A program made the translations under genes and the position numbers. Of a stretch of 64,000 bases of DNA, positions 1-64,000 are shown one piece after another. Position 1 is the first letter of the stretch; every line of letters begins with the position of its first letter. Source of the stretch: a virus (taxonomy: Duplodnaviria; Caudoviricetes); the IMG/VR virus record IMGVR_UViG_3300020047_005985, positions 32,001 through 96,000 of that record; one strand, written 5' to 3'. Below the pieces are notes generated by a model, which did no database searches, had not been told where the DNA came from, and worked only from the letters and a program-made list of their open reading frames with translations.

Positions 1-79
1 TCGAATTTCTCCGTTTTCATCAGCTAATTCTAAAATAACTTGAGATAATTCTTCCAGTGTTTCACACTGATTTACTCTA

Positions 80-331
80 TCATAAATTTGCAATCTCTTC
101 ATGTTCAGGTAGTTTAATGTTTAAAATAGAACCGGAATCAACGTAATTATAACCACCAACATCGTAAAAAATATTAGCATTTTCAGCAGCTATTTCTAAA
201 CATTTTTTAGCATACAACTCTGCATACTCTTTCATTATTAGAATTAACTCATCCTTACGAATAATTGTTTTATTTGTATATTCATCAAACTCTAGCTCAT
301 TTTTCTGAATAATTTCTTCAATTGTTTTCAT
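80..331 (-). CDS. hypothetical protein
   Basis: 83-aa ORF overlapping the neighbouring gene in the minus-strand run. Confidence 0.7.
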   Translation of the reverse strand: MKTIEEIIQKNELEFDEYTNKTIIRKDELILIMKEYAELYAKKCLEIAAENANIFYDVGGYNYVDSGSILNIKLPEHEEIANL

Positions 332-722
332 ACATTTCTAACATTTCTGCGATTTTATGAACAAAGTATGATGCCCATCTGTATCCATGCTCTTCTTCAT
401 CATATCCCAATGCTTTCAAATTAAGGATAAACTTATATCCATCATAAGGATCAAATTTAATCTGATTTACAAGTTCAACTGCATCCCAATGTTTTTCATC
501 TGATGTAAATTCAAGAATTTTTTCAATCTCATCATCAGATAAATCAAAATATGAATCTTTTGACCATTCTTTAATCTCATTAAAAACAACAAACGGATCG
601 TTTAAAAACACTAATCCTATTGCACCTTCTTTCCATTCAGGATGATCCTGTGTACTTATTTGTATGGAAATGTCGCCGATATTTCCAATTACTATTGATT
701 TTGTTTCACATTGTAAACACAT
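318..722 (-). CDS. hypothetical protein (N-terminal CxxC)
   Basis: 134-aa ORF starting 3 nt after the helicase exon 2 stop. Confidence 0.75.
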   Translation of the reverse strand: MCLQCETKSIVIGNIGDISIQISTQDHPEWKEGAIGLVFLNDPFVVFNEIKEWSKDSYFDLSDDEIEKILEFTSDEKHWDAVELVNQIKFDPYDGYKFILNLKALGYDEEEHGYRWASYFVHKIAEMLEMYENN

Positions 723-725
723 AAA

Positions 726-875
726 TTATATATTTTTAATTATTTCTGCAACTGAAGAACAGTAAACAAAGTTTACATTCATTTCTTCAGTCATTGATTG
801 AAACCACTTTTCTTCTTGAGTTCCTAACGTTACAAATACAATTACTGTTCCTACGGCTTTATCTGTCCTGAGCCT
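726..875 (-). CDS. SF2 helicase, exon 2
   Basis: Hand translation RLRTDKAVGTVIVFVTLGTQEEKW...KNI*; completes motif VI QMIG|RLR. Confidence 0.85.
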   Translation of the reverse strand, partial: RLRTDKAVGTVIVFVTLGTQEEKWFQSMTEEMNVNFVYCSSVAEIIKNI

Positions 876-899
876 CTTTTTATAATACGATGTTTTAAA

Positions 900-1691
900 T
901 CAGATGTCAACCTGAATCGTATTCTTACTTTTCAGTAAGGATTGGACTATATCTTTATTTGATTCATATGCCCAGTGATATCCGAATGAAATTCTTGGAT
1001 ATTTAGGTCTTTGTTTATGTTTTGAAACAGGATCTTTACAAATCTTAATAATTCCCCTTCTATAGAAACCCAATTCATTTTCTATAAGTTGTGCGTGATC
1101 CCAAATCTTGATAATTTCTCCATCAGTGGCAATTTGATAAATTTTCTTTTGGATAGATTTAGTATATGAATTAGAATATTTAATATTATACGTATCAAAA
1201 CCATCTATTTCGTATCTCCATACAGATCCCCCGACTGTCTTTCTACCTCTTCGTCCTCTGCAACAACTAGAAATGTGAGAATTAGATAAACCTAGCTCCT
1301 GTTCAATATTTGCAACACAGTCCCATAATTTAATAAATGTCCCGTCTTTAGCAAACTGTTTAATTTTAGAACCTAGTTGACCATCTCCGCCATTTGTAGA
1401 ATTTTTTAAATTTAATCCTTCGGATTTATATTTAGCAATATAATAAATCTCTTTTCTTTTTACTTCTTCAATTGTTTCAGCATGGTCAATAGGAGCAATT
1501 AATACTTGATCTTTGTTTATAATAACTTTATTAATCCAATTAATAACAGGCCAATTGAGTTTACCATATTGACTTTTTGCTTTATTGATATGTCTTTTCA
1601 ATCGAAGATTTAGAGAAGTTCCTGTGTAACCAATATACACTGGTGTTTGTGTTAAATCACTTTTACTGTAAAGTTTGTAGATTATATACAT
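900..1691 (-). CDS. intron-encoded GIY-YIG homing endonuclease with NUMOD1-like repeats
   Basis: YIIYKL...VYIGYT...RLKRH, E..YI, N...GGDG motifs; ATG at 1691 preferred over TTG at 1715. Confidence 0.88.
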   Translation of the reverse strand: MYIIYKLYSKSDLTQTPVYIGYTGTSLNLRLKRHINKAKSQYGKLNWPVINWINKVIINKDQVLIAPIDHAETIEEVKRKEIYYIAKYKSEGLNLKNSTNGGDGQLGSKIKQFAKDGTFIKLWDCVANIEQELGLSNSHISSCCRGRRGRKTVGGSVWRYEIDGFDTYNIKYSNSYTKSIQKKIYQIATDGEIIKIWDHAQLIENELGFYRRGIIKICKDPVSKHKQRPKYPRISFGYHWAYESNKDIVQSLLKSKNTIQVDI

Positions 1692-1712
1692 ATTATTGTA
1701 TTTTGTGAAACA

Positions 1713-1720
1713 CAAAGATA
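1713..1720 (-). promoter_or_regulatory. Bacteroidota-type -7 promoter element (TATCTTTG) inside intron
   Basis: Matches TAnnTTTG about 20 nt upstream of the endonuclease ATG. Confidence 0.5.
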
Positions 1721-1970
1721 CAATATATTGTATTCAATCTTTTTTAGTTTTTAATTTTTAAGAAAAATATGTTACCACCTTTTCCTTTTTGGTAAAATAA
1801 TATAAAATCAAATATCTACTGTTTCGGGAAATTTGACAGATTTCCCTACTCCCCTACAAAGGGGATAGTCTCTACACACGCCTGGATATTAATCCTGCTT
1901 GGCTCGGTATTCCCATATCATAATTATGACTTAGGGTTCACCGAATTAAATAGATATAGGCAAGCTTTTC

Positions 1971-3050
1971 ACCTATCATTTGACTCCAATCCTTAACTTT
2001 AGAATAATATGCAAATAATACAATATTATCTAAATGAGGAATATTTTCACCTTGCTTAAGGATCTTATTACTACAAGTAAGTTTAGTCAAACCTTTTTTA
2101 AAATTATCCAAATCTTTAATGTAATTCTTATTTTGAGATACAATAGAAGTCTTGCATAATTCTAATAAAGTTTTACTATCTTGACCAAATACTAATGTCT
2201 TTCCTGGAAGTTCTAATAAAAGTCTTTTGGCAAATTTAATCTTACTTGGAAGTGAATATAGAAATCTAGCTCTACGAGTAGCAGTTTGTATTATTCTAAA
2301 CTCTTTAGCTTTTTTAGCTTGAGGAGTTTTAGTAGGTAAAAACATTACTTCTCTAAAATCTTTTTCAAGTTTAGCGTAACTTGCTAACTCAGTAGTATGA
2401 AAATCATATTCTTTAGTTTTAATGTGAATATTCTTTTCTAAAGCTTCTAGTTTATGCTGATACACAATAAACTTAATATCTCTGGTTGTTTTATTCTCAA
2501 TGCTTTCTTGTAAAGAATAAGTATAAACAACTGGACAGAATGTTTGCAAAAGATCAAACTTAGTTATCTCCTGTTCTTGTATCTCATAAATAGTTTTCCT
2601 ATCTATCGTAGCCGATAATCCCATTCTAGGAATTAGATTTTCATCTAATTTAGAGTTTTGAATAAATTTGAAATATTCAGTAGATAGACAATCATGGATC
2701 TCATCAAAAATAATAATGGTATTTTCTTGAGTAGTATTTGAAAAGTAATCCCAAATAGAATATTTATAAGCTGCTTGATAACAAGCAAACTTAAAGTGAT
2801 AATTTTCTAATGGGTTAATTCCATAAAACTCTTTATATTTCCTAGCGTCTTCTAATACAGTAGCTTCTCTAACCGTAGTTTCAGCTAGGAATAAAACATT
2901 ACTGCCTTTAGGCATAGTTAATATTGCTTTAAAAGCAGTAAATGTTTTACCCATACCTGTAGCAAGTTCTATTGTACCCATCTTCTCATTATCTAGCCAA
3001 ACTTGCATGGCTTCATTCTGCACCTGCTCTTTCTTTAAATTCTTCTCCAC
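1971..3050 (-). CDS. SF2 (DEAD/DEAH-like) helicase, exon 1
   Basis: Walker A ATGMGKT, DEIH, SAT, and start of motif VI (SQMIG). Confidence 0.9.
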
Positions 3051-3271
3051 TGTATTAAATGTTGGAACTGTACTAAAATATCCATTAGGTCAATATGTCC
3101 TAAATTATCAGAACATAAACCTAATAAATGTAATATAAAATCTACCATATCATCTCAATAAAAGTTTTAATAATCATTATCATAATTAGCCATGCTATAA
3201 AATTAAATATGAATACTGGAAACCAAATAAAACCTATTGTTGCTAATATGCTTACTGTAATAATTATTTTT

Positions 3272-3511
3272 TTACGCATGGATTTTAATTTTTTGATGAA
3301 AATATATCATACTCGTAATAGGAGTACTTGTTAAATAACAAAAACAAGGCATTTTATTTAATGCTGCAAACTCTAAAATATCCGCAGATGTTCTACCAGC
3401 TACCCAAAATAAATCATTAAAAGAAGAAGTTATATTCGAATCTTTAAACTTTAATTTAGGTTTATACTTTTTCTTCGACATATGTAGGTATAAATCCAAA
3501 AATAACAGCAT
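3272..3511 (-). CDS. hypothetical protein (likely later start MSKKK)
   Basis: ORF in the dense minus-strand run. Confidence 0.5.
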   Translation of the reverse strand: MLLFLDLYLHMSKKKYKPKLKFKDSNITSSFNDLFWVAGRTSADILEFAALNKMPCFCYLTSTPITSMIYFHQKIKIHA

Positions 3512-3716
3512 TATTTTCAGGTGTATCTAATACAATGGGCTTGCTGTCTAAATCTTGTTCAAATCTTATATCTGTAGATTGTAAATCTCTTAAATATAAT
3601 TGAACAGATCTATCACTAACTATTCCATATTCAGATATCAGCACTGGTGTATCTCCTTTTGCTTCTAAACTGTCTTCTAAAACTTGAAGATTAGTTATCA
3701 ATTCTCTTAAATTCAT
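3462..3716 (-). CDS. hypothetical protein
   Basis: 84-aa ORF overlapping neighbours. Confidence 0.7.
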   Translation of the reverse strand: MNLRELITNLQVLEDSLEAKGDTPVLISEYGIVSDRSVQLYLRDLQSTDIRFEQDLDSKPIVLDTPENNAVIFGFIPTYVEEKV

Positions 3717-4110
3717 CTTCTGTTAAAGGTTCTAATTCATGATATTCATAAATTTCTTTTACAATTTCCTTTCCCTTATCAGAAATTCCATTTTCATTCC
3801 AATTTTCAGAATCATCGTGTAAAAGTTGAACTTTTCTAAGAAAAGAAATATTCATCTCTTTCATCCAATCTGGAAATTGTTCAAAAAGATCTGGTGTATT
3901 TAATTTTACAAATGATACAGCTAACCCTTTTGTATCTTTTTCATCAAGTTCTAAAGCTAAATCTTTATTTAAAAATCTACCAATTGCGCAACCTGGACTA
4001 TTTTCAGTTGGTGCATATAAGCACTCATTTGTTCCCGAATGTACACTCCGGTTTTCAGAAGTATAAAATTGTACTGTTGATACTAAAAATTCTCTTTGTG
4101 TCATAACCAA
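3691..4110 (-). CDS. hypothetical protein
   Basis: 139-aa ORF with C.Y...CAIG and Q..HD motifs typical of a small phage family. Confidence 0.8.
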   Translation of the reverse strand: MVMTQREFLVSTVQFYTSENRSVHSGTNECLYAPTENSPGCAIGRFLNKDLALELDEKDTKGLAVSFVKLNTPDLFEQFPDWMKEMNISFLRKVQLLHDDSENWNENGISDKGKEIVKEIYEYHELEPLTEDEFKRIDN

Positions 4111-4322
4111 TTTTTAAAATTATTTTCTGTAAAAGTTAAGGGAGTTTCGATAACTTCCCATTTAGTTCTAATAACATCTTCTTTATCAATCCTATACAAT
4201 GGATCATTAACCCAATAAGAAGGTTCTAATATACCATTTTTATAAGTATTTTTAACAATAAAACTACCTCTCTTTTTACTCCAATGCAAGTCATTCCAAT
4301 TATATCCTTTTTGAAAGCACAA
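4101..4322 (-). CDS. hypothetical protein
   Basis: 73-aa ORF, start uncertain. Confidence 0.55.
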   Translation of the reverse strand: MCFQKGYNWNDLHWSKKRGSFIVKNTYKNGILEPSYWVNDPLYRIDKEDVIRTKWEVIETPLTFTENNFKNWL

Positions 4323-4409
4323 TTCTTACTCATAAGTTAGAAATTGTAATTATAATTAACAATGCAATAGCTCCATAAAAACCATAATAACCTAGTTTTT
4401 CTAAATCAT

Positions 4410-4775
4410 TCATTTTATAGCCATTTGAGGTTTAATAGGACGTGTATGATAATACTGAATAAATTCAATGTTAGAACAATACGGATACTCAGTAATAATC
4501 TTTCTAGGAATAAACTGAAAGAATGAGTTTTCTGTCCAAATCATCACTAAAGATTGTTTTTTAATCTTAGCAATTATAGGGATTTCAAACATAACAGAGT
4601 CAATTTCAAATACAATAATATTACTGGTAAGACCGATACCCATAATATAATTATGATTTACAAGTTCTAAAGTATCTGAACTTTTAGATACAATAGTATT
4701 TCCTGCAAAAATCATATCTTGTGCTTGAACAGTAAACGAAATAATTGTAAATAAAATAATAAATAAATTTTTCAT
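4410..4775 (-). CDS. secreted hypothetical protein
   Basis: Bacteroidota-style signal peptide MKNLFIILF...VQAQ. Confidence 0.7.
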   Translation of the reverse strand: MKNLFIILFTIISFTVQAQDMIFAGNTIVSKSSDTLELVNHNYIMGIGLTSNIIVFEIDSVMFEIPIIAKIKKQSLVMIWTENSFFQFIPRKIITEYPYCSNIEFIQYYHTRPIKPQMAIK

Positions 4776-5011
4776 ATTTCTTGAATTTGTACAGGTACTA
4801 CCTGTGGTTTTGTAGCTAACAAACTATCAGCTATTAATTGAGCATGTCCAGCCGTTTTATATAAACGAGCTTCGTTAATATTAGTAGTGTAATTACCAGA
4901 ACCAGACCAATAATTAGCTAATCCATCAAAATATTTAATTACAAATAACTCGCTAAATGTAACTTTTACTTCAGGTAAATTAACTTGTTCTTTTTTTGTT
5001 TGTGTTGTCAT
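4772..5011 (-). CDS. hypothetical protein
   Basis: 79-aa ORF, 4-nt overlap with next gene. Confidence 0.7.
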   Translation of the reverse strand: MTTQTKKEQVNLPEVKVTFSELFVIKYFDGLANYWSGSGNYTTNINEARLYKTAGHAQLIADSLLATKPQVVPVQIQEI

Positions 5012-5150
5012 AATAATTTGTAAATTAAATAAAATAATCCTATTGGAGACAATCCAATTATAAATTCAAATATTGTGTTAAATATTAGTGGTTTTGTCCA
5101 AACAATAATACAAAATAACACAACCCAAATAGAATAGAATATCCAAAACA

Positions 5151-5660
5151 TTATCGAAACCAATGTTTAGTTTGTGAATAAATTTTATGTTTTCCTACCC
5201 ATTTACCATGACGAGTATTTCTATCTGAAATACCAGCCCAATAGTAAATTCTTTGATCTGCCATTCTAACACCAGCTATAATCAAATTAGCCATTTTTAG
5301 ATTTTCAGTACAAAGTGTGTCCATAGTATCAAACTTCCACTGTTGTGGAGAATACTTCCATAAACCTGTAAACTGTTTAGGAGCTAAAAGTTGCTCTTTT
5401 ACAGTTTCTCCATTGTTATTAAAATTATCCAATAGTCTGTTATGAAAAGCTTCCATAACTAACCATCGTTCATTCCTGCTTAAATTAAAACATTCATGAT
5501 ATGCAATAGCCGCCATTACTTCATTTAATGGATAATATTCTATAGAATCCTTGTTTAAAGTATAACTATAATCTTGTTTTATTATTTCTTTTTCTTTATT
5601 TATAATAGAATTGGTTGGAATCAGAAGACTCCAAATTATCATTACTCTTATATACATCAT
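5151..5660 (-). CDS. SleB-like cell wall hydrolase (Hydrolase_2)
   Basis: AIAYHE...V..NR...QLLAPKQFT...HWF pattern; hydrophobic N-terminus. Confidence 0.75.
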   Translation of the reverse strand: MMYIRVMIIWSLLIPTNSIINKEKEIIKQDYSYTLNKDSIEYYPLNEVMAAIAYHECFNLSRNERWLVMEAFHNRLLDNFNNNGETVKEQLLAPKQFTGLWKYSPQQWKFDTMDTLCTENLKMANLIIAGVRMADQRIYYWAGISDRNTRHGKWVGKHKIYSQTKHWFR

Positions 5661-6231
5661 TTTGTAATTTAATGAACAATTCTGGAAATTGTTTTTTCCA
5701 GGTAGAAAACTCTCTTAATGCTAACAGATTAGGCGTTGTTTTCATTATCAATTTATATCTAATGCCAATTTTATAGTTATTGGATAAACTGGTGTCTGAA
5801 TCCAACATTCTTAACTTAGCAACTTCATTTATATGCTTTTGTTGTGCTAATTCTAAATGGAAATTCTTTCTATCTCTAATAGATTCTCCTGTTTGAATAT
5901 AGTACTCCCAACAAGAATAATGATCTAGTAAAGAAGTTACTTCGTTATTATCATCAATGGTGTTAGGGCGATCTTTTTCTAAAGTAGAATCTTCTTCTTC
6001 CCCATAAAGATAAACTGGTATTTTAGCAAGTTCTCTTAATCCGGTATTCAAATTCAATGTTTCCCACATTTCATACTGAACTAAGTTTCTACCATCTTCT
6101 AATGGTTTTTTTAGTTTGAATATTCTAGTTCTATCATTAGCAACAAAATATCCAACAAAAGCCATTAGATAATATTTAATAGGTTTTTTTCTAGGAATTA
6201 CTGTTACTGTTTCTCCTTTTCTATATATCAT
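5596..6231 (-). CDS. hypothetical protein
   Basis: 211-aa ORF. Confidence 0.75.
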   Translation of the reverse strand: MIYRKGETVTVIPRKKPIKYYLMAFVGYFVANDRTRIFKLKKPLEDGRNLVQYEMWETLNLNTGLRELAKIPVYLYGEEEDSTLEKDRPNTIDDNNEVTSLLDHYSCWEYYIQTGESIRDRKNFHLELAQQKHINEVAKLRMLDSDTSLSNNYKIGIRYKLIMKTTPNLLALREFSTWKKQFPELFIKLQNDVYKSNDNLESSDSNQFYYK

Positions 6232-6246
6232 AAGAAGGTTTAGAAA

Positions 6247-6304
6247 AAGGTGAACAATTTATCTAAAAGAACATTTTCATTCTTAGAGACAAATTGCTCA
6301 CCTT
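6247..6304 (-). terminator. hairpin after the 174-aa gene, possible terminator
   Basis: Inverted repeat aaggtga.caattt / aaattg.tcacctt followed by a U-run on the minus strand. Confidence 0.5.
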
Positions 6305-6309
6305 AAGGT

Positions 6310-6834
6310 TTATTTTTTAGTTGCTTTCTTTGGTTTAACAGCTTCACTTGTTTCTCCAAAGAATGTATTTTGTTTTTGTTGCCGTTCCCAAAGACTATCA
6401 GGAGTAGCTTCTGTAAGAACAGTGTGAAAAGCATGAATCTTTTCCTGCCACCATGCTACTACTTCTGGTTTTTCTGGATCACCTCTACGGCCAATTTCTC
6501 CAAAGATTGCGTAAGTCAATCCTACCAAAGCAGTATCTGATAAACTTTCAACAATCACGCTAAATTTTGGATTTGGCGGAATAGCAGATTTAATCTGACG
6601 AATTAAATCTGTAACTTCAGGATTTGATTTCCTAAAGTAATTTATTCCTGCTTGAGTTGGAATATAGTTTCCAGTTGAATCAGTAGTTACCAATTCTTTT
6701 GAGAGAAGTTCTTCTGCAATCCCTTTCATATCTCTACTCTCATCTGCTACCCAACTTGAAAAATCTTTGTTTGGGTGAGTATTGGACAATATATGGTATA
6801 AAGTCCACTGCGCTTTTAAACTAATTTTGCTCAT
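6310..6834 (-). CDS. hypothetical protein, possible N-terminal winged helix
   Basis: EELLSKELV...YIPTQAG.NYF pattern. Confidence 0.7.
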   Translation of the reverse strand: MSKISLKAQWTLYHILSNTHPNKDFSSWVADESRDMKGIAEELLSKELVTTDSTGNYIPTQAGINYFRKSNPEVTDLIRQIKSAIPPNPKFSVIVESLSDTALVGLTYAIFGEIGRRGDPEKPEVVAWWQEKIHAFHTVLTEATPDSLWERQQKQNTFFGETSEAVKPKKATKK

Positions 6835-6997
6835 ATATATTAATTATTTTTACAACTTAAATTGCAGTCTGCAACTGTTTTACAATTTCTTTTACACCCC
6901 CAACTAGAAGAATAAAAAATTGATATTGCAAGATGATGTTCTTGCTTAAAAAATGATAATCCTATAGGTTTTTTCATTATTGCAAATTTAAAAATTA

Positions 6998-7068
6998 GGT
7001 GACTAACAAGAATCGAACTTGCACTGTTGGAACCACAAACCAACGTTCTACCGTTAAACTATAGTCAC
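6998..7068 (-). tRNA. trnH: tRNA-His(GUG)
   Basis: Cloverleaf GTGACTA/TAGTCAC, discriminator C, loop TTGTGGT. Confidence 0.85.
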
Positions 7069-7070
7069 AG

Positions 7071-7144
7071 TGGAAGAAGTTAGATTCGAACTAACAACCA
7101 CAGAATGATGGAATCTGCTGCTCTACCAATTGGCATACACTCCC
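7071..7144 (-). pseudogene. tRNA-like element with 9-nt anticodon loop (Trp-like)
   Basis: Stem GCAGA/TCTGT around TTCCATCAT; intact T arm; weak acceptor stem. Confidence 0.7.
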
Positions 7145-7202
7145 AGTAGTTTCCTGCTACATATACCCTAGTAAACAGGAAACTTTTGTAATTACTCGCA
7201 TT

Positions 7203-7317
7203 CATCTGTTTTTATACTTAAATTCAATGCTCTACCACTGAGCTATACGTCCGTAGTTAAATAAGTAATAGAGGACGTAAGAAGAATTGAACTTCTGACC
7301 TTGAGTTAGAACAGATG
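7203..7317 (-). ncRNA. circularly permuted tRNA-like RNA (YrlA/Y-RNA-like topology)
   Basis: tRNA 3' half (7305-7273) precedes 5' half (7252-7223); 7-bp acceptor closed by a 20-nt loop; ends paired by CATCTGTT/AACAGATG. Confidence 0.85.
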
Positions 7318-7329
7318 GCTTTCAAAGAT

Positions 7330-7407
7330 GACTAAAACTAAAGCTTGACTCACAAAACTATCTACTAAAAGTAAATACCATCATTTTGTAAGACTAATGC
7401 TAAAGTT
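7330..7407 (-). repeat. UAG-rich repeats CTTTAGnnTTAGTC
   Basis: Two near-identical copies (7330-7346, 7392-7407) and a degenerate middle copy; 7 UAG triplets in about 70 nt. Confidence 0.6.
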
Positions 7408-7424
7408 ATAAAGAGTCAATATTC

Positions 7425-8180
7425 TTAAAATAGAAATTCAAGTACCTTGTTTCCAAGATCAGATTCTTGACTTTCTATTGTATTTGCATTTTCTAAAGCT
7501 GCAATAACAGCTTTATATAAATTATCATATTTGGCTAAAATAATAGCTCGTTGACGAGTTGTGTACTCCCCTGAGTATTCTTGAGCTGTATAGGAACCAA
7601 TATTTACTTGCGTAGATTTTTCACCTACAATTGGCTGACGACTTTTATCTGGATGCGGATCAACTAAAATATAACTTTCCTTAATTGTGGTTTTTGAAAA
7701 ACCTTCATCAATTGGACTTTCATAAATCTCACGTCCCTCATGTTCTCCATTTGTTGATTCTTTCCAGATTACAGATTCTTTTCTGATTGGAAGTTCATGA
7801 ATCAAACTTTTAATTTTACCGTCCAAAATAGACTTGAGTCTTAAAAGTTCCAGGGTAGTGTAAGTTCCCCAATTTTTTCCATCTACAACTAAATCAGAAG
7901 TTACTCCTGTTGCATTTGTTTTTTCAATACTGAATACAATATTGAAATAATCTTGAACATGAGTTTTAAACCAACTTAATTGTTCTCCAACAGTTGAAGC
8001 AACTGCTTCATATCCACGCTTACTAGGTTCATCTGCATACCCATCAATAGGAGTATATGTTTTTTGATAACCTTTAAATAATCCTTGTTTGTTTTTGAAT
8101 TTACTGAACATATCATCCAGCATTAAACTAAATCCTTTTTCCACCTTATCTCTAAGGCCAAGTTGTACGGCTAATTTCAT
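7425..8180 (-). CDS. conserved hypothetical protein upstream of permuted tRNA-like RNA
   Basis: 251-aa ORF with LF.G..KTY.P and A.E.AN motifs, helical N- and C-termini. Confidence 0.85.
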   Translation of the reverse strand: MKLAVQLGLRDKVEKGFSLMLDDMFSKFKNKQGLFKGYQKTYTPIDGYADEPSKRGYEAVASTVGEQLSWFKTHVQDYFNIVFSIEKTNATGVTSDLVVDGKNWGTYTTLELLRLKSILDGKIKSLIHELPIRKESVIWKESTNGEHEGREIYESPIDEGFSKTTIKESYILVDPHPDKSRQPIVGEKSTQVNIGSYTAQEYSGEYTTRQRAIILAKYDNLYKAVIAALENANTIESQESDLGNKVLEFLF

Positions 8181-8205
8181 TACTAAAGTTTAAATATTAT
8201 TGTAG

Positions 8206-8288
8206 TAGGGAGAGAGGGACTCGAACCCTCAAAGTCTAATGACCAAAGGGGCTTAAGCCCTTCGTGTTTACCATTTCACCACCTCCCC
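8206..8288 (-). tRNA. trnL: tRNA-Leu(UAA)
   Basis: AAGGG CT TAA GC CCCTT, long variable arm, canonical T arm. Confidence 0.9.
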
Positions 8289-8376
8289 ATTATCTGTCTT
8301 TCCAGACTGTCACCATACGAAGTACTCTACCAAATTGATGTCTTTCCAACCTGTAAGACTCTTGCTATATTGACTC

Positions 8377-8595
8377 TAGCTATACTATATGGGTTTCTGG
8401 AATCGAACCAGTTTTATCTGGATGCGCTATTTTATCATTCTCTTTTAGGTTTCGCCATCTTGCACTTGTACTCAAGTTCCTAAAATCATTTGGGAATGAC
8501 CCAACCACTTCTTAGAACAATGGGATGTTTTCTACCATCTTTCCTTCAGACCTCTCTCAACTGAAGATTGTATAGTTTAGCTATACTCTATATGG
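8377..8595 (-). ncRNA. candidate structured RNA ending in a T-loop-like hairpin, flanked by direct repeats
   Basis: Six short hairpins plus CTGG TTCGATT CCAG; repeats tagctatact(ct)atatgg at both ends. Confidence 0.5.
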
Positions 8596-8606
8596 ATTAT
8601 TTGGTT

Positions 8607-8981
8607 TTAGGCTACTTCTTCAACACCAACACCTTGTAAAGCAAGGGCCTCGGCGAAATTGAAATCAAAATCACTTGCTGTTGCACGAACTGCGGATGTC
8701 AAAGGACTAATTGAAATAATTGGTTCTGTTGGGCGTGCCTCCGTAATTGTCACATTGCAAAGATATTCATTTCCTACTGAAATTCCTTTTTCAAGGTTTT
8801 TCATGTAGCAAATAGCAGAACGTTCAACTATTTCACCTTTATTATTGGTGAATTTCACAGCACCAACAACATACTCCTTACCGTTAACGTTTGTTTGTAC
8901 AGCTTCTCCAAGAGAAGTTACTGTAGCTTTGAATTGACCTTCAAATTGATTGAGTTCTGAATTGAATGTTAGATTGAACAT
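8607..8981 (-). CDS. hypothetical protein, possibly OB-fold ssDNA-binding
   Basis: Beta-rich 124 aa with acidic C-terminus. Confidence 0.65.
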   Translation of the reverse strand: MFNLTFNSELNQFEGQFKATVTSLGEAVQTNVNGKEYVVGAVKFTNNKGEIVERSAICYMKNLEKGISVGNEYLCNVTITEARPTEPIISISPLTSAVRATASDFDFNFAEALALQGVGVEEVA

Positions 8982-9012
8982 TTTAATTGAATTTATTAGT
9001 GAATTTATTAAT

Positions 9013-9351
9013 TTATAGTGTTTTTATGAACTGAGAATATTCTTCCAATTCTTTTATTTTTGTTTCTCGAATCTTTGGTTCATTAAAAGTTTTTAAGTGT
9101 CCTAATGCACATTTCATATCTTGATTTTGAAGCATACAAATTCTACTTACTAACCATCTTTGATTTCTAACTTTTCTTAATTCTTCTACAAACTTACGAC
9201 TACTTTTAGGTAGTTTTTCATTTTGTAAAAGATGAACCAACATTTGAAACTTTTCTTCCTCAAGTCTATGTTGATTTTCCCAATACTCTTTATGAGTATA
9301 AAATTCTTTTAATCCTTCAAAGATTTTAATAATTTCTTCTGTTGTTTGCAT
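9013..9351 (-). CDS. hypothetical protein
   Basis: 112-aa helical ORF. Confidence 0.7.
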   Translation of the reverse strand: MQTTEEIIKIFEGLKEFYTHKEYWENQHRLEEEKFQMLVHLLQNEKLPKSSRKFVEELRKVRNQRWLVSRICMLQNQDMKCALGHLKTFNEPKIRETKIKELEEYSQFIKTL

Positions 9352-10046
9352 TTTTTTTTCTTTCTTCCGTGATAATTTTCTCCTTTAAAACTATTTTCAT
9401 CAAATCCAGCTTGATCTCTTTTTAAGATATCTAATGCTTTTTGTTCTAATAGTTTTTCTTTTTGTTTTAATAACGCATTATTAAAAATATCCAGAGATTT
9501 TTGTTTCTGTAGTTTTTTATTAATACGATTATTTTGTTTAGATTCAGCTTGCTGTTTCCAAACAAGTTTTTTGTATAAAGGATCTTTTCTAGATTTAAAT
9601 TCTAAAACAGATCCATCATAAGATCTTTCATATTCATTTTCATTCCAAGGACGAATGTATGTAACCCATTTAAATTGTTTATGAATCCACTTTACCTTAT
9701 AATCTTTAGAATAAACTTTATACGACGATTTTATATTATATTGTCTTTTAGGTTTACAAATATTACCTTGACTATCAATAGAATAACTAAAGACGTAAAA
9801 ACTTGAATTATTATCAAATTCGTCTAAAAATAAATATTGCTGATATTTTGGAACTTGTTTACAATAATAACGAAAGGCCATATCAAATGATTTTCCAATA
9901 TTATTATATATAATACGTCGAATTCTTTTCCAAGTATTTATTCCTCCTACAGGATGACAATCACCGTAACTGTATGCATACCAAACGTCAGATCTACGCA
10001 TGGGTTCCTTAAAAGGAAGCTGTTCCAAATAATTAAAATTTATCAT
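9309..10046 (-). CDS. hypothetical basic protein
   Basis: 245-aa ORF. Confidence 0.75.
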   Translation of the reverse strand: MINFNYLEQLPFKEPMRRSDVWYAYSYGDCHPVGGINTWKRIRRIIYNNIGKSFDMAFRYYCKQVPKYQQYLFLDEFDNNSSFYVFSYSIDSQGNICKPKRQYNIKSSYKVYSKDYKVKWIHKQFKWVTYIRPWNENEYERSYDGSVLEFKSRKDPLYKKLVWKQQAESKQNNRINKKLQKQKSLDIFNNALLKQKEKLLEQKALDILKRDQAGFDENSFKGENYHGRKKKKCKQQKKLLKSLKD

Positions 10047-10063
10047 AATAATTTAAATTTGAG

Positions 10064-10150
10064 CGGAGAACTAGAGAATCGAACTCTAACCGTGATTAAG
10101 CTGACTAACTTAGTAGATCAAAGTAACAAATCAATATTTACCTGCTCTCC
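10064..10150 (-). pseudogene. degenerate tRNA-Ser (anticodon ACU)
   Basis: Acceptor GGAGAGC/GTTCTCC with G73, good T arm; D arm and anticodon stem decayed; loop CT ACT AA. Confidence 0.65.
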
Positions 10151-10205
10151 AAAACTAGACTCTACCAACCTCCAAATTAATTTTGATAATATAAATCATG
10201 TTAGT

Positions 10206-10415
10206 TTAAGTTTTTAATATATCGTTATCATACATTGAAACGATAGTCTGTATCACCGTATCTAATGAATCTTTAATTATAACTGAATCAATTAAAGAAA
10301 ACCGAATAGCATACTTACCAGAACAAGTCACTATAAACCCAACAGGAACATTTCTTTCTAGACATGTTTCGGAAAAATGTTGTAACGCAATGGAAAGTTT
10401 ACCAATTGTATTCAT
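10206..10415 (-). CDS. hypothetical protein
   Basis: 69-aa ORF between tRNA genes. Confidence 0.6.
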   Translation of the reverse strand: MNTIGKLSIALQHFSETCLERNVPVGFIVTCSGKYAIRFSLIDSVIIKDSLDTVIQTIVSMYDNDILKT

Positions 10416-10446
10416 TATTTCTTAATTAAAAAAATCTTATAAAATT

Positions 10447-10535
10447 TGGCGGAAGGCAAGGGAGTCCAACCCTTACAACGTTTTACCGTCCTAGCACTTT
10501 TCAAGAGTGTGTACCTCAGTCAACTGGGGCCTTCC
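10447..10535 (-). tRNA. trnS: tRNA-Ser(UGA), atypical D and T loops
   Basis: GGAAGGC/GCCTTCC G CCA, loop CT TGA AA, long variable arm, T loop TTGGACT. Confidence 0.8.
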
Positions 10536-10760
10536 TATATTTAAAAATTAATCCTGTCCAGTTTCAGTCTGGAATAGAATTAATATAGTTTGATCTTACT
10601 TCAATAGCTTCTTGTTCAGTATTATATCTACCTAAAGATTTGCGCTGCATGATTTATATATTCGTTTCATTCCCTCGCAATAAAATATAAGTTGTTTCTC
10701 TAATTAGAAAGTACAACTTATAAAACTTTACTTATCCCTCGATATCACTGTCAGGATAAA

Positions 10761-11051
10761 TTATACTTCTACTGGAAATAGCTGTCTAAAATACATAGAC
10801 GCTACTTCTAGGCCAGATTCAAATCCTGCCAATTTATTTTTGGCATCTATAATACCTTGTAAATCAGCATTACGAATAGCCTGAGCCAATTCTTGTTGCG
10901 CTTTAGCAATACTTGCTTTTGTAGTAGCAATGCTAATTTCCCACTCTGATTTCTTGGTTTGAACTTTTAATAGCCGCTCCTCGAACAGGAGATCCTCTAT
11001 CGAGGCTGATAGTGAATCCAAATATGATTGGACTGCTTGTGCTTTCGCCAT
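10761..11051 (-). CDS. coiled-coil hypothetical protein
   Basis: 96 aa, Ala-rich heptads. Confidence 0.75.
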   Translation of the reverse strand: MAKAQAVQSYLDSLSASIEDLLFEERLLKVQTKKSEWEISIATTKASIAKAQQELAQAIRNADLQGIIDAKNKLAGFESGLEVASMYFRQLFPVEV

Positions 11052-11778
11052 TATTTATTATATTTAAATTGTTAGAATTTGTTTCTTCAGGAGATACTTT
11101 TTTAAGCATATTTCTAGTCCAGTTTACACAATATTCATTATTATTGAAATGTACCATCTTCGATCCATGATTAAACTCATTTTTTGAACAAGACCTTACA
11201 TTAGTAATTTTAAATTTTAATCCTATGTAAGCTATTCCATCAAAGAATCCAGCATCATCATTTTTGGCTATTACCTCAACAGTATCTCCTATCCAAATAT
11301 CATCTGAATCATTTTTTGATATAGATTGTTCTTTTAAATGACTTATATTTTTAACTCCAGCAAAAAAGTGTCCAAAAGAGTAATCTTTTCTTTTACCATG
11401 TGTGAGATCGTTTGTACTTGCTCCGTGTCCTTCAGTAAATAATTCTGAAAAAATTAAAACAGAATTATCATGAATATTAAACCCAATAATTTCAAAAATT
11501 AAATGAGGGAACCTAACATGATTTACTTTATCTCCAATTTTAAATCCACATATTTCTTCTTGAGGATACTTTTCAAAGAATATATCAAATTGTTTTTTAG
11601 TAAGAACTTTTTCCCAAAAAAGATCTCCCTCTATTGTTTGCCACCAATTAAAGCCATCTTTATATTTATCTGAATATATATCATAATCGAAAACATTAGG
11701 AGAATATTTTCTTCCTTGCTCTTCAACTCTTTCTTTTACTTTATTTTGTATTTCTATTGGGAAGTCTGAAAATTTCAT
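10933..11778 (-). CDS. hypothetical protein with SH3/KOW-like repeats
   Basis: FKIGDKV and WIGDTV.V motifs. Confidence 0.8.
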   Translation of the reverse strand: MKFSDFPIEIQNKVKERVEEQGRKYSPNVFDYDIYSDKYKDGFNWWQTIEGDLFWEKVLTKKQFDIFFEKYPQEEICGFKIGDKVNHVRFPHLIFEIIGFNIHDNSVLIFSELFTEGHGASTNDLTHGKRKDYSFGHFFAGVKNISHLKEQSISKNDSDDIWIGDTVEVIAKNDDAGFFDGIAYIGLKFKITNVRSCSKNEFNHGSKMVHFNNNEYCVNWTRNMLKKVSPEETNSNNLNIINNGESTSSPIIFGFTISLDRGSPVRGAAIKSSNQEIRVGN

Positions 11779-11876
11779 AATATTTTATTTTTAAATCTGA
11801 TAAACAATAGGGACACGGATAACCGTTAATCCATCCTGTATTATTACATGGTTTACACATATTACTTTGATTTTTG

Positions 11877-11948
11877 TGACCCCAAGAGGGATCGAACCTC
11901 TATCTAGGGATTAGAAATCCCTTGCTCTATCCATTGAGCTATAAGGCC
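11877..11948 (-). tRNA. trnR: tRNA-Arg(UCU)
   Basis: AGGGA TT TCT AA TCCCT cloverleaf. Confidence 0.92.
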
Positions 11949-11956
11949 TTGTATTG

Positions 11957-12028
11957 TAGCGAGTGAGAGAATCGAACTCTCATGAATAGGTCGAAAACCT
12001 ACTATCCTAACCATTAGATGAACCCGCC
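11957..12028 (-). tRNA. trnE: tRNA-Glu(UUC)
   Basis: GTAGG TT TTC GA CCTAT cloverleaf. Confidence 0.9.
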
Positions 12029-12107
12029 AAAAATAGCTATCTAAAACTCAATTACTTGAGAAACTTCGCTATTTTAGTTTTTTACTACGCGTTTATGTAG
12101 TTTTAAT

Positions 12108-12231
12108 TTAGTTAGACAGGATTCGATACCTGCACACAACTACTTCACTTCTGATACCATAACAGGACTTATCGTTGGGCATTTTCATTGCTATCATCCT
12201 CTGGTTAGCGTCTATCTTCCGCCACTAACTA
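12108..12231 (-). ncRNA. tRNA-like RNA with ~70-nt insert replacing the anticodon arm
   Basis: Acceptor TAGTTAG/CTAACTA, Leu-type D arm TGGCGGAA..TAGACGC, T arm GCAGG TATCGAAT CCTGT. Confidence 0.75.
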
Positions 12232-12239
12232 ATTTAAAG

Positions 12240-12614
12240 TTACTTCAACATTGCTTTTAACTCATCTGCTGACATTGCTTCCAATTCAGCATCTTGTTTT
12301 CGAGCAATTAAATCCATAATTTTTTGATTGTGGATTTTATTTGCAGCAGCAGCTTGAGTTTCTTCTTGTTCTTTGATACGAGTATCAAGAATAGATGTTA
12401 CAATGGCAAGCCGCAATTCGTTTGCTTCTTGTTCTTTGGTCTTACGACCAGCCTTACGACGAGTAGATTTACCATAACCTTCTATGGTTTCAGTTAATTG
12501 CTCTTCATGAGTAACTAACATATCGAGATTAATATCCCACAATTGTTCGCAGGAAATAACCCCTCCTAAATGAAAACGGAGTTTAAGCCGTGAGGCTAAT
12601 TCAAATATATTCAT
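12240..12614 (-). CDS. conserved phage protein (MNIFE.A.R.KLRF type), coiled-coil
   Basis: 124 aa, coupled to the upstream 721-aa gene. Confidence 0.85.
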   Translation of the reverse strand: MNIFELASRLKLRFHLGGVISCEQLWDINLDMLVTHEEQLTETIEGYGKSTRRKAGRKTKEQEANELRLAIVTSILDTRIKEQEETQAAAANKIHNQKIMDLIARKQDAELEAMSADELKAMLK

Positions 12615-12615
12615 T

Positions 12616-14781
12616 TTAAAATTTTATTTTAATTGTTCGTTTATGACTACCTGATAACTTCAATATTAACTCCTCGGAAATAGTCGAATTAAAACCCAAT
12701 CCACACAACTGTTTAGTTGCTGGTTCAAGTTTTGTAGTTTCACCTAATACTTCCATTACTTTACGATGTTCTAATAAATCAGAATTTAAGAACTCCGTAT
12801 GAAATGAACGTAAAGCAATATCAGATTTACAATTATCAAGCATAAACATGTAATGTTTGTTGCCTGTATTATTATCACCCCAAAAGTTAGGAGATAAGCA
12901 AACCAAGTTGACTTTATGGAATTGATTGGTATCAAGATTCCAAATCTTCGTAGAAGCAGATTGTGATTCTAAAATCTGACAATTATTTAAATCAGGAATA
13001 AATTCTACTTGTCCATTTTTACACAACAGTTTTCCCAATTCAACTGTTCCTTTATGACTAGCCTTAACAAATAAAGATGTGATTTCCCCAAGTATTTCAA
13101 CTTCAGCCGTAAAATCTGTTCGAACAGTCGGTCCACTATAATTATGAACAAACAATCTGTATTCACCATTTGGCATAACAGAAAGATTTGAATATGTCAA
13201 ATTTTCTACACGTTTTTCAGGTGGAAAATGACCATCACATCCTTGAGCATCCAAATCCAACATTCCTGATGATGGTTGCATACTACGTCTATTACTATAG
13301 TAAATTTCATTACCATTAGGCTCTTTACAATGTAAGTCGTAATCAGATGTTGTTTTTGGAAAGTGAATACTTACTCGAATAGGAGCTTCAATTTTACCAC
13401 CTCGATCTTTAACAGCATCTTTAATCATACTTTTACCTGCAAGATTACCATTATAAGTCCAACCAAAATTGTTAGACCATTTAAATGCTTTCTTACTGTC
13501 AGGATTATTTGCCGTATGCAATGCTACTAAGTTACCACTAAATCTATTTTCAAGAAAAGCTTCAATTGAAGCGCATGTTGGAAGAATATCCTTCATAAAC
13601 TTTTCAATAGAAACTTCTTCAATACCATCAAATTGACTACGTTTATGTTGAGTAGATGTAGATGGTGCAACTTTATCAAATACAGATGCTTGTTTAATAG
13701 TATCTGTGCCTACATTTTGGTGAAGAATTTCTGAGATGTTAATATCATCTAATGTAGAGAACCTACGATCAAATGATTCTTCGTATCCATTTTCTTCAAC
13801 AAACTTTTTAGCTTCCGCAATTTGTTTTTGACTAATAGGAGCAGTAGCTTTCATGTAATTAGCAGGATCAACTCGCTTATTCCATGTAAGTACAGCCTTA
13901 TTCAAATCTTCCCCCTGTGTTAATTCTACACAAAGAGTTCCAATTAATTCATTTCTAAATTTAGCAAATGGTAGATTGTTGGATTTAATCCAACACCAAT
14001 TATCCTTCTCTTTAGTTGGTACATCTTTGTATTCAGTTGCAAACTCAATAAACTTTTTAAGCTTATCTAAGTATGAATCACCATTCAACAAACTACCTTG
14101 TTGAATCAAATCACGCACTAACACTAATGTATCCAATGAAATTTCATCAAGACCTCTTTTGAATACATTTTTAGCATCACGATGATTACCTTGAATAGAT
14201 TCAACTGAGTTACTAGAAAAATCTACAAACTTTTTAGGAAGTATAGCATTAAAATGATAAAATGTATATACTTGACCTGGAGTAACTACACCAAATTTGT
14301 CAGCTTCTTCCTGAGTATAAATTTTGTTGCTTTTTTCAAAGCCTAATTTATATTCAGCTTGAGTTTTATTTGTAGATTCATAATTTAATAGTCTATTGAG
14401 AGTATCGTATGATTCTACAAATACATTTTCAATTGGATTATTCTTTAAAAGAAATGCTACATTGTTTGCAGGGCGAGAGTAAATATTATCAGACAGATCT
14501 ACTGTATCAAACATTGTTACAATCTCACCATTGACTAAAGCTACAATGTTACCATAACGATGAATAAAATTCTTGTCATGATTACATGTATGTTCAGTAG
14601 AATTTGGATCTCTGAATACAGGATCAGCTTCTTTAGTGAAACTTGAGATATACTTATCCCAAACTTCATGTCCAGAAATTTTAGATCTGAATAAAACAGG
14701 TTGTTCACACATAAATGCAAACTGCTGTTTAATTGCTTTGTTAAACTCTTGAAATTTCATATTTCGTTGACAGTACTGCAC
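12616..14781 (-). CDS. large conserved phage protein with YfaP/DUF2135-like domain
   Basis: DYDLH..EPNG..IYY...G.LD.D...VEN.......G.Y...VHNY motif; likely start MKFQ at 14760. Confidence 0.85.
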   Translation of the reverse strand: MQYCQRNMKFQEFNKAIKQQFAFMCEQPVLFRSKISGHEVWDKYISSFTKEADPVFRDPNSTEHTCNHDKNFIHRYGNIVALVNGEIVTMFDTVDLSDNIYSRPANNVAFLLKNNPIENVFVESYDTLNRLLNYESTNKTQAEYKLGFEKSNKIYTQEEADKFGVVTPGQVYTFYHFNAILPKKFVDFSSNSVESIQGNHRDAKNVFKRGLDEISLDTLVLVRDLIQQGSLLNGDSYLDKLKKFIEFATEYKDVPTKEKDNWCWIKSNNLPFAKFRNELIGTLCVELTQGEDLNKAVLTWNKRVDPANYMKATAPISQKQIAEAKKFVEENGYEESFDRRFSTLDDINISEILHQNVGTDTIKQASVFDKVAPSTSTQHKRSQFDGIEEVSIEKFMKDILPTCASIEAFLENRFSGNLVALHTANNPDSKKAFKWSNNFGWTYNGNLAGKSMIKDAVKDRGGKIEAPIRVSIHFPKTTSDYDLHCKEPNGNEIYYSNRRSMQPSSGMLDLDAQGCDGHFPPEKRVENLTYSNLSVMPNGEYRLFVHNYSGPTVRTDFTAEVEILGEITSLFVKASHKGTVELGKLLCKNGQVEFIPDLNNCQILESQSASTKIWNLDTNQFHKVNLVCLSPNFWGDNNTGNKHYMFMLDNCKSDIALRSFHTEFLNSDLLEHRKVMEVLGETTKLEPATKQLCGLGFNSTISEELILKLSGSHKRTIKIKF

Positions 14782-14852
14782 ACCTTACTGGTTTAGGTTT
14801 AATAATTCTCTATGTGCAACTTGAGAATTTTACTATTGGTATTTTAAAATAG

Positions 14853-14925
14853 TCAGGATGGATTGACTCGAACAACCGACCTCTTGCGTCCAATGCAAGC
14901 TATCTACCAACTGATATACATCCTG
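14853..14925 (-). tRNA. trnP: tRNA-Pro(UGG)
   Basis: CTTGC AT TGG AC GCAAG; C1-G72, A73. Confidence 0.9.
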
Positions 14926-15056
14926 GAATTATGGGTATTCCAACCCACGCATTTAACTTGTTTTACATCAAAGATCTTTTGCCTGTAAAGCCTTTAGGAG
15001 CTTTCTGGTGCTAAATGTAAAACCTCGTTGCTTATTTTTTAAAATCTTAAAATTAG

Positions 15057-15207
15057 TAAGGGCAACTGGACTTGAACCAATAACCTCTGTCTAGTTCGGC
15101 AACTCCGGCAGGACTCTAACCTGCAACCTTCAGACCTGAGCCTGACGCTCTAACAATTGAGCTACGGAGTCAATGACAGCGCTCTATCCAAATTGAGCTA
15201 TACCCTT
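15057..15207 (-). ncRNA. outer tRNA whose anticodon loop contains a second tRNA
   Basis: Acceptor AAGGGTA/TGCCCTT, D stem GCTC/GAGC, anticodon stem CTGTC/GACAG, T arm ATTGG TTCAAGT CCAGT. Confidence 0.85.
15100..15171 (-). ncRNA. inner nested tRNA-like element with 6-nt anticodon loop
   Basis: GACTCCG/CGGAGTT, GCTC/GAGC, TCAGG CTCAGG TCTGA, GCAGG TTAGAGT CCTGC. Confidence 0.85.
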
Positions 15208-15298
15208 GTTTTCTTAATTAACTCCAGAGGATTTCTCCTATCTTGCACCACACATAAAAGTGTACTCGTTACTACTGGATATCTTTAATTAAGATTTG

Positions 15299-15370
15299 TT
15301 GACCCACTAGGATTCGAACCTAGAACCTTCGGCTTAAAAGGCCGATGCTCTACCATTGAGCTATAGGTCA
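15299..15370 (-). tRNA. trnK: tRNA-Lys(UUU)
   Basis: TCGGC CT TTT AA GCCGA cloverleaf. Confidence 0.93.
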
Positions 15371-15608
15371 TTTTAGAATACCACTTAGGAAATCACCCTT
15401 TAGAAAAGACTTAGTGGCACGCCTTTAATTCCTTTACGTAGAATCAACGATTGTTTATTGGAAAAACAATAAAAATCCTCCAGCTTCACATGGCTGGCAC
15501 ACGCGATATTTATTTAACCGTTAAATATCTAAATCCGTTTATCTAGAATAAACTTAAGGAGTTAATCCGTTTAACTATACGACTATTTAACTCATAGTTG
15601 AGGATTTG

Positions 15609-15681
15609 TGGTGAGAGTTGGACTTGAACCAACGACTTTCGGCTTTTCAAACCGATACTCTACCAACTGAGTTACCTCACC
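15609..15681 (-). tRNA. trnF: tRNA-Phe(GAA)
   Basis: TCGGT TT GAA AA GCCGA cloverleaf. Confidence 0.92.
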
Positions 15682-15964
15682 AAAAAATTTGAGAATTATG
15701 CGATCTTCGTATTGACTAAGACTATACACTAGATTTCCATTCTCTTTTCAATGTAAATTTGACTGGGATTACATATTCTCAAGGATTGCCTTTGCTTGAC
15801 CCATTACTCGCGAGATTATAAATCTCCAGTAACATCTTAATAGTGATATTGCATCAGATATTAAGCTAACTTAATTTTATTTACACAAATTACCTGTCAC
15901 TGTAAAATAAAACAGGATTATTGCAATAGCGGTAAAAGAAATCACCAATAACCAAGCAATAACT

Positions 15965-16276
15965 TTAGAAATTATTTCTTGTGTTTTTTCTGAAAATCGG
16001 TATTACTACTTTTGGTAATTTTGGTAATTTTAAATATTTATTAATGATTATATGTATAATCATTATAACACAACTTACACCAGTCGCAGCAAGTAAAACT
16101 TTACAATTGGATACTATTGATTCTAACAATTTATCAATCGTAAACACCTCGCAACTTGAACTTCCAAGCAAATGATTAATGTATGTTGTGATAATTACAA
16201 TCAAAGATACCATTAAGCAATATATTGCTGCGATAATTAAACTTACTTTTAAAATTATTTTTATATCTTCTTTCAT
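15965..16276 (-). CDS. membrane protein
   Basis: Two hydrophobic segments. Confidence 0.65.
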   Translation of the reverse strand: MKEDIKIILKVSLIIAAIYCLMVSLIVIITTYINHLLGSSSCEVFTIDKLLESIVSNCKVLLAATGVSCVIMIIHIIINKYLKLPKLPKVVIPIFRKNTRNNF

Positions 16277-16282
16277 AATTAT

Positions 16283-16516
16283 TTAATCTGAAATATCGGA
16301 CTTACTGAAAGCGTCTTTTTCAACAAAATCAATTTTAGTATTCTTTCCTACGTTAAACGTAGAAGAGTTTTGGGTTTTACTTGCTGATTCAGGTGCTTTA
16401 CCTGTAATTTTTTTTACAATTTGTGACTGTTCAGGAATTTTGTTTTTTGTAGTTTGACCCACTATCTCCGTTTCTTCTCCTTCTTTTGTTTGAAAAATGG
16501 TATAAATCTTTGTCAT
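16283..16516 (-). CDS. hypothetical protein
   Basis: 77-aa ORF. Confidence 0.65.
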   Translation of the reverse strand: MTKIYTIFQTKEGEETEIVGQTTKNKIPEQSQIVKKITGKAPESASKTQNSSTFNVGKNTKIDFVEKDAFSKSDISD

Positions 16517-16769
16517 GTTTTTTATAATTTGATTTTAGCACCCTTTCATAGTCACTCTCTGATACAATCAAAGCACTTTGAATTAGGGTCACGATATTTA
16601 AGCCTCTTTGTTTACATAAACTGATTTAAGCCGATTAGCATCCGGCTGCTTAATATCTTGCTGAGAACTCCCCATAGTATATAGTAACATATCTCATACA
16701 GTTACATCTATGTTGTATATTACTATACAATTTCTATCAGGGTTTAGATTTGTTTCCAATTGGTTTTAT

Positions 16770-17027
16770 TTAATGACACTGTTGTGTACCTGCATAATGG
16801 TGGCGATGACCGCTTGGAGCAGTAAAAGTACCATTATGGTTTATGGTTACAGTGCCTGTTTGGGACTTAAAATTGTTATACATTGAGGTACGACGTAAAG
16901 CACGTCGTTGGCGACGAGACAATGTCATGGAATATCCATACTTATCTCGTTTTGATGCTCGTTCTTTCTTTCTAAGTTGACGTTTTGAAATTTCCAGGTT
17001 TGAACAATTCTGCTGCATGGGCCTCAA
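16770..17027 (-). CDS. Arg-rich hypothetical protein, start uncertain
   Basis: 85-aa ORF with SRRQRR motif. Confidence 0.45.
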   Translation of the reverse strand: MRPMQQNCSNLEISKRQLRKKERASKRDKYGYSMTLSRRQRRALRRTSMYNNFKSQTGTVTINHNGTFTAPSGHRHHYAGTQQCH

Positions 17028-17071
17028 ACCCTTTTTGTAAATCTTCTTTTTGAATTTCGATTGTCAGCATT

Positions 17072-17542
17072 TCAGAATTTTTTAAACATTTTTTCTCCAT
17101 TCTGGAGAGAAATCAAACAAGTTACTCCTCGCAGAGTACCAAATGAGCTATACGCCCAATCGGCAATACTGCACCAGATCTCTTCTTCCACTGTAAGAAC
17201 AGGTGGAATAAATCGCTTTTGTCCTTTGATGATTTTGTACTCACCTTTCTTACCAGTTATTTCTGTAACTGAAGAATTTGAGTGTGAACCAAACATCGAA
17301 GGATTGATCTTTTTCAACAAAGTTGACCTGTTGATAATAGTTTGATTGTTGGATTGATTCCGAGCAGCTTTATCATACTGCTTTTCAGAAACTTTGATTC
17401 CCATTCGTAGATCAAATCCATTAGCAAGTGCTGAAAATGGAGTTTGATTAGCATTTTCACCTACACTTAGTAGGCTATCCCCTCCTGTTCTAGTAATGGT
17501 TGCAATCCCATTAAGGTCAGAGATTTGTAGTTTAGTAAACAT
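17072..17542 (-). CDS. hypothetical protein
   Basis: 156-aa ORF. Confidence 0.7.
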   Translation of the reverse strand: MFTKLQISDLNGIATITRTGGDSLLSVGENANQTPFSALANGFDLRMGIKVSEKQYDKAARNQSNNQTIINRSTLLKKINPSMFGSHSNSSVTEITGKKGEYKIIKGQKRFIPPVLTVEEEIWCSIADWAYSSFGTLRGVTCLISLQNGEKMFKKF

Positions 17543-17546
17543 ATAT

Positions 17547-17771
17547 TTATAGAAGAATTTCTTCTGGTTTTACGTATGTAATACCTTTAGTGAAGCCCAC
17601 AAACATTGTGACTGTGGAACCTTCATTAATAGGTGCGTAAATTGGTCTTTTTGACTCGAATACCAATTTTGAATATTGTTTTTGGGTTTTTCGTATTTTA
17701 CGATTTACTCTGCTCATAATAAGTTGTTTAAAATTTAACAATATTTCAGGATTTAACTCCTGACTGCACAA
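17547..17771 (-). CDS. hypothetical protein (likely start MSRVN)
   Basis: ORF directly upstream of the 156-aa gene. Confidence 0.5.
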   Translation of the reverse strand: MCSQELNPEILLNFKQLIMSRVNRKIRKTQKQYSKLVFESKRPIYAPINEGSTVTMFVGFTKGITYVKPEEILL

Positions 17772-18090
17772 TTACTAATAAAGTTAATTACTCTTTATTA
17801 GTATAGGATTATATATCTGTTGCTGACCTTAGTCTCATTTAAACCCTACTAATGGGTACAACTTTACAATATATAAAACGCGAGTACGCAATCTCGCTGC
17901 CATCATTTGAGTGTAATGGTTATAACTCAAACTTATCCTGTTTACCTTTTACTTGAATTAACTCAAGTTTCAGATATAAGGCTTATACGGTCTATTTCTA
18001 GCCAATATTTTAAAGTTCTTTTTACAGTAGAACTTCGGAACTATTATCTTATAATAACTGTTACCATATTTTAGAAGTCTATGGTCTAAC

Positions 18091-18534
18091 TTAATCTTTT
18101 ATACGAAGCTGTTCAACAGAACAACCTTTCAATTTCGCAATCTCTTCAAGTGTTACCTCAATTACTTGAAATTCTTGAATTTCACGGGCTTGTTGCCAAG
18201 TGGTAGTTTGAGTTTCCTTTTCAGCCTCTTCAAATGTTTCAGCATGTATCCAGGCAATATAATAACCTTGTTTGAATGCAATTACAACTCTTTTGACCCA
18301 TTCACTATTAGAATCACGAACTTCCATTACTCTTGGAAATTGAGATTCTACTTTTGACAATGATGGAGTTGGGTCAACTGGTAAATATCGGCCATCTTCC
18401 GTATATAAACATGTATCATACGTGGAAAAAATTACGTTAATCGGATAGATTGGATGATTGTTTATGCTAGATACTACACCATGTAGATGATGATAGTTAC
18501 AATAGACTTTATCGCCTATGTTAAAATTTTCCAT
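18091..18534 (-). CDS. hypothetical protein with N-terminal SH3-like domain
   Basis: FNIGDKVY...YPI.V.F...YT.DG; C-terminal EVTLEEIAK..G motif. Confidence 0.8.
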   Translation of the reverse strand: MENFNIGDKVYCNYHHLHGVVSSINNHPIYPINVIFSTYDTCLYTEDGRYLPVDPTPSLSKVESQFPRVMEVRDSNSEWVKRVVIAFKQGYYIAWIHAETFEEAEKETQTTTWQQAREIQEFQVIEVTLEEIAKLKGCSVEQLRIKD

Positions 18535-18543
18535 ACTGTAATC

Positions 18544-18936
18544 TTATGTGTGTGAATGACCGCAAGATGTACATTTGCGTACATCTTTTATTATAGGTGA
18601 ACCAACTTGTGATTGGGTTGATCCACGTTGACCAGCATCATTGTCAAAATCATTAGTTGTTACCAATGTATTTTGTAATGCTTGTGAATTCATCATTAAT
18701 CCACCACATTCAAAACAAGTGTTACGAATAATTTCTTGAATTATTTGTGATGAGACAAAAGATGGAAATTTCCAGACACTTCCATGTTCTCCTGATTCCT
18801 CAGGTATATAAATTCCACCAAGTCTTTCAAACGATAATTCAAAAGATTCGGTCGGTTTTAATTTAAAGATATTACCTTTAAACGTAACATATACAAAGTT
18901 TTGTGAAACTTTATAGTTATAATTTATCAATTGCAT
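18544..18936 (-). CDS. zinc-ribbon protein
   Basis: CFECGG...KCTSCGHS. Confidence 0.75.
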   Translation of the reverse strand: MQLINYNYKVSQNFVYVTFKGNIFKLKPTESFELSFERLGGIYIPEESGEHGSVWKFPSFVSSQIIQEIIRNTCFECGGLMMNSQALQNTLVTTNDFDNDAGQRGSTQSQVGSPIIKDVRKCTSCGHSHT

Positions 18937-19095
18937 ATCCGTTACAATTTAAAAAATGAAGTGAAAATATCAGATAAAACCAATAGAACCTGTACTAGTA
19001 GGCATTGATCTATTGGACAAACTCCTGATATACAATAAGAGAAATAATTCAGCTCCGTTGCTATAATTATTCTGTTACCGCAGTTTGTTACGGAC

Positions 19096-19311
19096 TTATT
19101 TTTTTGCGTCTTCTTCTGCTTTTCTTTCTGCTCTTTTGCCTAAAATAGGTATAAGAGAAAAAAATGAGAAGAGGAATGCTACAATAAACACCTCTGTGGT
19201 TTCCATTGCTTGTGTAAGACTTCCATTAAAGTCTGTATAATAGCAATATAAAGCTCCACATAATGTGTATATTGATAGCATATAACATGCGACTTTAATC
19301 CAGAACCACAT
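19096..19311 (-). CDS. small membrane protein
   Basis: Two transmembrane-like segments. Confidence 0.65.
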   Translation of the reverse strand: MWFWIKVACYMLSIYTLCGALYCYYTDFNGSLTQAMETTEVFIVAFLFSFFSLIPILGKRAERKAEEDAKK

Positions 19312-19788
19312 TAGTTAGGATTAATTTCGGTGTTCATAGGCACTCCTGTCCGCTTAGGAGTTTGGTTGCATTTGTCGTAAATAAGTACAACTACCACAAT
19401 CAATAAGATTGCAATAATTGTATTTACAACTATTTTAGTGAATTTGCTCATACATTTTGAAAAAAATAAACATCTGTTTTATCCAGTGATAAATCGACTG
19501 TGTATTAGTATGGAACTACAATGTAGAACTCACAACTATTTACAAGAACAGAAAAGAGATTTAAATAATAGTGTCATTGCAAGTTGTTCTATGAACTCAT
19601 ATACTTACATATATTTACATATTGCACTATTAAACCAATCAATGCTCAATGGTAGTAGAGTGATTGATAATCTATTGTTTATTTTTAATCTTACTGAGTG
19701 CGATTTACCTTTCAGTAAACTACGTTTCTTCCCATTGTTCCGCCTATCACGCGGTGGTTTTTGTGTCTCTAATCAGTAAGATTATTTT

Positions 19789-20484
19789 TTATTTTTGTTG
19801 TTTTCTAAAATATCCATTAGGGTTTACACCCATCTGAATAAGTCGTTCTTCAATAGTTCCTGTTACTGGAACTTGTTGAAGTATTTCTTCAATGGTACAT
19901 TCTGTTCCAATTTGGTCAAGGATAATATCCTCGTGAGGATATTCGTTATCTATTCTTTCAGGAATAGAAAACATCTTATCTGCACCTATAACGATAGATC
20001 CAGACGGCTCTTCAATTCCGCTAAGTGTTTCCAGCTTAAGGAATTTTGCTCTTCCTCTTGCTGGGATACGCAAGAAATACAATGTGACTGCATCTTCCGA
20101 TGAACATACCAACTGCCAATAAACAGGTAAATCAAAGACTGGTTTGTTTTCTTGAAATTCTATTTGTGGTAGAATTTCGGTCAATCTTAACATTTCTTCA
20201 TGGCTTACAAGCCGAAGAAAATTACCATTTGGGTTTGCAAACCAATATTGCTGTAATGTAGTTACAAGTAAATTTCCTCCTGCTGTTAGATAGAACTTAG
20301 CTTTGTCCAATAGATATGCAAGATGCATTCTATTGAATGCTTCCCAGGTTTCACATTCTCTGGATGGATTTTTTTGAATAGTTCCATCAGTATTTACAGC
20401 GTAACATGTATATGTTACATGAGTGTCGGTTGTTTCTTGAACGTAAGCATGGAGAATTTCATCTCCGAATTTTAGCTTGTACAT
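19789..20484 (-). CDS. hypothetical protein
   Basis: 231-aa ORF. Confidence 0.8.
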   Translation of the reverse strand: MYKLKFGDEILHAYVQETTDTHVTYTCYAVNTDGTIQKNPSRECETWEAFNRMHLAYLLDKAKFYLTAGGNLLVTTLQQYWFANPNGNFLRLVSHEEMLRLTEILPQIEFQENKPVFDLPVYWQLVCSSEDAVTLYFLRIPARGRAKFLKLETLSGIEEPSGSIVIGADKMFSIPERIDNEYPHEDIILDQIGTECTIEEILQQVPVTGTIEERLIQMGVNPNGYFRKQQK

Positions 20485-20792
20485 AATACTTTTTATTTTT
20501 TGAATAATTGCCTACTCTTTTGAAGGATTTTTGGCATACTCCTTATAAACCCTCTGCACTCTGTTATAATCATCAATGATTTCATTCCTATCAATTAAGA
20601 TGGTGTATTAATTTCAACTATAGATTATAACAGCTTACCAGGGACTAGTGGGAATTAGAGTTAATAGGCAAAACACCCAATAAGAGTGACAAATCCTATT
20701 TACCTGCACTTCCGCAAGTGGAGATATTTGTTGCGGTATTTTTAAACATCAGATCAACGAGTATTATTGTCTCTATTGATCTTAAACTGGTG

Positions 20793-20984
20793 TTATATCC
20801 TTATACAAACCCAACCACAACTTGAGATGTAATCAATATTGTGTTGAATACAGAAAGCTCTACCTTCATACCATTTAAGGCAGATTTCGACAATACGACC
20901 TGATTCAGATCTTATTACTTTGTCAATAATCTCTGCTGGAATAGTAATCCCATTGAGATCATAGTCTTTATTATAGTCTTCCAT
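20793..20984 (-). CDS. hypothetical protein
   Basis: 63-aa ORF. Confidence 0.55.
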   Translation of the reverse strand: MEDYNKDYDLNGITIPAEIIDKVIRSESGRIVEICLKWYEGRAFCIQHNIDYISSCGWVCIRI

Positions 20985-22062
20985 GACGATGTGTTTTTTT
21001 GCTCTAATGTAATAAAATACATCAGAGCGAGTTTGTAGAAATTTTATATTGAGGTAAATAGTGTGAGATGGTATTTCACTAACCTACGACAACTGTCGTA
21101 GTACTATAAATCCTTGATTATCAACTAATTATCAAATAAACACAAGGATTGAGATCTTGATATCATCCAAGTTTTATACTCAATCCAAGTGTTTATAGGG
21201 TAACATTCGTCTCCCCTCCAACTGCATTACTGCAATATCTTTTAAATTCAGCTATATTACTACTGCTGATTTAGGATAAGTTATTTACCTTACTAAGTCA
21301 AGGAAAGTGGACTTATGGATGTAAGGGTTTAAGAAGAATAACCAAGTTTAACTTACTCAAACGCTGACGCTATTGAAACTTGGTAATATATTTTTAATCA
21401 ACAGTAGAGATCAATGAGTATCTCTCCCTGCCCGATTTAACCATGAAGTGCTCTACCTACAATATAGGTGTAAAACATGGAACTCACACCTTGGGCCAAG
21501 CAGGTGTAATATCTACTGTTGATAATATCTTGACACCATATTATATAGGAGACTTTCAACAGAATTTACTGTTCTTACTCCAATGTCTGTATCGCAGATA
21601 TATAATAGGTGTATTAATCAAATGAAGGAACAGAAGGATTGAAGGCTATGAAATCTCAGTGCTTTTCAATCCAACTGTTCCCGTAGTTTTTTACTATTAT
21701 ATGCCTGACTCGGAGAAAACGAATGCTCCATGTAAATACCAGACTGTACCCCTTTAGACCGTAGGGTAGATATAACAGTTATCCACTTGTCCTCTCATTC
21801 TTAGTAAGAGTTAAGCCTAAATCAATAGGCTGTGGATACCTCTTTTTTGATGAACACCTCATTCTATTCATCCCTTGATATAATTATATGAATCAACAAG
21901 AATAGTTGTTGTTTGTACATCATATAACCCCAAGTGCACATGGCCTTGAGTATTCTTTAAAACGAGTTTTATATGTGGGAAACTCGGTGTAACCAATTCT
22001 TAAACACCAGTCCAATGTCTAATATCTAAGACTATTGGATTTAAACTGGTGTTATTTGTAGA

Positions 22063-22236
22063 TTAAGTCTGATTGCCATCAATTAGGCCCTCTTCATATC
22101 TTTCTTTAGGAATGAAGTAGGCAGAATCAAGATGCTCCTGCTCTTCAGAAGCTTGACAAAGATAGGCTTCTGACCGAAACCATTCTTTATCCATATACGC
22201 CTGCGATTCAGGCCATAATACCAGTACGTAGTTCAT
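22063..22236 (-). CDS. small hypothetical protein absent from the ORF track
   Basis: Hand translation MNYVLVLWPESQAYMDKEWF...SAYFIPKERY..., 57 aa. Confidence 0.7.
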   Translation of the reverse strand: MNYVLVLWPESQAYMDKEWFRSEAYLCQASEEQEHLDSAYFIPKERYEEGLIDGNQT

Positions 22237-22324
22237 AATAAGTTATAGAGTGAGTGAGAACAATAGCTCCCATCAATACTTGAGCCATAAAGCCGGAAGT
22301 AATGACAGGAGCAGCATCATGAGT

Positions 22325-22597
22325 TTACAGGGTGGCAATCACATCAGCACCTGGCTTTGGGTTGATAAGGCAAGCCTTAGTCATATCACCATCAGGGATG
22401 AGGATAGACATAGGCAACTTAACATCCAAATCCTGTTGGCAGTTATAGTTGGTGCCATTGTCAGCAGCAACAAATAACTTATTGGTGTTAGGATTACGAA
22501 GAACATCCAATTTAGTAGCCCCAACATTCTGCTTGAACAGATTGATGGACATGAAACCAAATGTGGTTGTTGGTACTTGAGCAGCTTGATTAGCCAT
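22325..22597 (-). CDS. hypothetical protein, first gene of the minus-strand unit
   Basis: 90-aa ORF with V.RNP.T.KLF motif. Confidence 0.8.
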   Translation of the reverse strand: MANQAAQVPTTTFGFMSINLFKQNVGATKLDVLRNPNTNKLFVAADNGTNYNCQQDLDVKLPMSILIPDGDMTKACLINPKPGADVIATL

Positions 22598-23021
22598 GAT
22601 TTACGATAATTTATTGAGTGAAATAAAATGTATGGTTAGGTCGGCATTATAAGCAATGCCGCAAACTGTTCGTAGTATTTCTCTACGACCTAACCACCAG
22701 GGGAGTCTTCCTTCCCTAAAACTAAGAGGGGGTGGGGTTTGGGTTACTCTATCAAGTGTTATTCTTTCCAAAAAAACTAAAAAACAAAAAAATAAATTTA
22801 CATTATCAAATACAACTCTTTCTAAAAAATTCCAAAAAAAAAATTAAAAAAAAAATAAAATCACCTAATTTTTTACAAAACAATGTACTTACAAAAAACA
22901 CCTAAAATTATTTTCATTTACCCATATTGTATCTGGAGCTTCCTATTGCACTTTTTTAGTTAAGGAAAAGTTAAAGTTTTAAAAACACCTTAATTTCAAT
23001 CCTGCACTATTTTTTATACCT

Positions 23022-23029
23022 TATCTTTG
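23022..23029 (+). promoter_or_regulatory. Bacteroidota-type -7 element TATCTTTG
   Basis: TAnnTTTG at the head of the plus-strand unit. Confidence 0.55.
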
Positions 23030-23799
23030 TACCAAGTTTATAACCTAAACCTAGCATCCTTAGATCAGCCTGTGGACTACATTTAACCAAATGTTAGAAC
23101 AGGTTCAGAAGTCGGTTTATAAGAAGTAATCCCGTAGAGTATTATACTTTAGGTGGTGATGAAAATGAAATTTCACCGATAGATGCGAATATGGTGTAGA
23201 TATAAAAGGTGTTATTTAAACAACTGGGAGAGAAGAAGTAAATATTCAAGATTAATTCTTGTTAGAACTTCTTATGCCGGACTTGGTAATCTTTATATAA
23301 AGAGTATAAAAGTTAGTTGTTTATGGTTAAAGTTGAATCCTAAAGATTTGATGTACGCACTGGCACCCAGAAGTTCTACATTAATTATAGAGCTAAAAGC
23401 TCTCAACCAAATTGAAGTGACATTCAATGGGGGAGGGAGAGGTATATCAAAAAATGAACTTTTAAATTATGAGTAAAACAACTAAACTTATAAAACACGG
23501 TACAATAAAACAAATGGTTAGAAGGAAAACACAAGTAAAATATAAACCTTCACCCAATGAATCTAAAGATTATACTAAACTTATTGTTATTTTTACAATT
23601 ACTTTTGTAGTAATCACCATAATAAAAATGTTATGCTTTTAATATTATATGCTGTTATCGCAGGAGTTTACACTAAAGCTTACTTTGAAGAAAATATACT
23701 TTATGTAAATGTTATGCGTGATGTAATTGAGACAATTATAAATGGAGTATTTTGGCCATTAAGTTTATTATATTTTATTTTTAAAAAAGAACTTAAACA

Positions 23800-24150
23800 A
23801 TGATAATTAATCCACTAAAAGATATAATGGATAAAAATCCACAAGAGAGTATTGTGGTAACTAAGAAACAGTTTTTTGAATATTTTTACAAACTTTTAAA
23901 TCTTAGAGGTTTAGGTCTTACAGAAAATGAGATTAAAGTTTTATCAACTCTTAGTGCTAATATGACACTAGAGGATACAGGAATTAGTAAAAATAATCTT
24001 CCACCTGTATTGAAGAAGTTGGAAGAAAAAGGATTAATTCTTAATAAAGAACTGACAGAAGTTTCTAAATCATTTGCTACTAAATTAGTAGATGATGTGA
24101 CAATGATTATTAAATTTGAAATAGAAAATGATACTGGACAAAATAATTGA
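23800..24150 (+). CDS. winged-helix DNA-binding protein
   Basis: LTENEIKVL...L..VLKKLEEKGLI. Confidence 0.7.
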   Translation: MIINPLKDIMDKNPQESIVVTKKQFFEYFYKLLNLRGLGLTENEIKVLSTLSANMTLEDTGISKNNLPPVLKKLEEKGLILNKELTEVSKSFATKLVDDVTMIIKFEIENDTGQNN

Positions 24151-24316
24151 ACTCCAGATCGAATTATTGAAGAAATCAAGAGTACCTACAACGGTATTAA
24201 TGAGTATAGGAAACTTTAATATATTGGTGAAAGAGTTAGAGTCTGATAGATACTTAAGTTCTATCCACAATATGAATATTGAAATAATTAATAGTAAACA
24301 ATTGGTTGTATTATGA
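24128..24316 (+). CDS. hypothetical protein
   Basis: 62 aa, overlapping neighbours. Confidence 0.6.
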   Translation: MILDKIIELQIELLKKSRVPTTVLMSIGNFNILVKELESDRYLSSIHNMNIEIINSKQLVVL

Positions 24317-24657
24317 TAATGGTTGATGAAATTGCTATTATAAGCAGGGCGGAACAAATTAAACCTCAGCCTAAAAAAATTGAGGGATTTGAATATCAAG
24401 AAGAACTTACGGAGTTTCATTCTAAAAACAAAACAGGAGTATGGAAAATACCTTTTGGTTCTAAGTTAAAAGAAAAAGGATTTATTGCTGTTGATGTTTA
24501 TAATCCTGATGAAATTGATTTATCTAAATTTATAAGTGGAGCAATCTATCAAAAATTTCAGACTAAAGATGGTCTGACAGTTATAGCTACACTTATTATT
24601 CAAGAAATTGGTAAATATGATAATTTAAATTATACTTTTGTATGCACTCTAAAATAG
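24313..24657 (+). CDS. hypothetical protein
   Basis: 114-aa ORF. Confidence 0.7.
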   Translation: MIMVDEIAIISRAEQIKPQPKKIEGFEYQEELTEFHSKNKTGVWKIPFGSKLKEKGFIAVDVYNPDEIDLSKFISGAIYQKFQTKDGLTVIATLIIQEIGKYDNLNYTFVCTLK

Positions 24658-24783
24658 GAGTTTATAAAGAAGATAATTTTATAGTTTATTATTTTAAAGA
24701 TGGAACCGTAGTGTCAATGGTCTCTAATCCACTTTTTGATGATATAGAGAACTTTGATAAAATTCCAAACGGAACTAAATTAG

Positions 24784-25083
24784 ATGCAAAAAGCATTAGC
24801 ATTAGAAGTAGCAAGAGAGTTAAAAATGTCACCAGAAAAGGTGTATGAGATTTGCAAGAGTTTTCATGATGGTATTGGAATTGTTCTATCTGATCCTGGT
24901 GATTGTAAAAGTGGTTTATTAATACATAATTTTTTATGTTTTAATTTAAAAGAATCTAAGTTAGATAAGGTGTTACACTTAGAGGATGAGAATACAGAAT
25001 TAAGACACCGAATGAAAGAAAATCTAATTAAATTTAGAAGAAAAAACAAAAACAATGTTAAGAAAAAACAAGCCGAAGGCTAA
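24784..25083 (+). CDS. HU/IHF-like protein
   Basis: EVAREL....V..I...F...I.....G..I.NF..F pattern; typical crAss-like position. Confidence 0.6.
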   Translation: MQKALALEVARELKMSPEKVYEICKSFHDGIGIVLSDPGDCKSGLLIHNFLCFNLKESKLDKVLHLEDENTELRHRMKENLIKFRRKNKNNVKKKQAEG

Positions 25084-25645
25084 ACAAACAATGAATGATT
25101 TTATTAAAGCAAATCAATCTGATAATCCAATGGATAAGCAGGTTAAGATTGCACAAACAAATATCCATGCTTTTAAGTACACTGATACTTATATGGAGCA
25201 AGTTGTAAAATACAACGAAAATATTCAGACTATTGATCCTCTCTATGAGTCTGTAAAACCATTACATGAAATTTTAGTAAGATTTTATTTACATGAACCT
25301 ACAAAAGTGGGAGAACTTGTTATGCCTTATAAGCAGATGATTCCAATTGAAACTAAATCTGGAATTGCAGGTTATAATGAAGTAGAATCTGATTTTCCTT
25401 TCACCATGAAAGCTGTGGTGATTTCGGCTCCAGAATCTAATCCACTTAAAACAGGAGATGTAGTTTTCTTATCTAGAAAAGCTATCATGATTCATGCTAT
25501 TGGAAATGGTGCTAACGCTAAGATTGTAGTTGCTCAAAGTTTTTGTCACCCTGATAGTAATTTAGCAGATCCCCCAACTGATATTACCAATCAGCATTAC
25601 GGGTATGCGATGATTCAATATCATGAAATTAAAGCTAAACTTTAA
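25055..25645 (+). CDS. GroES-like co-chaperonin with N-terminal extension
   Basis: VKPLHEILVR...TKVGELVMP...KAVVISA...LKTGDVV. Confidence 0.6.
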   Translation: MLRKNKPKAKQTMNDFIKANQSDNPMDKQVKIAQTNIHAFKYTDTYMEQVVKYNENIQTIDPLYESVKPLHEILVRFYLHEPTKVGELVMPYKQMIPIETKSGIAGYNEVESDFPFTMKAVVISAPESNPLKTGDVVFLSRKAIMIHAIGNGANAKIVVAQSFCHPDSNLADPPTDITNQHYGYAMIQYHEIKAKL

Positions 25646-25654
25646 TCTTGATTA

Positions 25655-25879
25655 ATGGAAAGAAAATTCAATGTTAAGTTAGTAAGGACATATAAGTATT
25701 GTCTTAAATGTACTGGTATGATGGTTCAATGTACTTGGGGAAGTATGTCAATAACTGATACTACAGGAACTTTTGCGCTCACCCAATTTAATCATAAATG
25801 TGATAAATGTGGACATGGAGAAAGCTATGATAGAAATTATCCAATATTAGAATATATTGACGATGGAGAATTGGAATAA
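25655..25879 (+). CDS. zinc-ribbon protein
   Basis: CLKC...HKCDKCGH. Confidence 0.75.
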   Translation: MERKFNVKLVRTYKYCLKCTGMMVQCTWGSMSITDTTGTFALTQFNHKCDKCGHGESYDRNYPILEYIDDGELE

Positions 25880-26135
25880 ACAACTTCACAACTTTGGTAA
25901 TCTTACTAAAGGAAATACATACAAAACACACTTTGAATATTTAGGCTCTAAATCCATAAAGGAAATAGAGCCTTTGTGTTCTTGTGTGAAATATAAGTTT
26001 AATGAGAATAAACTAACTGTTAATTGGACAATTAAAAATGGTATAGCATCAAATTATGTATCTAATAAGATTATTATGATTACATATCAAGATGATACTG
26101 TTGATGATTTAACAGTTACAGGTTTTGTAATATGA
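25857..26135 (+). CDS. DUF1573-like Ig-fold protein
   Basis: FGNL..G......F.Y.G...I..I...CSC motif. Confidence 0.6.
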   Translation: MTMENWNKQLHNFGNLTKGNTYKTHFEYLGSKSIKEIEPLCSCVKYKFNENKLTVNWTIKNGIASNYVSNKIIMITYQDDTVDDLTVTGFVI

Positions 26136-26187
26136 ATATTGAAATAAAAGTAATATTAGAAATTTTTAACCGAACAAAAAGAACTAT

Positions 26188-26484
26188 ATGATAAAAGAAC
26201 TCATTAAAAGATATAAACAAGAAATACACCCGTGTATGCTTTGGCTGTTAATACATGTATATTATGATTTAAATACTAAAGCTTGGTATAATGGAGACCA
26301 CATACTAGTGGAAGGAGATGAATTTGAAAATTCTCCTGTTGAGGAGAGTGATGGTTATTCATTTGAGGTTGCACCCAAAGGTTATCTTAATATTCAAGAT
26401 TACACTTTTCAGGAATTAAAAGATTCGTTTGTTTATCTTAGTGAACAAGAGTTGAATTTACTTAAAACGTATATGAAAAGATGA
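26188..26484 (+). CDS. hypothetical protein
   Basis: 98-aa ORF. Confidence 0.7.
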   Translation: MIKELIKRYKQEIHPCMLWLLIHVYYDLNTKAWYNGDHILVEGDEFENSPVEESDGYSFEVAPKGYLNIQDYTFQELKDSFVYLSEQELNLLKTYMKR

Positions 26485-27035
26485 GTACCTTTGCAAGTAT
26501 TGATAAGCATCAAGATGGGAACTTTTGGGAACTTAATCCACATATTAAATATGTAGAACCTTTTGCAACTCTTTATTCTAATGATACTTCTAAGAGTAAA
26601 GAACAGTCTTCTAAAGATATGTGGTGTGTGCTTTGGTTAACTGATCCTGATGAAGAAGTTAATAAATATTATAGGATTGTGGATAAACAAGAAAAATTAG
26701 ATATATGTTTAAAATTTAATTCTAATTTTGATCCAAATAATCCTGTTGTTTCTGAATGTTTAGAAAAATATCCATACTTATGTTTGAATGCTGATGAATT
26801 AGCATATAAGCTTCAGAAAGATCAGTTAATTGAAATTAGTCAGTTTTTATCTAATCTTCCAATAACAATGGATACGGTTAAAGAGATTATTGATCTTAAG
26901 GCTAAGTTACCAAAGATATATCAAGATTTTGAAAAAATAGAAAAAATGTTTCAAAAGAATAAATCCGAACAAAGAGTTTGGGGTAATAGAAAACTAACTG
27001 CTCGCGAGAGAGGTTTAATAACACCTGATGAATAA
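26481..27035 (+). CDS. conserved crAss-like protein upstream of terminase (TerS candidate)
   Basis: F..LY..D.SK.K motif, helical C-terminus, position. Confidence 0.55.
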   Translation: MSTFASIDKHQDGNFWELNPHIKYVEPFATLYSNDTSKSKEQSSKDMWCVLWLTDPDEEVNKYYRIVDKQEKLDICLKFNSNFDPNNPVVSECLEKYPYLCLNADELAYKLQKDQLIEISQFLSNLPITMDTVKEIIDLKAKLPKIYQDFEKIEKMFQKNKSEQRVWGNRKLTARERGLITPDE

Positions 27036-27169
27036 AGAATTGTTTGACATTTTAGTTTCCAGTAAGAGTATGGCTTTATTTTTAAAAGAATATTCTTCTG
27101 GAAATATTGAGAATAATTGTGAAAAGCTGATAAAGCAAATAAATAGTTACTTAGAAAACGAAATACTTT

Positions 27170-27514
27170 ATGGAGATAAAGATAATACCATTGCATCCTT
27201 TTCCGAAAAATCTTCATGTAATATTCAGTAAGCCTGATGAAGCTTTTGATTATATTAAACAGCATTCACAAGGTTTAGATCATTTGACTGTTGAAGATCT
27301 TCATTATAGTTTTGGTTATACTGTACGAGATGGAAACTGCACAATTTTTCTTTATATTCATAAACCACTAAAGAAAGATATTGGTTTGTTGGTACATGAG
27401 TCTTTACATGCTGTTCAGTTTTTAATGGAGTTTATGGATACTCCTTTTACAAATGATACTTCAGAAGTATATGCGTATATGCAACAATATATTATAAATA
27501 AAATATTAAAGTGA
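27170..27514 (+). CDS. HExxH metallopeptidase-like protein
   Basis: LLVHESLHAV...EVYAY. Confidence 0.7.
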   Translation: MEIKIIPLHPFPKNLHVIFSKPDEAFDYIKQHSQGLDHLTVEDLHYSFGYTVRDGNCTIFLYIHKPLKKDIGLLVHESLHAVQFLMEFMDTPFTNDTSEVYAYMQQYIINKILK

Positions 27515-28083
27515 TTACTGATATTCAAAGATTAAAAAAAGATCTTATTTATATTGAAGATAGAACTAGATTCTTGGTTAATGTGCCATCTTTACATCCA
27601 GATCATCCTGATTTTCCAGGATTATGGAAAAAGTATTTTCAGTATTGTATTGAAGGTTTATGGGCATATGATAATGGGGGTTGGAGATTTATGCCACCAA
27701 CTTTATTTTATTACGCAAACTTTTTTAAGATTCAACATACAGAAAGTGGTTCTAAAGTCAGAAGATATGTTAAACCTACTATAAGAGATTTAGACTGGTT
27801 AATACATTATTCTTATTTAGAAGCACAAGGTTTTTCTGGTTACAAAAATGATAATTTATATAGTTGTGATATTGCACTTATAAAAGAAAATCTTTATAAG
27901 GAATTAGAGAAATCTAGTAAACCTGAACTTAGACTAAGGTTTAATCACATACATTCTAAAGATGGTAAAAGAAAACAATATATTCCTGCAAGAGAGTATA
28001 TAAAAAGATTACATGAAGAAAATTTAGGTAAACCTTTATATGAAAATCCTGCAAGAAATATTATTATTTTTGGTTCTCGCGGT
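27511..28083 (+). CDS. terL: terminase large subunit, exon 1
   Basis: G....G..F....LFYYANF..I, P..RDLDW; ends inside Walker A at GSRG. Confidence 0.88.
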
Positions 28084-29022
28084 TGATCACTCTTCTGCCG
28101 CAGTAATTAGTAATAATTATTAAGAAATATGTAAATTGCTGGAAAGCGACATAACTTATTTCACCACAACATAGTTTGAAAAAACAGGTGTGAGGGTTTG
28201 AAAAGAAATAGGTGTTGTAATCAGCAGCCAAGCTCCTTAAACGGAGAAGGTTCAACGACTAGTATTACTTTAAAAAATTAGACTTTAACTTAGTTAAGGC
28301 ATGACAAAAAGCGATAAAAATTTTATAATAGCTTGTGTTCTTGGAGACGGATGTATAAATCAACGAATTGTAAATAATACAGTTCAAGCAAGGTTTATGC
28401 TTCGACACTCGAATAAACAGTTTGACTATTTTCTATGGAAAGTAGAAAAGTTAAAAACTATACTTAGTAGTTCACAAGCTAAAACATTTCAGAAGAAATC
28501 AGATTATTACTATGAGGATGAATCTGGGAGAAGTAAAATTCTTTCAGTAAAGTTTGAAAGAAATCATCCTTATTTTAAAATATTGTACAGATTTATTTAC
28601 CAAAATAAACGAAAAACATTTTCAAGAAAAGTTTTAGATAGACTTGATCCATTAGGTTTAGCAATATGGTATATGGATGATGGTTCTATTTATAATGCAA
28701 AATATAAAAGAAAAGACGGTGTGGAGAATTATAGATCTTGTACAATACGCTTAAATACATATTTAAGTGAAAAAGAAAACGAAGTGATAATTAAGTATTT
28801 TAAAGATGTGTGGAATATTAACTGGTATCAGGAAAAAGAAAAAAAATTCTATAGATTAAGATGCGGTAAAGCAGACGAGATAAATAAATTTTTTACTATC
28901 ATTAAACCGTTTATAATTCCATCAATGTTATATAAAATCAATATTAAAATTGGCCAACAAGTAATACATAAAACATATCCCCTACCAAGTAACGTTGAGG
29001 GTGAAGATATAGTCTAAATTAG
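28084..29022 (+). mobile_element. group I intron in terminase Walker A
   Basis: Exon GCGGU pairs with IGS GCCGC; P AAAUUGCUGGAAA, Q AAUCAGCAGCCAAGC, R GUUCAACGACUA, S AAGAUAUAGUCU; terminal G at 29022. Confidence 0.9.
28301..29017 (+). CDS. intron-encoded LAGLIDADG homing endonuclease
   Basis: IIACVLGDGCI and LAIWYMDDGS motifs. Confidence 0.92.
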   Translation: MTKSDKNFIIACVLGDGCINQRIVNNTVQARFMLRHSNKQFDYFLWKVEKLKTILSSSQAKTFQKKSDYYYEDESGRSKILSVKFERNHPYFKILYRFIYQNKRKTFSRKVLDRLDPLGLAIWYMDDGSIYNAKYKRKDGVENYRSCTIRLNTYLSEKENEVIIKYFKDVWNINWYQEKEKKFYRLRCGKADEINKFFTIIKPFIIPSMLYKINIKIGQQVIHKTYPLPSNVEGEDIV

Positions 29023-30825
29023 GGAGGAAAGAGTTTTTCTGTTGCTGGAATAGCAACACACATATTAAGTTTTGATGGCGCTAAAGAATATACAAAAGAA
29101 TGGGTAGAAAATCCAACAATTGCGTCTATTAGTATAGGTGCAGGTATTACAGATAAATCTTCTGAACTTGTTTCTAAAATTGTAACAGGTTTAAATAGAT
29201 TAGCAGTTGATAAAGATCTGGGAGTATATGGTACTCCTGAGTCTATTGTATATGAGCCTAATCCATTTTATAGATCTTGGGTAGGTGATTACAAACCAGG
29301 AAATAAAAAGAATCCTTACAGATATGAATATCAAATAGAAACTACAAGAGGTTGGGCACCCAAAGGAACTGGCACAGCTTTATATCATGTAAACTATTCT
29401 GATAAAAAACAAGATGGATCACAAGCTGGTGCTGGAGCAAGGGTTTTATTAGATGCATATGAGGAAATTGGTTTAATGCCTAATTTTAGAGATGCTTTGC
29501 TTTCTAACCAAGCTACTGTTTCTGTAGATGGAGAGCAATTTGGAGTTCAAATAGCTATTGGTACATCAGGTAATATTGAATTAGTTCAACAGTCTAAGTT
29601 GGTTTTTGAAAATCCATCTGAATATAATTTCTTAGAGTTTGATAATTTATGGGAACAATCAGATAAAAAAATTGGATTGTTTATTCCTGCTTATCTTACT
29701 GAACTGAGATTTAAAGATGAAAATGGAAATACTGACATTGAAGCAGCTTTACAACATTATGCCGAAAGAAGAATAGAAGCTGCTTCCAAATCAGATCCTG
29801 CTTCTATTTATAATGAGAAGATGAACTATCCGTTAGTTCCATCTGACATGTGGATTTCAAATAAAGGTTCTTATTTTCCTACTATTGAGTTAATGGAAAG
29901 AGAAAAAGAATTAGTTAGAGATCAATTGTTTAAACAATTAGGTCAGCCAACTAGATTAATTTGGGACTCTAAACAGCCTAATGGAGTTAGAGCTGAATAT
30001 GATCCTGAAATAGAACTAATACAAACGTTTCCTTTTGATAGGACAGTAAATAAAATAGATGGTGGTATTTGTATTTACGAGAAGCCTCAATATCTTAGAG
30101 GATCTATTCCTGATGATATGTATATTGCAACGTTTGACCCTTATGTTTCTGAGAATATAGATGAAGGTGCTTCTTTAGGTGTGACTAAAGTTTTTCTAAA
30201 CCCAAAGTATATTTCTGAAGGATTTAATGGAAATTATTTAGTTGCTACATATATAGGTAAACATCCAAATGGTAAAGATGCTTATTATGAAAATCAGGAA
30301 AAACTTCTAGCTTATTATGGTAATCCTTTAAGAGGATTATGGTATGAAGCAAACAGAGGAGATTCTTGTAGAGGTTATTATATGAAGAAAAATAAAATGC
30401 ATTTATTAGCATTAAGACCATCTAAAGAAAAAGGGTCTTCTGCTGTTCAAAGAAAGGTATTGGAATATGGTATAATGGTTGGAAACCAAGTTGATAAAAT
30501 TCAAATGTGTGATGATACACATGAATGGTTGTTAAAACATACTGTATTTAATGGAAAGCAGTCCAGAGTAGTAGAAATATATCCTTGTTTATTTACTGTA
30601 CAACAACTTATTCAATTTGAATTAAAAGGAAACTATGACGCTGTGTCAGCTTTAATTTTATTTCCTTTAGCTTTAAAGGAAATGGAACATGATATTATAA
30701 AAGAAAGAAGTAAACCTAATAAAAATATACTAGCAGAAATATCTATGAATCCGTTTTTATTTAAGACGGAAGATACTATGCATAGAATAAGAAAATTCAA
30801 TGAGAGAATTGCAAACGAGACTTGA
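29023..30825 (+). CDS. terL: terminase large subunit, exon 2
   Basis: Open from GGKSFS through Walker B (LDAYEEIG), GTSG, nuclease DPY and GNYDAVSA; spliced protein about 791 aa. Confidence 0.9.
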   Translation, partial: GGKSFSVAGIATHILSFDGAKEYTKEWVENPTIASISIGAGITDKSSELVSKIVTGLNRLAVDKDLGVYGTPESIVYEPNPFYRSWVGDYKPGNKKNPYRYEYQIETTRGWAPKGTGTALYHVNYSDKKQDGSQAGAGARVLLDAYEEIGLMPNFRDALLSNQATVSVDGEQFGVQIAIGTSGNIELVQQSKLVFENPSEYNFLEFDNLWEQSDKKIGLFIPAYLTELRFKDENGNTDIEAALQHYAERRIEAASKSDPASIYNEKMNYPLVPSDMWISNKGSYFPTIELMEREKELVRDQLFKQLGQPTRLIWDSKQPNGVRAEYDPEIELIQTFPFDRTVNKIDGGICIYEKPQYLRGSIPDDMYIATFDPYVSENIDEGASLGVTKVFLNPKYISEGFNGNYLVATYIGKHPNGKDAYYENQEKLLAYYGNPLRGLWYEANRGDSCRGYYMKKNKMHLLALRPSKEKGSSAVQRKVLEYGIMVGNQVDKIQMCDDTHEWLLKHTVFNGKQSRVVEIYPCLFTVQQLIQFELKGNYDAVSALILFPLALKEMEHDIIKERSKPNKNILAEISMNPFLFKTEDTMHRIRKFNERIANET

Positions 30826-32233
30826 AAATAATAATGACTCTGTGACTAGAGTATTAAGTGGTATTGAAAAAGCTGCTAAGATTATAACTTCTACAATGGG
30901 AGGTTCTGGTAAAAATGTATTAATGTTTGAAAAAAAGAAACTACAGTTTACAAAAGATGGCGTGTCTGTAGCTAAAAAAATACAACTACAAAATTCTGAG
31001 GAAGATGCAGGGGCGCAAATGTTAATTACTGCTGCAAATAAAACTGTAAAGGAATGTGGAGATGGTACAACATTGACTTCTTTATTTGTACAGGAGTTTG
31101 TATCAAGATTATTTGAAGAGTGTACTAAAGCCCCAATCAATGATGTTTTAGATGATTGGGAAAGACAGGTTAATATTGTTGTATCTGAACTTCAAAAAAG
31201 AAGTTCTAAAATAGAAAAACTGGATGATATTTATAATATTGCTTTTACATCATGTAAGAATGATAAACTTGCGAATCTGATATACGAAATATATAGAAAA
31301 GTTGGATTAAAAGCTTCTATTTCAGTTCAAATGTCAAATGATAGTCCTCATACTATGTATGAAGTTACTAAAGGATTAAATTTTGACGGTGGACTGATTC
31401 ATCCTGGATTTGCTAATCAGTTAAATGGAACTTATCAAGCTGAGAAACCAACTATTCTTATATCTGAAGATATTATGAATGATTTTCAGGGTTATGTGGA
31501 AATGATAAATGATTTTCATGAAGCCAAAACTCCATTAGTAATTATTGCTAGAGATTTCTCTGATTCTTTTATCAGGTATTCTCTTACTAATAAAGAATCA
31601 AAAAACCTGGATATTTGTTTGTTAAAACTTCCAGGATGGGGAGCAGCAGTAAAAGAAAACATAAGAGATATGAAATCTTTTATAAAAAAGGATTCTGTAA
31701 ATAAAATTACAGTTACTCCGATTGATTTTACTCTTTATAATAATCCTGAACAAACTAAAATTAAAAAGAGAATTGGACAATTAGAATCTCAACTGGAAGC
31801 AGTAACTGAAGAATATGATGCTATTGACTATCAACGTAGAATTGATAATTTAAATCAGACTTCTGCAATTATATATGTTGGTGGTAGAACTTTAGCTAAT
31901 GCTCAAGAAGAATTTGATAGAATTGAAGATGCTGTTGGTGCTTGTAAAACTGCTTGTAATTCTGGTTACGTAAAAGGTGCAGGTTCTGAATTAGTAGATA
32001 TTGCAGAATTAGAATTTACTTCTGAATTTAGAAATGTACTTCTGGCCCCTGCTAGAAAAATATTATCTAATGCAAATATTGATATGGAACCTTCTTCTCA
32101 AACATTCAATGTAAAAACAAAACAATTTGATCCAAATCTTTTGGATCCTACTAATGTAGTTATAACGGCACTATTAAACAGCTTTGCCTTAGCCACATTA
32201 TTAATAAACACGTCTCATATATTATATGATTAA
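30800..32233 (+). CDS. groEL: GroEL-like chaperonin (477 aa)
   Basis: TMGGSGKNV, FTKDGVSVAK, GDGTT, DRIEDAV, LDP..V motifs. Confidence 0.92.
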   Translation: MRELQTRLENNNDSVTRVLSGIEKAAKIITSTMGGSGKNVLMFEKKKLQFTKDGVSVAKKIQLQNSEEDAGAQMLITAANKTVKECGDGTTLTSLFVQEFVSRLFEECTKAPINDVLDDWERQVNIVVSELQKRSSKIEKLDDIYNIAFTSCKNDKLANLIYEIYRKVGLKASISVQMSNDSPHTMYEVTKGLNFDGGLIHPGFANQLNGTYQAEKPTILISEDIMNDFQGYVEMINDFHEAKTPLVIIARDFSDSFIRYSLTNKESKNLDICLLKLPGWGAAVKENIRDMKSFIKKDSVNKITVTPIDFTLYNNPEQTKIKKRIGQLESQLEAVTEEYDAIDYQRRIDNLNQTSAIIYVGGRTLANAQEEFDRIEDAVGACKTACNSGYVKGAGSELVDIAELEFTSEFRNVLLAPARKILSNANIDMEPSSQTFNVKTKQFDPNLLDPTNVVITALLNSFALATLLINTSHILYD

Positions 32234-34757
32234 ATTAAAAGTTTCCGAAAAGGAAAAATATAAAAACGATGGTCAATGGTTTAAGGATTATCTTAATGAA
32301 ATTGTACCTGCTCAAATACCGGACAATGATGATTATACTTCAATGTTAACTTGTTATAAAGTTATAAATGGAGATTTATCTGATTTTAAAAGTATGTTGA
32401 AAACATTTTGTCAACCTCTTGGAGAAGATATTGGTGAAGTTGATGAAGAAGTTCAACCTTATCCAGAATTACACAATTCTGTAAATATTTTAAAGGGAGA
32501 AATGATACAGCGTAGAGATGAACTCCATATAATGCTTTTATCAGCCAATGCGATTCAAGCAAAAAATAAAGAAAGGATTGAATTAATTAAACGATCTGTT
32601 GATGAAAAAGTTGCACTTGAAATTCAAAAACTTCAAATGCAAATGCAAGGGATGGATGAAAAACAAACTAATGAATTTATTCAAAATTTACGAACTCAGT
32701 TAGAACCTGAAAATCTTGCACAACAAAATTGGTTATCAGAACTAGAAATATTTTATAATAAAGCGTTACAATATTGTAATTATGAACAAAATGTTTTAGA
32801 TAAAAAAGCAGATACAATGGTAGATGCTACTATATCTGATAGATTTTTTATCTATAATGGATGGAGACATGGAAGACCTGTTATTACAATTCGTAATCCT
32901 TTATACGGAACTTGGTTAAAATCACCTAATGAGAAATTTATTCACAAGGGAGATTGGTTTGCATATCAACAACCAATTACATTAGGTTCTGCAATAGAAG
33001 AATATAATTTATCAGATGATGATATTGAAAAACTTCAAGTTACTTTTGGAAGAGGATTAGACAAAAGGCATTCATTAGGGCCAGACGGTAAGGTAGTATT
33101 TGACCATACTAAACAAGATCTACTTATTAATCAAACTAAACCTAGCATTGATAAAACAATTGGGTTGAGTCAGACAGATAGTTATTTATCTAATAATAGA
33201 ACTTTGATTTGGGAAACTCACTTTGAATTTAAAGCTTTTAAAGAATTAATCTTTTTGAGTTATAAGGATGAATATGGAGAACTCGTAACTTCTGTTTTAG
33301 ATTCAGGATTTGAAATTCCAGAAAAAGCCGTAAAAGAAAAATTTATTAATAGGTATGATATGGAGTCCGAGCGATATACTTGGGAAGATTACGGATTATT
33401 CTTTACTGCTGAAAAGTTGTGGATTCCTAGAAAATATGAAATAATTAGATTAGGTTCAGACGTATATCCTATTTATAGAGAAGTTCCTTATCAAGTAACT
33501 AACATTGAACGTCCATTTGATTCTTTTAGTCTTTCTACTAAAGGAGCAGTGATTAATAATAGAAATGCAAAATCGGTTTCTTTAGTTCAAAGAGCAATTC
33601 CTCCTTACTTACAATATATTTTCATAAAACATATTATGAATAGAGAACTTGCTAAATATCAAGGTGCTATTCAAAGTATTGATATAGATCAAATTCCAGA
33701 TAATTTAGGAGAAGATTTATATGGAAATAATATTAGGAGTAAACTTTTAACTTATCTTGCTTTTATAAAAAAGACTAATAAAGATATTTACTCAGGTAGT
33801 CAAACTAGTTACGGTGCTCTACCACCTTCTACAAGAAGTCCAGGTTCAAATGGTTATTTAATAGGAACTGCTGTTGAATTAATGAATCTTCATCAGTTAT
33901 CTGAATTAGTGAAACAGGAAATAGCAATGGCTATGGGAATTAGTCCTCAAAGGCAAGCTACTTTCCAACAAGGATCTAATGTTTCAGATAACCAGCAAAG
34001 TATTAAACAAAGTTACGCTATTACAGAACCATATTTCTTCATACAATCGTTAGTTTGGAAAGATGCTTTAAATGATTGGTTATGTGATTTTAGAACTTAT
34101 TGTGAAACTCAAATGAAACTTAGAGATGTTCCTGAATTATCTTTTCAGTATTGGCTTCCAGGTAACGTTGAAGAAACTTTGACTGTAACACCTAAAATGC
34201 TAGAACCTATTGATCTAGGTTTATTTTTACAAACTGCTTCTGGAGCAGAAGAATATGCTAGATATATGTTACAACAAGCTCAAGCTTTTGCTCAAAATCA
34301 AGGTCAAGGTATTACTGCTGTAAGTCAGATTTTAAAAGATATTGTTGCTAAAGGTAGCCCTGAAGAAATTCACAAACGTATTCAAATTGAAGAAAATAAA
34401 TTTCATCAAAGACAAGTTGAACTTCAACAACTACAAGCTAATAATCAACAACAGTTACAGGAAACTCAAAATCAATTTTTACTCCAACAACATGAAAGAG
34501 AAAAAGAATTGATTATTTTAAAAGAACAGGAGCGTAGAGAAACTGAAATTCAAAAAGCTACTATTTCTGCATTGGGTTTTAGTAAGGATACTGACGTAGA
34601 TGATGATGGAACTCCTGATGTTATAGAAATTGCTAACTATACACTTAAAGAAGAAAAATTATCTTTGGATAAGAAAACGCAGGAGGACAATGTTAGGTTA
34701 AAAGAAAAAGAATTAAAAATAAAAGAAAAAATTGCAAATAAGCCGACTAGTAAATGA
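32226..34757 (+). CDS. portal protein (crAss-like)
   Basis: 843 aa; N.LKGE..R, SLV....P.Y..Y, GISPQR motifs, Q-rich tail; position. Confidence 0.85.
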   Translation: MIKLKVSEKEKYKNDGQWFKDYLNEIVPAQIPDNDDYTSMLTCYKVINGDLSDFKSMLKTFCQPLGEDIGEVDEEVQPYPELHNSVNILKGEMIQRRDELHIMLLSANAIQAKNKERIELIKRSVDEKVALEIQKLQMQMQGMDEKQTNEFIQNLRTQLEPENLAQQNWLSELEIFYNKALQYCNYEQNVLDKKADTMVDATISDRFFIYNGWRHGRPVITIRNPLYGTWLKSPNEKFIHKGDWFAYQQPITLGSAIEEYNLSDDDIEKLQVTFGRGLDKRHSLGPDGKVVFDHTKQDLLINQTKPSIDKTIGLSQTDSYLSNNRTLIWETHFEFKAFKELIFLSYKDEYGELVTSVLDSGFEIPEKAVKEKFINRYDMESERYTWEDYGLFFTAEKLWIPRKYEIIRLGSDVYPIYREVPYQVTNIERPFDSFSLSTKGAVINNRNAKSVSLVQRAIPPYLQYIFIKHIMNRELAKYQGAIQSIDIDQIPDNLGEDLYGNNIRSKLLTYLAFIKKTNKDIYSGSQTSYGALPPSTRSPGSNGYLIGTAVELMNLHQLSELVKQEIAMAMGISPQRQATFQQGSNVSDNQQSIKQSYAITEPYFFIQSLVWKDALNDWLCDFRTYCETQMKLRDVPELSFQYWLPGNVEETLTVTPKMLEPIDLGLFLQTASGAEEYARYMLQQAQAFAQNQGQGITAVSQILKDIVAKGSPEEIHKRIQIEENKFHQRQVELQQLQANNQQQLQETQNQFLLQQHEREKELIILKEQERRETEIQKATISALGFSKDTDVDDDGTPDVIEIANYTLKEEKLSLDKKTQEDNVRLKEKELKIKEKIANKPTSK

Positions 34758-35464
34758 AATTAAAATATTGTGTGTACGCGCATTATCGACCTAATGGGGA
34801 TGTTTTCTATATAGGAAAAGCAATATTAAACGGAAACCATTATCGTAGAGCATACACAAAATATAAAAGAAATGATATTTGGAATAAGATCGTTTCTAAA
34901 AATAACAATCTCTTTTTAGTTAAGGAGTTGTATTACTCTGATAACGAAGAAGAATGTTTAAATGTAGAATCACAATTTATAAGAAAATTTGGATGTTTGT
35001 TTGATGGTTCAGGTATTCTAGCAAATTTAGAAGAACGTTCTGGAAGTCATATATCAACATCCAAAATGGTTTATGAAGTAAACGAAAACGGAAATATCAT
35101 TAACACTTATAATTCAGTAGCGACTGTATCACGACAATTAAATTGTGATCCTGGAATAATCGCAAATGTTTGCAGAAGAAGAAGTAAAGGATTAAACGTA
35201 TCCTATAAAACAAGAAAATTTACGTATTGTCCAGAAATCGTTCCGATTATAGAAACACGATCTAAACTTATTAGTAGGATCAACAAAACTCCTATATTCG
35301 CAGAAAGAGACAATGAGTTTTTAGAATTTGATTCTATCAAAAGCTGTTCTAATGAACTTGGACTGTCAGTGCAATGTATTATTAGAAACTTACAAAACAA
35401 AACTATTTCGAGATCAGGGTGGTTCTTTAAAAAGAAGGTTGCTAATAAAAAATCAAGTAAATAA
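34754..35464 (+). CDS. free-standing GIY-YIG homing endonuclease with NUMOD1-like repeats
   Basis: YCVYAH...VFYIGK...RAY, E...I...G.L.N. Confidence 0.85.
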   Translation: MKLKYCVYAHYRPNGDVFYIGKAILNGNHYRRAYTKYKRNDIWNKIVSKNNNLFLVKELYYSDNEEECLNVESQFIRKFGCLFDGSGILANLEERSGSHISTSKMVYEVNENGNIINTYNSVATVSRQLNCDPGIIANVCRRRSKGLNVSYKTRKFTYCPEIVPIIETRSKLISRINKTPIFAERDNEFLEFDSIKSCSNELGLSVQCIIRNLQNKTISRSGWFFKKKVANKKSSK

Positions 35465-35544
35465 GTATTTTACATTTATGTAATCATAGGGGCAAAATTA
35501 TAGCATATTGATTAATGTTAATTCATTAAGTATTTAATATGTTG

Positions 35545-35552
35545 TAATTTTG
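35545..35552 (+). promoter_or_regulatory. TAATTTTG promoter-like element within an inverted repeat
   Basis: TAnnTTTG 20 nt before the scaffold gene; arm of a 35491-35554 hairpin. Confidence 0.45.
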
Positions 35553-35572
35553 TTTCAAGAAAATTAAGAAAT

Positions 35573-36565
35573 ATGACAACATTACCAACACTTGAAGGTG
35601 TTAACAAGTCAGATGTAATTTTGACTTTAGAAGATTTAGTTTCAGATACTCAAACTGAAATACAAGAAGAGTTTACAGAAGAATCAGATCAGGAAGATTT
35701 AGATAATGAACCTGAAGAATCGGGTGAAGAAACAAATGAACCTGAAGGTGATATTCTGGCATTACATGTTTATGAGACTTTAGTAGAAAAAAACTTAATT
35801 CCTAAAAGCGATGACTTTGATGGGACATTTGATTATATTGAACAAAGTTTATTGAGTCGTCCTAAAGAACTTGTAAAACAAGAAATATCAACTTATCCAG
35901 ATTTTTCACAGCAAGTTTTAAACTATGTTTCTACTGCTGGTCAAAATCTAACAGAAGAAGAATTTAAAAATTTTGTAAAAGAATTTATTAATGAACAAGA
36001 TACTCCTGACGTATCTACATTAGATTCTGCTAGGTCTTACTTAGAAGAACATCTTAAGCAATCTGGTTTAAGACCTGCTGCAATTCAAGCTCAATTAGAT
36101 GAGTTAGAAGATTCAGATGAACTTATATCAGAAGCTGAAAAATTATTACAACAAAAAGAAAAACAAACAGATAAACTTATAAAAGCTAAGGAAGTAGAAA
36201 ATACTGAAATAACCGAAGCTCAAAAACAATTTTTTGATTCTGTACAAACAGTACTTCAGGAAGTAAAATGGACACAACCTCAGAAAGATAAGGTGTTACA
36301 AACTATTCCTAAAACAAATACAATTTTCGCAGAAATATCTAAAAACCCAAAGGCTTATGTTCAACTTATAGATTTCTTATCTAAGTTTGACGGTAAGGAA
36401 TTTAACATGGAATCTTATCTGAAACAAGGTGAGTCTAGAGCAACATCTCAATTAAAAGAGAAGTTGGAAAAATCTGGTTATGATTCTGCTGGTAAATCTA
36501 AGTCTGGTAATCCAACAGATCTTTCTAAGAATGATGATTTGAAAAAATATACAATGATTATTTAA
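35573..36565 (+). CDS. acidic scaffold-like protein
   Basis: Acidic N-terminus, coiled coil, directly upstream of major capsid. Confidence 0.7.
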   Translation: MTTLPTLEGVNKSDVILTLEDLVSDTQTEIQEEFTEESDQEDLDNEPEESGEETNEPEGDILALHVYETLVEKNLIPKSDDFDGTFDYIEQSLLSRPKELVKQEISTYPDFSQQVLNYVSTAGQNLTEEEFKNFVKEFINEQDTPDVSTLDSARSYLEEHLKQSGLRPAAIQAQLDELEDSDELISEAEKLLQQKEKQTDKLIKAKEVENTEITEAQKQFFDSVQTVLQEVKWTQPQKDKVLQTIPKTNTIFAEISKNPKAYVQLIDFLSKFDGKEFNMESYLKQGESRATSQLKEKLEKSGYDSAGKSKSGNPTDLSKNDDLKKYTMII

Positions 36566-36580
36566 TAACTTTTAACATTA

Positions 36581-38176
36581 ATGGAACGTAGATCCGCATT
36601 AGTAACTCATGAGCGTTCAGCTTGGGGTGGTAGCTATTTTGATAGCTTCACTCATGCTAACTTATTCAGAAGTTACTCTCCTTTTGAAATGGGCGTAAAA
36701 GGCGCTCAACTGTTTTCTTCTAAAATTGGAGAAGACATGGTGAACAAAAAATTCACATATTATACTGTTGCCCAAAAAGAAGTTCATATGCTTCCAGGTG
36801 GAACAGACGACTACTCTTGGTATCTCATGGGTAGCACAGCAAACGAATTTCGTTTTACAGAATTGCTGGTAGATCCAGCATCTACTCCTGGTAAAGGTGG
36901 TTTAAGATTTAAAATTGCTGCTGATAGAGATTGGTTGCATGAGCCAGTTTATATTAAACTTGCTGGTGCTGATCTTCCCTTATTGCGTATTATTGGTCAA
37001 GCTACCCAGCGTTCAGTAAACTCTTTTGAATATGAAGTTGAACTTCAAACAGGAGATATGAATGCTTGGATTCCAGTGAAGTACTTGCAACCTGGAATGA
37101 CTTTTGTACAAGAAACTACTTTCACTGCGGACGAACTTAATACTAAGTATGGCCCTGATGATTTTGGTGAAATGTTTAAACTGCAAAACTGGTGTACTCA
37201 GTATTCTCGTAAAGCAGAATTTACAGACAAATTCATTCGTACAGAAATTGAATGTGCAAAAAAGAAAACTCAAAGACCAACTGACGGTTATACTATAGCT
37301 GGTCAGAAAATGAAAGGAGCTGCTGTAAGCTCTGGTTATGTTTATCAAACTAATCTTCAAACTAAAGAGGGTAAGGCTATTTCTAAAGGTACTTTTATTA
37401 CTAATATTGAGGCTCGCCTTGAAGAAAGAGTAATGTGGGATCGTGAAATGGCAATGGAATCTGGTCAATTGCAAAAAACATTTGATGTTGATTCAGGTCG
37501 TCCAATCAAGATTCCAGCAGGTTGGAGACAACTTGTTAAAGAAGGTCAGTATCTTGAACATAATGGTGATTTAAGTCTTGCTGATATTTTTGGTTTCTTT
37601 CAAAACCAGTTCTTAACTCGTAAAGGTTTTTCTGATCGTAAGATTAAGATTGCATCTGGTGAGGGTGGAATTCAATTTTTAAGTCAAAAGATTTTTGAAG
37701 AGTACTCAACTATTGTAACAGTAGATACTTTGTTTGCTCAAAAGAGAACTGATCCTGAAGGGTATCATTCTAATGAACTTGAGTATGGTGCGCAATTCAC
37801 TAAAATCAAAATGATGAACGGTTTGGAAGTATCCATTGTTCATGATCCTACTAAAGATGATAGAAGTCGTTTCCCTGAGTTAGCTCCTGGAACCAACTTT
37901 ACCTTAGAGTCTTTTACTATGGATATTTTTGATTTGGGTGTAACCGATCAAACTCCACAAGGTATGAATGGTCAAAACTTGACTATGGTTATGCAAGATG
38001 GTGTGGAAGAATATTACACTGTATCAGGTGCATATGATTTTGCAACTGGTGCAGAAGTGTCAGGTAGTAATGTATCTACCAATTCTAAGGAGTTAGGTAT
38101 CTACCGTACTATCGCTGGTTCATTGAACGCATGGGACGTAAGTCGTATTGGTTCTATTAGATTAAAATTAGCATAA
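36581..38176 (+). CDS. major capsid protein
   Basis: 531 aa, crAss-like position, followed by strong terminator, G.G..Q-type and YGAQF motifs. Confidence 0.85.
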   Translation: MERRSALVTHERSAWGGSYFDSFTHANLFRSYSPFEMGVKGAQLFSSKIGEDMVNKKFTYYTVAQKEVHMLPGGTDDYSWYLMGSTANEFRFTELLVDPASTPGKGGLRFKIAADRDWLHEPVYIKLAGADLPLLRIIGQATQRSVNSFEYEVELQTGDMNAWIPVKYLQPGMTFVQETTFTADELNTKYGPDDFGEMFKLQNWCTQYSRKAEFTDKFIRTEIECAKKKTQRPTDGYTIAGQKMKGAAVSSGYVYQTNLQTKEGKAISKGTFITNIEARLEERVMWDREMAMESGQLQKTFDVDSGRPIKIPAGWRQLVKEGQYLEHNGDLSLADIFGFFQNQFLTRKGFSDRKIKIASGEGGIQFLSQKIFEEYSTIVTVDTLFAQKRTDPEGYHSNELEYGAQFTKIKMMNGLEVSIVHDPTKDDRSRFPELAPGTNFTLESFTMDIFDLGVTDQTPQGMNGQNLTMVMQDGVEEYYTVSGAYDFATGAEVSGSNVSTNSKELGIYRTIAGSLNAWDVSRIGSIRLKLA

Positions 38177-38179
38177 ATT

Positions 38180-38215
38180 AAAAAGGAAGGTTGAAATATA
38201 CCTTCCTTTTCTTTT
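38180..38215 (+). terminator. intrinsic terminator
   Basis: aaaaggaagg...ccttcctttt followed by a U-tract. Confidence 0.85.
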
Positions 38216-38237
38216 AGAAAATAAGAAAAATAAAGAT

Positions 38238-39383
38238 ATGAAAAGTCACTCTATATTATTTGTTTCTCCAGTATTAAGGGCATCTTCTCAAGGAAGAGAT
38301 TCTCAAACGTATAATTATATTGATCCTAAAACAAAGGAATTAAAGAAAGGAGAAAGAATGAATAAAACCAGGGAGTTTGGCACAGAAGTTGTGTTAAAAT
38401 TCCTTATTGATTTTAATAAAAATAAATACGTAACGGGATTAGATGAGCTAATTCCTAATCCGTTTCTAGATCTTTCTGAAGAAGAAGTTAGGTCAACTTA
38501 TAACCTAAGTTCTAAATGGACAGATCTGCTTCCAAAAATTATAAAACAATCTCAAATTTCAAGGCAAACTTATTTTGAAATATTAGATAATGTTGATCCT
38601 GACTTTTATACATCAACTGTAAAAGGGCCAACAATGTTTAATTTTCAACCTTATCAGTTACATGGCCCTGAAAAAGCAGAACCATCTTTTATATCCAGAT
38701 TTTCTGTAGTGTTTTTTGATAGACCTAATCGTTTTACCGATGAAACTCCTCGTCAAAGAATGGCAATGCAGTTAATTAAAAATCATCCAAGTATAGCTTT
38801 AAATAAAAGTTCAGCAAACCCTGCTGAACATCTTTTCTATATTTCAGAAGAGAATGAAGCTGAAATGGAAAAAATGAGAAAACAAGATGTAATTGATGCT
38901 GCTAATTATTCTAAGTATAAACTTCAAACCGAGTCTCCTTACTTTATGAATTATAAAGTAGCAAGTCTTTTAACTACACATCAAGGAACACCTTTGATTA
39001 CTGGTGTATCAACTCCAGATCAGGTAAAACAAGCTATTAATAATTTCATGAATGATAGACAATATCAAATGGAGAACATTGGTAAGTTTATGACGATAAT
39101 GGATCTGTTAAAAACATCAGAAGGTAAACAACGATTTGAAATCAAATACTTAGTTCGTCAAGCATTTAATGCAAGAGTTATGGAAAACTCTAATGGTTAT
39201 ATTGTTTGGAAATCTAGATCTGCTTCTAATAATGTTTACAAATGGACTGATTATGAAAAATTGGTTTCGTTCTTAGTTTCAGACATGATTGTTTATGATC
39301 CAGAATCTACTGATACTTCAGTGACAAACTGGTATAATGAATTATTTGAGGAAGTAAAAGCGAAAAACGTCTGGGTAGAATGA
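38238..39383 (+). CDS. conserved crAss-like virion protein downstream of MCP
   Basis: Position; YVTGL, HP.IA, FYI..E motifs. Confidence 0.7.
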   Translation: MKSHSILFVSPVLRASSQGRDSQTYNYIDPKTKELKKGERMNKTREFGTEVVLKFLIDFNKNKYVTGLDELIPNPFLDLSEEEVRSTYNLSSKWTDLLPKIIKQSQISRQTYFEILDNVDPDFYTSTVKGPTMFNFQPYQLHGPEKAEPSFISRFSVVFFDRPNRFTDETPRQRMAMQLIKNHPSIALNKSSANPAEHLFYISEENEAEMEKMRKQDVIDAANYSKYKLQTESPYFMNYKVASLLTTHQGTPLITGVSTPDQVKQAINNFMNDRQYQMENIGKFMTIMDLLKTSEGKQRFEIKYLVRQAFNARVMENSNGYIVWKSRSASNNVYKWTDYEKLVSFLVSDMIVYDPESTDTSVTNWYNELFEEVKAKNVWVE

Positions 39384-40108
39384 CAATAGAACGTCTTCAT
39401 CAAGAAATTAAATTCCGATGGAATAAACTCAATTCTAATCATAAGAAAGATTTACCTGGAGCTTATCTTGATGATGCTCTCAATAAAGCCACTGATGATT
39501 TTATTGAGATATTCTATTCTGGAAATAATTCAAAAGAATATAAATTCGGTTTTGAGGTAATTCAACAAAGGATTGATATGCTACAAACTCTAGTAGTAGA
39601 GTTGCCTTATTCAGTAGCTAATTTAGATGTAAATAAATATGCTGCGGATATATCTTTATTTAATCCATCATATAGACATTTTCTTAGAGCATATGTTGTA
39701 CCATTAGAGTGTACAGCTAAAAAGATACCTGTGACAATAACACGTTTAAACGATCTTGATGTAAAATTAACAGATGCTAATACTCAACCAAGTTTAACTT
39801 GGAACAGATGTTTAGGTTCAATTCAAGATAATAAGTTAGTTCTCTATACAAAAGAATATACAATAAACGAAATTATTGTAAACTATTTAAGAAATCCTGT
39901 TAAAGTTTTTTCAGGTGGGTATAATTCTTTAGAATATGAAAATGGTGATTTAAGCGCATATCAATCTGGTAGTCCTACAGTTACATCAGATTTACCAGAA
40001 TCATATCATGATCTTTTAGTAGATATGACTGTTCAATATATCAGTCGTACACTAGAAGATAATAATAAATTTCAATTACAAAAAGAACAAATCATATCTA
40101 AAATATGA
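39380..40108 (+). CDS. head-tail ring protein
   Basis: MTI..LH.E....NK..S, GFE..Q.RID.L..LV, YLR.P, LPE..H...VD. Confidence 0.75.
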   Translation: MTIERLHQEIKFRWNKLNSNHKKDLPGAYLDDALNKATDDFIEIFYSGNNSKEYKFGFEVIQQRIDMLQTLVVELPYSVANLDVNKYAADISLFNPSYRHFLRAYVVPLECTAKKIPVTITRLNDLDVKLTDANTQPSLTWNRCLGSIQDNKLVLYTKEYTINEIIVNYLRNPVKVFSGGYNSLEYENGDLSAYQSGSPTVTSDLPESYHDLLVDMTVQYISRTLEDNNKFQLQKEQIISKI

Positions 40109-41556
40109 GAAAAACAAACAAACTTCCCATGATTTCTGTATTGGTTCCAACTGGCGACCAAGTTTTAGCATCAGGGGATTTTACAACCGCAGGTACCAAT
40201 CTTAACTTACTTAATGGTCAATTAGGTGTATTAAGTTTTGACCTCAACTCAACTGTTAAACCAACTGGTAAATATTTAGCTGCTGGAGATGATGCTGCTG
40301 AAGTAGCTGCTATTAAAGTAGTTCAAGGTACACCAGCTTCAGCAAATACTCAGCTTGCTGATATTTGGGGTGTTGGCGATCCTTCACATGTAGAATCAAA
40401 TGTTATTTTACGTAATGCTGTTCGTTCAGTATATGTAAAAAAAGCTAAATTTGCTACATTAGGTGCACAAGCAGTAACAACTTTTCCTACCATCGTAAAC
40501 AATGGTGTTTACAATAGTTATCTTACTTTAGAGTCTGTTCGTATGGAAAAAGAGTATGGTATTACTAATTCCAATTCTCTCTATGGAAGTTCTCCTATAG
40601 TAGCTGACTATGCTGGTATTACCAATCCTTTGGATTATGTATTGACTAACATTATGACTGATTTTAATAGTCAGTCTAAAGCAGTAGCTTCTAATACTCG
40701 TAAAGGTACTCAACCTTTTGTTGTATTTGGTGTGAAAATTGCTGGTGGTGCAGGTCAAGCACTTGGTACAATTACACCTACTACCAATATTACCTTTCAG
40801 GTTACTAATGGTGTAAATCAGGTTTTATCTAGCTCTGTTGAATTAGTACAAGCTTTAGCTCGATTGGTTCAAGATTCTACTTTAACCAATACTTCAACCA
40901 TTGAGGCAGTTGATATTACTACTGCTGGTGCAGCCGCTAAAATTGATGCTTTAATAGTAGTTGGTTTACCTCACACACTTGCTGCTTATTATGATAATGT
41001 TGAGCAGAAGATGGTATTCCCAAGGATTAGTCTTGGTGGTAATTTTATTTCCGGAACTTCTGATCCAGTAGTAACTACTTGCTATCCTGAAGAAGGTACA
41101 GGTCATACTTCTAAATGGAAACTTTGGTCTAACTCTAGAAATCAATTGAATATTCATACCATGCAGAATGCACCTCACGGTGATTGGTTTTCTGAAGGTA
41201 AGTCTTATATTGATTTATCAAAAGCATTTTATACTTCTTATATTATCGAGCATTATGCAGTAGAAAGTACTCTTACTTTTGACATACAGTCTCCTAAGAA
41301 AACAGTACTTTTGTTCCGTTGTGAACCGGATGCTGCTTTTGTGGTAAATGTTGCAAACGTTGTAACTAGAATTGCTGCTGGTAGTACTCCAATTCCAATG
41401 TTAAACTCTAATGATGCAGGTGCAGGTATTATATCTGCTAATACTATCACAGGTGTTGAAGCTATTTTATCAGCATGGTTGAAATCAACTAAAACATTAG
41501 GTTACTCTGATTTGACAGTAGGTGCTGATGCTACTGATGCAACTTATATAGCATAA
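40105..41556 (+). CDS. virion structural protein (auxiliary capsid-like)
   Basis: 483 aa, position, terminator follows. Confidence 0.65.
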   Translation: MRKTNKLPMISVLVPTGDQVLASGDFTTAGTNLNLLNGQLGVLSFDLNSTVKPTGKYLAAGDDAAEVAAIKVVQGTPASANTQLADIWGVGDPSHVESNVILRNAVRSVYVKKAKFATLGAQAVTTFPTIVNNGVYNSYLTLESVRMEKEYGITNSNSLYGSSPIVADYAGITNPLDYVLTNIMTDFNSQSKAVASNTRKGTQPFVVFGVKIAGGAGQALGTITPTTNITFQVTNGVNQVLSSSVELVQALARLVQDSTLTNTSTIEAVDITTAGAAAKIDALIVVGLPHTLAAYYDNVEQKMVFPRISLGGNFISGTSDPVVTTCYPEEGTGHTSKWKLWSNSRNQLNIHTMQNAPHGDWFSEGKSYIDLSKAFYTSYIIEHYAVESTLTFDIQSPKKTVLLFRCEPDAAFVVNVANVVTRIAAGSTPIPMLNSNDAGAGIISANTITGVEAILSAWLKSTKTLGYSDLTVGADATDATYIA

Positions 41557-41576
41557 TAATTACTTATATTTTATCG

Positions 41577-41612
41577 AAAGGGGAGGAATGCTTAATTGCG
41601 TTTCTCCCCTTT
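41577..41612 (+). terminator. intrinsic terminator
   Basis: aaaggggag...ctccccttt. Confidence 0.8.
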
Positions 41613-41625
41613 CTTATTTATTTTT

Positions 41626-43026
41626 ATGGGACAATACGATAAATACAAAGATTTAATCATTCCGGCTAATATAGCCAAGCTATTTGTCTCATCAGCAAAT
41701 TCTATATTGGGTGTTGGAATGCCTGGTTCTAGACCTACTACAGCAGGGCCAGGAAATGAAGGAATAAATCTTGGGATTTGGTTTCAAGAAAAAATTGATT
41801 CTGGTGATTTAGAAATAAATAGTACAGATGTTGATTTAAATACTGCTGTTGGTGTTACTCCAGGCTCTACTGATATTGGTATTTTTACAGGTTCTATTAT
41901 ATCAGACAATACTACTGTAATAAATGCTTTACAAGAGTTAGAAACTTATATAGAAAGTCTGGTTTTAAGTGGTGGTGGAAACGGTATCTACTCTGGTAGC
42001 GGTAACATTCCAAACAACACAACTGCTACAGCTTTAGGTACATTTAATATAGATACTACTGGAGCAATAGGTAGAAATATTCAGTTTGGTGGAATATCAG
42101 GTATATCTGCTGAAAGATACGGAGTAAAAATACACTCTGATAGTGTTTCTTTAGGTAATGTATTTGGTACATTAAGTCAAGGTCAGATTAATTTAAATGC
42201 TAATGGAGTGTCTTTTACTGGTGACACTAATAACTTATTTGAATTAAATTCAACTGGTGGAGGAGCATTAACTATTCTGGATAACTTTATTATTACGGAT
42301 TCTAATAATCTTGGTGGTATAAAGTACGGAGCAGATTATTCAGCATTCTTTACATTAGAATCACTGATTACAAAAAGATATGTTGATGATGCTTTAGCAT
42401 CAATTACAACCACAGGTGGCGGAATATATGGTGGATCTGGAACTGTTCCTACAACAGTAACAGCTACGCTTACTGATAATATTACTTTTACAACAACTAA
42501 TCCATCAGGATACTTTTTTACAAATATAGGTGATTTAGCAGGTAGTAACTTGCTATTAAACTTTACAGAAGGAAGATTACGTTATTATGATCTAGCAGGA
42601 AATAGTGAAGTTATTACTGATGGTTCAGGCATATCCTTAACAACACCTACTACAAATAGAGTAATTATTAGGGGAAGTGATGCAAGATATTTTGCTAATT
42701 ATGCAGGAACATATTCAAATAGATCTCTAGTTGATAAGGAATATGTTGACGGAAAGTTCAGTTTAACTGGAGCATCAATAGGAAGTATATTAGTTCATAA
42801 TGGAACAGGTTATGTATCTGTTTCACCTATAGTAGAAACACAATCAGGAATATCAGGAACATTAGTAACATTGGCAGCAACGCCTTGTAGTTTCTGTTCA
42901 CTAAACATTTTCAAAAATGGTCAATTATTAGTAGTGACCGATGATTATACAATATCGGGTTCTTCGCTTACATTGACAACAACTTTAAACTCAAGTGATA
43001 AAATCACTGCTCAATATTATATATAA
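41626..43026 (+). CDS. fibre/structural protein
   Basis: G/T/S-rich, repeated GIYGGSG and SL..K.YVD; ATG at 41626 preferred. Confidence 0.75.
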   Translation: MGQYDKYKDLIIPANIAKLFVSSANSILGVGMPGSRPTTAGPGNEGINLGIWFQEKIDSGDLEINSTDVDLNTAVGVTPGSTDIGIFTGSIISDNTTVINALQELETYIESLVLSGGGNGIYSGSGNIPNNTTATALGTFNIDTTGAIGRNIQFGGISGISAERYGVKIHSDSVSLGNVFGTLSQGQINLNANGVSFTGDTNNLFELNSTGGGALTILDNFIITDSNNLGGIKYGADYSAFFTLESLITKRYVDDALASITTTGGGIYGGSGTVPTTVTATLTDNITFTTTNPSGYFFTNIGDLAGSNLLLNFTEGRLRYYDLAGNSEVITDGSGISLTTPTTNRVIIRGSDARYFANYAGTYSNRSLVDKEYVDGKFSLTGASIGSILVHNGTGYVSVSPIVETQSGISGTLVTLAATPCSFCSLNIFKNGQLLVVTDDYTISGSSLTLTTTLNSSDKITAQYYI

Positions 43027-43029
43027 AAG

Positions 43030-45306
43030 ATGGCAGTAACAAGAATTAGAAATGGAAAACAGCTTCAAACATCTGTTGCTCCTGGTGCCTTAATGGTAAC
43101 AGACAGCTCTACTGAAGTTGCTTTCTTAGAAGCCTCTACTGGTGCAGATAGAATTGCGTTTTACGATGATTCGGCTTCTGCAATAGCATGGTTAACAATA
43201 GGAACAAATTTATCTATTTCAGGAACAACGCTTAATGCTTCTGCTGGGGCAGGTGGGTATGCTGAAATACAAGAAGAGGGTACTCCTCTTACAGCCAGAA
43301 CAAAATTAAACTTTGTTGGTGCTGGTTTTACTGCGTCAGATGATGCTGGTAACACAAGAACGAATGTGACATTAGATGCTACACTTAATTCGTTAGCCGC
43401 ATACAATACAAACGGATTTCTTGTCCAAACAGCAGCAGATACATTTACTGGTAGATCTTTAACGGCTCCTGCTGCGGGTATCACAATTTCAAATAACGAT
43501 GGTGTATCTGGCAATCCGACTTTTACACTAGCTAATGATTTGGCTGCTGTAGAAGGATTAGCTACTAATGGTATTGCTGTAAGAACAGCAACCGATACAT
43601 GGAATACAAGAACTATTACTGGAACTACTAATAGAATTGTGGTTACAAACGGTGATGGTATTTCAGGAAACCCAACTTTAGATGTCGGTACTTTAGTTGC
43701 AATATTATCTGATAACGAAACTGTATCTGGCACATGGACATTCAGTAATAATATTACATTAAACGGAACTCCTTCTGCTGGAACTGACGTTACTAACGTA
43801 ACGTTTGTAAATACAGCTATTGCCAATGCAGTAGCTGGACTTAGGAGAGGTTCAGTTAGAGGTGCAACTACTGCTATTTTAACTGCAACAGCTCAAACAG
43901 CTACTACGATAACTCTTGGTGGAACTACCTTTACACATGACGGAATAACTTATGCGAATGGTGATACTATCTTGGTAAAAGATTCAGTAACAGGTGGTTC
44001 AGGTGGTGCATTTAACAATGGTGTTTATACCGTAGGTGGAATTGGTTCATCTGTTGTTCTTACTCGCGTAAGTTGGATGGATGCAGCTTCTGAAATAGAT
44101 GGCGTATATGTAGCTGTTGAAGATGGTACTGCTAACGTAGGAACTCTTTGGATCACTGTATCTGAAGTAACTACTTTAGGTACTGATACAATTACCTTTA
44201 CCAGGATTCAAACAACTGGTACAATTGATGGTACTGGTTCCGCTAATAAGGTAGCTTATTGGTCTGATGCAGATACACTTACATTTAATACCAACTTTAC
44301 TTATGATGGTAATAATTTAATTGTAGGTACAACTACCGCAGCAGGTTCTACTAGATTAACTTCTAGAGGTTCTGGAACAGGTTCAGGTACTTATAACTAC
44401 ACAGGTCAGAACTCATCTGGTACAAGCGTATTTAGAGTTGCTGATGATGGTACTTTAACTATTGGTGCAACCAACCAGTTAAGTATAACAAAAGATGGAT
44501 TTAGTGCTACAACCAATGGCATATATTCTTTTGATTATGCAGGAGCTTCAACAGGCTTTATGTTTACTGGATCAGGTAATACTGGTGTTGATGTTGCTAT
44601 GGGAGCAAACACCTCAAATGTACCTAATTTAAGTGCTTCTGGTAATAGAACTAGTACTTCTGCCAATCAAATTCAGTTTAGATCTGGTGGCAGTTTTACA
44701 CCATCAGCAGCAGGTACTAATACATTTGCTGGTGTAGATGTTAACCATACTATTAATCAAACTGGTGGACATACTGGTATTACTTATGGTGTAAACGTAA
44801 GTCCTACATTAACTGCGGCTTCTGACTATAGAGGTTTTTATGCTAATGTATCGGCTTCTCATTATGCGATTTATTCTGATTCAGGTAAAGTTCGCTTAGA
44901 TGTAGGTTCAGACGCTAACTGGGATATATTAACTAGAAGTACAACTGGCGAATTAACGAGAATTGCTAATGGTACTACTGGACAAGTTCTTACTGCAACA
45001 ACTGGTTCTGCTCCAACATGGCAAGCAGCCGCAGGTGGAACTATCACTAGAGCATATTTGACAGGTTCTACTTCTTCAGTTATTGACTTGGACTCAGGTA
45101 CGGCTGTAACTGATGTTGATGGAACTAATATTGCATTTACTGTACCAGCAGATTTAGATAAAACATTTGTTGTTAGAAACGGTGTAGTTTTATCTCGTTC
45201 TGGAACAGTATCTAGAGATTACACATTGGTATCTGCTACTGGAGTTCTTACTCTTGCAACAGCACTTACTAGCGATGAAAGTTTAATGGTTTATAAAATA
45301 GTATAA
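43030..45306 (+). CDS. tail/head fibre protein
   Basis: T/G/A-rich, NGDGxSGNPT repeats. Confidence 0.8.
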   Translation: MAVTRIRNGKQLQTSVAPGALMVTDSSTEVAFLEASTGADRIAFYDDSASAIAWLTIGTNLSISGTTLNASAGAGGYAEIQEEGTPLTARTKLNFVGAGFTASDDAGNTRTNVTLDATLNSLAAYNTNGFLVQTAADTFTGRSLTAPAAGITISNNDGVSGNPTFTLANDLAAVEGLATNGIAVRTATDTWNTRTITGTTNRIVVTNGDGISGNPTLDVGTLVAILSDNETVSGTWTFSNNITLNGTPSAGTDVTNVTFVNTAIANAVAGLRRGSVRGATTAILTATAQTATTITLGGTTFTHDGITYANGDTILVKDSVTGGSGGAFNNGVYTVGGIGSSVVLTRVSWMDAASEIDGVYVAVEDGTANVGTLWITVSEVTTLGTDTITFTRIQTTGTIDGTGSANKVAYWSDADTLTFNTNFTYDGNNLIVGTTTAAGSTRLTSRGSGTGSGTYNYTGQNSSGTSVFRVADDGTLTIGATNQLSITKDGFSATTNGIYSFDYAGASTGFMFTGSGNTGVDVAMGANTSNVPNLSASGNRTSTSANQIQFRSGGSFTPSAAGTNTFAGVDVNHTINQTGGHTGITYGVNVSPTLTAASDYRGFYANVSASHYAIYSDSGKVRLDVGSDANWDILTRSTTGELTRIANGTTGQVLTATTGSAPTWQAAAGGTITRAYLTGSTSSVIDLDSGTAVTDVDGTNIAFTVPADLDKTFVVRNGVVLSRSGTVSRDYTLVSATGVLTLATALTSDESLMVYKIV

Positions 45307-45312
45307 TAAATT

Positions 45313-47091
45313 ATGGCAGCAACAAAAATTACTCCTAAACAGATAGTTGGAACAGGAGCTAATACTAATGATGTGCTGGCCTTCAATGGAACAGATTGGA
45401 CTCCTACTGCCCCTTCAGGTGGTGGGAGTTCTTCTGGTATCGCTGGAGCAGTTCAAATATCTGGAGGTTCCGGTACATTTTCTTCAGACGCAACAAATTT
45501 CTTTTTTGACGATACTACCAATCAGTTACAACTAACTGGTGGTACATCTTATGGGCTTCGTATTCAAGGTCAAAATGGTGGTGTTGATGCTTCAGCTAGT
45601 TCAGCAGTAACAGGAGCATTTACTCCATTTAGAAGTAATACAAATGCAACAGGCTCTGTAAATCTGAACCTCACAAATTCAAATACTAGTTCTGCAACAG
45701 CCCACACTGTACTAACTTTAAGTACATCAGTAGGTGGAGGAGATCCGTTTGTAAAACTAAATACTGCTGAAATAGGTTATGTTATTGGCGTTGATAATTC
45801 TGGTTCTGATAAATTATTTATTGGATTAGGAACTGATCCTTCTACAATGTCGTCTGCCAATATTACTATTTCTAGTATTAATACTGGTATATCACAAACT
45901 AGTCCAACAGCCAAATTGCATATTTCAGGTGGAACAGCTACTGCAAATACAGCCCCTATTAAGATAGATTCTGGGACAGCATTAACTACTCCTGAAGATG
46001 GAGCTATTGAATATCATGGTTCTCACCTATATTTTACAATAGGTTCAACTAGATATCAATTAGATCAACAAGCATCTAGTTTAACTGATGGTGACTATGG
46101 AGATATTACAGTATCTTCAGGTGGTACAGTTTGGACAATAGATAACTTAGCTGTTACAAATGCTAAAATAAATGATGTTAGTTTTGCTAAATTAACCAAT
46201 GGTACTTTAGCAGCTAACTTAACTGGTACTTTAGTTAATTCTGGAATTTTAGCTTTTAACTATAATTCTGGTTCTAGTGCTTTATTCTTAGATGATGCTA
46301 ACTCAACAGCTTCTATGTTTTCAGAAGATGGAACTCAATATGTTAGCGCAAGTAATACGTCGGTTACTGTGGGGTCAGGTACTACTCAAATGGAATATAT
46401 TGATGGAGTTTTACGTTTGTATGACTCTGATATAACTCAATATGTAGGTCTTACTGTTCCTGCTACAGGTTCTCTAACAACTTCCTACACACTCACATTC
46501 CCAGTAGATGATGGTACTTCTGGTCAAGCCTTAACTACTAACGGTACAGGAGGATTGTCTTGGACAACAGTTGGTACGGGAGATGTTACTGGCCCAGGTT
46601 CAGCAGTAGATAATCAAATTGTACTTTTTAACTCTACTACAGGTAAAGTTATAAAAGCTGCAACTACTTCTGGTATTGTTACTGCTACATCAGGTGCTTA
46701 CGGAGTAGTTACTGCTCCATCAGGAACTATTGTTGGAACTACTGATACACAGACTCTTACAAATAAGCGTATAGATCCAAGAGTAACTTCAACGGCATCT
46801 AATACTGCACCAGCTCCAGATGTATCTACAACAGATATTTATATTATAACTGCATTAGCAGGTAACTGTACTCTTGGTTCACCAACAGGAACTCCTGTTC
46901 AGGGAACAAAACTTTTGTACAGAATAAAAGATAATGGAATAGCTAGAACTTTAGCTTATAACGCTATTTATAGAGCAATGGGAGTAATACTTCCTACAAC
47001 TACTGTAATTAGTAAAACACTTTACATAGGATGTATCTATAACTCAACTGATACAAAGTGGGATATAGTATCAATAAACATGGAGGCTTAA
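45313..47091 (+). CDS. tail fibre protein
   Basis: GI...SPTAKLHI, DGDYGDITVS, YTLT.P..DG..GQ.L.TNG.G.LSW, TQTLTNK modules. Confidence 0.8.
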   Translation: MAATKITPKQIVGTGANTNDVLAFNGTDWTPTAPSGGGSSSGIAGAVQISGGSGTFSSDATNFFFDDTTNQLQLTGGTSYGLRIQGQNGGVDASASSAVTGAFTPFRSNTNATGSVNLNLTNSNTSSATAHTVLTLSTSVGGGDPFVKLNTAEIGYVIGVDNSGSDKLFIGLGTDPSTMSSANITISSINTGISQTSPTAKLHISGGTATANTAPIKIDSGTALTTPEDGAIEYHGSHLYFTIGSTRYQLDQQASSLTDGDYGDITVSSGGTVWTIDNLAVTNAKINDVSFAKLTNGTLAANLTGTLVNSGILAFNYNSGSSALFLDDANSTASMFSEDGTQYVSASNTSVTVGSGTTQMEYIDGVLRLYDSDITQYVGLTVPATGSLTTSYTLTFPVDDGTSGQALTTNGTGGLSWTTVGTGDVTGPGSAVDNQIVLFNSTTGKVIKAATTSGIVTATSGAYGVVTAPSGTIVGTTDTQTLTNKRIDPRVTSTASNTAPAPDVSTTDIYIITALAGNCTLGSPTGTPVQGTKLLYRIKDNGIARTLAYNAIYRAMGVILPTTTVISKTLYIGCIYNSTDTKWDIVSINMEA

Positions 47092-47092
47092 T

Positions 47093-47782
47093 ATGTCAAG
47101 AAGTATAATAACTTCAGGAACAACTTGGACATGTCCAAGAGGTGTTGATTCAATTTATGTTGAATGCTTCGGTGGTGGAGGAGGAGGTGGTGGAGCCTCT
47201 GGAAATCCTTCTGCTGGAGGAGGTGGAGGTGGTGGTGGTTATGCTGCTGCAACCCAAACTGTAACAGGTGGCACTACCTATAGTATTCAAATAGGAACTG
47301 CTGGAACTGCTGGCCTCTCAGGAGGTGGTAGTGGAGGGGCTGGAGGTGCTACTTGGTTTAACAGTTCTGGAACACTGAGTGCCAATGGAGGTAGTGGTGG
47401 CACAGGAGCTTCAGCTAATAGTTCAAATGGAGCAGAGGGAGCTGGAGGTACAGGTGCTGCTGGAACAGTTTTAAATACAGGCGGATCTGGTTCTACTGGT
47501 AACTTCACTTCTGGTGGAGGAGCTGGTGGAGGATGTGCAGGTACTTCTGCTGGAGGAAATGCTTCTGGGTCAACTAGAGGAACATCAGGGGGTTCGCCTG
47601 CTGGCCCAGGTGCTAATGGTGTAGCCACTAATACTGCTGGAGGAGCTCCTATATCTGGTTATGGCGGTGGTGGTTCTGGTGGTAGAGCCGGATCTGCTAC
47701 AGATAGAGCAGGTGGTGCTGGAAGAGTAGGTTGTATAATTATAACCTATAATGGTGGAGGAGATTTTCTCCAAATGTTTTAA
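47093..47782 (+). CDS. glycine-rich domain protein (fibre tip-like)
   Basis: TWTCP.GV..I.VE..GGGGGG...G.IIITY. Confidence 0.8.
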   Translation: MSRSIITSGTTWTCPRGVDSIYVECFGGGGGGGGASGNPSAGGGGGGGGYAAATQTVTGGTTYSIQIGTAGTAGLSGGGSGGAGGATWFNSSGTLSANGGSGGTGASANSSNGAEGAGGTGAAGTVLNTGGSGSTGNFTSGGGAGGGCAGTSAGGNASGSTRGTSGGSPAGPGANGVATNTAGGAPISGYGGGGSGGRAGSATDRAGGAGRVGCIIITYNGGGDFLQMF

Positions 47783-47830
47783 TCCGGCGATAAAATTTTT
47801 ATTGTAAATTTGCTACTTAAAATCATTAAT

Positions 47831-48148
47831 ATGAAACAAGAAATAAAAAGAAAAATTGCCCTGAAAGAGGCTGTATCCAAAGAAATCTTAGACGCAGACA
47901 CTGAACTTAAATCTTTAAGAGATCAGTTGCAACAAGCACAAAGTATTTTTAATGCTAAAAACGAAGCGCTTAAAAGATTTGTAACTGGAATTTGTTTACA
48001 AGAAGGAGTTAATCCTTTAAAAGAAGGTGTTTTCTTTTCAGAAGATTACAAGGAAATTAATATTTACTCTTTGGAAGAAGTAAAAGAAGAATCTGCAAAA
48101 AAATCCCACGTGAAAAAATCCCCCGTGAAACATGAAAAAGTAAAATGA
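47831..48148 (+). CDS. coiled-coil hypothetical protein
   Basis: ATG at 47831 downstream of TAAATTTG (47805-47812). Confidence 0.7.
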   Translation: MKQEIKRKIALKEAVSKEILDADTELKSLRDQLQQAQSIFNAKNEALKRFVTGICLQEGVNPLKEGVFFSEDYKEINIYSLEEVKEESAKKSHVKKSPVKHEKVK

Positions 48149-48660
48149 AGTCTTATTTAATTAAAATTTTAGCAGGATTGAATAGTTTTGCATTAACAAT
48201 AACCTCTATATTTCTATCTTTTATCGCACCAATACAAGGCTTGGTTTTTCTAAGCATTATATTGTGTTTGTTTGATTTTTTAACTAAAATTTATTTAGTG
48301 TACCGCCAAAAAGGATTTAAAGCTATTGAATCTAAAAAAATGGGGGACACCGGATTCAAAATACTATTCTACTGCTCATTATTAATAGTATTACAATTAA
48401 TACATAATATATTTTTCGTAGAATTTGGTCATTCTATATTAAGTACTATATTTGATCCTGAAAATGTTGAAACAATGATGAAATTAAATATCACTTCTGT
48501 TGGTGCTTTTTTAATCATTGTTCGAGAAATTAAATCTATTGATGAAAACTGGGAATCTTTTTCAGGATGGTCATTTATAGAAACCGTAGCTAGTAAATTT
48601 TCATGGTTTTTTAAATTAAAAAATGGAACTACAACTTCAAAGAAAACAACAGAAGGATGA
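48145..48660 (+). CDS. holin
   Basis: Transmembrane segments, I.S.K...T..K, E..SI.EN motifs; adjacent to lysin. Confidence 0.75.
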   Translation: MKSYLIKILAGLNSFALTITSIFLSFIAPIQGLVFLSIILCLFDFLTKIYLVYRQKGFKAIESKKMGDTGFKILFYCSLLIVLQLIHNIFFVEFGHSILSTIFDPENVETMMKLNITSVGAFLIIVREIKSIDENWESFSGWSFIETVASKFSWFFKLKNGTTTSKKTTEG

Positions 48661-49156
48661 TATTACTTTTGGAGAATTATTTATAAATAATAAATTTTTC
48701 TGTTATACTTTAGAAGATAAAATTAGAACGGAAAAAATAAAAAACGAGACATGTATTCCAGAAGGAGAATACATTGTAGAATTATCTTATTCACAAAGAT
48801 TTGAAAAAATATTACCTCGTTTGAAACACGTACCTAATTTTAAAGGTATTTTAATTCATGCTGGTAACACTATTGCTGATACAAGTGGATGTATTTTAGT
48901 GGGAATGAATCTCAAAGAAGATTCAATTACACAATCTACTATAGCACTGAAACGTTTAATGTTAAAGCTGGATAAAGAACAGAATATAAAAATAAAAATT
49001 ATCAATCCTAAAAAAGAAGAGATAACTAAATCTCCTGAACTCAACGTTCAACAAATTCCTAACACAATACAAACTAATAAAACATGGAAAACAACCTCGT
49101 TCAAAAAGTTATTAACACAAATCTGGATCTGGTTTCTACAGAAATTATCCCTTTAA
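48623..49156 (+). CDS. DUF5675-family putative endolysin
   Basis: T.G.L......FCYTLE, CIPEG.Y, GILIH.GN...DT.GCILVG. Confidence 0.85.
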   Translation: MELQLQRKQQKDDITFGELFINNKFFCYTLEDKIRTEKIKNETCIPEGEYIVELSYSQRFEKILPRLKHVPNFKGILIHAGNTIADTSGCILVGMNLKEDSITQSTIALKRLMLKLDKEQNIKIKIINPKKEEITKSPELNVQQIPNTIQTNKTWKTTSFKKLLTQIWIWFLQKLSL

Positions 49157-49587
49157 TTGACAACTCTTATGCAAGAGTATCCGCTACAGAAGTTTTAGAA
49201 AGATTAAAAACTACTGTAATTGTATTAACTGATGATAATGCTGCTAACAAAGATCAAGTTGCACTTATTTGGGGAACTCTTACTTCAGATCCTAATATTA
49301 CTGAAGCTGTAAGACAAGCTCTTTTAGAAGCAATTTCTAAAATTGATGAACCTGCAATTCAAGAAGGTTTAAGTTTATTAATTCCACCAATCACTAAAAC
49401 TTTGGTTGCTGTTACAGATAATGTAAAACCTGATGGTGCCCAGCTTAAACAAATTTGGAAAGAGTTTTTAGAAAGTCCAGAATTTATTAAGTTTGTTCTC
49501 TCTAATCTGGATTGGATTTTATCTAGAATTATAAAGGATAAAAAGCTTGCTGGATGGATTAGTAATTTAATTAAACTTATAGATTAA
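49084..49587 (+). CDS. hypothetical protein with internal duplication
   Basis: Repeat T...LTDD...DQV..IW / T..AVTDN...QL..IW. Confidence 0.75.
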   Translation: MENNLVQKVINTNLDLVSTEIIPLIDNSYARVSATEVLERLKTTVIVLTDDNAANKDQVALIWGTLTSDPNITEAVRQALLEAISKIDEPAIQEGLSLLIPPITKTLVAVTDNVKPDGAQLKQIWKEFLESPEFIKFVLSNLDWILSRIIKDKKLAGWISNLIKLID

Positions 49588-50105
49588 TGATAGCAACAAT
49601 CAACTCAGATTGTTCTATTCTAACATTACAGTCAGATGCTTTAATTGAAGCACCTGGAAAAACAATTACAGGTTTAACGTTGAAGAGTAGTACTAACTGC
49701 TCTTCAACAGAATCTGAACTAAATATAACTAGTTTAATCGGATCAATTACTAATGAACAAGTACTAATTTCAGCATCATTGTTTTATGATAACGAAACAA
49801 GTACTTCTTTTTGTGATGCTGTGTATCATTATACATTATCTGTAACTTATGATATAAGTGGAACGGAATATTTAATTGAAGATTCAGCTTGTTTGCTAAT
49901 TGGTTGTGATTTAAAATGTAAGGTGTTAGAATATTGGAACAATACAAAAGATAATAAAGCATGGTTTTTGTATTATGCTTTATTGCAAGGTAATGACTGT
50001 GATAGTTGTAATTGCACAGACATGTGTTTAATGTACACAGATTTAAAACTACTTATAAATGACAACAGTATCTCCAGTAACTCAGGAGGATGTGGATGCT
50101 CTTAA
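49587..50105 (+). CDS. Cys-rich structural protein
   Basis: C-terminal GCGCS, position in tail module. Confidence 0.65.
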   Translation: MIATINSDCSILTLQSDALIEAPGKTITGLTLKSSTNCSSTESELNITSLIGSITNEQVLISASLFYDNETSTSFCDAVYHYTLSVTYDISGTEYLIEDSACLLIGCDLKCKVLEYWNNTKDNKAWFLYYALLQGNDCDSCNCTDMCLMYTDLKLLINDNSISSNSGGCGCS

Positions 50106-50412
50106 ATGTCTATATTTTCAAAACACTAAAACATTAATTGAGATTGACTGGTATGGATTAGATTGTGATAGAAAAACAATAATTTCTAATTTAGAACTTA
50201 GTTATGCATATTTAAACATATTACAAAATTCATGTGAAGTGCCATATAAAATATTATGTGAAATAAAAGCTTTTGTAAAAAAACTTACGTCTGTTTGTAT
50301 TTTTACAAATACTAAGTGTAATCCTAAATACACAGTTACTCCGATAGAACCTATATTAACAGAAACTAGTCTTTCCATATTAACAGAAAACGATATTCCT
50401 ATATATGCCTAA
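50059..50412 (+). CDS. Cys-rich structural protein
   Basis: 117 aa, C-terminal ILTE repeats. Confidence 0.65.
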   Translation: MTTVSPVTQEDVDALKCLYFQNTKTLIEIDWYGLDCDRKTIISNLELSYAYLNILQNSCEVPYKILCEIKAFVKKLTSVCIFTNTKCNPKYTVTPIEPILTETSLSILTENDIPIYA

Positions 50413-50899
50413 AATTTCAACATTACCTGTTGCAACAACTATTTCAGACAGTGTTGTATTTCCAGGTGTTCAAAGTGGTGTTACAAAACAATTTTCCACA
50501 GATCTTATTTTAGACTCTGCTGAAGCAAGAACTGCAAATACCTTTGGTGAAGGTTTTCATCAACCTTCTACGTTTTATAACAATTTTACTCAACATCCTA
50601 CAACTCCATTGAAAGTATGGTTGACAGGATTTAACAACAAGGCTATTTATTTTAGAGGTCAGCTAGATTGTAGTTTGGTAACATTTACACCCAATTTATT
50701 TATTCAAGCTTTCAGGCTCCCAACTAATACACGACCTACTGTAATTTTACAATTTCCTGTAATTGGAAATTATGATGCAATAGGTATTTGCTCTGTCCAT
50801 CCAGACGGTTATGTTTATTTTAAAAACTTAACGGGTAATCTTTTAGATTCTGGTGTTATTGATTTAGCAAATGTTAGTTATTATATAGATCCTTTTTAA
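50405..50899 (+). CDS. short fibre-like protein
   Basis: N-terminal KIS.LP.AT......FP.VQ.G.TK and C-terminal F.LP...RP domain. Confidence 0.65.
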   Translation: MPKISTLPVATTISDSVVFPGVQSGVTKQFSTDLILDSAEARTANTFGEGFHQPSTFYNNFTQHPTTPLKVWLTGFNNKAIYFRGQLDCSLVTFTPNLFIQAFRLPTNTRPTVILQFPVIGNYDAIGICSVHPDGYVYFKNLTGNLLDSGVIDLANVSYYIDPF

Positions 50900-50921
50900 T
50901 ACTGCATAAAGTTCATAACTG

Positions 50922-50929
50922 TATCTTTG
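50922..50929 (+). promoter_or_regulatory. Bacteroidota-type -7 element TATCTTTG
   Basis: TAnnTTTG 18 nt before the phosphoesterase ATG. Confidence 0.55.
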
Positions 50930-50947
50930 TAGGAAAATAATTAAACA

Positions 50948-51841
50948 ATGAATCAAGAATTAATTTCCTACTTGCAGGAAAAGCAAGAAAAAGGTGGATG
51001 GTTAGATATTGCCAACATCTTCAAAGTAGAAGGAACTCCAAAGCAAAAATCTGATTATGTCAGAAGGTTATGGAAGAAAGTTCATAAATATCAAGGTTCT
51101 TCTGAACCTTTTAAATTAAATGTTCCTCTTAAGGAGTCGGACATTACAACACTTATTCGATTTGATAAACCAATATCATCAGATTCAAATTTTCAATATA
51201 ACGAAAATAACGTTTTATTTATTGGAGATATTCATCTTCCATTTGAAAAAGAAGGTTATTTGGAATTTTGTAAAAAGCAATATGATCGGTTTAACTGTAA
51301 TAAGGTAATTTTTGCAGGTGATCTTCTAGACTTCCATGCTCAAAGTTTTCATGATTCAGATGCTGATGGTTTATCAGCAATTGAAGAATTGAATTTAGCT
51401 ATTAAGAAATTACAGAAATGGTATTCTGTTTTTCCAGAAGCAACTATTCTTTTAGGTAATCATGATAGAATTGTAGCAAGAAAGCTATTTAAAGTTGGAC
51501 TATCACAAAGATGGATGAAACCTTTAGAAGAAGTTTTAGAGGTTCCAAACTGGAGATTTGTTGAAGAGTTAATACATAATGATATTCTTTATGTACACGG
51601 AGAAGGTGGTACAGCTAGAACTAAAGCTAAACAAGAAATGGTATCGGTTTGTCAAGGACATTTACATTCTGAAGGATATATTGAGTTTATGAATGGAGGT
51701 AAAAACTTTGCACTTCAGGTTGGTTGTGGAATAGATTTTAGTTCTTATGCTTTTGCTTATGCTAAAAGAGATAAAAAACCAATTTTATCCTGTGCTGTTA
51801 TTTTAGATAAATCACCAATTTTAATTCCATTTCATGATTGA
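50948..51841 (+). CDS. calcineurin-like metallophosphoesterase
   Basis: GDIH, GDLLD, GNHD, HG, GHLH. Confidence 0.92.
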   Translation: MNQELISYLQEKQEKGGWLDIANIFKVEGTPKQKSDYVRRLWKKVHKYQGSSEPFKLNVPLKESDITTLIRFDKPISSDSNFQYNENNVLFIGDIHLPFEKEGYLEFCKKQYDRFNCNKVIFAGDLLDFHAQSFHDSDADGLSAIEELNLAIKKLQKWYSVFPEATILLGNHDRIVARKLFKVGLSQRWMKPLEEVLEVPNWRFVEELIHNDILYVHGEGGTARTKAKQEMVSVCQGHLHSEGYIEFMNGGKNFALQVGCGIDFSSYAFAYAKRDKKPILSCAVILDKSPILIPFHD

Positions 51842-52700
51842 GCTTCTACAAGAAAGATTTAAAGATATAACTTATAAAGATCAACATCACCAATACTTTT
51901 ATGGTGAACAAGAACTTCAATCAATAACTAAATGGTTATCTAGTCTTAAGCCAGAGTTTAATAGTCATTTTTGGTCAATACTAAAAGCCTATACATATTC
52001 TGGATATGAAACTAAATTTATATGGAATAACTTTTCACAGTTTAAAATTATAGATCCTACGCTAGAATCGGGTTATACAACAGTATCTATTTATGATAAT
52101 CACGATCATTTGAAAGTTACACCAGAAGATGTATTAGATCAGTGGAAAATAGAAAATTCTATTGGAACTACTAGAGGTAGTTTTATTCATAATTACTTAG
52201 AGAATTTAGAAAATAGAATCTTAGATCAACCTAAGATAGAACTACCAAATAGTTTAAGTACTGCTCAAACCATAAACTATATTAACAGTTTAAATGTTGC
52301 TAAACAATTATGTTTAGATTTTGTAAAATACGCAAAAGAAAATCTAATTTTAGTTGCAGCAGAATATGCAGTAGGTGACCCTAAGCTAGGGAAAGCTGGA
52401 AGATTTGATAGATTGTACTTTAATAAGTTAACTCAAAAGTATGAGATCTGGGATTTTAAAACAGATAAGAAATTAAGATATAAATCTTCTTTTGGTAAAA
52501 TTAAAGAATTTGATTTACCTGATTGTGAATTTGAAAAATATTCTTTACAAACTTCTTTCTATCGAAAAGTAATTCAAGATGTAATTCCTGAATATCAATT
52601 AGGAGAAAGTAAGATTGTATGGTTTGATCTAAAAGAAAATAAATACGAAATAATTGAGTGTAAAGATTATACTCAATTAATAACTACAACATTACTATGA
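51834..52700 (+). CDS. PD-(D/E)XK nuclease
   Basis: H.Y...SIT, G..IH, E......AGRFD, DFKT, Y.LQ..Y. Confidence 0.88.
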   Translation: MIELLQERFKDITYKDQHHQYFYGEQELQSITKWLSSLKPEFNSHFWSILKAYTYSGYETKFIWNNFSQFKIIDPTLESGYTTVSIYDNHDHLKVTPEDVLDQWKIENSIGTTRGSFIHNYLENLENRILDQPKIELPNSLSTAQTINYINSLNVAKQLCLDFVKYAKENLILVAAEYAVGDPKLGKAGRFDRLYFNKLTQKYEIWDFKTDKKLRYKSSFGKIKEFDLPDCEFEKYSLQTSFYRKVIQDVIPEYQLGESKIVWFDLKENKYEIIECKDYTQLITTTLL

Positions 52701-53377
52701 AAACCATAGGACAACATATATCAGCTATACGAGGATTAATTAAATCTTATGGTAGAAACCCAGAAGGTTATACGGACGAAGGTCTGTATAACCTTTTTTC
52801 TGTTTCTAGAGCTGACATTTTAAAACAACAATTTGAAAAATTATCATTTTTATCAGAAGACAATTGGTTCCAATTTTGCATGTCGTTGGAAATAAGTAAA
52901 TCACATAATTGCGATTGTGTTCCCGACCATTTAGAATGTAAAATATTAAAATCTAAATATAAAATTCCTTCTGTTATTGCTGGAATGAATAAATCTAAAA
53001 TTAATATTGCTACTATTGCAGGTAAGCAAATTAATATTATTACTGAAGCTGAGTGGAGAAGAAAGAAAGATAAAGAGCCTACAGAATATTATGGCAGTCT
53101 TATTAATTCTTATTTAATTATATGGAATGCACCTTTAACATTAAAGGTTGTTTCTGTATCAGGAGTATGGTCAGATCCATTAAGTTTACAAACAATCCCT
53201 AACTGTGATCCTGATGGAAATTCTACAAATTTATGCTATGATCCTCTTATAACATTATATCCTTTGCAAGAAGAGTATGCTCATAGAACTTATAAAAGAA
53301 CACTGGAACTTTTAAATGTTCCAATGCAACTTCCTCAAGATCAAACCAACGACAGTAATGAATTTGTTAAGGTCTAA
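52697..53377 (+). CDS. tail ring protein (crAss-like)
   Basis: Position; C-terminal P.D..ND motif. Confidence 0.65.
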   Translation: MKTIGQHISAIRGLIKSYGRNPEGYTDEGLYNLFSVSRADILKQQFEKLSFLSEDNWFQFCMSLEISKSHNCDCVPDHLECKILKSKYKIPSVIAGMNKSKINIATIAGKQINIITEAEWRRKKDKEPTEYYGSLINSYLIIWNAPLTLKVVSVSGVWSDPLSLQTIPNCDPDGNSTNLCYDPLITLYPLQEEYAHRTYKRTLELLNVPMQLPQDQTNDSNEFVKV

Positions 53378-53858
53378 GCGTAAAACACTTGTTCATATTT
53401 ACTTAACATATAAATACAAAAAGAACATTCCTCATAAACTAGGAACTGTTCCTATGCCATTTATAAAGCATTCAGAGTGTACAGACCATAAATTATCTGC
53501 TGATTGGAACGAATGGAATACTGTAGTTACAGCATATATTGAAAAATTAAAGCTTTATTTAGAAGATGGTAATTCAATAATGTTGGAATCAGGATTAGGT
53601 GAATTTCATTTAGCTAAAGCAAAAGCTAAGAAATTTTTAGATTTTAAAAAATCTAAAGAAAATAAAAAGCAGATTTACTTTGCCAAAAACAATGTTGATA
53701 ATTATTTTATTACTTATTCTTGGGTTAGATGTAAATCTAATAAAAAGTTTAAATGGTATTGGGCCATAAAACTTAATAGATTCTGGATAAGAGACATATA
53801 TGCTGAATGTGAAAAAGACTTTACAAAAATTTACAAATTAAAAGATTCTCGTTTATGA
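53358..53858 (+). CDS. IHF/HU-like crAss protein
   Basis: L.DG....L..GLG.F.L.K; ATG at 53358 preferred. Confidence 0.6.
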   Translation: MNLLRSKRKTLVHIYLTYKYKKNIPHKLGTVPMPFIKHSECTDHKLSADWNEWNTVVTAYIEKLKLYLEDGNSIMLESGLGEFHLAKAKAKKFLDFKKSKENKKQIYFAKNNVDNYFITYSWVRCKSNKKFKWYWAIKLNRFWIRDIYAECEKDFTKIYKLKDSRL

Positions 53859-54646
53859 AAAACTATATAAAATTACGAACAGTATTGGATAATATTCCTG
53901 CTTCTTTATTTGAAGAGGATACAGAAGCTTCTTTCTTGGATCGCTTTATGGATGGATTAAAATTACTTCCAAACACTATTCAATACGAACCTAGAATAGA
54001 ACTATTTGAAATTATTGATGGTAAAGTACAATTACCAAAATATGTTAAAAGTATAAATGCTATACATTGGCAAGCAACTAATCCTACTTCTTCTATGATT
54101 GAAGAATTAACTTGTGAAGCTGAACCTGCTGATATAAACCCTGCTGTATGTAAACCTTTATTAACATATCAAATGTGGTTAGATTCAGCTTTCTTTAAAG
54201 AAACATTTAAAGTTTTAAAGTATGTAGGAACAGACAAAAGTTTAATTAATAACGGCTGTGAATGTCTTTACGCAAATTGTAGTGAAACTTTTGTTATCAC
54301 TCCTCAGAAAACAATGTACTTAAGTATTGATTCTGGTTGGATATGTGTAAACTATGATTCTCCTGTTTGTGATGAAAATCAAGATATTTTGATTCCTGAT
54401 AATCAATTGGTGATTGAATTTTTAGTTGCTTATGCAATAAGTAAACATTGGGAAAATAGGCAATTTACTAAAGAAAGTAATGCTTATAATTTTTACAATA
54501 CATATAATCAAAAGCAAGCTTTGCTTTTGAGACAAGCTAGAGGATCTGTAATGTTAGCTCAAACTGATTTTGCAGACATTGCGAATTTAAATGCGCAATA
54601 TACTAAACTTATGAAATTACCTGAAATTTTGTTCTATGCTAGATAA
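53855..54646 (+). CDS. tail tubular/ring protein
   Basis: I.DGK..LP, G.I...Y....DE....LIPD motifs; position. Confidence 0.7.
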   Translation: MKNYIKLRTVLDNIPASLFEEDTEASFLDRFMDGLKLLPNTIQYEPRIELFEIIDGKVQLPKYVKSINAIHWQATNPTSSMIEELTCEAEPADINPAVCKPLLTYQMWLDSAFFKETFKVLKYVGTDKSLINNGCECLYANCSETFVITPQKTMYLSIDSGWICVNYDSPVCDENQDILIPDNQLVIEFLVAYAISKHWENRQFTKESNAYNFYNTYNQKQALLLRQARGSVMLAQTDFADIANLNAQYTKLMKLPEILFYAR

Positions 54647-57600
54647 ACAATTTCCCGTAGTTCATTCTAATGGAATTAATAAGGATAGATCATTTCAAGA
54701 TAGTAATGATGTTACTTTTGCCTTGAATGCTATTAGAGATAATCATGAAGGTGGAAGACAAGAATATCAGTCGGAACCAGGAAATGAATTATCTGCTAGT
54801 TTACCAACAGGGTATATTTTACTAGGTTCTATATATGGGCAAGATGAAGAAATTTATTTATTATCTACAAATAATGCTTCTTCTGAAATAGGATTATTCA
54901 AACAAGGTAGGTACCAAACTTTAGCTAATTTAAATTTAGGTTTTTCTACTGAACATCCACCAACAGGAGAATATAGAGTTAGAAATGGATGTGAAAGAAT
55001 AATTTATTGGGGTGATAAACATAATCCAGATTATTGGTTTAATGTTGATAAACCAAATGATTTTAAAACATCTGGAGTATTTGATGCAAATAAATTTAAG
55101 TTTGTTCCTAATATTCAATGTCCTAAAATAGATTTAATTCAAGTTAATTCTTCTGGTGGAAATCTTTCATTAGGCTCTTATTATTTTCAATTAGAAGTTG
55201 TTGATGTTGATGGCAATTCTATTTATAAAACAGACATTAGCCCTCAAACAATAATTTATGATGATGACCAAACTGATGCTTATAATAATATTGATGGAGG
55301 TTTAAATGCTCCTCAATATGATTCTGGTATTGGTGGTGTACCAATTACTAATAAATCTATTACTTTAAGATTTTATAATCTAGATACTAGTTTTGATTAC
55401 TTAAAGGTTAATGTTGTTAAGCAAATAGTTGGTACACAAGTTATAGAAGCTCATTCTGTAGGTCAATTAGTTCCTATTACAGGAACTGAATTTCAATGGA
55501 CTTATACAGGTTATAATCCAAGTGGGGGAGATATTCCATTAGATTACTCTAGTCTTGTTATTCCTGATGTTAAATATAAAAAATCTTATGTTCAGGAACA
55601 AGTGCAAGGTAGATTAGTTAGAGCTAATGTAGAACAAGATAGAGTTGATTATTCTACTTATCAACGCTTCGCTAGTTTAATAACAGCTAAATGGGTAGCT
55701 AAGGAAGTAAAAACAGACGATCAGTTTGATTTAGGTAATCCTAAAAATCCTAATACTTATTGGGATTGTACTAGTTTTCAAGGAGATGAAGTTTATGCTT
55801 TTACTATTCAGTATCTTCTAAAAAACGGAGATTGGACTCCATGTTTCCAATTAATAGGAAGACCTTCTGTTCCATCTGATTTAACTGTTTTAACAGTGGT
55901 TTCTAATGCTTCTGTTCTTGGTACTAATGATGTATGGGAATCTGACGTAGAGCATCTTGGATTAACTATTGGTCAAACTGTTCCTAAATGGAAGGTGTTT
56001 AACACTGCTAGTATTACTACATCTAATACTGTTGCTCACCCATATACATATGAAGGAGAATTTGGTTTTTATCAATCTGATAATACAACTTATCCTGACT
56101 TGTCTAATTGTGATGGCGATAATATCTTTGGAGAAGATTCTAATGGAACTCCTATTACAACTATTACGAAACTACGATTCTTTAGATTTCCAGACAGAAG
56201 GTTAATACCTCACGTAACTGGAACTAATGGAGAATACATTCAACCGTTAGGTGTTAAATTTGATAATATAACTTATCCATCTACTGATGTAGTAGGTCAT
56301 AGGTTTTGCCATGCTGTAAGAGATGCTGCAAATAAAACTGTAGTTGATTCTGGATGGGCATGCCAACCATCAATAATTGTAACAGGTGTTGGTAACAGAT
56401 TATACTTGGACGCGAACTTCACAGATTTTGATTTAGTATCTACAAATGGGTATGTGAGATATAATTCGGCAAACATATTATATAATCAGAAATTATTTAA
56501 TCCTGATTATATTAAGCTGAATCAAGCTTACCATATAGAATCTTCTCCGGATTCGGAAGAAACAATAGTTACTAAAACTGGAGGAACAGATACTATTACA
56601 GCTTATTCTTACATTTTTAATATAACGGATATTGCTTTACCTACCAGATCAAATTATTTAGTATCAAATCAAATTTATGTTCCCGCAAATTCTTATACTC
56701 CAGCGTCACTATTTGACATGCCAATTCAATCAGCAGATGATTCTGTTGATGACAGTATAATTAAGATTGGATCTTATCCTTTAGAAGATGCTAGCACATT
56801 ATTAGCAGGGAATGTTCTTGGTGGTGCTAATGTTACTGATCCTGTAACTGGAACACTAGAGTATAATTCGTTTTATGTTTACAAAAAAGTCAATATTCAG
56901 CCATACGAAAATATTTTAAATTTAAATTATAATTACATCCATTTTAATCATGCTGTAATAGCAGACGATAATGAATTTTATGGAGGCGATACAATAATTA
57001 GTTTAAATACACAAACTCGTACATTTTGGCCGTTGTTTACTCCGGATAATATTTTACAAGGATTATGTTATACAACATTTTATGAAGAGCACGATATAAA
57101 TACTTCTTTGAGACATGGGGGTACAGGTGAGGCAACAAAATATTACGGCCCTGGTTCTGATATTGCAGTCTTGTTGGAAAAGTTTGCGGAATTGGAATCT
57201 GATGGAAAATATACCATCAGACCCACGAACGAAATAATTAAAGATTATTTTGCAATAAATAAAGACTATGATGTTCAATCTACTGAAGTAGGTAAAGTAA
57301 GTTTACCACTTAACTATGATTACTGTACAGACTGTTTAGCAGAATATCCAAATAGAATTATATTTAGCCCTCAATCATTTGAAGAAGAATCGTTTGATCT
57401 ATATCGAATTAATAAGATAAATGATTATATAGATCTTCCTGCACATAGAGGAGCTATCACTGGTTTAAAATATCAGAACAATCAACTTCTGGTTCATACC
57501 GAAGATACTACATTTATTTTACAACCTAATCCTCAACAGATTGCAACAGATCAAAATACTGCTTATTTAACTACTGGAGATTTCTTAAGTATTCCTCCTC

Positions 57601-58757
57601 AAGAATTAATGCAGACAGACGTTGGTATGGGTGGTTTGCAAAATAAACAAAGTCAATGTGATACTCCATTTGGTCATTTTTGGGCAGATCAGAAAAGAGG
57701 TGAGATATTTGGTTTTGATAATAAATTAGAAGTACTATCTAATAAAGGATTAAATCAATGGTTTAAAGAATATCTTCCTTCTGAAGCTACCTCTAATTTC
57801 TTTGCTGTTACAAATGAAAAATTCCCTATAAATTCTACTTTAGATAGAAAAGGAGTAGGTATTATTTTATATTATGATCCTAGATTTAAACGTCTTATGA
57901 TTACTAAAAAAGACTACTTACCTTTAGATCATAAAGAAGAATCAATTGATCTTGGGCCAATTAGTACATTTTGGTCAGATCTTAATAATAGATGGGAAAA
58001 ATTAAATGGAGCAAGTCTAGTAGAAGTTTATCCAGATGATTCTACATATTTTGAAAAGAAAAGTTGGACGCTAAGTTATTCTTTTAAAGATCAAAGTTTT
58101 ACATCTTGGCATTCTTATATTCCAAGAATAGCATTTAATGACAGTAATAATTTTTATACTTGTGGATTTAATTCTAGTTCTAATGGAATTTTTAAACATT
58201 TAGATAAAACAAAATATCAAAATTATTTTGGATCTAAGTATGATTTTATAATTGAATGGTCTAATTTTGATCCTGTTTCTTCTAATGTAAGTAATCTATA
58301 CTATGTGGGTTATACACACGTTTGGGATAGTTTATCTAAACAGTTTAAAACCGTAGATGCTACGTTTGATAAATGTTTAGTTTATAATTTTGAGCAATCT
58401 ACAGGATTACAAACATTAGTTTTACAAGATCAACATATAAGTCCTTATCTAAATAATAAAATTCCAAAGGTATCTAAGTATGTTGTAAGAACAGATCAAA
58501 ATTATAAGATTGCAGGATTATCTGACTTAGCTATTAATCAACCAGTAGTAACTAAAGATTGGAGTTCAGTAAAACTATATAATGGTTATATAGATCAGGT
58601 TTCTAATGCTGCTAGTATAAATAGTAATAAATCTGTTTATGATTGGGGTAATATTTGGGATAAATTTGTGTTTGTAAGATTGTTTTTTAATCCTTTGTTA
58701 GATTATAGAAAAACAGTAATACTTCAAGTATTAAATAACCAACAATCTATCCGATGA
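54636..58757 (+). CDS. tail muzzle (stabilisation) protein
   Basis: 1373 aa; G.N.D, ALN, LGF....P, IYW.D..NP, WTLSY......W.S.HSY motifs. Confidence 0.8.
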   Translation: MLDKQFPVVHSNGINKDRSFQDSNDVTFALNAIRDNHEGGRQEYQSEPGNELSASLPTGYILLGSIYGQDEEIYLLSTNNASSEIGLFKQGRYQTLANLNLGFSTEHPPTGEYRVRNGCERIIYWGDKHNPDYWFNVDKPNDFKTSGVFDANKFKFVPNIQCPKIDLIQVNSSGGNLSLGSYYFQLEVVDVDGNSIYKTDISPQTIIYDDDQTDAYNNIDGGLNAPQYDSGIGGVPITNKSITLRFYNLDTSFDYLKVNVVKQIVGTQVIEAHSVGQLVPITGTEFQWTYTGYNPSGGDIPLDYSSLVIPDVKYKKSYVQEQVQGRLVRANVEQDRVDYSTYQRFASLITAKWVAKEVKTDDQFDLGNPKNPNTYWDCTSFQGDEVYAFTIQYLLKNGDWTPCFQLIGRPSVPSDLTVLTVVSNASVLGTNDVWESDVEHLGLTIGQTVPKWKVFNTASITTSNTVAHPYTYEGEFGFYQSDNTTYPDLSNCDGDNIFGEDSNGTPITTITKLRFFRFPDRRLIPHVTGTNGEYIQPLGVKFDNITYPSTDVVGHRFCHAVRDAANKTVVDSGWACQPSIIVTGVGNRLYLDANFTDFDLVSTNGYVRYNSANILYNQKLFNPDYIKLNQAYHIESSPDSEETIVTKTGGTDTITAYSYIFNITDIALPTRSNYLVSNQIYVPANSYTPASLFDMPIQSADDSVDDSIIKIGSYPLEDASTLLAGNVLGGANVTDPVTGTLEYNSFYVYKKVNIQPYENILNLNYNYIHFNHAVIADDNEFYGGDTIISLNTQTRTFWPLFTPDNILQGLCYTTFYEEHDINTSLRHGGTGEATKYYGPGSDIAVLLEKFAELESDGKYTIRPTNEIIKDYFAINKDYDVQSTEVGKVSLPLNYDYCTDCLAEYPNRIIFSPQSFEEESFDLYRINKINDYIDLPAHRGAITGLKYQNNQLLVHTEDTTFILQPNPQQIATDQNTAYLTTGDFLSIPPQELMQTDVGMGGLQNKQSQCDTPFGHFWADQKRGEIFGFDNKLEVLSNKGLNQWFKEYLPSEATSNFFAVTNEKFPINSTLDRKGVGIILYYDPRFKRLMITKKDYLPLDHKEESIDLGPISTFWSDLNNRWEKLNGASLVEVYPDDSTYFEKKSWTLSYSFKDQSFTSWHSYIPRIAFNDSNNFYTCGFNSSSNGIFKHLDKTKYQNYFGSKYDFIIEWSNFDPVSSNVSNLYYVGYTHVWDSLSKQFKTVDATFDKCLVYNFEQSTGLQTLVLQDQHISPYLNNKIPKVSKYVVRTDQNYKIAGLSDLAINQPVVTKDWSSVKLYNGYIDQVSNAASINSNKSVYDWGNIWDKFVFVRLFFNPLLDYRKTVILQVLNNQQSIR

Positions 58758-60481
58758 AAAAGAAATGTAATAATGGTGGGCCAATAGAGTCCACCAAAGT
58801 TTTTATAAAAACACAACCTTATGATAGTAGCTTTAATAAGCTACCAAGTTTTAATCCTTTTACAGATATAGATTTGGCTAATGAAGCTCAAACTAAATTT
58901 GATATTTTAAATGCAACTTTAATGATGAAGACATCAAATAGTAATAAAGCTAAATCTAATACAAAAAGGTTTAGAGAAAAAAGTTTAGGTGGAGATATTA
59001 TTCAAACGGGTTTATCTTTTATACCAGGAGTAGGACAAATTTTAGCTCCTTTGGCTGGTATGATAGATCAAAAATTATCTGCTGAAGAAATAGAAGCTTT
59101 AAAGCCACCTGAAAAAATGAATATGAATTTAAATCCATTTGGTAAATTAGCAAATGGTGGATTTATTAATGATGGTTTTACTCAGTATAATACTGGTTCA
59201 CACAAGTCAGGAAAAGATTTAGTTGTGGGTCAAGATGGATTACCTGATCCTAATGGTGAAAGTTCTGTTCAAAATAAAGAAAATTCTTATAAGATTGGAA
59301 ACAGACATTATGTTATGTCTGACGTTTTAAAGAATCCTAAAACAGGTAACACCTTTAATATTGATGCAGCAAGTGTAAATAAAAAGTATCCTGATGCCAG
59401 ATTACAACCAGATCAAAGAGCAGCTTTGGATTTTGAAATGAAAGAATTAGCTGCTTTAAATGATTCTGAAAGACTTAAAGTAGATATGAAAAATAAAAAA
59501 CAAAAAGCATATGGAGGTTATACAGATAACGGCGACCCTGTTATACCACCAAGTGAAAATATAATGTGGCCAGCTCAATCTGTATTTCCCACAACTCTTC
59601 CTACATTTGAACCCGTTCAATCTTTAGGTACTACTCCAATTCCACAAGAAACTGGTTTACCTATAAACACAACTTCTTTTGGTAATACGTTAAATGTGGG
59701 TCAGAATATAACTACTGATTATGTTCCTGATAGAGGTGAGTTAGATATTTTAAATCCTAAAAAGAAAAAAGCATCTAATATTCTAGGGCCAAATACTGCA
59801 AACGCAATAGGTTTAGGATTAAAAGGAGCTGCTTTAATTGGATCTATTTCAGATGCTTTAAGAAGTCCTGAAAAGGAAGAACTTATTAAACCTGATTATA
59901 GCAAATCTGACAATTATTTACAAGCTGCAAATATTGATTATACACAAGCTAGACAAGATGCTCAAGGAGTTTCCAACATAGCTGCTGGTACTAACAGAAG
60001 TTTAAGTTCTAATGTAGCTTCATTTCAAGGTAGAGAACAGGCAAGATTAGCTGGTCTATCTGACCAATTGGGAAGAATAGCTGAACAACAAAATCTAGCT
60101 CAATCTAATTTGAATTTAACTAAAGGACAAATAGAAAACTCAAGAGCTGTAGATTTAACAAATAGAAAATATCAAAATCAACAAGGTAATATGCAGAATC
60201 AAGCTAATGCTAGATATGCAGATAGAGTATTAAGTTCAGATTTAGCAAGTATAGGTAGTTCTTTTAATTCTTATGCCGAATCACAAAAAATGATTAAAAA
60301 TCAAAAAGAACTTAATCAATTTAAAACAAGTCAGACATTAGCAATACTGGGAAATAAGTATCCTAATTTTAAATTAGATCCTCAAATTGTAGATAAATTT
60401 AAAAATGGAGAAATTGATTTAGATCAGTTCTTACAATATGTTCCATCAGAAATTCAATCAGATATTAAAGCTAATATATAA
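58754..60481 (+). CDS. internal virion/cargo protein
   Basis: ANGG / AYGG repeats, G.H..G motif, Q/N-rich C-terminus. Confidence 0.7.
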   Translation: MKKKCNNGGPIESTKVFIKTQPYDSSFNKLPSFNPFTDIDLANEAQTKFDILNATLMMKTSNSNKAKSNTKRFREKSLGGDIIQTGLSFIPGVGQILAPLAGMIDQKLSAEEIEALKPPEKMNMNLNPFGKLANGGFINDGFTQYNTGSHKSGKDLVVGQDGLPDPNGESSVQNKENSYKIGNRHYVMSDVLKNPKTGNTFNIDAASVNKKYPDARLQPDQRAALDFEMKELAALNDSERLKVDMKNKKQKAYGGYTDNGDPVIPPSENIMWPAQSVFPTTLPTFEPVQSLGTTPIPQETGLPINTTSFGNTLNVGQNITTDYVPDRGELDILNPKKKKASNILGPNTANAIGLGLKGAALIGSISDALRSPEKEELIKPDYSKSDNYLQAANIDYTQARQDAQGVSNIAAGTNRSLSSNVASFQGREQARLAGLSDQLGRIAEQQNLAQSNLNLTKGQIENSRAVDLTNRKYQNQQGNMQNQANARYADRVLSSDLASIGSSFNSYAESQKMIKNQKELNQFKTSQTLAILGNKYPNFKLDPQIVDKFKNGEIDLDQFLQYVPSEIQSDIKANI

Positions 60482-63198
60482 TGATAAACAAATACGATAA
60501 GTTTGTAGAAAAAGATTTTAGTTGGAAAACTTATATTCCTCAATTACCAGAATTAGATGTTGAACAACTAGATAAATTATTAGCAGGACAACAAGCTAAA
60601 ATAGATAACCTGGAACAAGTTAAAACTTTAATTCCAAATGCTCTACAAACTCCAGAAGATTTAGCTTTACAAAAGCAAGTTAAAAATTTAGTAGATTCTG
60701 GTTCACAACAAGTTTCAGAAGCTTTTTTAAAATCTCCTTCTGCTGGAAATTTAGCATATAAGAATTATATTAATCAGGTTAAAAAGGCTTATCAACCAGG
60801 TGGAGCAGCAGACGTATTGAATAAAAGGTATCAAGGCTACGCTGAATCTAAAAAAACTATAGATGATTATTATAAAGACGAAGTTAATCCTGTGTTTAAA
60901 CAATATGCTTATGACCAACTTCAACAGCAAGTTTTAGCTGGCCCTAAGTATAATCCTAACACTGGAGAATTTCAAACAGTTCAATCTCCTGAATTATTTA
61001 AAAATCCTAATCTCAGAAAAGCTATTTTAGAAACTGCAAAACAAATTGAAGAATCAGGTGATACACAATTCTTAGGAAATACTAATAAAGATTGGTGGAT
61101 TCAAAAGATTCAAAGTACAGGTAAATCTGAAGAAAAACTTAGATTAATAGCTCAAGCTTTAATGGAGCAACCTGAGTTTGCAAATGAATTAAAGGTTGAA
61201 CAATGGTATCAAGGTAGAAATGGTCAGGATGAAAAGATTACAGAAGGATTTAAAAAAGGAATGCAAAACCAACTAACAGGTTTAACTTCTCAAGCTAAAG
61301 ATGCTCAATTAGGTAAAGGTACTAAAGAATGGCAAGAATTTTTAGTAGATCAAGGATATGATGTATCTCCTGATGGAAGATACGGTGATAAGACTAGAAA
61401 AGCTACTGAAGATTTTTTAGAAAAGCAGAAAACTGTTTTAGACACTAACCTAGCTAGTCCAAATATTAAAGAAACTGCTGTAAGAAAACAAATAGAAAAA
61501 TCTTATTTAGATTATGCTGCTGGTCTCTCTAATAAAAAGATAAGTAAAGAATTAATCTTTAATAAGCAAAGAGAAGTACTAATGAAAGATGCTAGAGATA
61601 AAGAAAGAACTAAAGCATTACTTCAATTAAATGATAGATTAGCCCCTGTAGTTGATCCTGATATTCTAGTAACTCCTCAATCTGCTGTTAACTTAACATC
61701 TTCTTTTGAACTTTTAAAAGAGACTAAAGCTAATAAAGAAGCTTTTGAAAAAGGTGCTACTAAAACATTAACTCAAAATCCAAATTCTGTATTTAATGGA
61801 TGGACTATGGCTAATGTTGCAGAAGCTCAAAGATTATATAATGAAGTTCCTACTACTTTAGAAGGTAGGCATTTAACTGAAGTTGAAAGGCAACAGATGT
61901 TCAATGATAAGTTAAGAGAAAATAGTTCTTTTGGTTTTACTCCAGAACAAGTAACTAGTATCTACAATGGTATTAAAACTGATACTGGTGTAAATAGTAC
62001 ATTTGAACAATTGGCTGCTATGGATCATGCTGAAGAAATGTTAACTGCTCATACTGAACAAGTAGCCACTGCTTATGTGGATACACAAGAAGGTAAAAAA
62101 GCTATTTCTAATTTACGATCTTCTATTCAAGATCCATCTTTGAAAAGTTTATCAGATACTCAATTAGCTCAAGAAGCTTTAGTTAATCCTGAGAGGTTTG
62201 TAAAAACTTTTGTATCTGGGGCCAATCCAAATAGCAAAGTCCCATCTTCTGTTAAATCAAGGGATACTGCTATATTATCTGGAGAAGGTCAGAACCCAGC
62301 AGAATGGTATAAAAAAACAATGGAATCAGATATTCCTAAACTTCAGAAACAAGGCATAGACTTTAAAACTGAAAATATTTGGGGAATACATGCAGGGGAT
62401 AAAGATAAATTCTTAAGACCTGTTTACAATAATATCAATTCAGCCTTAAATAGTCAAGTAGAAAGTACATTTGCTTCTGAAGGAATGTCTGGTTTAGTAT
62501 TGCGAGATATGAAAGGTGAAGTAGTAGATGGTAAACCAATATTTAAAGATGGTTATGTTTCTGTTGGCCCTGATAATAAACCAGTATATAGAGCTGTTGG
62601 ACAACTACCAGGTAAACAAGGTCAACCTGGAAAAATGGTTTCTACCGAGATTAATCTAAATGATGGTAATCCAATTGCTAAAACTCTAGAAAGAGCAATG
62701 AGAAAAGAGTTAGCTCAAAATGCAGCTACTGACAATTGGACTAATGTTCATGCTATTGCTCAGAATTTATTTAAGTTTGATACTAATAATATTATAACTT
62801 CTAGACAAGAACAAGAAGCTCCTTTAAAAGGTGTTCAACCTCAAGCTATTAATATTATAGATAGAGATGGTACAGCAACAACTACTGAAAAATTAGGGTT
62901 TAAAACCAGAAAGATTAATACCAAGAATTATGGTGGTGTAAATTACTATACTTATGTAGGCCAAGATAAAACTGGTAATAAAGTATTCTTTAATGTAAGT
63001 GATGTAGTAGATCAATCTGGAAATCCAACTGGAGCCAGAGTTGTAATACCATTGAATAATGGAAAGAATTATACTTCTGATGTATCTGAAATAAATACTT
63101 TTAATTTAGCTGGTGAGATTATATCTCAAACTCCAGTAGAAAGAGAAGTTAAAAAGATACCAGAAGGTACAATACAAGCTATAACTGAATTTCAATAA
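60481..63198 (+). CDS. large internal virion protein
   Basis: 905 aa; includes L...GY....DG.YG..T..A (peptidoglycan-binding-like) segment. Confidence 0.7.
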   Translation: MINKYDKFVEKDFSWKTYIPQLPELDVEQLDKLLAGQQAKIDNLEQVKTLIPNALQTPEDLALQKQVKNLVDSGSQQVSEAFLKSPSAGNLAYKNYINQVKKAYQPGGAADVLNKRYQGYAESKKTIDDYYKDEVNPVFKQYAYDQLQQQVLAGPKYNPNTGEFQTVQSPELFKNPNLRKAILETAKQIEESGDTQFLGNTNKDWWIQKIQSTGKSEEKLRLIAQALMEQPEFANELKVEQWYQGRNGQDEKITEGFKKGMQNQLTGLTSQAKDAQLGKGTKEWQEFLVDQGYDVSPDGRYGDKTRKATEDFLEKQKTVLDTNLASPNIKETAVRKQIEKSYLDYAAGLSNKKISKELIFNKQREVLMKDARDKERTKALLQLNDRLAPVVDPDILVTPQSAVNLTSSFELLKETKANKEAFEKGATKTLTQNPNSVFNGWTMANVAEAQRLYNEVPTTLEGRHLTEVERQQMFNDKLRENSSFGFTPEQVTSIYNGIKTDTGVNSTFEQLAAMDHAEEMLTAHTEQVATAYVDTQEGKKAISNLRSSIQDPSLKSLSDTQLAQEALVNPERFVKTFVSGANPNSKVPSSVKSRDTAILSGEGQNPAEWYKKTMESDIPKLQKQGIDFKTENIWGIHAGDKDKFLRPVYNNINSALNSQVESTFASEGMSGLVLRDMKGEVVDGKPIFKDGYVSVGPDNKPVYRAVGQLPGKQGQPGKMVSTEINLNDGNPIAKTLERAMRKELAQNAATDNWTNVHAIAQNLFKFDTNNIITSRQEQEAPLKGVQPQAINIIDRDGTATTTEKLGFKTRKINTKNYGGVNYYTYVGQDKTGNKVFFNVSDVVDQSGNPTGARVVIPLNNGKNYTSDVSEINTFNLAGEIISQTPVEREVKKIPEGTIQAITEFQ

Positions 63199-64000
63199 TG
63201 TCGAAATTTAAAATTCCCAATAAAGATAGTTCGTTAAATCCTTACCAGCAAAGAGATGTTCTTACTGGTAGGAATTTAATGACAGTGCAACCAACAGATC
63301 CTTTTCTTGGTGCATCTCAAAGTCCATTAGAAGATTTCTCTACATTAGAAGTAGATCCAGGTCAATCTTTATATGGTAATTCTGGATTTGCAGCACAAGT
63401 TATTAATGAAAGAAAAGCTTATAACCAAGGAGCTTTAGAGTTATTAGGTAAAGGTGCTTATAATGTAGTTAAAACTATTGGTATTGAAGTTGGTAAGACA
63501 CCAGGTTATATTGCAGGTATAGGAAGTGCTATTGCCAATGAAACATTAGGGGATGGTAAAAACTCTATGCAAATGATTGTTGATAATGCATGGGTGAATG
63601 CATTTGAGCAATTAGATGAAAAAGCTAAAGAGTTCATGCCTGTTCATATTTCTAAACAGGTACAAGAAGGTGGATTATTAGATAAATTAGGATCTGGTGC
63701 ATGGTGGGCAACTACTGGTGCAGAAGGTCTAGGATTTATGTTATCTATGTATGCACCTGGAGCAGCAGCCAAAGCTTTGAAAATTGGTTCCGGTATAGCA
63801 TCTGTTGGAGAAGGTTTAGCTAATATAAGTACTAGACTTGGTAAAACCGCAACTGGTGAATCTTGGGTAGCTAGGTTAGGATTAATGGAAGCTGCTGGCG
63901 AATCTGGTTTTAAATATACTACTGACTTTGCTAGAAATGCAAATGGTTATGCTTCTGCTGCTATTAATACAACATTAGAAGCTTCTGCTGAAGCTGCTAA
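63198..64000 (+). CDS. giant virion cargo protein, 5' partial
   Basis: ATG overlaps previous TAA; open to window end (MSKFKIPN...NERKAYNQ...WW...AEGLGF). Confidence 0.8.
   Translation, partial: MSKFKIPNKDSSLNPYQQRDVLTGRNLMTVQPTDPFLGASQSPLEDFSTLEVDPGQSLYGNSGFAAQVINERKAYNQGALELLGKGAYNVVKTIGIEVGKTPGYIAGIGSAIANETLGDGKNSMQMIVDNAWVNAFEQLDEKAKEFMPVHISKQVQEGGLLDKLGSGAWWATTGAEGLGFMLSMYAPGAAAKALKIGSGIASVGEGLANISTRLGKTATGESWVARLGLMEAAGESGFKYTTDFARNANGYASAAINTTLEASAEAA

What the first reader, a model, noticed from the sequence alone, without database searches (positions are those of the whole stretch)
6998..15681. Array of tRNA mimics that keep the acceptor and elbow but alter the anticodon arm
Seen: beside 8 plausible tRNAs there are at least five tRNA-shaped elements: permuted (7203), 9-nt loop (7071), decayed Ser (10064), 70-nt insert (12108) and nested (15057). 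Acceptor and T stems mostly remain paired while the anticodon region is disrupted in a different way each time. Known: host anticodon nucleases target tRNAs during infection, and RNase P reads the elbow and acceptor. Inference: a repertoire of decoys or tRNA-scaffolded RNAs under selection rather than simple decay.
Basis: inference. Interest (0 to 1): 0.72.

Follow-up and report, generated by a model that had tools for sequence, protein, structure and literature searches.

The report
Conserved non-decoding tRNA look-alikes in phage
All five tRNA-shaped oddities in this phage's tRNA gene cluster are real. Three belong to two conserved RNA families (a back-to-front tRNA mimic next to an unstudied protein gene, and a tRNA nested inside another tRNA), while the other two are tRNA-derived with no sign of conservation.

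Summary
The window lies in a complete 108-kb, 30% GC phage genome. Its minus-strand tRNA island holds 7 ordinary tRNAs and the five odd elements, at the stated coordinates. A strict tRNA-frame descriptor hits 8 times there, against 0.06 per shuffled window.

The five are not one phenomenon.
- **DUF7873-linked locus (7203 and 7071).** The permuted element and the 9-nt-loop tRNA are two parts of one conserved RNA locus: a YrlA-like permuted tRNA head, a hairpin with a GGAUAU-type loop, and an anticodon-less tRNA. It follows a DUF7873 gene in about 30 phage contigs and in Bacteroidota chromosomes. Stems not used for detection covary, and so does the 19:56 elbow pair.
- **Nested tRNA (15057).** It has five relatives near homologues of the 721-aa neighbour gene. 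In them 98% of pair cells are paired and 30 of 42 pairs changed on both sides. The inner tRNA ends in CCA, unlike ordinary tRNA genes here.
- **10064 and 12108.** Both are tRNA-derived, but I found no homologue. Their D loops or T loops are damaged, so decay cannot be excluded.

Selection is therefore supported for three of five. The anticodon-nuclease decoy idea has no support. The closest known family is YrlA/Ro60, but no Ro60 gene is present.

This scan had already met both families on other DNA. I found neither in the papers I could search.

The parts
6998..7068 (-). tRNA-His(GUG), ordinary; directly follows the DUF7873-linked RNA locus
   Evidence: ARAGORN; Rfam tRNA 60.9 bits
7071..7144 (-). 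It has a discriminator A, a D loop with GG and a canonical T loop. It is the third part of the DUF7873-linked RNA locus.
   Evidence: Rfam tRNA 34.7 bits with a 9-nt loop. Counterparts at the same position lie about 85-100 nt after the permuted head in most relatives, with middle regions of variable length.
7149..7183 (-). 8-bp hairpin whose loop carries a variant (GGGUAUAU) of the conserved GAAGGAUAUUGA-type loop motif
   Evidence: Sequence. In relatives the stem sequences differ but stay paired, and most loops keep GGAUAU-like letters.
7184..7353 (-). YrlA-like RNA with a circularly permuted tRNA head (core 7223-7305). Order: 5' box, outer helix, anticodon-stem 3' strand, T arm, acceptor 3' strand + U73 + CUA, 20-nt linker, acceptor 5' strand, D arm, anticodon-stem 5' strand, UUUAAGU, outer helix, UGAAU. 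The RNA may start right after the gene's stop codon at about 7424.
   Evidence: YrlA RF02553 33.7 bits against a gathering score of 69. Descriptor hits downstream of DUF7873 in 24 of 27 viral loci. RNAalifold covariation. Anticodon-stem and outer-helix permutation tests. Compensated stems in the 85%-identical relative L121.
7425..8180 (-). DUF7873 gene (251 aa), the conserved protein neighbour of the RNA locus
   Evidence: Pfam PF25283, E 2e-33. More than 210 homologues. AF2 model pLDDT 87.5 with no convincing PDB fold match.
8205..8288 (-). tRNA-Leu(UAA), ordinary; anticodon loop CUUAAGC
10063..10150 (-). Degenerate Ser-like tRNA-derived element: acceptor 7/7 pairs, canonical T arm, weak D arm without GG, no canonical anticodon arm. 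A longer alternative frame runs to 10173.
   Evidence: Relaxed ARAGORN 'Ser(act)'. Descriptor hit. No Rfam tRNA hit at E<=10. Fold z = -2.08 and not a cloverleaf. No homologue found.
11876..12028 (-). tRNA-Arg(UCU) 11876-11948 and tRNA-Glu(UUC) 11956-12028, ordinary
12108..12231 (-). tRNA-derived element with a middle region of about 70 nt: acceptor 7/7 pairs, a 3-bp D stem of the Leu/Tyr (type II) kind with no GG in its loop, and an 8-nt T loop (UAUCGAAU). It starts 9 nt after the phrog_2018 gene.
   Evidence: Sequence. Descriptor hit. No Rfam tRNA hit at E<=10. Fold z = -0.03. No homologue found.
12240..14781 (-). Conserved gene pair phrog_2018 (12240-12614) and phrog_1735 (721 aa, 12616-14781). 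The nested tRNAs of all six phages lie beside homologues of the 721-aa gene.
   Evidence: PHROGs; loci; positions of nested hits
14852..14925 (-). tRNA-Pro(UGG), ordinary
15057..15207 (-). Nested tRNA. The outer cloverleaf has all four stems paired and carries 83 nt in place of its anticodon loop: AUU + inner tRNA + G + CCG + AACUA.
   Evidence: Sequence; descriptor; model R1 at 175.8 bits plus five relatives at 87-174 bits; pair counts
15100..15171 (-). Inner tRNA-like of the nested pair: 6-nt anticodon loop CUCAGG, elbow pair U19:A56 in place of G19:C56, followed by CCG
   Evidence: ARAGORN 'tRNA-???'; Rfam tRNA 57.6 bits; alignment
15298..15681 (-). tRNA-Lys(UUU) 15298-15370 and tRNA-Phe(GAA) 15608-15681, ordinary

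Best explanation
The 'array' is a mixture of three things inside one co-oriented phage tRNA island.

**A. A self-contained protein-plus-RNA locus (7071-8180).** A DUF7873 gene is followed by a structured RNA of about 350 nt. Its core is a circularly permuted tRNA look-alike in YrlA/Y-RNA topology. A hairpin with a conserved loop comes next, then a second tRNA-shaped module without a usable anticodon.
- Shown: the locus is conserved, covaries and keeps a tRNA-like elbow.
- Inferred: both tRNA-like acceptor ends are cut by the tRNA processing enzymes (RNase P at the 5' side, 3' processing and CCA addition after U73 or A73), as shown for Mycobacterium smegmatis YrlA. This would give a two-piece RNA held together by its helices.
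- Inferred: the RNA works with DUF7873 as a Ro60-independent particle that uses tRNA shape to engage tRNA-binding factors.

**B. A conserved nested pair (15057-15207).** A CCA-ended, non-decoding tRNA-like RNA occupies the anticodon loop of a second cloverleaf, next to the 721-aa gene.
- Shown: the architecture recurs with compensatory changes in all eight helices.
- Inferred: RNase P releases or opens it at the inner 5' end, and the encoded CCA marks a ready-made 3' end. Neither the inner nor the outer RNA decodes.

**C. Two tRNA-derived singletons (10063-10150, 12108-12231).** Both have damaged D or T loops, and no sign of conservation was found. They are most simply decaying or fast-evolving tRNA gene copies.
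For: **A. The DUF7873-linked locus.**
- Synteny. A permuted head lies 100-400 nt downstream of DUF7873 in 24 of 27 IMG/VR loci. It is also in metagenome relatives L116, L118-L122 and in 17 of 26 GTDB Bacteroidota genomes.
- Covariation in stems not required by the descriptor. The anticodon stem has 4.31 of 5 pairs in its own sequence against 2.55 when halves are crossed between sequences, with 0 of 5000 permutations reaching that. For the outer helix, 0 of 300 permutations reach the observed value.
- RNAalifold finds 20 of 23 pairs with changes on both sides.
- The closest relative (85% protein identity) keeps the flanks but replaces the T, acceptor and outer stems with compensated pairs.
- Elbow pair. 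The 3 heads with U56 have GA in the D loop where the other 26, all with C56, have GG.
- The linker starts with U + C in 27 of 29 heads. This resembles the N73 + C-A/U-A trailers of most of this phage's ordinary tRNA genes.
- The order head, hairpin, odd tRNA is conserved.
- M. smegmatis YrlA, which has a 7-bp acceptor, is cut by RNase P and receives CCA in vivo (PMC4201824).

**B. The nested pair.**
- Six full-length matches to model R1.
- 98.4% of pair cells are paired and 30 of 42 pairs changed on both sides. None of 500 shuffles reaches this, and slid controls give 29-48%.
- The inner tRNA is followed by N73 + CCA in 5 of 6.

**C. The singletons.** Descriptor hits far exceed chance, but there are no homologues, and fold z is -0.03 and -2.08.
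Against: - There are no transcript, processing, binding or aminoacylation data.
- DUF7873 has no recognisable fold or motif, so its binding to the RNA rests on gene adjacency alone.
- The A4 alignment is fitted to the model, which inflates pairing. Only six nested sequences were found, among roughly 138 loci holding the 721-aa gene, so the distribution is sporadic.
- Acceptor, T and D stems of the permuted heads were required by my descriptor, so their perfect pairing is partly circular.
- The closest relative for the 721-aa gene (L124, 68%) has no nested tRNA within 2.5 kb.
- For 10064 and 12108, absence of homologues may only reflect the lack of close relatives in the collections.
Confidence: 0.6

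Rival explanations
1. Simple decay: all five elements are dying tRNA genes or debris from rearrangements in a fast-evolving tRNA island.
For: 10064 and 12108 have no detectable homologues, have damaged D or T loops and fall below Rfam tRNA at E<=10. Relatives carry many tRNA genes with odd or expanded anticodon loops.
Against: The permuted head, the odd tRNA and the nested pair recur across phages whose neighbouring proteins are only 28-58% identical. Their stems are compensated and the 19:56 tertiary pair covaries. Neutral debris would not keep 42 of 42 pairs in six lineages.
Confidence: 0.12
2. Decoys, the first reader's idea: the elements soak up host tRNA-targeting defence nucleases such as PrrC, RloC or PARIS, or toxins that read the acceptor or elbow.
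For: Phage tRNAs are known to counter tRNA-cleaving defences (PMC10264068 and PMC11555353, listed). The genome has an ORF of the RNA_ligase family, PF09414. A related DUF7873 phage contig pairs that ligase with a metallophosphoesterase, which suggests tRNA repair capacity. The ordinary tRNAs here (Lys UUU, Glu UUC, Arg UCU, Leu UAA) are typical nuclease targets (own knowledge).
Against: Anticodon nucleases read the anticodon loop, which is exactly what is missing or replaced. The DUF7873 locus also stands alone among ordinary chromosomal genes in Bacteroidota. No PADLOC family matched any neighbouring protein. Nothing was tested.
Confidence: 0.12
3. Processing punctuation: the tRNA shapes serve only as RNase P / RNase Z cutting signals that divide a long island transcript into mRNAs and tRNAs.
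For: All elements are co-oriented with the flanking genes and sit in intergenic gaps. 12108 begins 9 nt after a stop codon. tRNA-type trailers follow most acceptor 3' strands.
Against: RNase P needs little more than an acceptor/T minihelix (own knowledge). Here D arms, anticodon stems, the 19:56 pair, an outer helix and sequence boxes are conserved too. The DUF7873 locus is a single gene plus RNA in bacterial chromosomes, where nothing needs separating.
Confidence: 0.15
4. tRNA-shaped intron, for the nested pair: RNase P and 3' processing excise the inner tRNA, and a phage RNA ligase rejoins the outer halves into a working tRNA.
For: RNase P and RNase Z leave 3'-OH and 5'-phosphate ends that an ATP-dependent RNA ligase could join directly (own knowledge). 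A PF09414 ligase-family ORF exists. Four of the six 3' remnants contain AC at a place consistent with a Val-type anticodon. Earlier scan notes proposed the same reading on other DNA.
Against: The loop letters left after removing the inner tRNA and CCA number 8, 7, 3, 6 and 7 in the five pairs I could read. They do not give a common 7-nt loop with U33. No joined form was looked for.
Confidence: 0.1
5. Selfish cassette, for the nested pair: a mobile tRNA gene, perhaps copied from a mature CCA-ended tRNA, inserted into another tRNA gene. The outer shell is wreckage.
For: The inner tRNA alone carries an encoded CCA, while the ordinary genes do not. The distribution is sporadic, 6 of about 138 loci. 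Earlier scan notes describe replacement-tRNA cassettes in Patescibacteria.
Against: The inner tRNA does not decode: its loops are 6-7 nt long and differ in every member. It therefore replaces nothing. The outer stems are kept by changes on both sides in all six members, including all 5 pairs of the outer anticodon stem, which is not expected for wreckage.
Confidence: 0.1

Closest known systems
YrlA-type bacterial and phage Y RNAs bound by Ro60/Rsr (Rfam RF02553; Chen et al. 2014, PMC4201824)
   Same: Same topology: T arm, acceptor-like stem-loop and D arm, closed by a helix formed from the 5' and 3' parts. tRNA-like tertiary pairs are present. A purine-rich 5' box (N-Y-GAAAG) resembles GNCGAAN0-1G. 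The 7-bp acceptor matches the M. smegmatis YrlA that RNase P cuts and that receives CCA. The Rfam model gives the only sub-threshold hits.
   Different: No Ro60/TROVE gene is in the phage or in the gene tables of related loci. The constant neighbour is DUF7873 instead. Scores are half the gathering score. The linker is long (17-85 nt) and starts with U-C-N-A. An anticodon-loop-like UUUAAGY segment, a hairpin with a conserved loop and a second tRNA-like module are added.
Circularly permuted tRNA genes of Cyanidioschyzon merolae and two-piece (permuted) tmRNA genes (own knowledge; reviews listed)
   Same: The 3' half of the tRNA shape is encoded before the 5' half, with an intervening segment at the acceptor end that processing could remove.
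   Different: There is no bulge-helix-bulge junction and no reconstituted 7-nt anticodon loop. The acceptor lacks G3:U70, there is no tag reading frame, and ARAGORN finds no tmRNA. The hosts are bacteria and lack the archaeal/eukaryal splicing endonuclease (own knowledge).
Group I introns in bacterial and phage tRNA anticodon loops
   Same: A foreign structured RNA interrupts the anticodon loop of a tRNA gene. This genome does carry group I introns elsewhere according to earlier notes.
   Different: The insert is 72-76 nt and tRNA-shaped, too short for a group I core. No intron family hit lies in the island. The flanking remnants do not restore a loop.
Phage tRNAs that evade anticodon nucleases through anticodon-loop mutations (PMC10264068; PMC11555353)
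   Same: These are phage-encoded tRNA-shaped genes whose differences from host tRNAs concentrate in the anticodon loop.
   Different: Those tRNAs keep a 7-nt decoding loop and work in translation. The elements here have 6-nt or 9-nt loops, an opened loop, or a whole tRNA in place of the loop.

Membership tests
YrlA (RF02553) | tRNA-like module in the order T arm, acceptor-like stem-loop, D arm, closed by a terminal helix | tested here: met
   cmscan alignment over model positions 1-114; descriptor and RNAalifold results
YrlA (RF02553) | Score at or above Rfam's gathering threshold (69 bits) | tested here: not met
   33.7 bits in the window; 37.4 and 34.3 bits in L116 and L121
YrlA (RF02553) | Encoded within about 4 kb of, and on the same strand as, a Ro60/TROVE gene (criterion of Chen et al. 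2014) | tested here: not met
   No PF05731 match in the complete 108-kb genome, while the control genomes did match. No TROVE in the gene tables of L116-L120 and L231-L233.
YrlA (RF02553) | GNCGAAN0-1G motif near the 5' end (presumed Ro60 contact) | tested here: inconclusive
   A box N-Y-GAAAG-Y-CA precedes the outer helix. It matches the motif exactly only in L091 (GACGAAAG); the window has UUUGAAAG.
YrlA (RF02553) | Cleavage by RNase P and CCA addition at a 7-bp acceptor stem (M. smegmatis type) | not testable with these tools
   The 7-bp stem and a tRNA-type trailer are present. No RNA data.
Decoding tRNA (RF00005 plus a canonical anticodon loop) | Cloverleaf scoring above 29 bits with a 7-nt anticodon loop | tested here: not met
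   7071: 34.7 bits but a 9-nt loop. Inner nested: 57.6 bits but a 6-nt loop, called '???' by ARAGORN. 10064 and 12108: no hit at E<=10. The permuted head cannot match.
Two-piece (permuted) tmRNA | G3:U70 alanine identity, a tag reading frame, and detection by ARAGORN -m | tested here: not met
   ARAGORN -m finds no tmRNA in the genome. The acceptor's third pair is A:U in the window and variable elsewhere.
Permuted tRNA gene giving a working tRNA (C. merolae type) | The ends join to restore a 7-nt anticodon loop, and the junction forms a bulge-helix-bulge | tested here: inconclusive
   A UUUAAGY segment like the Leu(UAA) loop follows the anticodon-stem 5' strand in close relatives. It is followed by 6+ extra nt and an outer helix, and it is replaced by longer segments in distant members. 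No RNA data on joining.
Group I intron in a tRNA anticodon loop | Insert of 200 nt or more with a P3-P8 core that matches Intron_gpI | tested here: not met
   The insert is 76 nt and is itself a cloverleaf. No intron hit between 6000 and 17000 at E<=10.
Nuclease-evading phage tRNA (van den Berg et al. 2023) | A functional tRNA with a 7-nt loop carrying substitutions at the nuclease recognition positions | tested here: not met
   Loops are 6 nt, 9 nt, opened or replaced.

The most novel reading that the evidence does not exclude
Phage tRNA islands of this Bacteroidota-phage group carry a toolkit of selected, non-decoding tRNA-shaped RNAs.
- One is a Ro60-independent, Y-RNA-like particle built with DUF7873.
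- The other is a CCA-ended tRNA that sits as a tRNA-shaped insert inside another tRNA. The cell's own tRNA processing enzymes would cut it out, and the phage's RNA ligase might rejoin the halves.

Together with the phage's ligase, kinase and phosphoesterase genes, these would form an RNA repair or counter-defence module that works through tRNA shape rather than through decoding.
Probability: 0.12. Interest if true: 0.9.

Novelty: new variant of a known kind. Interest (0 to 1): 0.68.

Why it matters
- **Annotation.** tRNA finders either drop these elements or label them pseudo-tRNAs, so phage and bacterial annotations hide them.
- **A new partner for a Y-RNA-like RNA.** A YrlA-like RNA without Ro60, tied instead to a protein of unknown fold across Bacteroidota and their phages, would be a new partner for a known RNA architecture. 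It offers a tractable system, because an isolate, Xanthocytophaga flavus NT2B1, carries the locus.
- **A clean processing test.** A conserved tRNA nested in a tRNA tests what RNase P, 3' processing and RNA ligases do with a tRNA-shaped insert.
- **What the tRNA shape is used for.** Both families show that selection can maintain the tRNA L-shape, including its 19:56 elbow pair, with no decoding function. This bears on what else reads the tRNA shape in infected cells.

Tried and rejected
- **No close relative in the phage collection.** blastn of 6800-12200 against 50,697 phage records gave only short tRNA-Arg matches.
- **YrlA hits covering only model positions 26-82.** In relatives these turned out to be junctions between neighbouring ordinary tRNAs, so I dropped them.
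- **Genes absent from the genome.** No TROVE, RtcB or T4 Rnl1 family match. The Rnl1 control matched nowhere, so that search is uninformative.
- **DUF7873.** No PADLOC or PHROG function, no PDB fold (Foldseek best E 9e-3; VIA best Z 6.1, a helical-bundle level), no PDB sequence relative, no informative Atlas neighbour and no paper.
- **The 721-aa protein.** The only hint is a TerD-like beta-sandwich at E 1e-3, which gives no RNA link.
- **Homologues of 10064 and 12108.** I tried blastn against all fetched loci, neighbour-protein searches in IMG/VR, and the regions downstream of the phrog_2018 gene. Nothing was found.
- **The L116 motif.** The hairpin + ACAGCAA motif repeated inside L116's tRNA-like genes is not enriched in this window: 18 matches against 12 expected.
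- **Pattern scan of IMG/VR for CCA-ended nested tRNAs.** It gave 14 loci, mostly ordinary tandem tRNAs. None matched the nested model in full.
- **Promoter and terminator scan.** Results were at chance level, and the scan does not cover Bacteroidota promoters.
- **Possible pseudoknot.** Pairing between the 5' box (GCUU) and the AAGY of the loop-like segment looked suggestive in five close relatives. I did not test it properly and do not claim it.


Full report
**Setting.** The window is bases 32001-96000 of a complete 108,241-bp virus record with terminal repeats, about 30% G+C. All tRNA genes of the genome lie in the window, on the minus strand between 6998 and 15681. DUF7873 homologues closest to the phage's copy are in Cytophagales and other Bacteroidota, so the host is probably a member of that phylum.

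**Observation.** ARAGORN and Rfam agree on seven ordinary tRNAs: His, Leu-UAA, Arg-UCU, Glu-UUC, Pro, Lys-UUU and Phe. They also report an eighth hit, 15100-15171, with a 6-nt anticodon loop.

A strict tRNA-frame descriptor (T stem 5/5, TTCGA-type loop, acceptor 7/7, a D stem) hits eight times. All hits are on the minus strand inside the island, and they include 10064 and 12108. One hundred dinucleotide shuffles of the window average 0.06 hits. All five are therefore tRNA-derived and not chance.

Two qualifications apply:
- 12108 has no GG in its D loop and has an 8-nt T loop.
- 10064 has a degenerate D arm. Rfam's tRNA model finds neither of these two elements even at E<=10.

For these two the elbow is not kept.

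**The permuted element and the 9-nt-loop tRNA belong to one conserved locus.** The permuted element gave a sub-threshold match to YrlA, the bacterial Y-RNA-like family (33.7 bits against a gathering score of 69). The gene just upstream, 7425-8180, is a DUF7873 protein.

In a distant phage (28% protein identity) the same gene is again followed by permuted tRNA-like elements. I then collected DUF7873 loci from several sources:
- **IMG/VR:** a descriptor that demands only a T arm, a 7-bp acceptor interrupted by a linker, and a D stem finds a permuted head 100-400 nt downstream in 24 of 27 loci.
- **Metagenome relatives at 67-85% identity:** every locus with enough downstream sequence has a head.
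- **GTDB Bacteroidota genomes:** 17 of 26 have one, among them the isolate Xanthocytophaga flavus NT2B1 and a closed Cyclobacteriaceae chromosome.

In bacterial chromosomes the gene plus RNA stands alone among unrelated metabolic or envelope genes. The locus is therefore self-contained and not phage-specific.

**Evidence of selection on the structure.** Three helices were required by my descriptor, so I tested features that were not.
- The anticodon-stem equivalent has 4.31 of 5 pairs when each sequence's own halves are combined, and 2.55 when halves are crossed between sequences. None of 5000 permutations reaches the observed mean.
- A further outer helix also exceeds all 300 permutations.
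- RNAalifold on 17 sequences recovers the outer helix, T arm, acceptor and D arm, with both-sided changes at 20 of 23 pairs.
- The closest relative (85% protein identity) keeps the flanking boxes nearly unchanged, but every stem of the head is replaced by a different, still complementary sequence. Examples are T arm AGAAG/CUUCU to GUUGG/CCAAC, acceptor UACGUCC/GGACGUA to AUUCUCC/GGAGAAU, and outer helix CAUCUGU/ACAGAUG to CACCUAU/AUAGGUG.
- The tertiary elbow pair covaries. The three heads with U at T-loop position 56 have GA where the other 26, all with C56, have GG in the D loop.

Downstream, the order is conserved. After the head comes a G+C-rich hairpin whose stem sequence differs from locus to locus while its loop keeps a GAAGGAUAUUGA-like motif. 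A tRNA-shaped module follows, with discriminator A. Its D arm has a 3-bp stem and an AAUUGGUA-type loop, as in Leu and Tyr tRNAs. Its middle region varies from about 20 to 90 nt. Window 7071-7144 is this module, not a decayed tRNA.

**Likely processing (inference).** In 27 of 29 heads the acceptor 3' strand is followed by U then C, usually UCUA or UCAA. Most ordinary tRNA genes of this phage likewise have N73 followed by C-A/U-A rather than CCA. The permuted head thus carries a tRNA-type 3' trailer.

Chen et al. showed that M. smegmatis YrlA, the one YrlA with a 7-bp acceptor stem, is cut by RNase P in vitro and is cleaved and given CCA in vivo (PMC4201824). All heads here have 7 bp. I therefore expect RNase P and 3' processing to remove the linker. 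That would leave a two-piece RNA held by the acceptor, anticodon-stem and outer helices. This is inference only.

DUF7873 folds confidently (pLDDT 87.5) but resembles nothing solved. Its role as the RNA's partner rests on adjacency alone.

**The nested tRNA is also a family.** The outer cloverleaf, 15057-15207, has 7, 4, 5 and 5 paired positions in its four stems. In place of an anticodon loop it carries 83 nt: AUU, a 71-nt cloverleaf, then G-CCG-AACUA.

A scan of the fetched loci found the same thing in L006, also with an 83-nt loop. A covariance model built from the two recovered four more full-length examples in metagenome contigs, scoring 87-102 bits against about 50 bits for single tRNAs. 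All six lie within about 0-800 nt of a homologue of the 721-aa gene: upstream in two and downstream in four.

On the six-sequence alignment, 98.4% of pair cells are paired. Thirty of 42 pairs have changes on both sides, and none of 500 shuffles reaches this. Sliding the partners by one to three columns drops pairing to 29-48%. The alignment is model-fitted, which favours pairing, but the contrast is large.

Three details stand out:
- The inner tRNA is followed by N73 + CCA in five of six (CCG in the window), whereas ordinary genes here lack CCA.
- The inner anticodon loops differ in every member, 6 or 7 nt long with no common anticodon. The inner anticodon stem nevertheless shows both-sided changes at all five pairs.
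- The 19:56 elbow pair is U:A in the window's inner tRNA, A:U in L006's inner tRNA and in L164's outer tRNA, and G:C elsewhere.

The letters left in the outer loop after removing the inner tRNA and CCA number 8, 7, 3, 6 and 7 in the five pairs I could read. They do not restore a common 7-nt loop. I therefore rate the 'tRNA-shaped intron' reading as possible but not favoured.

The nested form is sporadic. It occurs in six of roughly 138 loci holding the 721-aa gene, and it is absent from the closest relative, L124.

**The two singletons.** I found no homologue of 10064 or 12108 by blastn, by neighbour-gene searches or downstream of phrog_2018 homologues. Their predicted folds are no more stable, or only slightly more stable, than shuffles (z = -0.03 and -2.08).

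Relatives do carry analogous objects, such as tRNA-like genes with a D arm of the Leu/Tyr type and long middles, and tRNAs with 8-12-nt or much larger anticodon loops. The class is therefore common in this phage group. Orthology with the window's two elements is not shown. Decay and fast evolution remain equally open.

**Comparison with what is known.** The permuted RNA works like YrlA in shape, but it fails membership on score and on the Ro60 neighbour. No TROVE gene is in the genome, while the control genomes did match. It is not a tmRNA, not a group I intron and not a nuclease-evading decoding tRNA.

The papers I could search hold nothing on DUF7873 and no described tRNA-in-tRNA arrangement.

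**Earlier notes of this scan.** Notes on other genomes describe both the DUF7873-linked tRNA-mimic RNA (often with two permuted heads) and tRNAs nested in tRNAs, including a CCA-ended one in phages. My results agree with those notes. They add the tripartite order in this clade and the six-member nested family tied to the 721-aa gene.

**Verdict.** The mechanism remains inferred. The decisive data are RNA ends, RNase P cleavage and DUF7873 binding.

Noticed in passing
window 20509-20544 (-): Rfam DUF805b RNA motif above its gathering score (42.4 against 35.6 bits), outside the tRNA island.
   Followed up: no
window 12616-14781 (-): The 721-aa phrog_1735 protein is conserved in more than 130 phage and metagenome loci and is always followed by phrog_2018. 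Its AF2 model (pLDDT 83) gives only a weak TerD-like beta-sandwich match (E 1e-3). tRNA or tRNA-like genes often flank this gene pair.
   Followed up: partly
L116:4600-6820: In a 70%-related phage contig, at least five tRNA-like frames each carry, in the anticodon region, a short hairpin followed by ACAGCAA or ACUGCAA. This looks like a repeated insertion or intron-like element. The motif is not enriched in this window.
   Followed up: partly
L091:4235-4462 and L015:2506-2599: Lys-like tRNAs whose loop reads CUUU...UAA are interrupted. In L091 the insert is 155 nt and holds a tRNA-like gene with a D arm of the Leu/Tyr type. In L015 the insert is 20 nt.
   Followed up: no
L005:12113-12190: A tRNA with a 12-nt loop AUCCA+UUUACAA: a canonical Val(UAC) loop preceded by five extra letters ending in CCA. 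It may be a nested tRNA that lost its inner gene.
   Followed up: no
L118:11030-11145 versus L119: In a Bacteroidota chromosome, a perfect inverted-repeat element that looks like a miniature transposon sits between the hairpin and the odd tRNA of the DUF7873 locus. The sister assembly lacks it. In these bacterial copies the hairpin is followed by a U run, like a terminator.
   Followed up: no
G000:C1:26307-26762 (-), outside the window: A 431-aa open frame matches the RNA_ligase family PF09414 (36.9 bits). A related DUF7873 phage contig (L231) has the same family next to a metallophosphoesterase and HNH genes.
   Followed up: partly
window 6998-15681 (-): Six of the seven ordinary tRNA genes, and the outer nested tRNA, have the discriminator followed by C-A/U-A (CAA or CUA). 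None has an encoded CCA. tRNA-His is followed by UAA instead.
   Followed up: partly
L015:11907-12180: A tRNA frame with a 207-nt insert in the anticodon loop, possibly a small group I intron.
   Followed up: no
window 15480-15497 (-): The only terminator-like hairpin plus U run inside the tRNA cluster lies between tRNA-Phe and tRNA-Lys.
   Followed up: no

What the first reader, a model, noticed from the sequence alone, without database searches (positions are those of the whole stretch)
7203..8191. Circularly permuted tRNA-like RNA coupled to a 251-aa protein gene: candidate RNP system
Seen: on the minus strand the tRNA 3' half (CTCAA GGTC AGAAG TTCAATT CTTCT TACGTCC) comes BEFORE the 5' half (GGACGTA TA GCTC AGTGGTA GAGC A TTGAA). 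The perfect 7-bp acceptor stem is closed by a 20-nt loop. The anticodon loop is open and continues into an 8-bp closing helix (CATCTGTT/AACAGATG). The RNA lies about 110 nt after the stop of the 251-aa gene. Known: this topology matches bacterial YrlA Y RNAs, which partner Ro60/TROVE proteins. No TROVE gene is visible in this window and I see no clear Ro-binding motif. Inference: the 251-aa protein is the partner of a Ro-independent tRNA-mimic ribonucleoprotein.
Basis: partly seen in the sequence, partly recalled or inferred. Interest (0 to 1): 0.9.

Follow-up and report, generated by a model that had tools for sequence, protein, structure and literature searches.

The report
Phage tRNA-mimic RNA beside DUF7873
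The flagged stretch is a real, conserved RNA shaped like a transfer RNA turned inside out with no anticodon loop; it forms the core of a larger folded RNA that follows a protein gene of unknown function (DUF7873) in many phages, mostly without Ro60, the only known partner of such RNAs, so it probably marks an undescribed RNA-protein system.

Summary
Observation confirmed. On the minus strand at 7203-7317 lies a permuted tRNA-like fold. Its order is T arm, 7-bp acceptor stem closed by a 20-nt loop, D arm, short anticodon-type stem, then an 8-bp closing helix. It starts 107 nt after the stop of a 251-aa gene.

The gene is Pfam DUF7873. A model of the RNA hits the same place after the gene in 46 of 55 related loci. 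Of the nine without a hit, six lack enough downstream sequence, two carry large inserts and one is a true miss. The stems show abundant compensatory changes.

The element is the middle domain of an RNA of about 270 nt. A 5' domain carries NAG triplets every 6 nt, and a 3' hairpin has a conserved loop.

It resembles YrlA Y RNAs (33.7 bits, gathering score 69) but fails their defining tests. This complete phage has no Ro60, and its RNA lacks the 5' Ro motif. Ten of 13 complete phages with the cassette lack Ro60.

The nucleotides after the acceptor stem match those after the ordinary tRNA genes nearby. This suggests cleavage into a two-piece tRNA mimic with a CCA tail.

Binding to DUF7873 is inferred from linkage only. 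The protein is mildly acidic and matches no known fold.

This scan has already found the same pair on other DNA, with notes in at least 122 genomes. I found no paper describing it.

The parts
7425..8180 (-). 251-aa gene, member of Pfam DUF7873 (PF25283)
   Evidence: ORF. Pfam gives 116.5 bits against a cut-off of 27. 210 homologues; 1834 cluster representatives at E<=0.001. AF2 model pLDDT 88.8, with no convincing fold match.
7318..7419 (-). 5' domain of the RNA. Helix TTGACTC (7413-7419) with GAGTCAA (7345-7351) encloses a run of UAR triplets at 6-nt spacing and an internal hairpin. A second run follows (AAG, UAG, UAG), then GAAAGCC.
   Evidence: By my reading of the sequences, the enclosing helix is present with changed sequence in all 47 loci (GACTC/GAGTC, CCAAC/GTTGG, TGCTC/GAGCA, ATCACT/AGTGAT, CAGAC/GTCTG and others). 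AG recurs at lag 6 in 30% of cases against 5.8% in shuffles (z 18), and at lag 12 with z 9.4. No Rfam family matches it.
7203..7317 (-). Permuted tRNA-like domain: closing helix, anticodon-type stem, variable loop, T arm, acceptor 3' strand, U73-C74, 20-nt loop, acceptor 5' strand, D arm
   Evidence: Model R1 scores 125.9 bits here and is the only strong hit in the phage.
7253..7272 (-). Loop closing the acceptor stem. It begins with the invariant U73-C74 and is probably a trailer plus leader that is cut away.
   Evidence: TC follows the acceptor 3' strand in 44 of 44 modules. Loop length runs from 17 to 85 nt, and to 203 and 222 nt in L017 and L036. Ordinary tRNA genes in the same loci carry the same C74-A/T75-A76 trailer.
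7148..7184 (-). 3' hairpin (AGTTTCCTG/CAGGAAACT) with loop containing AGGGTATATG, the local form of the family's GAAGGATATTGA loop
   Evidence: Fold. The same hairpin with an AGGA(T/A)AT loop follows the tRNA-like domain in nearly all relatives, often with a U run after it.
7071..7144 (-). Odd tRNA with a 9-nt anticodon loop, directly after the hairpin; possibly a further member of the cassette
   Evidence: Rfam tRNA 34.7 bits with a 2-nt longer anticodon loop; not called by ARAGORN. Relatives have an aberrant tRNA at the same place, given as tRNA-???, Pyl(cta), a 73-75-nt Ser(cga), or carrying long inserts.

Best explanation
The flagged element is the tRNA-mimic domain of a stand-alone non-coding RNA of about 270 nt (window 7148-7419, minus strand). 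It is encoded directly after a DUF7873 gene inside the phage's tRNA cluster. It belongs to a large family of DUF7873-linked RNAs in phages and bacteria. These share the YrlA architecture but, in most genomes, have no Ro60 to bind.

Shown:
- The fold is real, conserved and covarying.
- It keeps every tRNA element except the anticodon loop, so it cannot decode.
- It almost always follows the gene.
- Gene and RNA stay together in a genome even when they are unlinked.

Inferred, step 1: the host's tRNA end-maturation enzymes treat the closing loop as trailer plus leader. RNase P would cut before G+1. 3' trimming and the CCA-adding enzyme would finish the invariant U73-C74. The product would be a two-piece, CCA-tailed tRNA mimic held together by the acceptor stem and the closing helix, as reported for Mycobacterium smegmatis YrlA.

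Inferred, step 2: DUF7873 binds or acts on this RNA. The 6-nt NAG track of the 5' domain is the likeliest platform. The pair would work in trans during infection in a tRNA-centred process, for example as a decoy or scaffold for enzymes that recognise the tRNA elbow and acceptor end.
For: RNA and linkage: model R1 hits 46 of 55 DUF7873 loci, and the window, on the gene's strand at 46-136 bits. Of the nine loci without a hit, six lack enough downstream sequence and two carry 203- and 222-nt loop inserts. Only L041 truly lacks the RNA.

Distant members also carry it. Five of five sampled proteins at 100-150 bits to the profile have it. So do Klebsiella phage vB_KpM_FBKp24 and Vibrio phage D505, at 27-30% protein identity.

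Structure.

Processing: the closing loop varies from 17 to 222 nt, and U73-C74 is present in 44 of 44 modules. The trailer signature C74-W75-A76 matches that of 94 ordinary tRNA genes in the same loci. The proteobacterial phage versions encode NCCA. RNase P cleavage and CA addition are documented for the 7-bp-acceptor YrlA of M. smegmatis (PMC4201824).

Ro independence: no TROVE in this complete phage, and 9 of 12 complete relatives lack it. Three of 5 host genomes lack it. The Ro motif is absent from this RNA. One relative's Ro60 gene has its own adjacent permuted tRNA-like RNA besides the DUF7873-linked one.

Trans action: in Lak-A1 the gene and the only strong RNA hit lie 180 kb apart. In the genome holding L041 they sit on different contigs.
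Against: There is no transcript, processing or binding datum. DUF7873 proteins are mildly acidic (median pI 5.75) and have seven conserved acidic residues. That looks more like an enzyme than an RNA-coating protein. The fold matches nothing informative: Foldseek E>=0.006 with TM about 0.1, and VIA Z<=6.1. Four or five of 27 relatives do encode Ro60. In G001 and G025 the DUF7873-linked RNA is the only YrlA-like RNA found, so Ro60 may use it there. The strict Ro motif occurs in 10 of 47 relatives. My sample is biased toward Bacteroidota phages retrieved by peptide patterns. An earlier check within this scan priced the Ro-independent particle reading at only 22 in 100.
Confidence: 0.5

Rival explanations
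1. It is an ordinary YrlA-type Y RNA that works with Ro60, supplied by the host or in some phages by the phage. DUF7873 would be an accessory factor or merely a conserved neighbour.
For: Full-length Rfam YrlA alignment at 33.7 bits, E 9e-6 in the local search. GNCGAAN0-1G sits at the right place in 10 of 47 relatives against about 1 expected. True Ro60 genes (TROVE plus vWA_Ro60) occur in 4-5 of 27 related phages. Two of 5 host genomes have TROVE. In G001 and G025 no other YrlA-like RNA was found.
Against: The score is far below the gathering score of 69. This complete phage and 9 of 12 complete relatives have no Ro60. The window RNA and 37 of 47 relatives lack the Ro motif. Where Ro60 is present it lies 5-30 kb away and not beside the RNA, unlike the definition used by Chen et al. 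(within 4 kb, same strand). G009's Ro60 has its own adjacent RNA. Three of 5 host genomes have no TROVE.
Confidence: 0.17
2. It is a cis-acting processing and stability element. The tRNA-like fold would recruit RNase P and 3' processing enzymes to cut the DUF7873 message out of the long tRNA-cluster transcript, with no role of its own.
For: It lies in the 3' untranslated region inside a tRNA cluster, all on one strand. It has the same trailer signature as real tRNA genes.
Against: RNase P needs only the acceptor and T arms, yet the D arm, variable loop, closing helix, 5' domain with the NAG track and 3' hairpin loop are all conserved. The RNA survives 180 kb from the gene in Lak-A1 and on a separate contig in the genome holding L041. 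An ordinary tRNA would serve this purpose equally well.
Confidence: 0.12
3. It is a permuted gene for a working adaptor: a real tRNA after rearrangement, or a two-piece tmRNA.
For: The permuted gene order is that of two-piece tmRNA. Weak partial hits to the beta-proteobacterial tmRNA model occur in the Klebsiella and Vibrio phage versions.
Against: There is no anticodon loop: the anticodon-type stem runs into a helix with open ends. After the D arm there are only about 20 nt, leaving no room for a tag reading frame. ARAGORN finds no tmRNA. The third acceptor pair is A-U and not the G-U needed for alanine charging. The D arm is full-sized, unlike that of tmRNA.
Confidence: 0.03
4. The two halves are remnants of two tandem ordinary tRNA genes, or a chance match.
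For: The element lies in a tRNA cluster. The R1 model gives weak hits (32-39 bits) where two ordinary tRNAs abut.
Against: The same permuted arrangement occurs in about 50 divergent loci. The two acceptor strands covary across the loop, with 99.4% of cells paired and all 7 pairs showing changes on both sides. No locus shows intact flanking halves.
Confidence: 0.01

Closest known systems
YrlA (Y RNA-like A, Rfam RF02553), the Ro60/Rsr-bound Y RNA of bacteria and mycobacteriophages (Chen et al. 2014, PMC4201824)
   Same: Same permuted tRNA mimic: T arm, acceptor stem closed by a loop, D arm, and an anticodon side that runs into a stem formed by the RNA's distal parts. As in the M. smegmatis member, the acceptor stem is 7 bp and is followed by an encoded C, the features tied there to RNase P cleavage and CA addition. 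Some relatives carry the GNCGAAN0-1G motif.
   Different: It scores half the gathering score. No Ro60 gene is adjacent or anywhere in this phage, and this RNA has no Ro motif. It is flanked by a 5' domain with a 6-nt NAG track and a 3' hairpin with a conserved loop, neither of which YrlA has. The linked gene is DUF7873, not Ro60.
Two-piece (circularly permuted) tmRNA with SmpB
   Same: Permuted order in which the T arm and acceptor 3' end precede an intervening segment that is removed, followed by the acceptor 5' strand. It is a tRNA-like domain without an anticodon that works with a dedicated small protein.
   Different: No tag reading frame, no pseudoknots, no G3-U70, and a full D arm. DUF7873 is unrelated to SmpB by sequence and fold searches.
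DUF7873-linked tRNA-mimic RNA noted earlier by this scan on other genomes (e1-2703945, e1-5345299, e1-5633710 and others)
   Same: Same gene family, same position of the RNA directly after the gene, same 6-nt repeat track, same YrlA-like module, frequent location in phage tRNA clusters, usual absence of Ro60.
   Different: Many of those RNAs carry two tandem permuted modules, as I also saw in Klebsiella phage FBKp24. This Bacteroidota-phage lineage has one permuted module, a 3' hairpin with an AGGAUAU loop and then an aberrant tRNA. It encodes UC(W)A and not NCCA after the acceptor stem.

Membership tests
YrlA (Rfam RF02553) | Score at or above the curated gathering score (69 bits) | tested here: not met
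   33.7 bits over model positions 1-114. The best relative, G001, reaches 42.3 bits.
YrlA (Rfam RF02553) | Permuted tRNA-like module: T arm, loop-closed acceptor stem, D arm | tested here: met
YrlA (Rfam RF02553) | GNCGAAN0-1G motif near the 5' end (presumed Ro60 contact; PMC4201824) | tested here: not met
   The window has CUUUGAAAGCC, which matches neither the strict nor the relaxed pattern. The strict motif occurs in 10 of 47 relatives.
YrlA (Rfam RF02553) | Encoded within about 4 kb of a Ro60 (TROVE) gene on the same strand | tested here: not met
   No TROVE match and no homologue of a relative's Ro60 in the complete phage. Where relatives have Ro60 it lies 5-30 kb away.
YrlA (Rfam RF02553) | Bound by Ro60/Rsr in cells | not testable with these tools
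   Needs immunoprecipitation.
Pfam DUF7873 (PF25283) | Whole-protein score above the curated cut-off (27 bits) | tested here: met
   116.5 bits, profile positions 4-242 of 244.
tRNA (Rfam RF00005) | Cloverleaf in normal order with an anticodon loop, at or above 29 bits | tested here: not met
   Only half-matches of 14.7 and 13.1 bits. ARAGORN makes no call.
Two-piece tmRNA | Tag reading frame with resume codon, G3-U70 pair, reduced D loop | tested here: not met
   ARAGORN finds no tmRNA. The third acceptor pair is A-U, the D arm is full-sized, and there is no room for a frame.
DUF7873-linked tRNA-mimic RNA (this scan's working family, not published) | Structured RNA with a permuted tRNA-like module and a 6-nt repeat track directly 3' of a DUF7873 gene on the same strand | tested here: met
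   The window RNA starts about 6 nt after the stop codon.

The most novel reading that the evidence does not exclude
After RNase P cutting and CCA completion, the RNA becomes a two-piece tRNA mimic with a free, chargeable acceptor end and no anticodon. DUF7873 would be a new kind of enzyme or oligomeric reader that docks on the 6-nt NAG track. It would use the mimic either to trap host defence enzymes that attack tRNA or as a translation-independent carrier. That would make it a Ro60-free particle widespread in phages across several phyla.
Probability: 0.12. Interest if true: 0.9.

Novelty: new variant of a known kind. Interest (0 to 1): 0.7.

Why it matters
Permuted tRNA mimics of this shape are known only as Y RNAs that serve Ro60. 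Here the same design is joined to two extra conserved RNA domains. It travels with a different, uncharacterised protein family (1834 cluster representatives) in phages of Bacteroidota, Klebsiella and Vibrio and in Lak megaphages, usually without any Ro60.

If the pair is a working particle, it is a widespread and unstudied player in the contest over tRNA between phages and hosts. It would also be a second, independent use of tRNA mimicry by a small RNA.

It has a practical consequence as well. These modules can be mis-annotated: in Klebsiella phage FBKp24 a 'tRNA-Sup-TTA' is annotated across one of them.

Cultured phages carry the cassette, so the question can be tested directly.

Tried and rejected
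- Single-sequence folding is not significant (z -1.0), so I relied on comparative analysis.
- A DNA similarity search of the region against cultured phages gave nothing.
- PHROGs, NCBIfam and PADLOC have no family for the protein.
- A profile search of PDB sequences gave only noise.
- Fold searches gave nothing usable. Foldseek against PDB returned weak rows (beta-lactamases, Cascade backbone subunits) with TM about 0.1. VIA-align gave at best Z 6.1, on helical bundles. BFVD and the ESM Atlas returned only DUF7873 itself. The recurring Cascade rows are tempting because of the 6-nt repeat, but they are too weak to use.
- Three scripted attempts to score the 5' enclosing helix automatically failed, because my sequence anchors landed in the coding region. 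The helix is therefore documented by direct reading.
- I looked by eye for pairing between the 3' hairpin loop and other loops and found none convincing.
- The phage encodes no CCA-adding enzyme and no RtcB.
- Burroughs and Aravind 2016 and Sim et al. 2020 are not held in the library.
- Full-text searches for DUF7873 and PF25283 returned no paper.

Full report
**What is there.** The window is part of a complete 108,241-bp phage genome with terminal repeats. The minus strand between 6998 and 15681 holds a cluster of tRNA genes. Inside it lies a 251-aa ORF (7425-8180). The flagged element starts 107 nt after its stop.
- closing helix 7310-7317 with 7203-7210
- a 4-bp anticodon-type stem with one mismatch
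- variable loop GGTC
- T arm 7280-7296
- a perfect 7-bp acceptor stem (7273-7279 with 7246-7252) closed by 20 nt
- D arm 7229-7243

The bases that build the tRNA elbow and core are all in place (U8, A14, G15-C48, G18, G19, G53-C61, T54-A58). The RNA therefore mimics a whole tRNA except the anticodon loop.

**Is it more than chance?** Alone, the fold is not better than shuffles (z -1.0). The comparative evidence settles the question.

The ORF is a member of Pfam DUF7873 (116.5 bits). I fetched 55 loci encoding homologues at 34-58% identity from viral contigs and from one-per-species genomes. Most are Bacteroidota phages or phage-like contigs in Cytophagales, Bacteroidales and Saprospiraceae bins.

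A structural script found the same permuted arrangement 130-200 nt after the gene in 45 loci. I built covariance model R1 from 28 of them. It hits the window at 125.9 bits and 46 of the 55 loci on the gene's strand at 46-136 bits.

The nine loci without a hit break down as follows. Six lack enough downstream sequence. Two have 203- and 222-nt inserts in the closing loop, where the script still finds both halves. One (L041) truly lacks the RNA.

RNAalifold on a plain MAFFT alignment, given no structure, returned exactly the T arm, acceptor stem and D arm. Fifteen of 16 pairs were kept through changes on both sides. On the model alignment, 86.8% of cells pair against 37-46% for slid partners. 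The acceptor stem pairs in 99.4% of cells, and all seven pairs vary on both sides. Seed loci were selected for paired T and acceptor stems, so those percentages are partly built in. The closing helix (74%) and the D arm (94%) were not selected for.

**Reach of the linkage.** A profile search of 1.84 billion representatives finds 1834 DUF7873 clusters. Five sampled distant members (100-150 bits) all have an R1 hit 55-215 nt after the gene.

Cultured phages carry the gene too:
- Klebsiella jumbo phage vB_KpM_FBKp24 has two tandem modules after the gene.
- Vibrio phage D505 has one.
- In both, NCCA is encoded after the acceptor stem.
- Prevotella megaphage Lak-A1 is an exception. Nothing follows the gene, and the genome's single strong R1 hit (80.7 bits) lies 180 kb away with no DUF7873 ORF beside it.

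The genome that holds L041 likewise has the RNA on other contigs. Gene and RNA therefore co-occur even when unlinked. This argues that the RNA is a gene in its own right and acts in trans.

**The RNA is larger than flagged.** About 6 nt after the stop codon, a helix (7413-7419 with 7345-7351) opens a 5' domain. By direct reading, the helix is present in all 47 loci with at least a dozen different sequences. Inside and after it run NAG triplets, mostly UAG, spaced every 6 nt. AG recurs at lag 6 in 30% of cases against 5.8% in shuffles (z 18), at lag 12 with z 9.4, and not at all in the coding sequence upstream.

After the tRNA-like domain comes a hairpin (7148-7184). Its loop, GAAGGAUAUUGA in most relatives and AGGGUAUAUG here, is conserved and is often followed by a U run. 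Directly after that comes an aberrant tRNA, here with a 9-nt anticodon loop (7071-7144). In relatives this tRNA has other odd anticodon arms. Rfam has no family for any of these parts.

**Relation to YrlA and Ro60.** The only Rfam match is YrlA at 33.7 bits against a gathering score of 69, aligned end to end.

Chen et al. (PMC4201824) define YrlA RNAs by three things: the tRNA-like module, a 5' GNCGAAN0-1G motif thought to contact Ro60, and a location within 4 kb of a Ro60 gene on the same strand. Here the first is met and the other two are not.

The complete phage has no TROVE match and no homologue of a relative's Ro60. The motif is absent from this RNA. It occurs at the right place in 10 of 47 relatives against about one expected, which points to common descent with YrlA.

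Of 27 related phage records, four or five encode a true Ro60 (TROVE plus vWA_Ro60), always 5-30 kb from the cassette. Among records at least 90% complete, 9 of 12 have none. With this phage included, that makes 10 of 13. Three of five host-type genomes carrying the cassette have no TROVE.

In one phage (G009) the Ro60 gene is followed by its own, separate permuted tRNA-like RNA. In G001 and G025 the DUF7873-linked RNA is the only YrlA-like RNA found, so a role with Ro60 in those phages is not excluded.

**How it probably works.** The closing loop of the acceptor stem is unconserved and ranges from 17 to 222 nt. In two loci it has accumulated tandem repeats. The two bases after the acceptor 3' strand are TC in 44 of 44 modules.

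I compared this with 94 ordinary tRNA genes in the same loci. These carry N73, C74 (86 of 94), A or T at 75 (86 of 94) and A76 (76 of 94). The modules carry U73, C74, then mostly A or T, then A (36 of 44).

The module thus bears the same 3' trailer signature as real tRNA genes nearby. The simplest reading is that the same enzymes give it free ends. That is what Chen et al. found for the M. smegmatis YrlA, the one studied member with a 7-bp acceptor stem. RNase P cuts it, and CA is added to an encoded C.

The product here would be two RNA pieces held by the acceptor stem and the closing helix, with a CCA tail and no anticodon. U73 is invariant in the modules but rare in the ordinary tRNAs (9 of 94). 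This suggests that a specific reader recognises it.

**The protein.** The AF2 model is confident (pLDDT 88.8). It shows long helices packed on a sheet with one long hairpin. No search gave an informative fold or family.

The family is mildly acidic (median pI 5.75). It has seven invariant or nearly invariant acidic residues as well as conserved R55, R114, K116, R133 and R211. That profile suits an enzyme or an adaptor better than a protein that simply coats RNA.

Physical binding to the RNA is therefore an inference. It rests on linkage and on analogy with other tightly linked protein and RNA gene pairs (my own knowledge). I put the reading 'DUF7873 and this RNA work together without Ro60' at about 0.5. 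I rate a specific role, such as a decoy for tRNA-targeting defences, much lower.

**Novelty.** Full-text searches for DUF7873, PF25283 and combinations of Y RNA, tRNA-like and phage found no description. A jumbo-phage survey mentions only Ro60 with a tRNA-like partner (PMC7824862). Two possibly relevant papers are not held.

This scan has met the same pair many times on other DNA, so for the scan it is a repeat. That call's word search listed 196 findings in at least 122 genomes. A later check there kept the observation but priced the bold reading at 22 in 100.

New in this report:
- the shared trailer signature with real tRNA genes
- the unlinked gene and RNA in Lak-A1 and in the genome holding L041
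- the Ro60-adjacent second RNA in G009
- the count of the Ro motif
- the acidic character of the protein

Noticed in passing
window 7071-7144 (-): tRNA-like gene with a 9-nt anticodon loop (UUCCAUCAU) directly after the cassette. ARAGORN does not call it; Rfam tRNA gives 34.7 bits. Relatives have an aberrant tRNA at the same place with other odd or greatly enlarged anticodon arms, so it may belong to the cassette.
   Followed up: partly
related loci L007-L060 (94 tRNA genes): Ordinary tRNA genes of these Bacteroidota phages encode C74, then A or T at 75, then A76 (CWA, not CCA) after the discriminator. This is a consistent trailer signature that I have not seen described.
   Followed up: partly
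L062 719-886 (-), phage record G009: A Ro60 gene (TROVE, 467 aa) is followed at once by a second, shorter permuted tRNA-like RNA (acceptor stem closed by 11 nt). This phage also has the DUF7873-linked RNA elsewhere.
   Followed up: partly
L035 and L036, closing loop of the acceptor stem: The loop has been invaded by tandem repeats, (GGAATTAG)n in L036 and a GATGGTTGATAGTT-type array in L035, without disturbing the flanking stems.
   Followed up: no
L073 3473-3552 (Klebsiella phage vB_KpM_FBKp24, NC_061421.1): The record annotates a 'tRNA-OTHER / tRNA-Sup-TTA' that overlaps the 5' part of the second permuted module (R1 hit 3484-3642). This is probably a mis-call of the module's T arm and CCA end.
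   Followed up: partly
L085 (Lak-A1, MK250016.1 215,950-216,134): The megaphage keeps the tRNA-mimic RNA 180 kb from its DUF7873 gene. With TAG read as Gln, a 405-aa ORF appears on the opposite strand next to it.
   Followed up: partly
window 15098-15171 (-): ARAGORN calls a tRNA with an undetermined anticodon ('ca'). Another note of this scan describes a tRNA nested in the anticodon loop of another tRNA at this place.
   Followed up: no
window 20509-20544 (-): Match to the Rfam DUF805b RNA motif above its gathering score (42.4 bits against 35.6).
   Followed up: no

Follow-up and report, generated by a model that had tools for sequence, protein, structure and literature searches.

A tRNA-shaped insert in the anticodon loop of a phage tRNA-Val gene as a candidate intron for tRNA end-processing enzymes

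A cloverleaf within a cloverleaf

How can a phage tRNA gene be expressed when a second, complete cloverleaf lies within its anticodon loop? This question is raised by a locus in a 64,000-nucleotide stretch of phage DNA (hereafter, the window). An earlier note, made from the letters alone, had described nested cloverleaves at 15057-15207, with CTCAGG as the inner anticodon loop and TTAGAGT as the inner T loop, and direct reading, Rfam and ARAGORN confirmed this description in every detail. The outer molecule is a tRNA-Val cloverleaf on the minus strand (15207..15057) that is interrupted in the anticodon loop (Table 1). It presents a 7-bp acceptor stem, U8-A9, a D arm, a 5-bp anticodon stem, a 5-nt variable loop, a canonical T loop (UUCAAGU) and a discriminator A, and its anticodon loop runs from AUU through the 72-nt inner cloverleaf to CCGAACUA. 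The element belongs to a Lys-nested-Pro tRNA cluster (14850-15375, minus strand). Taken without the insert, it has the cloverleaf, the NAC anticodon and the A73 of a tRNA-Val, and ARAGORN called Val on spliced constructs; in intron mode, the same program reported 15056-15207 as a tRNA-Val with a 76-nt intron.

The inner RNA displays a 7-bp acceptor stem, a D arm, an anticodon stem, a T arm and a discriminator G, and it matched the Rfam tRNA model (RF00005) with 57.6 bits, the gathering score being 29. The locus is, in other words, a phage tRNA whose anticodon-loop insert is itself predicted to be a tRNA by both ARAGORN and Rfam. The decoding parts of this insert are irregular. The anticodon loop (CUCAGG) has 6 nt instead of the 7 nt with U33 and a readable triplet, and ARAGORN gives a tRNA with a 2-base anticodon; the tail reads CCG, so that a chargeable 3' CCA is missing; and the elbow is non-canonical, with UUAGAGU (A56) as the T loop and a D loop that has no GG. 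Minimum-free-energy folding of the 151-nt element left the D and T arms of the outer molecule unformed, and we set this fold aside because the covariation presented below supports the cloverleaf.

The source IMG/VR virus record is 108,241 bp long, with direct terminal repeats and a G+C content of approximately 31%. The genome carries eight ordinary tRNA genes and no second tRNA-Val, and its main Val codons are GUU (26.0 per thousand) and GUA (23.4 per thousand). All tRNA genes in the part of the window that holds the nested element are on the minus strand, as is the adjoining gene for a DUF8224 protein. Relatives of this protein in a large protein collection reach 84% identity, tRNA arrays flank the gene in most relatives, and the bacterial members of the family belong mostly to Bacillota, which hints at the host. 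An Atlas search with DUF8224 gave no functional lead, and a scan for promoters and terminators returned matches at chance level only.

Other tRNA-like features of irregular build were observed in the window and in related phages (Table 1). In one permuted RNA of tRNA-like build, a 20-nt linker separates the leading T arm and acceptor 3' strand from the acceptor 5' strand and the D arm, and an 8-bp helix can bring the two outer ends together; if matured at all, this RNA would also require ligation in the anticodon region. A weak tRNA match (34.7 bits) adjoins tRNA-His, and its ARAGORN call needs a 2-nt "intron", which amounts to a 9-nt anticodon loop. In a third feature, tRNA-like ends (acceptor and T arm) are joined by approximately 70 nt that replace the anticodon arm; it folded no better than shuffled sequences (z -0.52) and gave no Rfam match. 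The clade is rich in otherwise regular tRNAs with 8- or 6-nt anticodon loops, and one of them, in L077, lies at the syntenic site and shares its D arm with the outer tRNA of the window, with a different loop. Partial matches to the tmRNA models were seen in L062, within a complete 129-kb phage genome with 26 tRNA genes. The 113-nt tRNA-like RNA of L059 (28.7 bits), present also in G002 and G003, has an extra T-arm-like hairpin in its variable region; with the insert in that region, the G001-G003 matches were rejected as nested tRNAs.

Table 1. Coordinates of the nested element and of other features (window positions unless a locus or genome is named)
Feature	Position	Strand	Evidence or remark
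Outer 5' exon body (acceptor 5' strand, D arm, anticodon-stem 5' strand; element positions 1-33)	15175..15207	minus	Direct reading, ARAGORN intron mode, pairing and compensatory changes in six homologues
Outer anticodon loop, 5' part AUU (positions 32, 33 and one extra nt before inner +1)	15172..15174	minus	Junction comparison, six homologues
Inner tRNA-shaped RNA, 72 nt	15100..15171	minus	Rfam RF00005, ARAGORN tRNA-???, pairs in six homologues
Inner-RNA tail CCG (CCA in five relatives)	15097..15099	minus	Tail comparison across the clade
Outer anticodon loop, 3' part AACUA (probable anticodon AAC, Val, then U37 and A38)	15092..15096	minus	NAC position in 6/6 syntenic homologues
Outer 3' exon body (anticodon-stem 3' strand, variable loop, T arm, acceptor 3' strand, discriminator A)	15057..15091	minus	Direct reading, ARAGORN, six homologues
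DUF8224 gene (PF26675, phrog_1735), 721 aa	12616-14781	minus	Adjoins nested element
Permuted tRNA-like RNA	7203-7330	minus	
Weak tRNA match next to tRNA-His	7071-7144	minus	ARAGORN
tRNA-like ends without anticodon arm	12105-12232	minus	
DUF805b RNA motif (RF02914)	20509-20544	minus	42.4 bits, gathering score 35.6
tRNAs with 8- or 6-nt anticodon loops	L077:5859-5935; L079:7818-7892, 15439-15513; L082:7132-7208; L063:2660-2734		
tRNA-Val genes with 12-13-nt anticodon loops	L005:8113-8192; L008:8785-8863		
113-nt tRNA-like RNA (L059)	G001 22358-22470		
Partial tmRNA-model matches (L062)	G004 14600-15000		
RNA ligase gene of the phage, 430 aa	G000 26238-27530	minus	Pfam domains, phrog_968
AAA_33 P-loop kinase frame	G000 7855-8187		

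Assembly support, homologues and junctions

The nested element is not an assembly artefact, because public wastewater contigs from independent runs (three runs, two studies) cross both of its junctions. The contigs of run X1 (records 1 and 2) showed 0 differences, record 9 of X2 covers 14714-15179 and record 19 of X3 covers 15109-15364. The runs that bear the label RNA-Seq are probably DNA; their contigs showed no spliced joint, and the one joint reported was an unrelated tRNA chimera. Two other records (X3 record 18 and X4 record 25) hold an inner-like tRNA, corresponding to window 15105-15168 with 8-11 differences, in unrelated flanks.

A search for the same nesting in related phages, suggested in the earlier note, was rewarded: homologous elements were found in five other phages (L063, L078, L158/L161, L165 and L006), in all of them upstream of the DUF8224 gene. 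The L063 homologue was obtained by BLAST and alignment of contigs from DUF8224 relatives, with no use of structure. ARAGORN intron mode misses the nested genes of L006 and L063, and hence we used a script that excises predicted tRNAs one by one, with ARAGORN then deciding if what remains on either side folds as a tRNA, which yielded L078, L006, L158/L161 and L165. Among 58 IMG/VR loci around DUF8224 (58% identity or less), there was one nested case, L006. The nested D-arm pattern was found in 0/43 further DUF8224-carrying IMG/VR records and its reversed control gave 0 as well, and therefore nesting is patchy in the clade and the pattern is specific. As to broader searches, 25-mers taken from the 5' junction and from the outer 5' half had 0 exact matches in IMG/VR, a loose junction pattern had 10 with no tRNA among them, two metagenome scans had 0 matches, and BLAST against INPHARED phages returned generic tRNA-Lys similarity only.

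In the alignment of the window element with those of L063 and L078, 111/111 stem cells were paired and 15 of the 37 pairs had changed on both sides. None of 500 shuffles equalled this result, and slid partners gave 0-3 double-change pairs; chance folding is excluded because pairing in the homologues and double changes exceed both controls. With all six elements, the outer cloverleaf (21 pairs) had 14 compensatory double changes and the inner one (21 pairs) 13, each with 0/126 cells unpaired, so that, of 42 pairs in both folds, 27 carried compensatory double changes and 0/252 cells were broken. Unbroken pairs plus compensatory changes in six elements show that both cloverleaves have been maintained by selection. 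It is hardly credible in this light that the locus is a dead gene, that is, a tRNA-Val broken by the chance insertion or duplication of a tRNA, or an assembly chimera: the defective inner loop and tail of the window and the patchy distribution among DUF8224 relatives would suit such an origin, but the contigs of two studies and the intact, covarying pairs of the six homologues speak against it. The same contigs and covariation contradict the artefact, or one-off insertion free of conservation and covariation, that the earlier note had foreseen as a possible outcome.

The junctions of the six elements, given as 5' loop part, inner tail and 3' loop part, read AUU/CCG/AACUA in the window, ACC/CCA/GACAA in L063, AUC/CCA/UACUA in L078, AUC/CCA/AACAA in L158, UC/CCA/AACAUAA in L165 and CC/CCA/UACAU in L006. 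The outer Val anticodon NAC (A35-C36) follows the inner tail immediately in 6/6, with variable nucleotides around it, and the outer discriminator is A in 5/6, matching the expectation for Val identity. The inner tail is CCA in 5/6 of these syntenic elements and, at the level of the clade, CCA is encoded in 10/11 inner RNAs (the window having CCG) versus 0/28 free-standing tRNA genes. The inner anticodon loops, on the other hand, vary (CUCAGG, CUUACAG, CUUCAGG, UUUUAGG twice, and CUAAUAA): those of the relatives have 7 nt, with the anticodons UAC (L063), UCA (L078), UUA (L158 and L165) and AAU, and a loop of 6 nt occurs in the window only. The A56 of the inner elbow is present in 5/6. That the inner shape and tail and the outer Val anticodon are kept while the inner loop drifts is as expected if the inner RNA is a processing handle and the outer one the working tRNA, and selection acts on the inner shape and its CC(A) tail, on the outer shape and on the outer Val anticodon.

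These comparisons also bear on the idea of a two-in-one gene, in which the inner tRNA would be the real product and the outer halves a folding or processing scaffold to be discarded. We regard it as very improbable. It is true that the inner RNAs of L063 (where UAC is a Val anticodon), L078, L158 and L165 look normal, with their 7-nt loops and CCA; however, that of the window, with its 6-nt loop and G76, could be neither charged nor used in decoding and nevertheless has intact stems, the inner anticodons differ among close relatives with no sign of stop-codon recoding, and it is the outer anticodon and discriminator that are conserved. Recoding of stop codons as the explanation for the inner UCA and UUA anticodons was rejected on the basis of code-11 ORFs, whose coverage of the structural half of the genome (60-100 kb) is 97-99%.

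Exact excision through position 76 would leave an outer loop of 8 nt in the window (AUU+AACUA), L063, L078 and L158, of 9 nt in L165 and, among the six, of 7 nt in L006 only. The 7-nt loop with anticodon UAC that had been put forward for the window thus needs correction: the 3' exon is more likely AACUA, because the anticodon directly follows CCA in all five relatives, so that AAC is the likelier anticodon and exact excision results in 8 nt, with an atypical U at outer position 37 after joining. No uninterrupted Val allele was present among the loci fetched. Two DUF8224 relatives, L005 and L008, both of which encode PF09414 ligases, have tRNA-Val genes whose 12-13-nt anticodon loops (Table 1) consist of a 5-6-nt CCA-containing insert followed by a canonical 7-nt Val loop; this arrangement suggests nested alleles from which the inner body has disappeared while its tail has stayed.

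Nesting extends beyond this family. A generic pattern of two tRNA D-arm starts approximately 40 nt apart matched 72 loci in IMG/VR. In at least 31 of them an outer cloverleaf can be closed, and full parsing succeeded for 17 distinct elements. Arg, Asn, Ile, Met-like and Val are among the identities of the outer molecules; the inserts are in part full tRNAs and in part mini-tRNAs with no anticodon arm, and nearly all end in N-CCA. When the insert is removed from +1 to A76, L127 (Arg UCU), L091 (Asn GUU), L097/L132 (Ile UAU) and L006 (Val UAC) are left with a canonical 7-nt loop, and the remaining members keep, like the window, one extra nucleotide (8 nt).

A possible route of excision and ligation

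We believe, with a probability of roughly one half, that the element is a tRNA-shaped intron in the only tRNA-Val gene of the phage, removed by RNase P and a cut after CCA and followed by ligation of the exons. The intron would be a full cloverleaf with a CC(A/G) tail placed between outer positions 33 and 34, and the coincidence of its ends with those of a mature tRNA (+1 and 76) points to RNase P and to a cut after CCA. Cleavage by host RNase P at inner +1 would give the 5' exon a 3'-OH end, and a second cut, made behind the CCR tail by an endonuclease of the RNase Z/BN or RNase E type, would give the 3' exon a 5'-phosphate. The anticodon loop would then be sealed by an ATP-dependent RNA ligase, for which the Rnl2/Rnl5-like enzyme of the phage is a plausible candidate, and the resulting tRNA-Val would read the dominant GUU and GUA codons. 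RNase P and RNase Z/E leave 3'-OH and 5'-phosphate ends, which are direct substrates for ATP-dependent RNA ligases with no healing step, while the RNase Z of a Bacillota-type host may be inhibited by CCA instead of cutting after it. In the window, the inner RNA would serve as a processing handle that lost its decoding features (6-nt loop, G76) and kept its shape and C74-C75. Intron-like removal by RNase P and 3' processing with joining of the halves had already been proposed in the earlier note, and it fits the conservation, the covariation, the CCA tail confined to inner RNAs, the Val anticodon, the ligase gene and the lack of self-splicing or bulge-helix-bulge (BHB) features. The data establish the anatomy of the element, its conservation and covariation, the CCA contrast, the conserved Val anticodon and the existence of a ligase gene, and from these we infer all cleavages and the ligation, as well as the fate of the one extra loop nucleotide and the function of the spliced product.

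The RNA ligase gene that, according to the same proposal, was to be looked for elsewhere in the genome is indeed present (Table 1). Its product combines a PF21189 OB domain with PF09414, carries a KWHG motif, matches phrog_968 ("RNA ligase") over the full length (E 4e-58) and is distinct from the DNA ligase of the phage. We gave little weight to its presence because such ligases are common without nesting and were not found in two phages with nested tRNAs: PF09414 also occurs in 9/30 DUF8224 relatives with no nested pattern (5/14 of the complete ones), and no Rnl1, Rnl2 or RtcB was found in G016 and G023, two complete phages with nested tRNAs. Co-occurrence of a ligase is thus not discriminating, and it was discarded as a test of splicing. 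The search of the phage genome disclosed no RtcB, CCA-adding enzyme or RNase Z-like protein; EndA (PF01974) was also absent from it, and control genomes gave matches.

Two known kinds of intron were considered and rejected. A group I intron does not agree with a 76-nt insert, which is too short and whose only Rfam match, even at E values up to 10, is tRNA. A BHB intron does not agree with junctions that flank a 7-bp acceptor stem at position 33/34, nor with the lack of EndA. Related to the latter is the possibility that the intron is released by an endonuclease leaving 2',3'-cyclic phosphate and 5'-OH ends, which a kinase/phosphatase and a ligase would then process as in the repair of anticodon-nuclease damage. 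T4 Pnkp and Rnl1 repair anticodon-loop breaks in this manner, and the phage has an AAA_33 P-loop kinase frame (Table 1) besides the RNA ligase. We nevertheless consider this route quite improbable: there is no EndA-type endonuclease, RtcB or BHB geometry, and intron ends that match those of a mature tRNA (+1 and 76) point instead to tRNA end-processing enzymes.

The main rival of the intron reading is an unspliced structured RNA. The double cloverleaf, or base-paired halves, could work unligated as a stable, tRNA-like decoy or sponge for tRNA-binding factors or for nucleases of the host that target tRNA, or as some other structured RNA. Consistent with this, both anticodon loops are non-canonical in the phage of the window, the genome and its relatives hold tRNA look-alikes (6-, 8- and 9-nt loops, a permuted tRNA), the inner elbow departs from the canonical one (A56 in 5/6, D loop with no GG), and CCA could protect such an RNA against RNase Z. 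In a decoy, however, there would be no reason to keep a Val anticodon exactly behind CCA across six diverged phages, or to keep exon ends from which, in other members of the class, canonical 7-nt loops can be rebuilt, and we deem it unlikely.

Relation to known systems

The earlier note knew of no described phage example, but such introns had been remarked upon. Devoto et al. 2019 described conserved "enigmatic" tRNA introns in Lak megaphages, one of which "may itself encode a tRNA" (PMC6784885), and a 2026 survey, dealing with jumbo phages that use alternative codes, repeated the remark that tRNA introns may encode tRNA (PMC13037316). In the literature, we found no paper proposing or testing a mechanism for tRNA-encoding phage tRNA introns. 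Those introns resemble the present one in that the anticodon loop of a phage tRNA is split by a conserved insert predicted to be a tRNA; in contrast, they are found in phages larger than 200 kb with alternative codes, and the phage studied here has 108 kb and the standard code. The present case adds the full-size inner cloverleaf, the six syntenic homologues, the quantified covariation in both folds, the CCA contrast and the fixed position of the outer anticodon.

The finding has a practical side. Standard tRNA finders mis-annotate such loci: the inner pseudo-tRNA is reported and the real tRNA-Val is overlooked. The six-member family would also provide a clean test system, with diverged versions of which one has a non-decoding inner RNA and others have functional-looking ones.

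The tRNA introns of bacteria and phages are not known to be removed by any route but self-splicing. Group I introns, which have a P3-P8 ribozyme core and are usually longer than 200 nt, likewise interrupt the anticodon loop of bacterial-type tRNA genes in bacteria and phages, whereas the insert described here has 76 nt and no ribozyme core. A conserved, non-catalytic, tRNA-shaped intron would imply protein-dependent splicing by RNase P, a 3' endonuclease and an RNA ligase. Protein-dependent removal is known for the tRNA introns of archaea and eukaryotes, which rely on a BHB structure, EndA/TSEN and RtcB or Trl1, usually at position 37/38, and one of which, in archaeal tRNA-Trp, carries a functional C/D box RNA. 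The candidate intron would share with them the anticodon-loop location, the dependence on proteins and the capacity to be a functional or structured RNA, but it lies at position 33/34 and has a 7-bp acceptor stem in place of their 4-bp BHB helix. In mascRNA (MALAT1) and in mitochondrial tRNA punctuation, a tRNA-shaped module is cut from a longer transcript by RNase P and RNase Z; the excision proposed for the inner RNA would follow the same working principle, except that their flanks stay unjoined and the flanks here are a second tRNA that would require ligation.

An intron that mimics a tRNA and is excised by the universal tRNA end-processing enzymes, with an ATP-dependent RNA ligase resealing the anticodon loop, may tentatively be proposed, from the comparisons made here, as a third kind of phage tRNA splicing, and in relatives with an intact inner RNA one gene might give rise to two tRNAs. 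The sealing step has its closest parallel in T4 Rnl1/Pnkp and in Rnl2/Rnl5, since a phage ATP-dependent RNA ligase would close a break in a tRNA anticodon loop and a gene for such a ligase is present. While the T4 system repairs damage inflicted by the host, here the splicing would be scheduled, with a putative role for a ligase whose gene is common in non-nested relatives. If true, phage RNA ligases would have a scheduled task in addition to the repair of damage.
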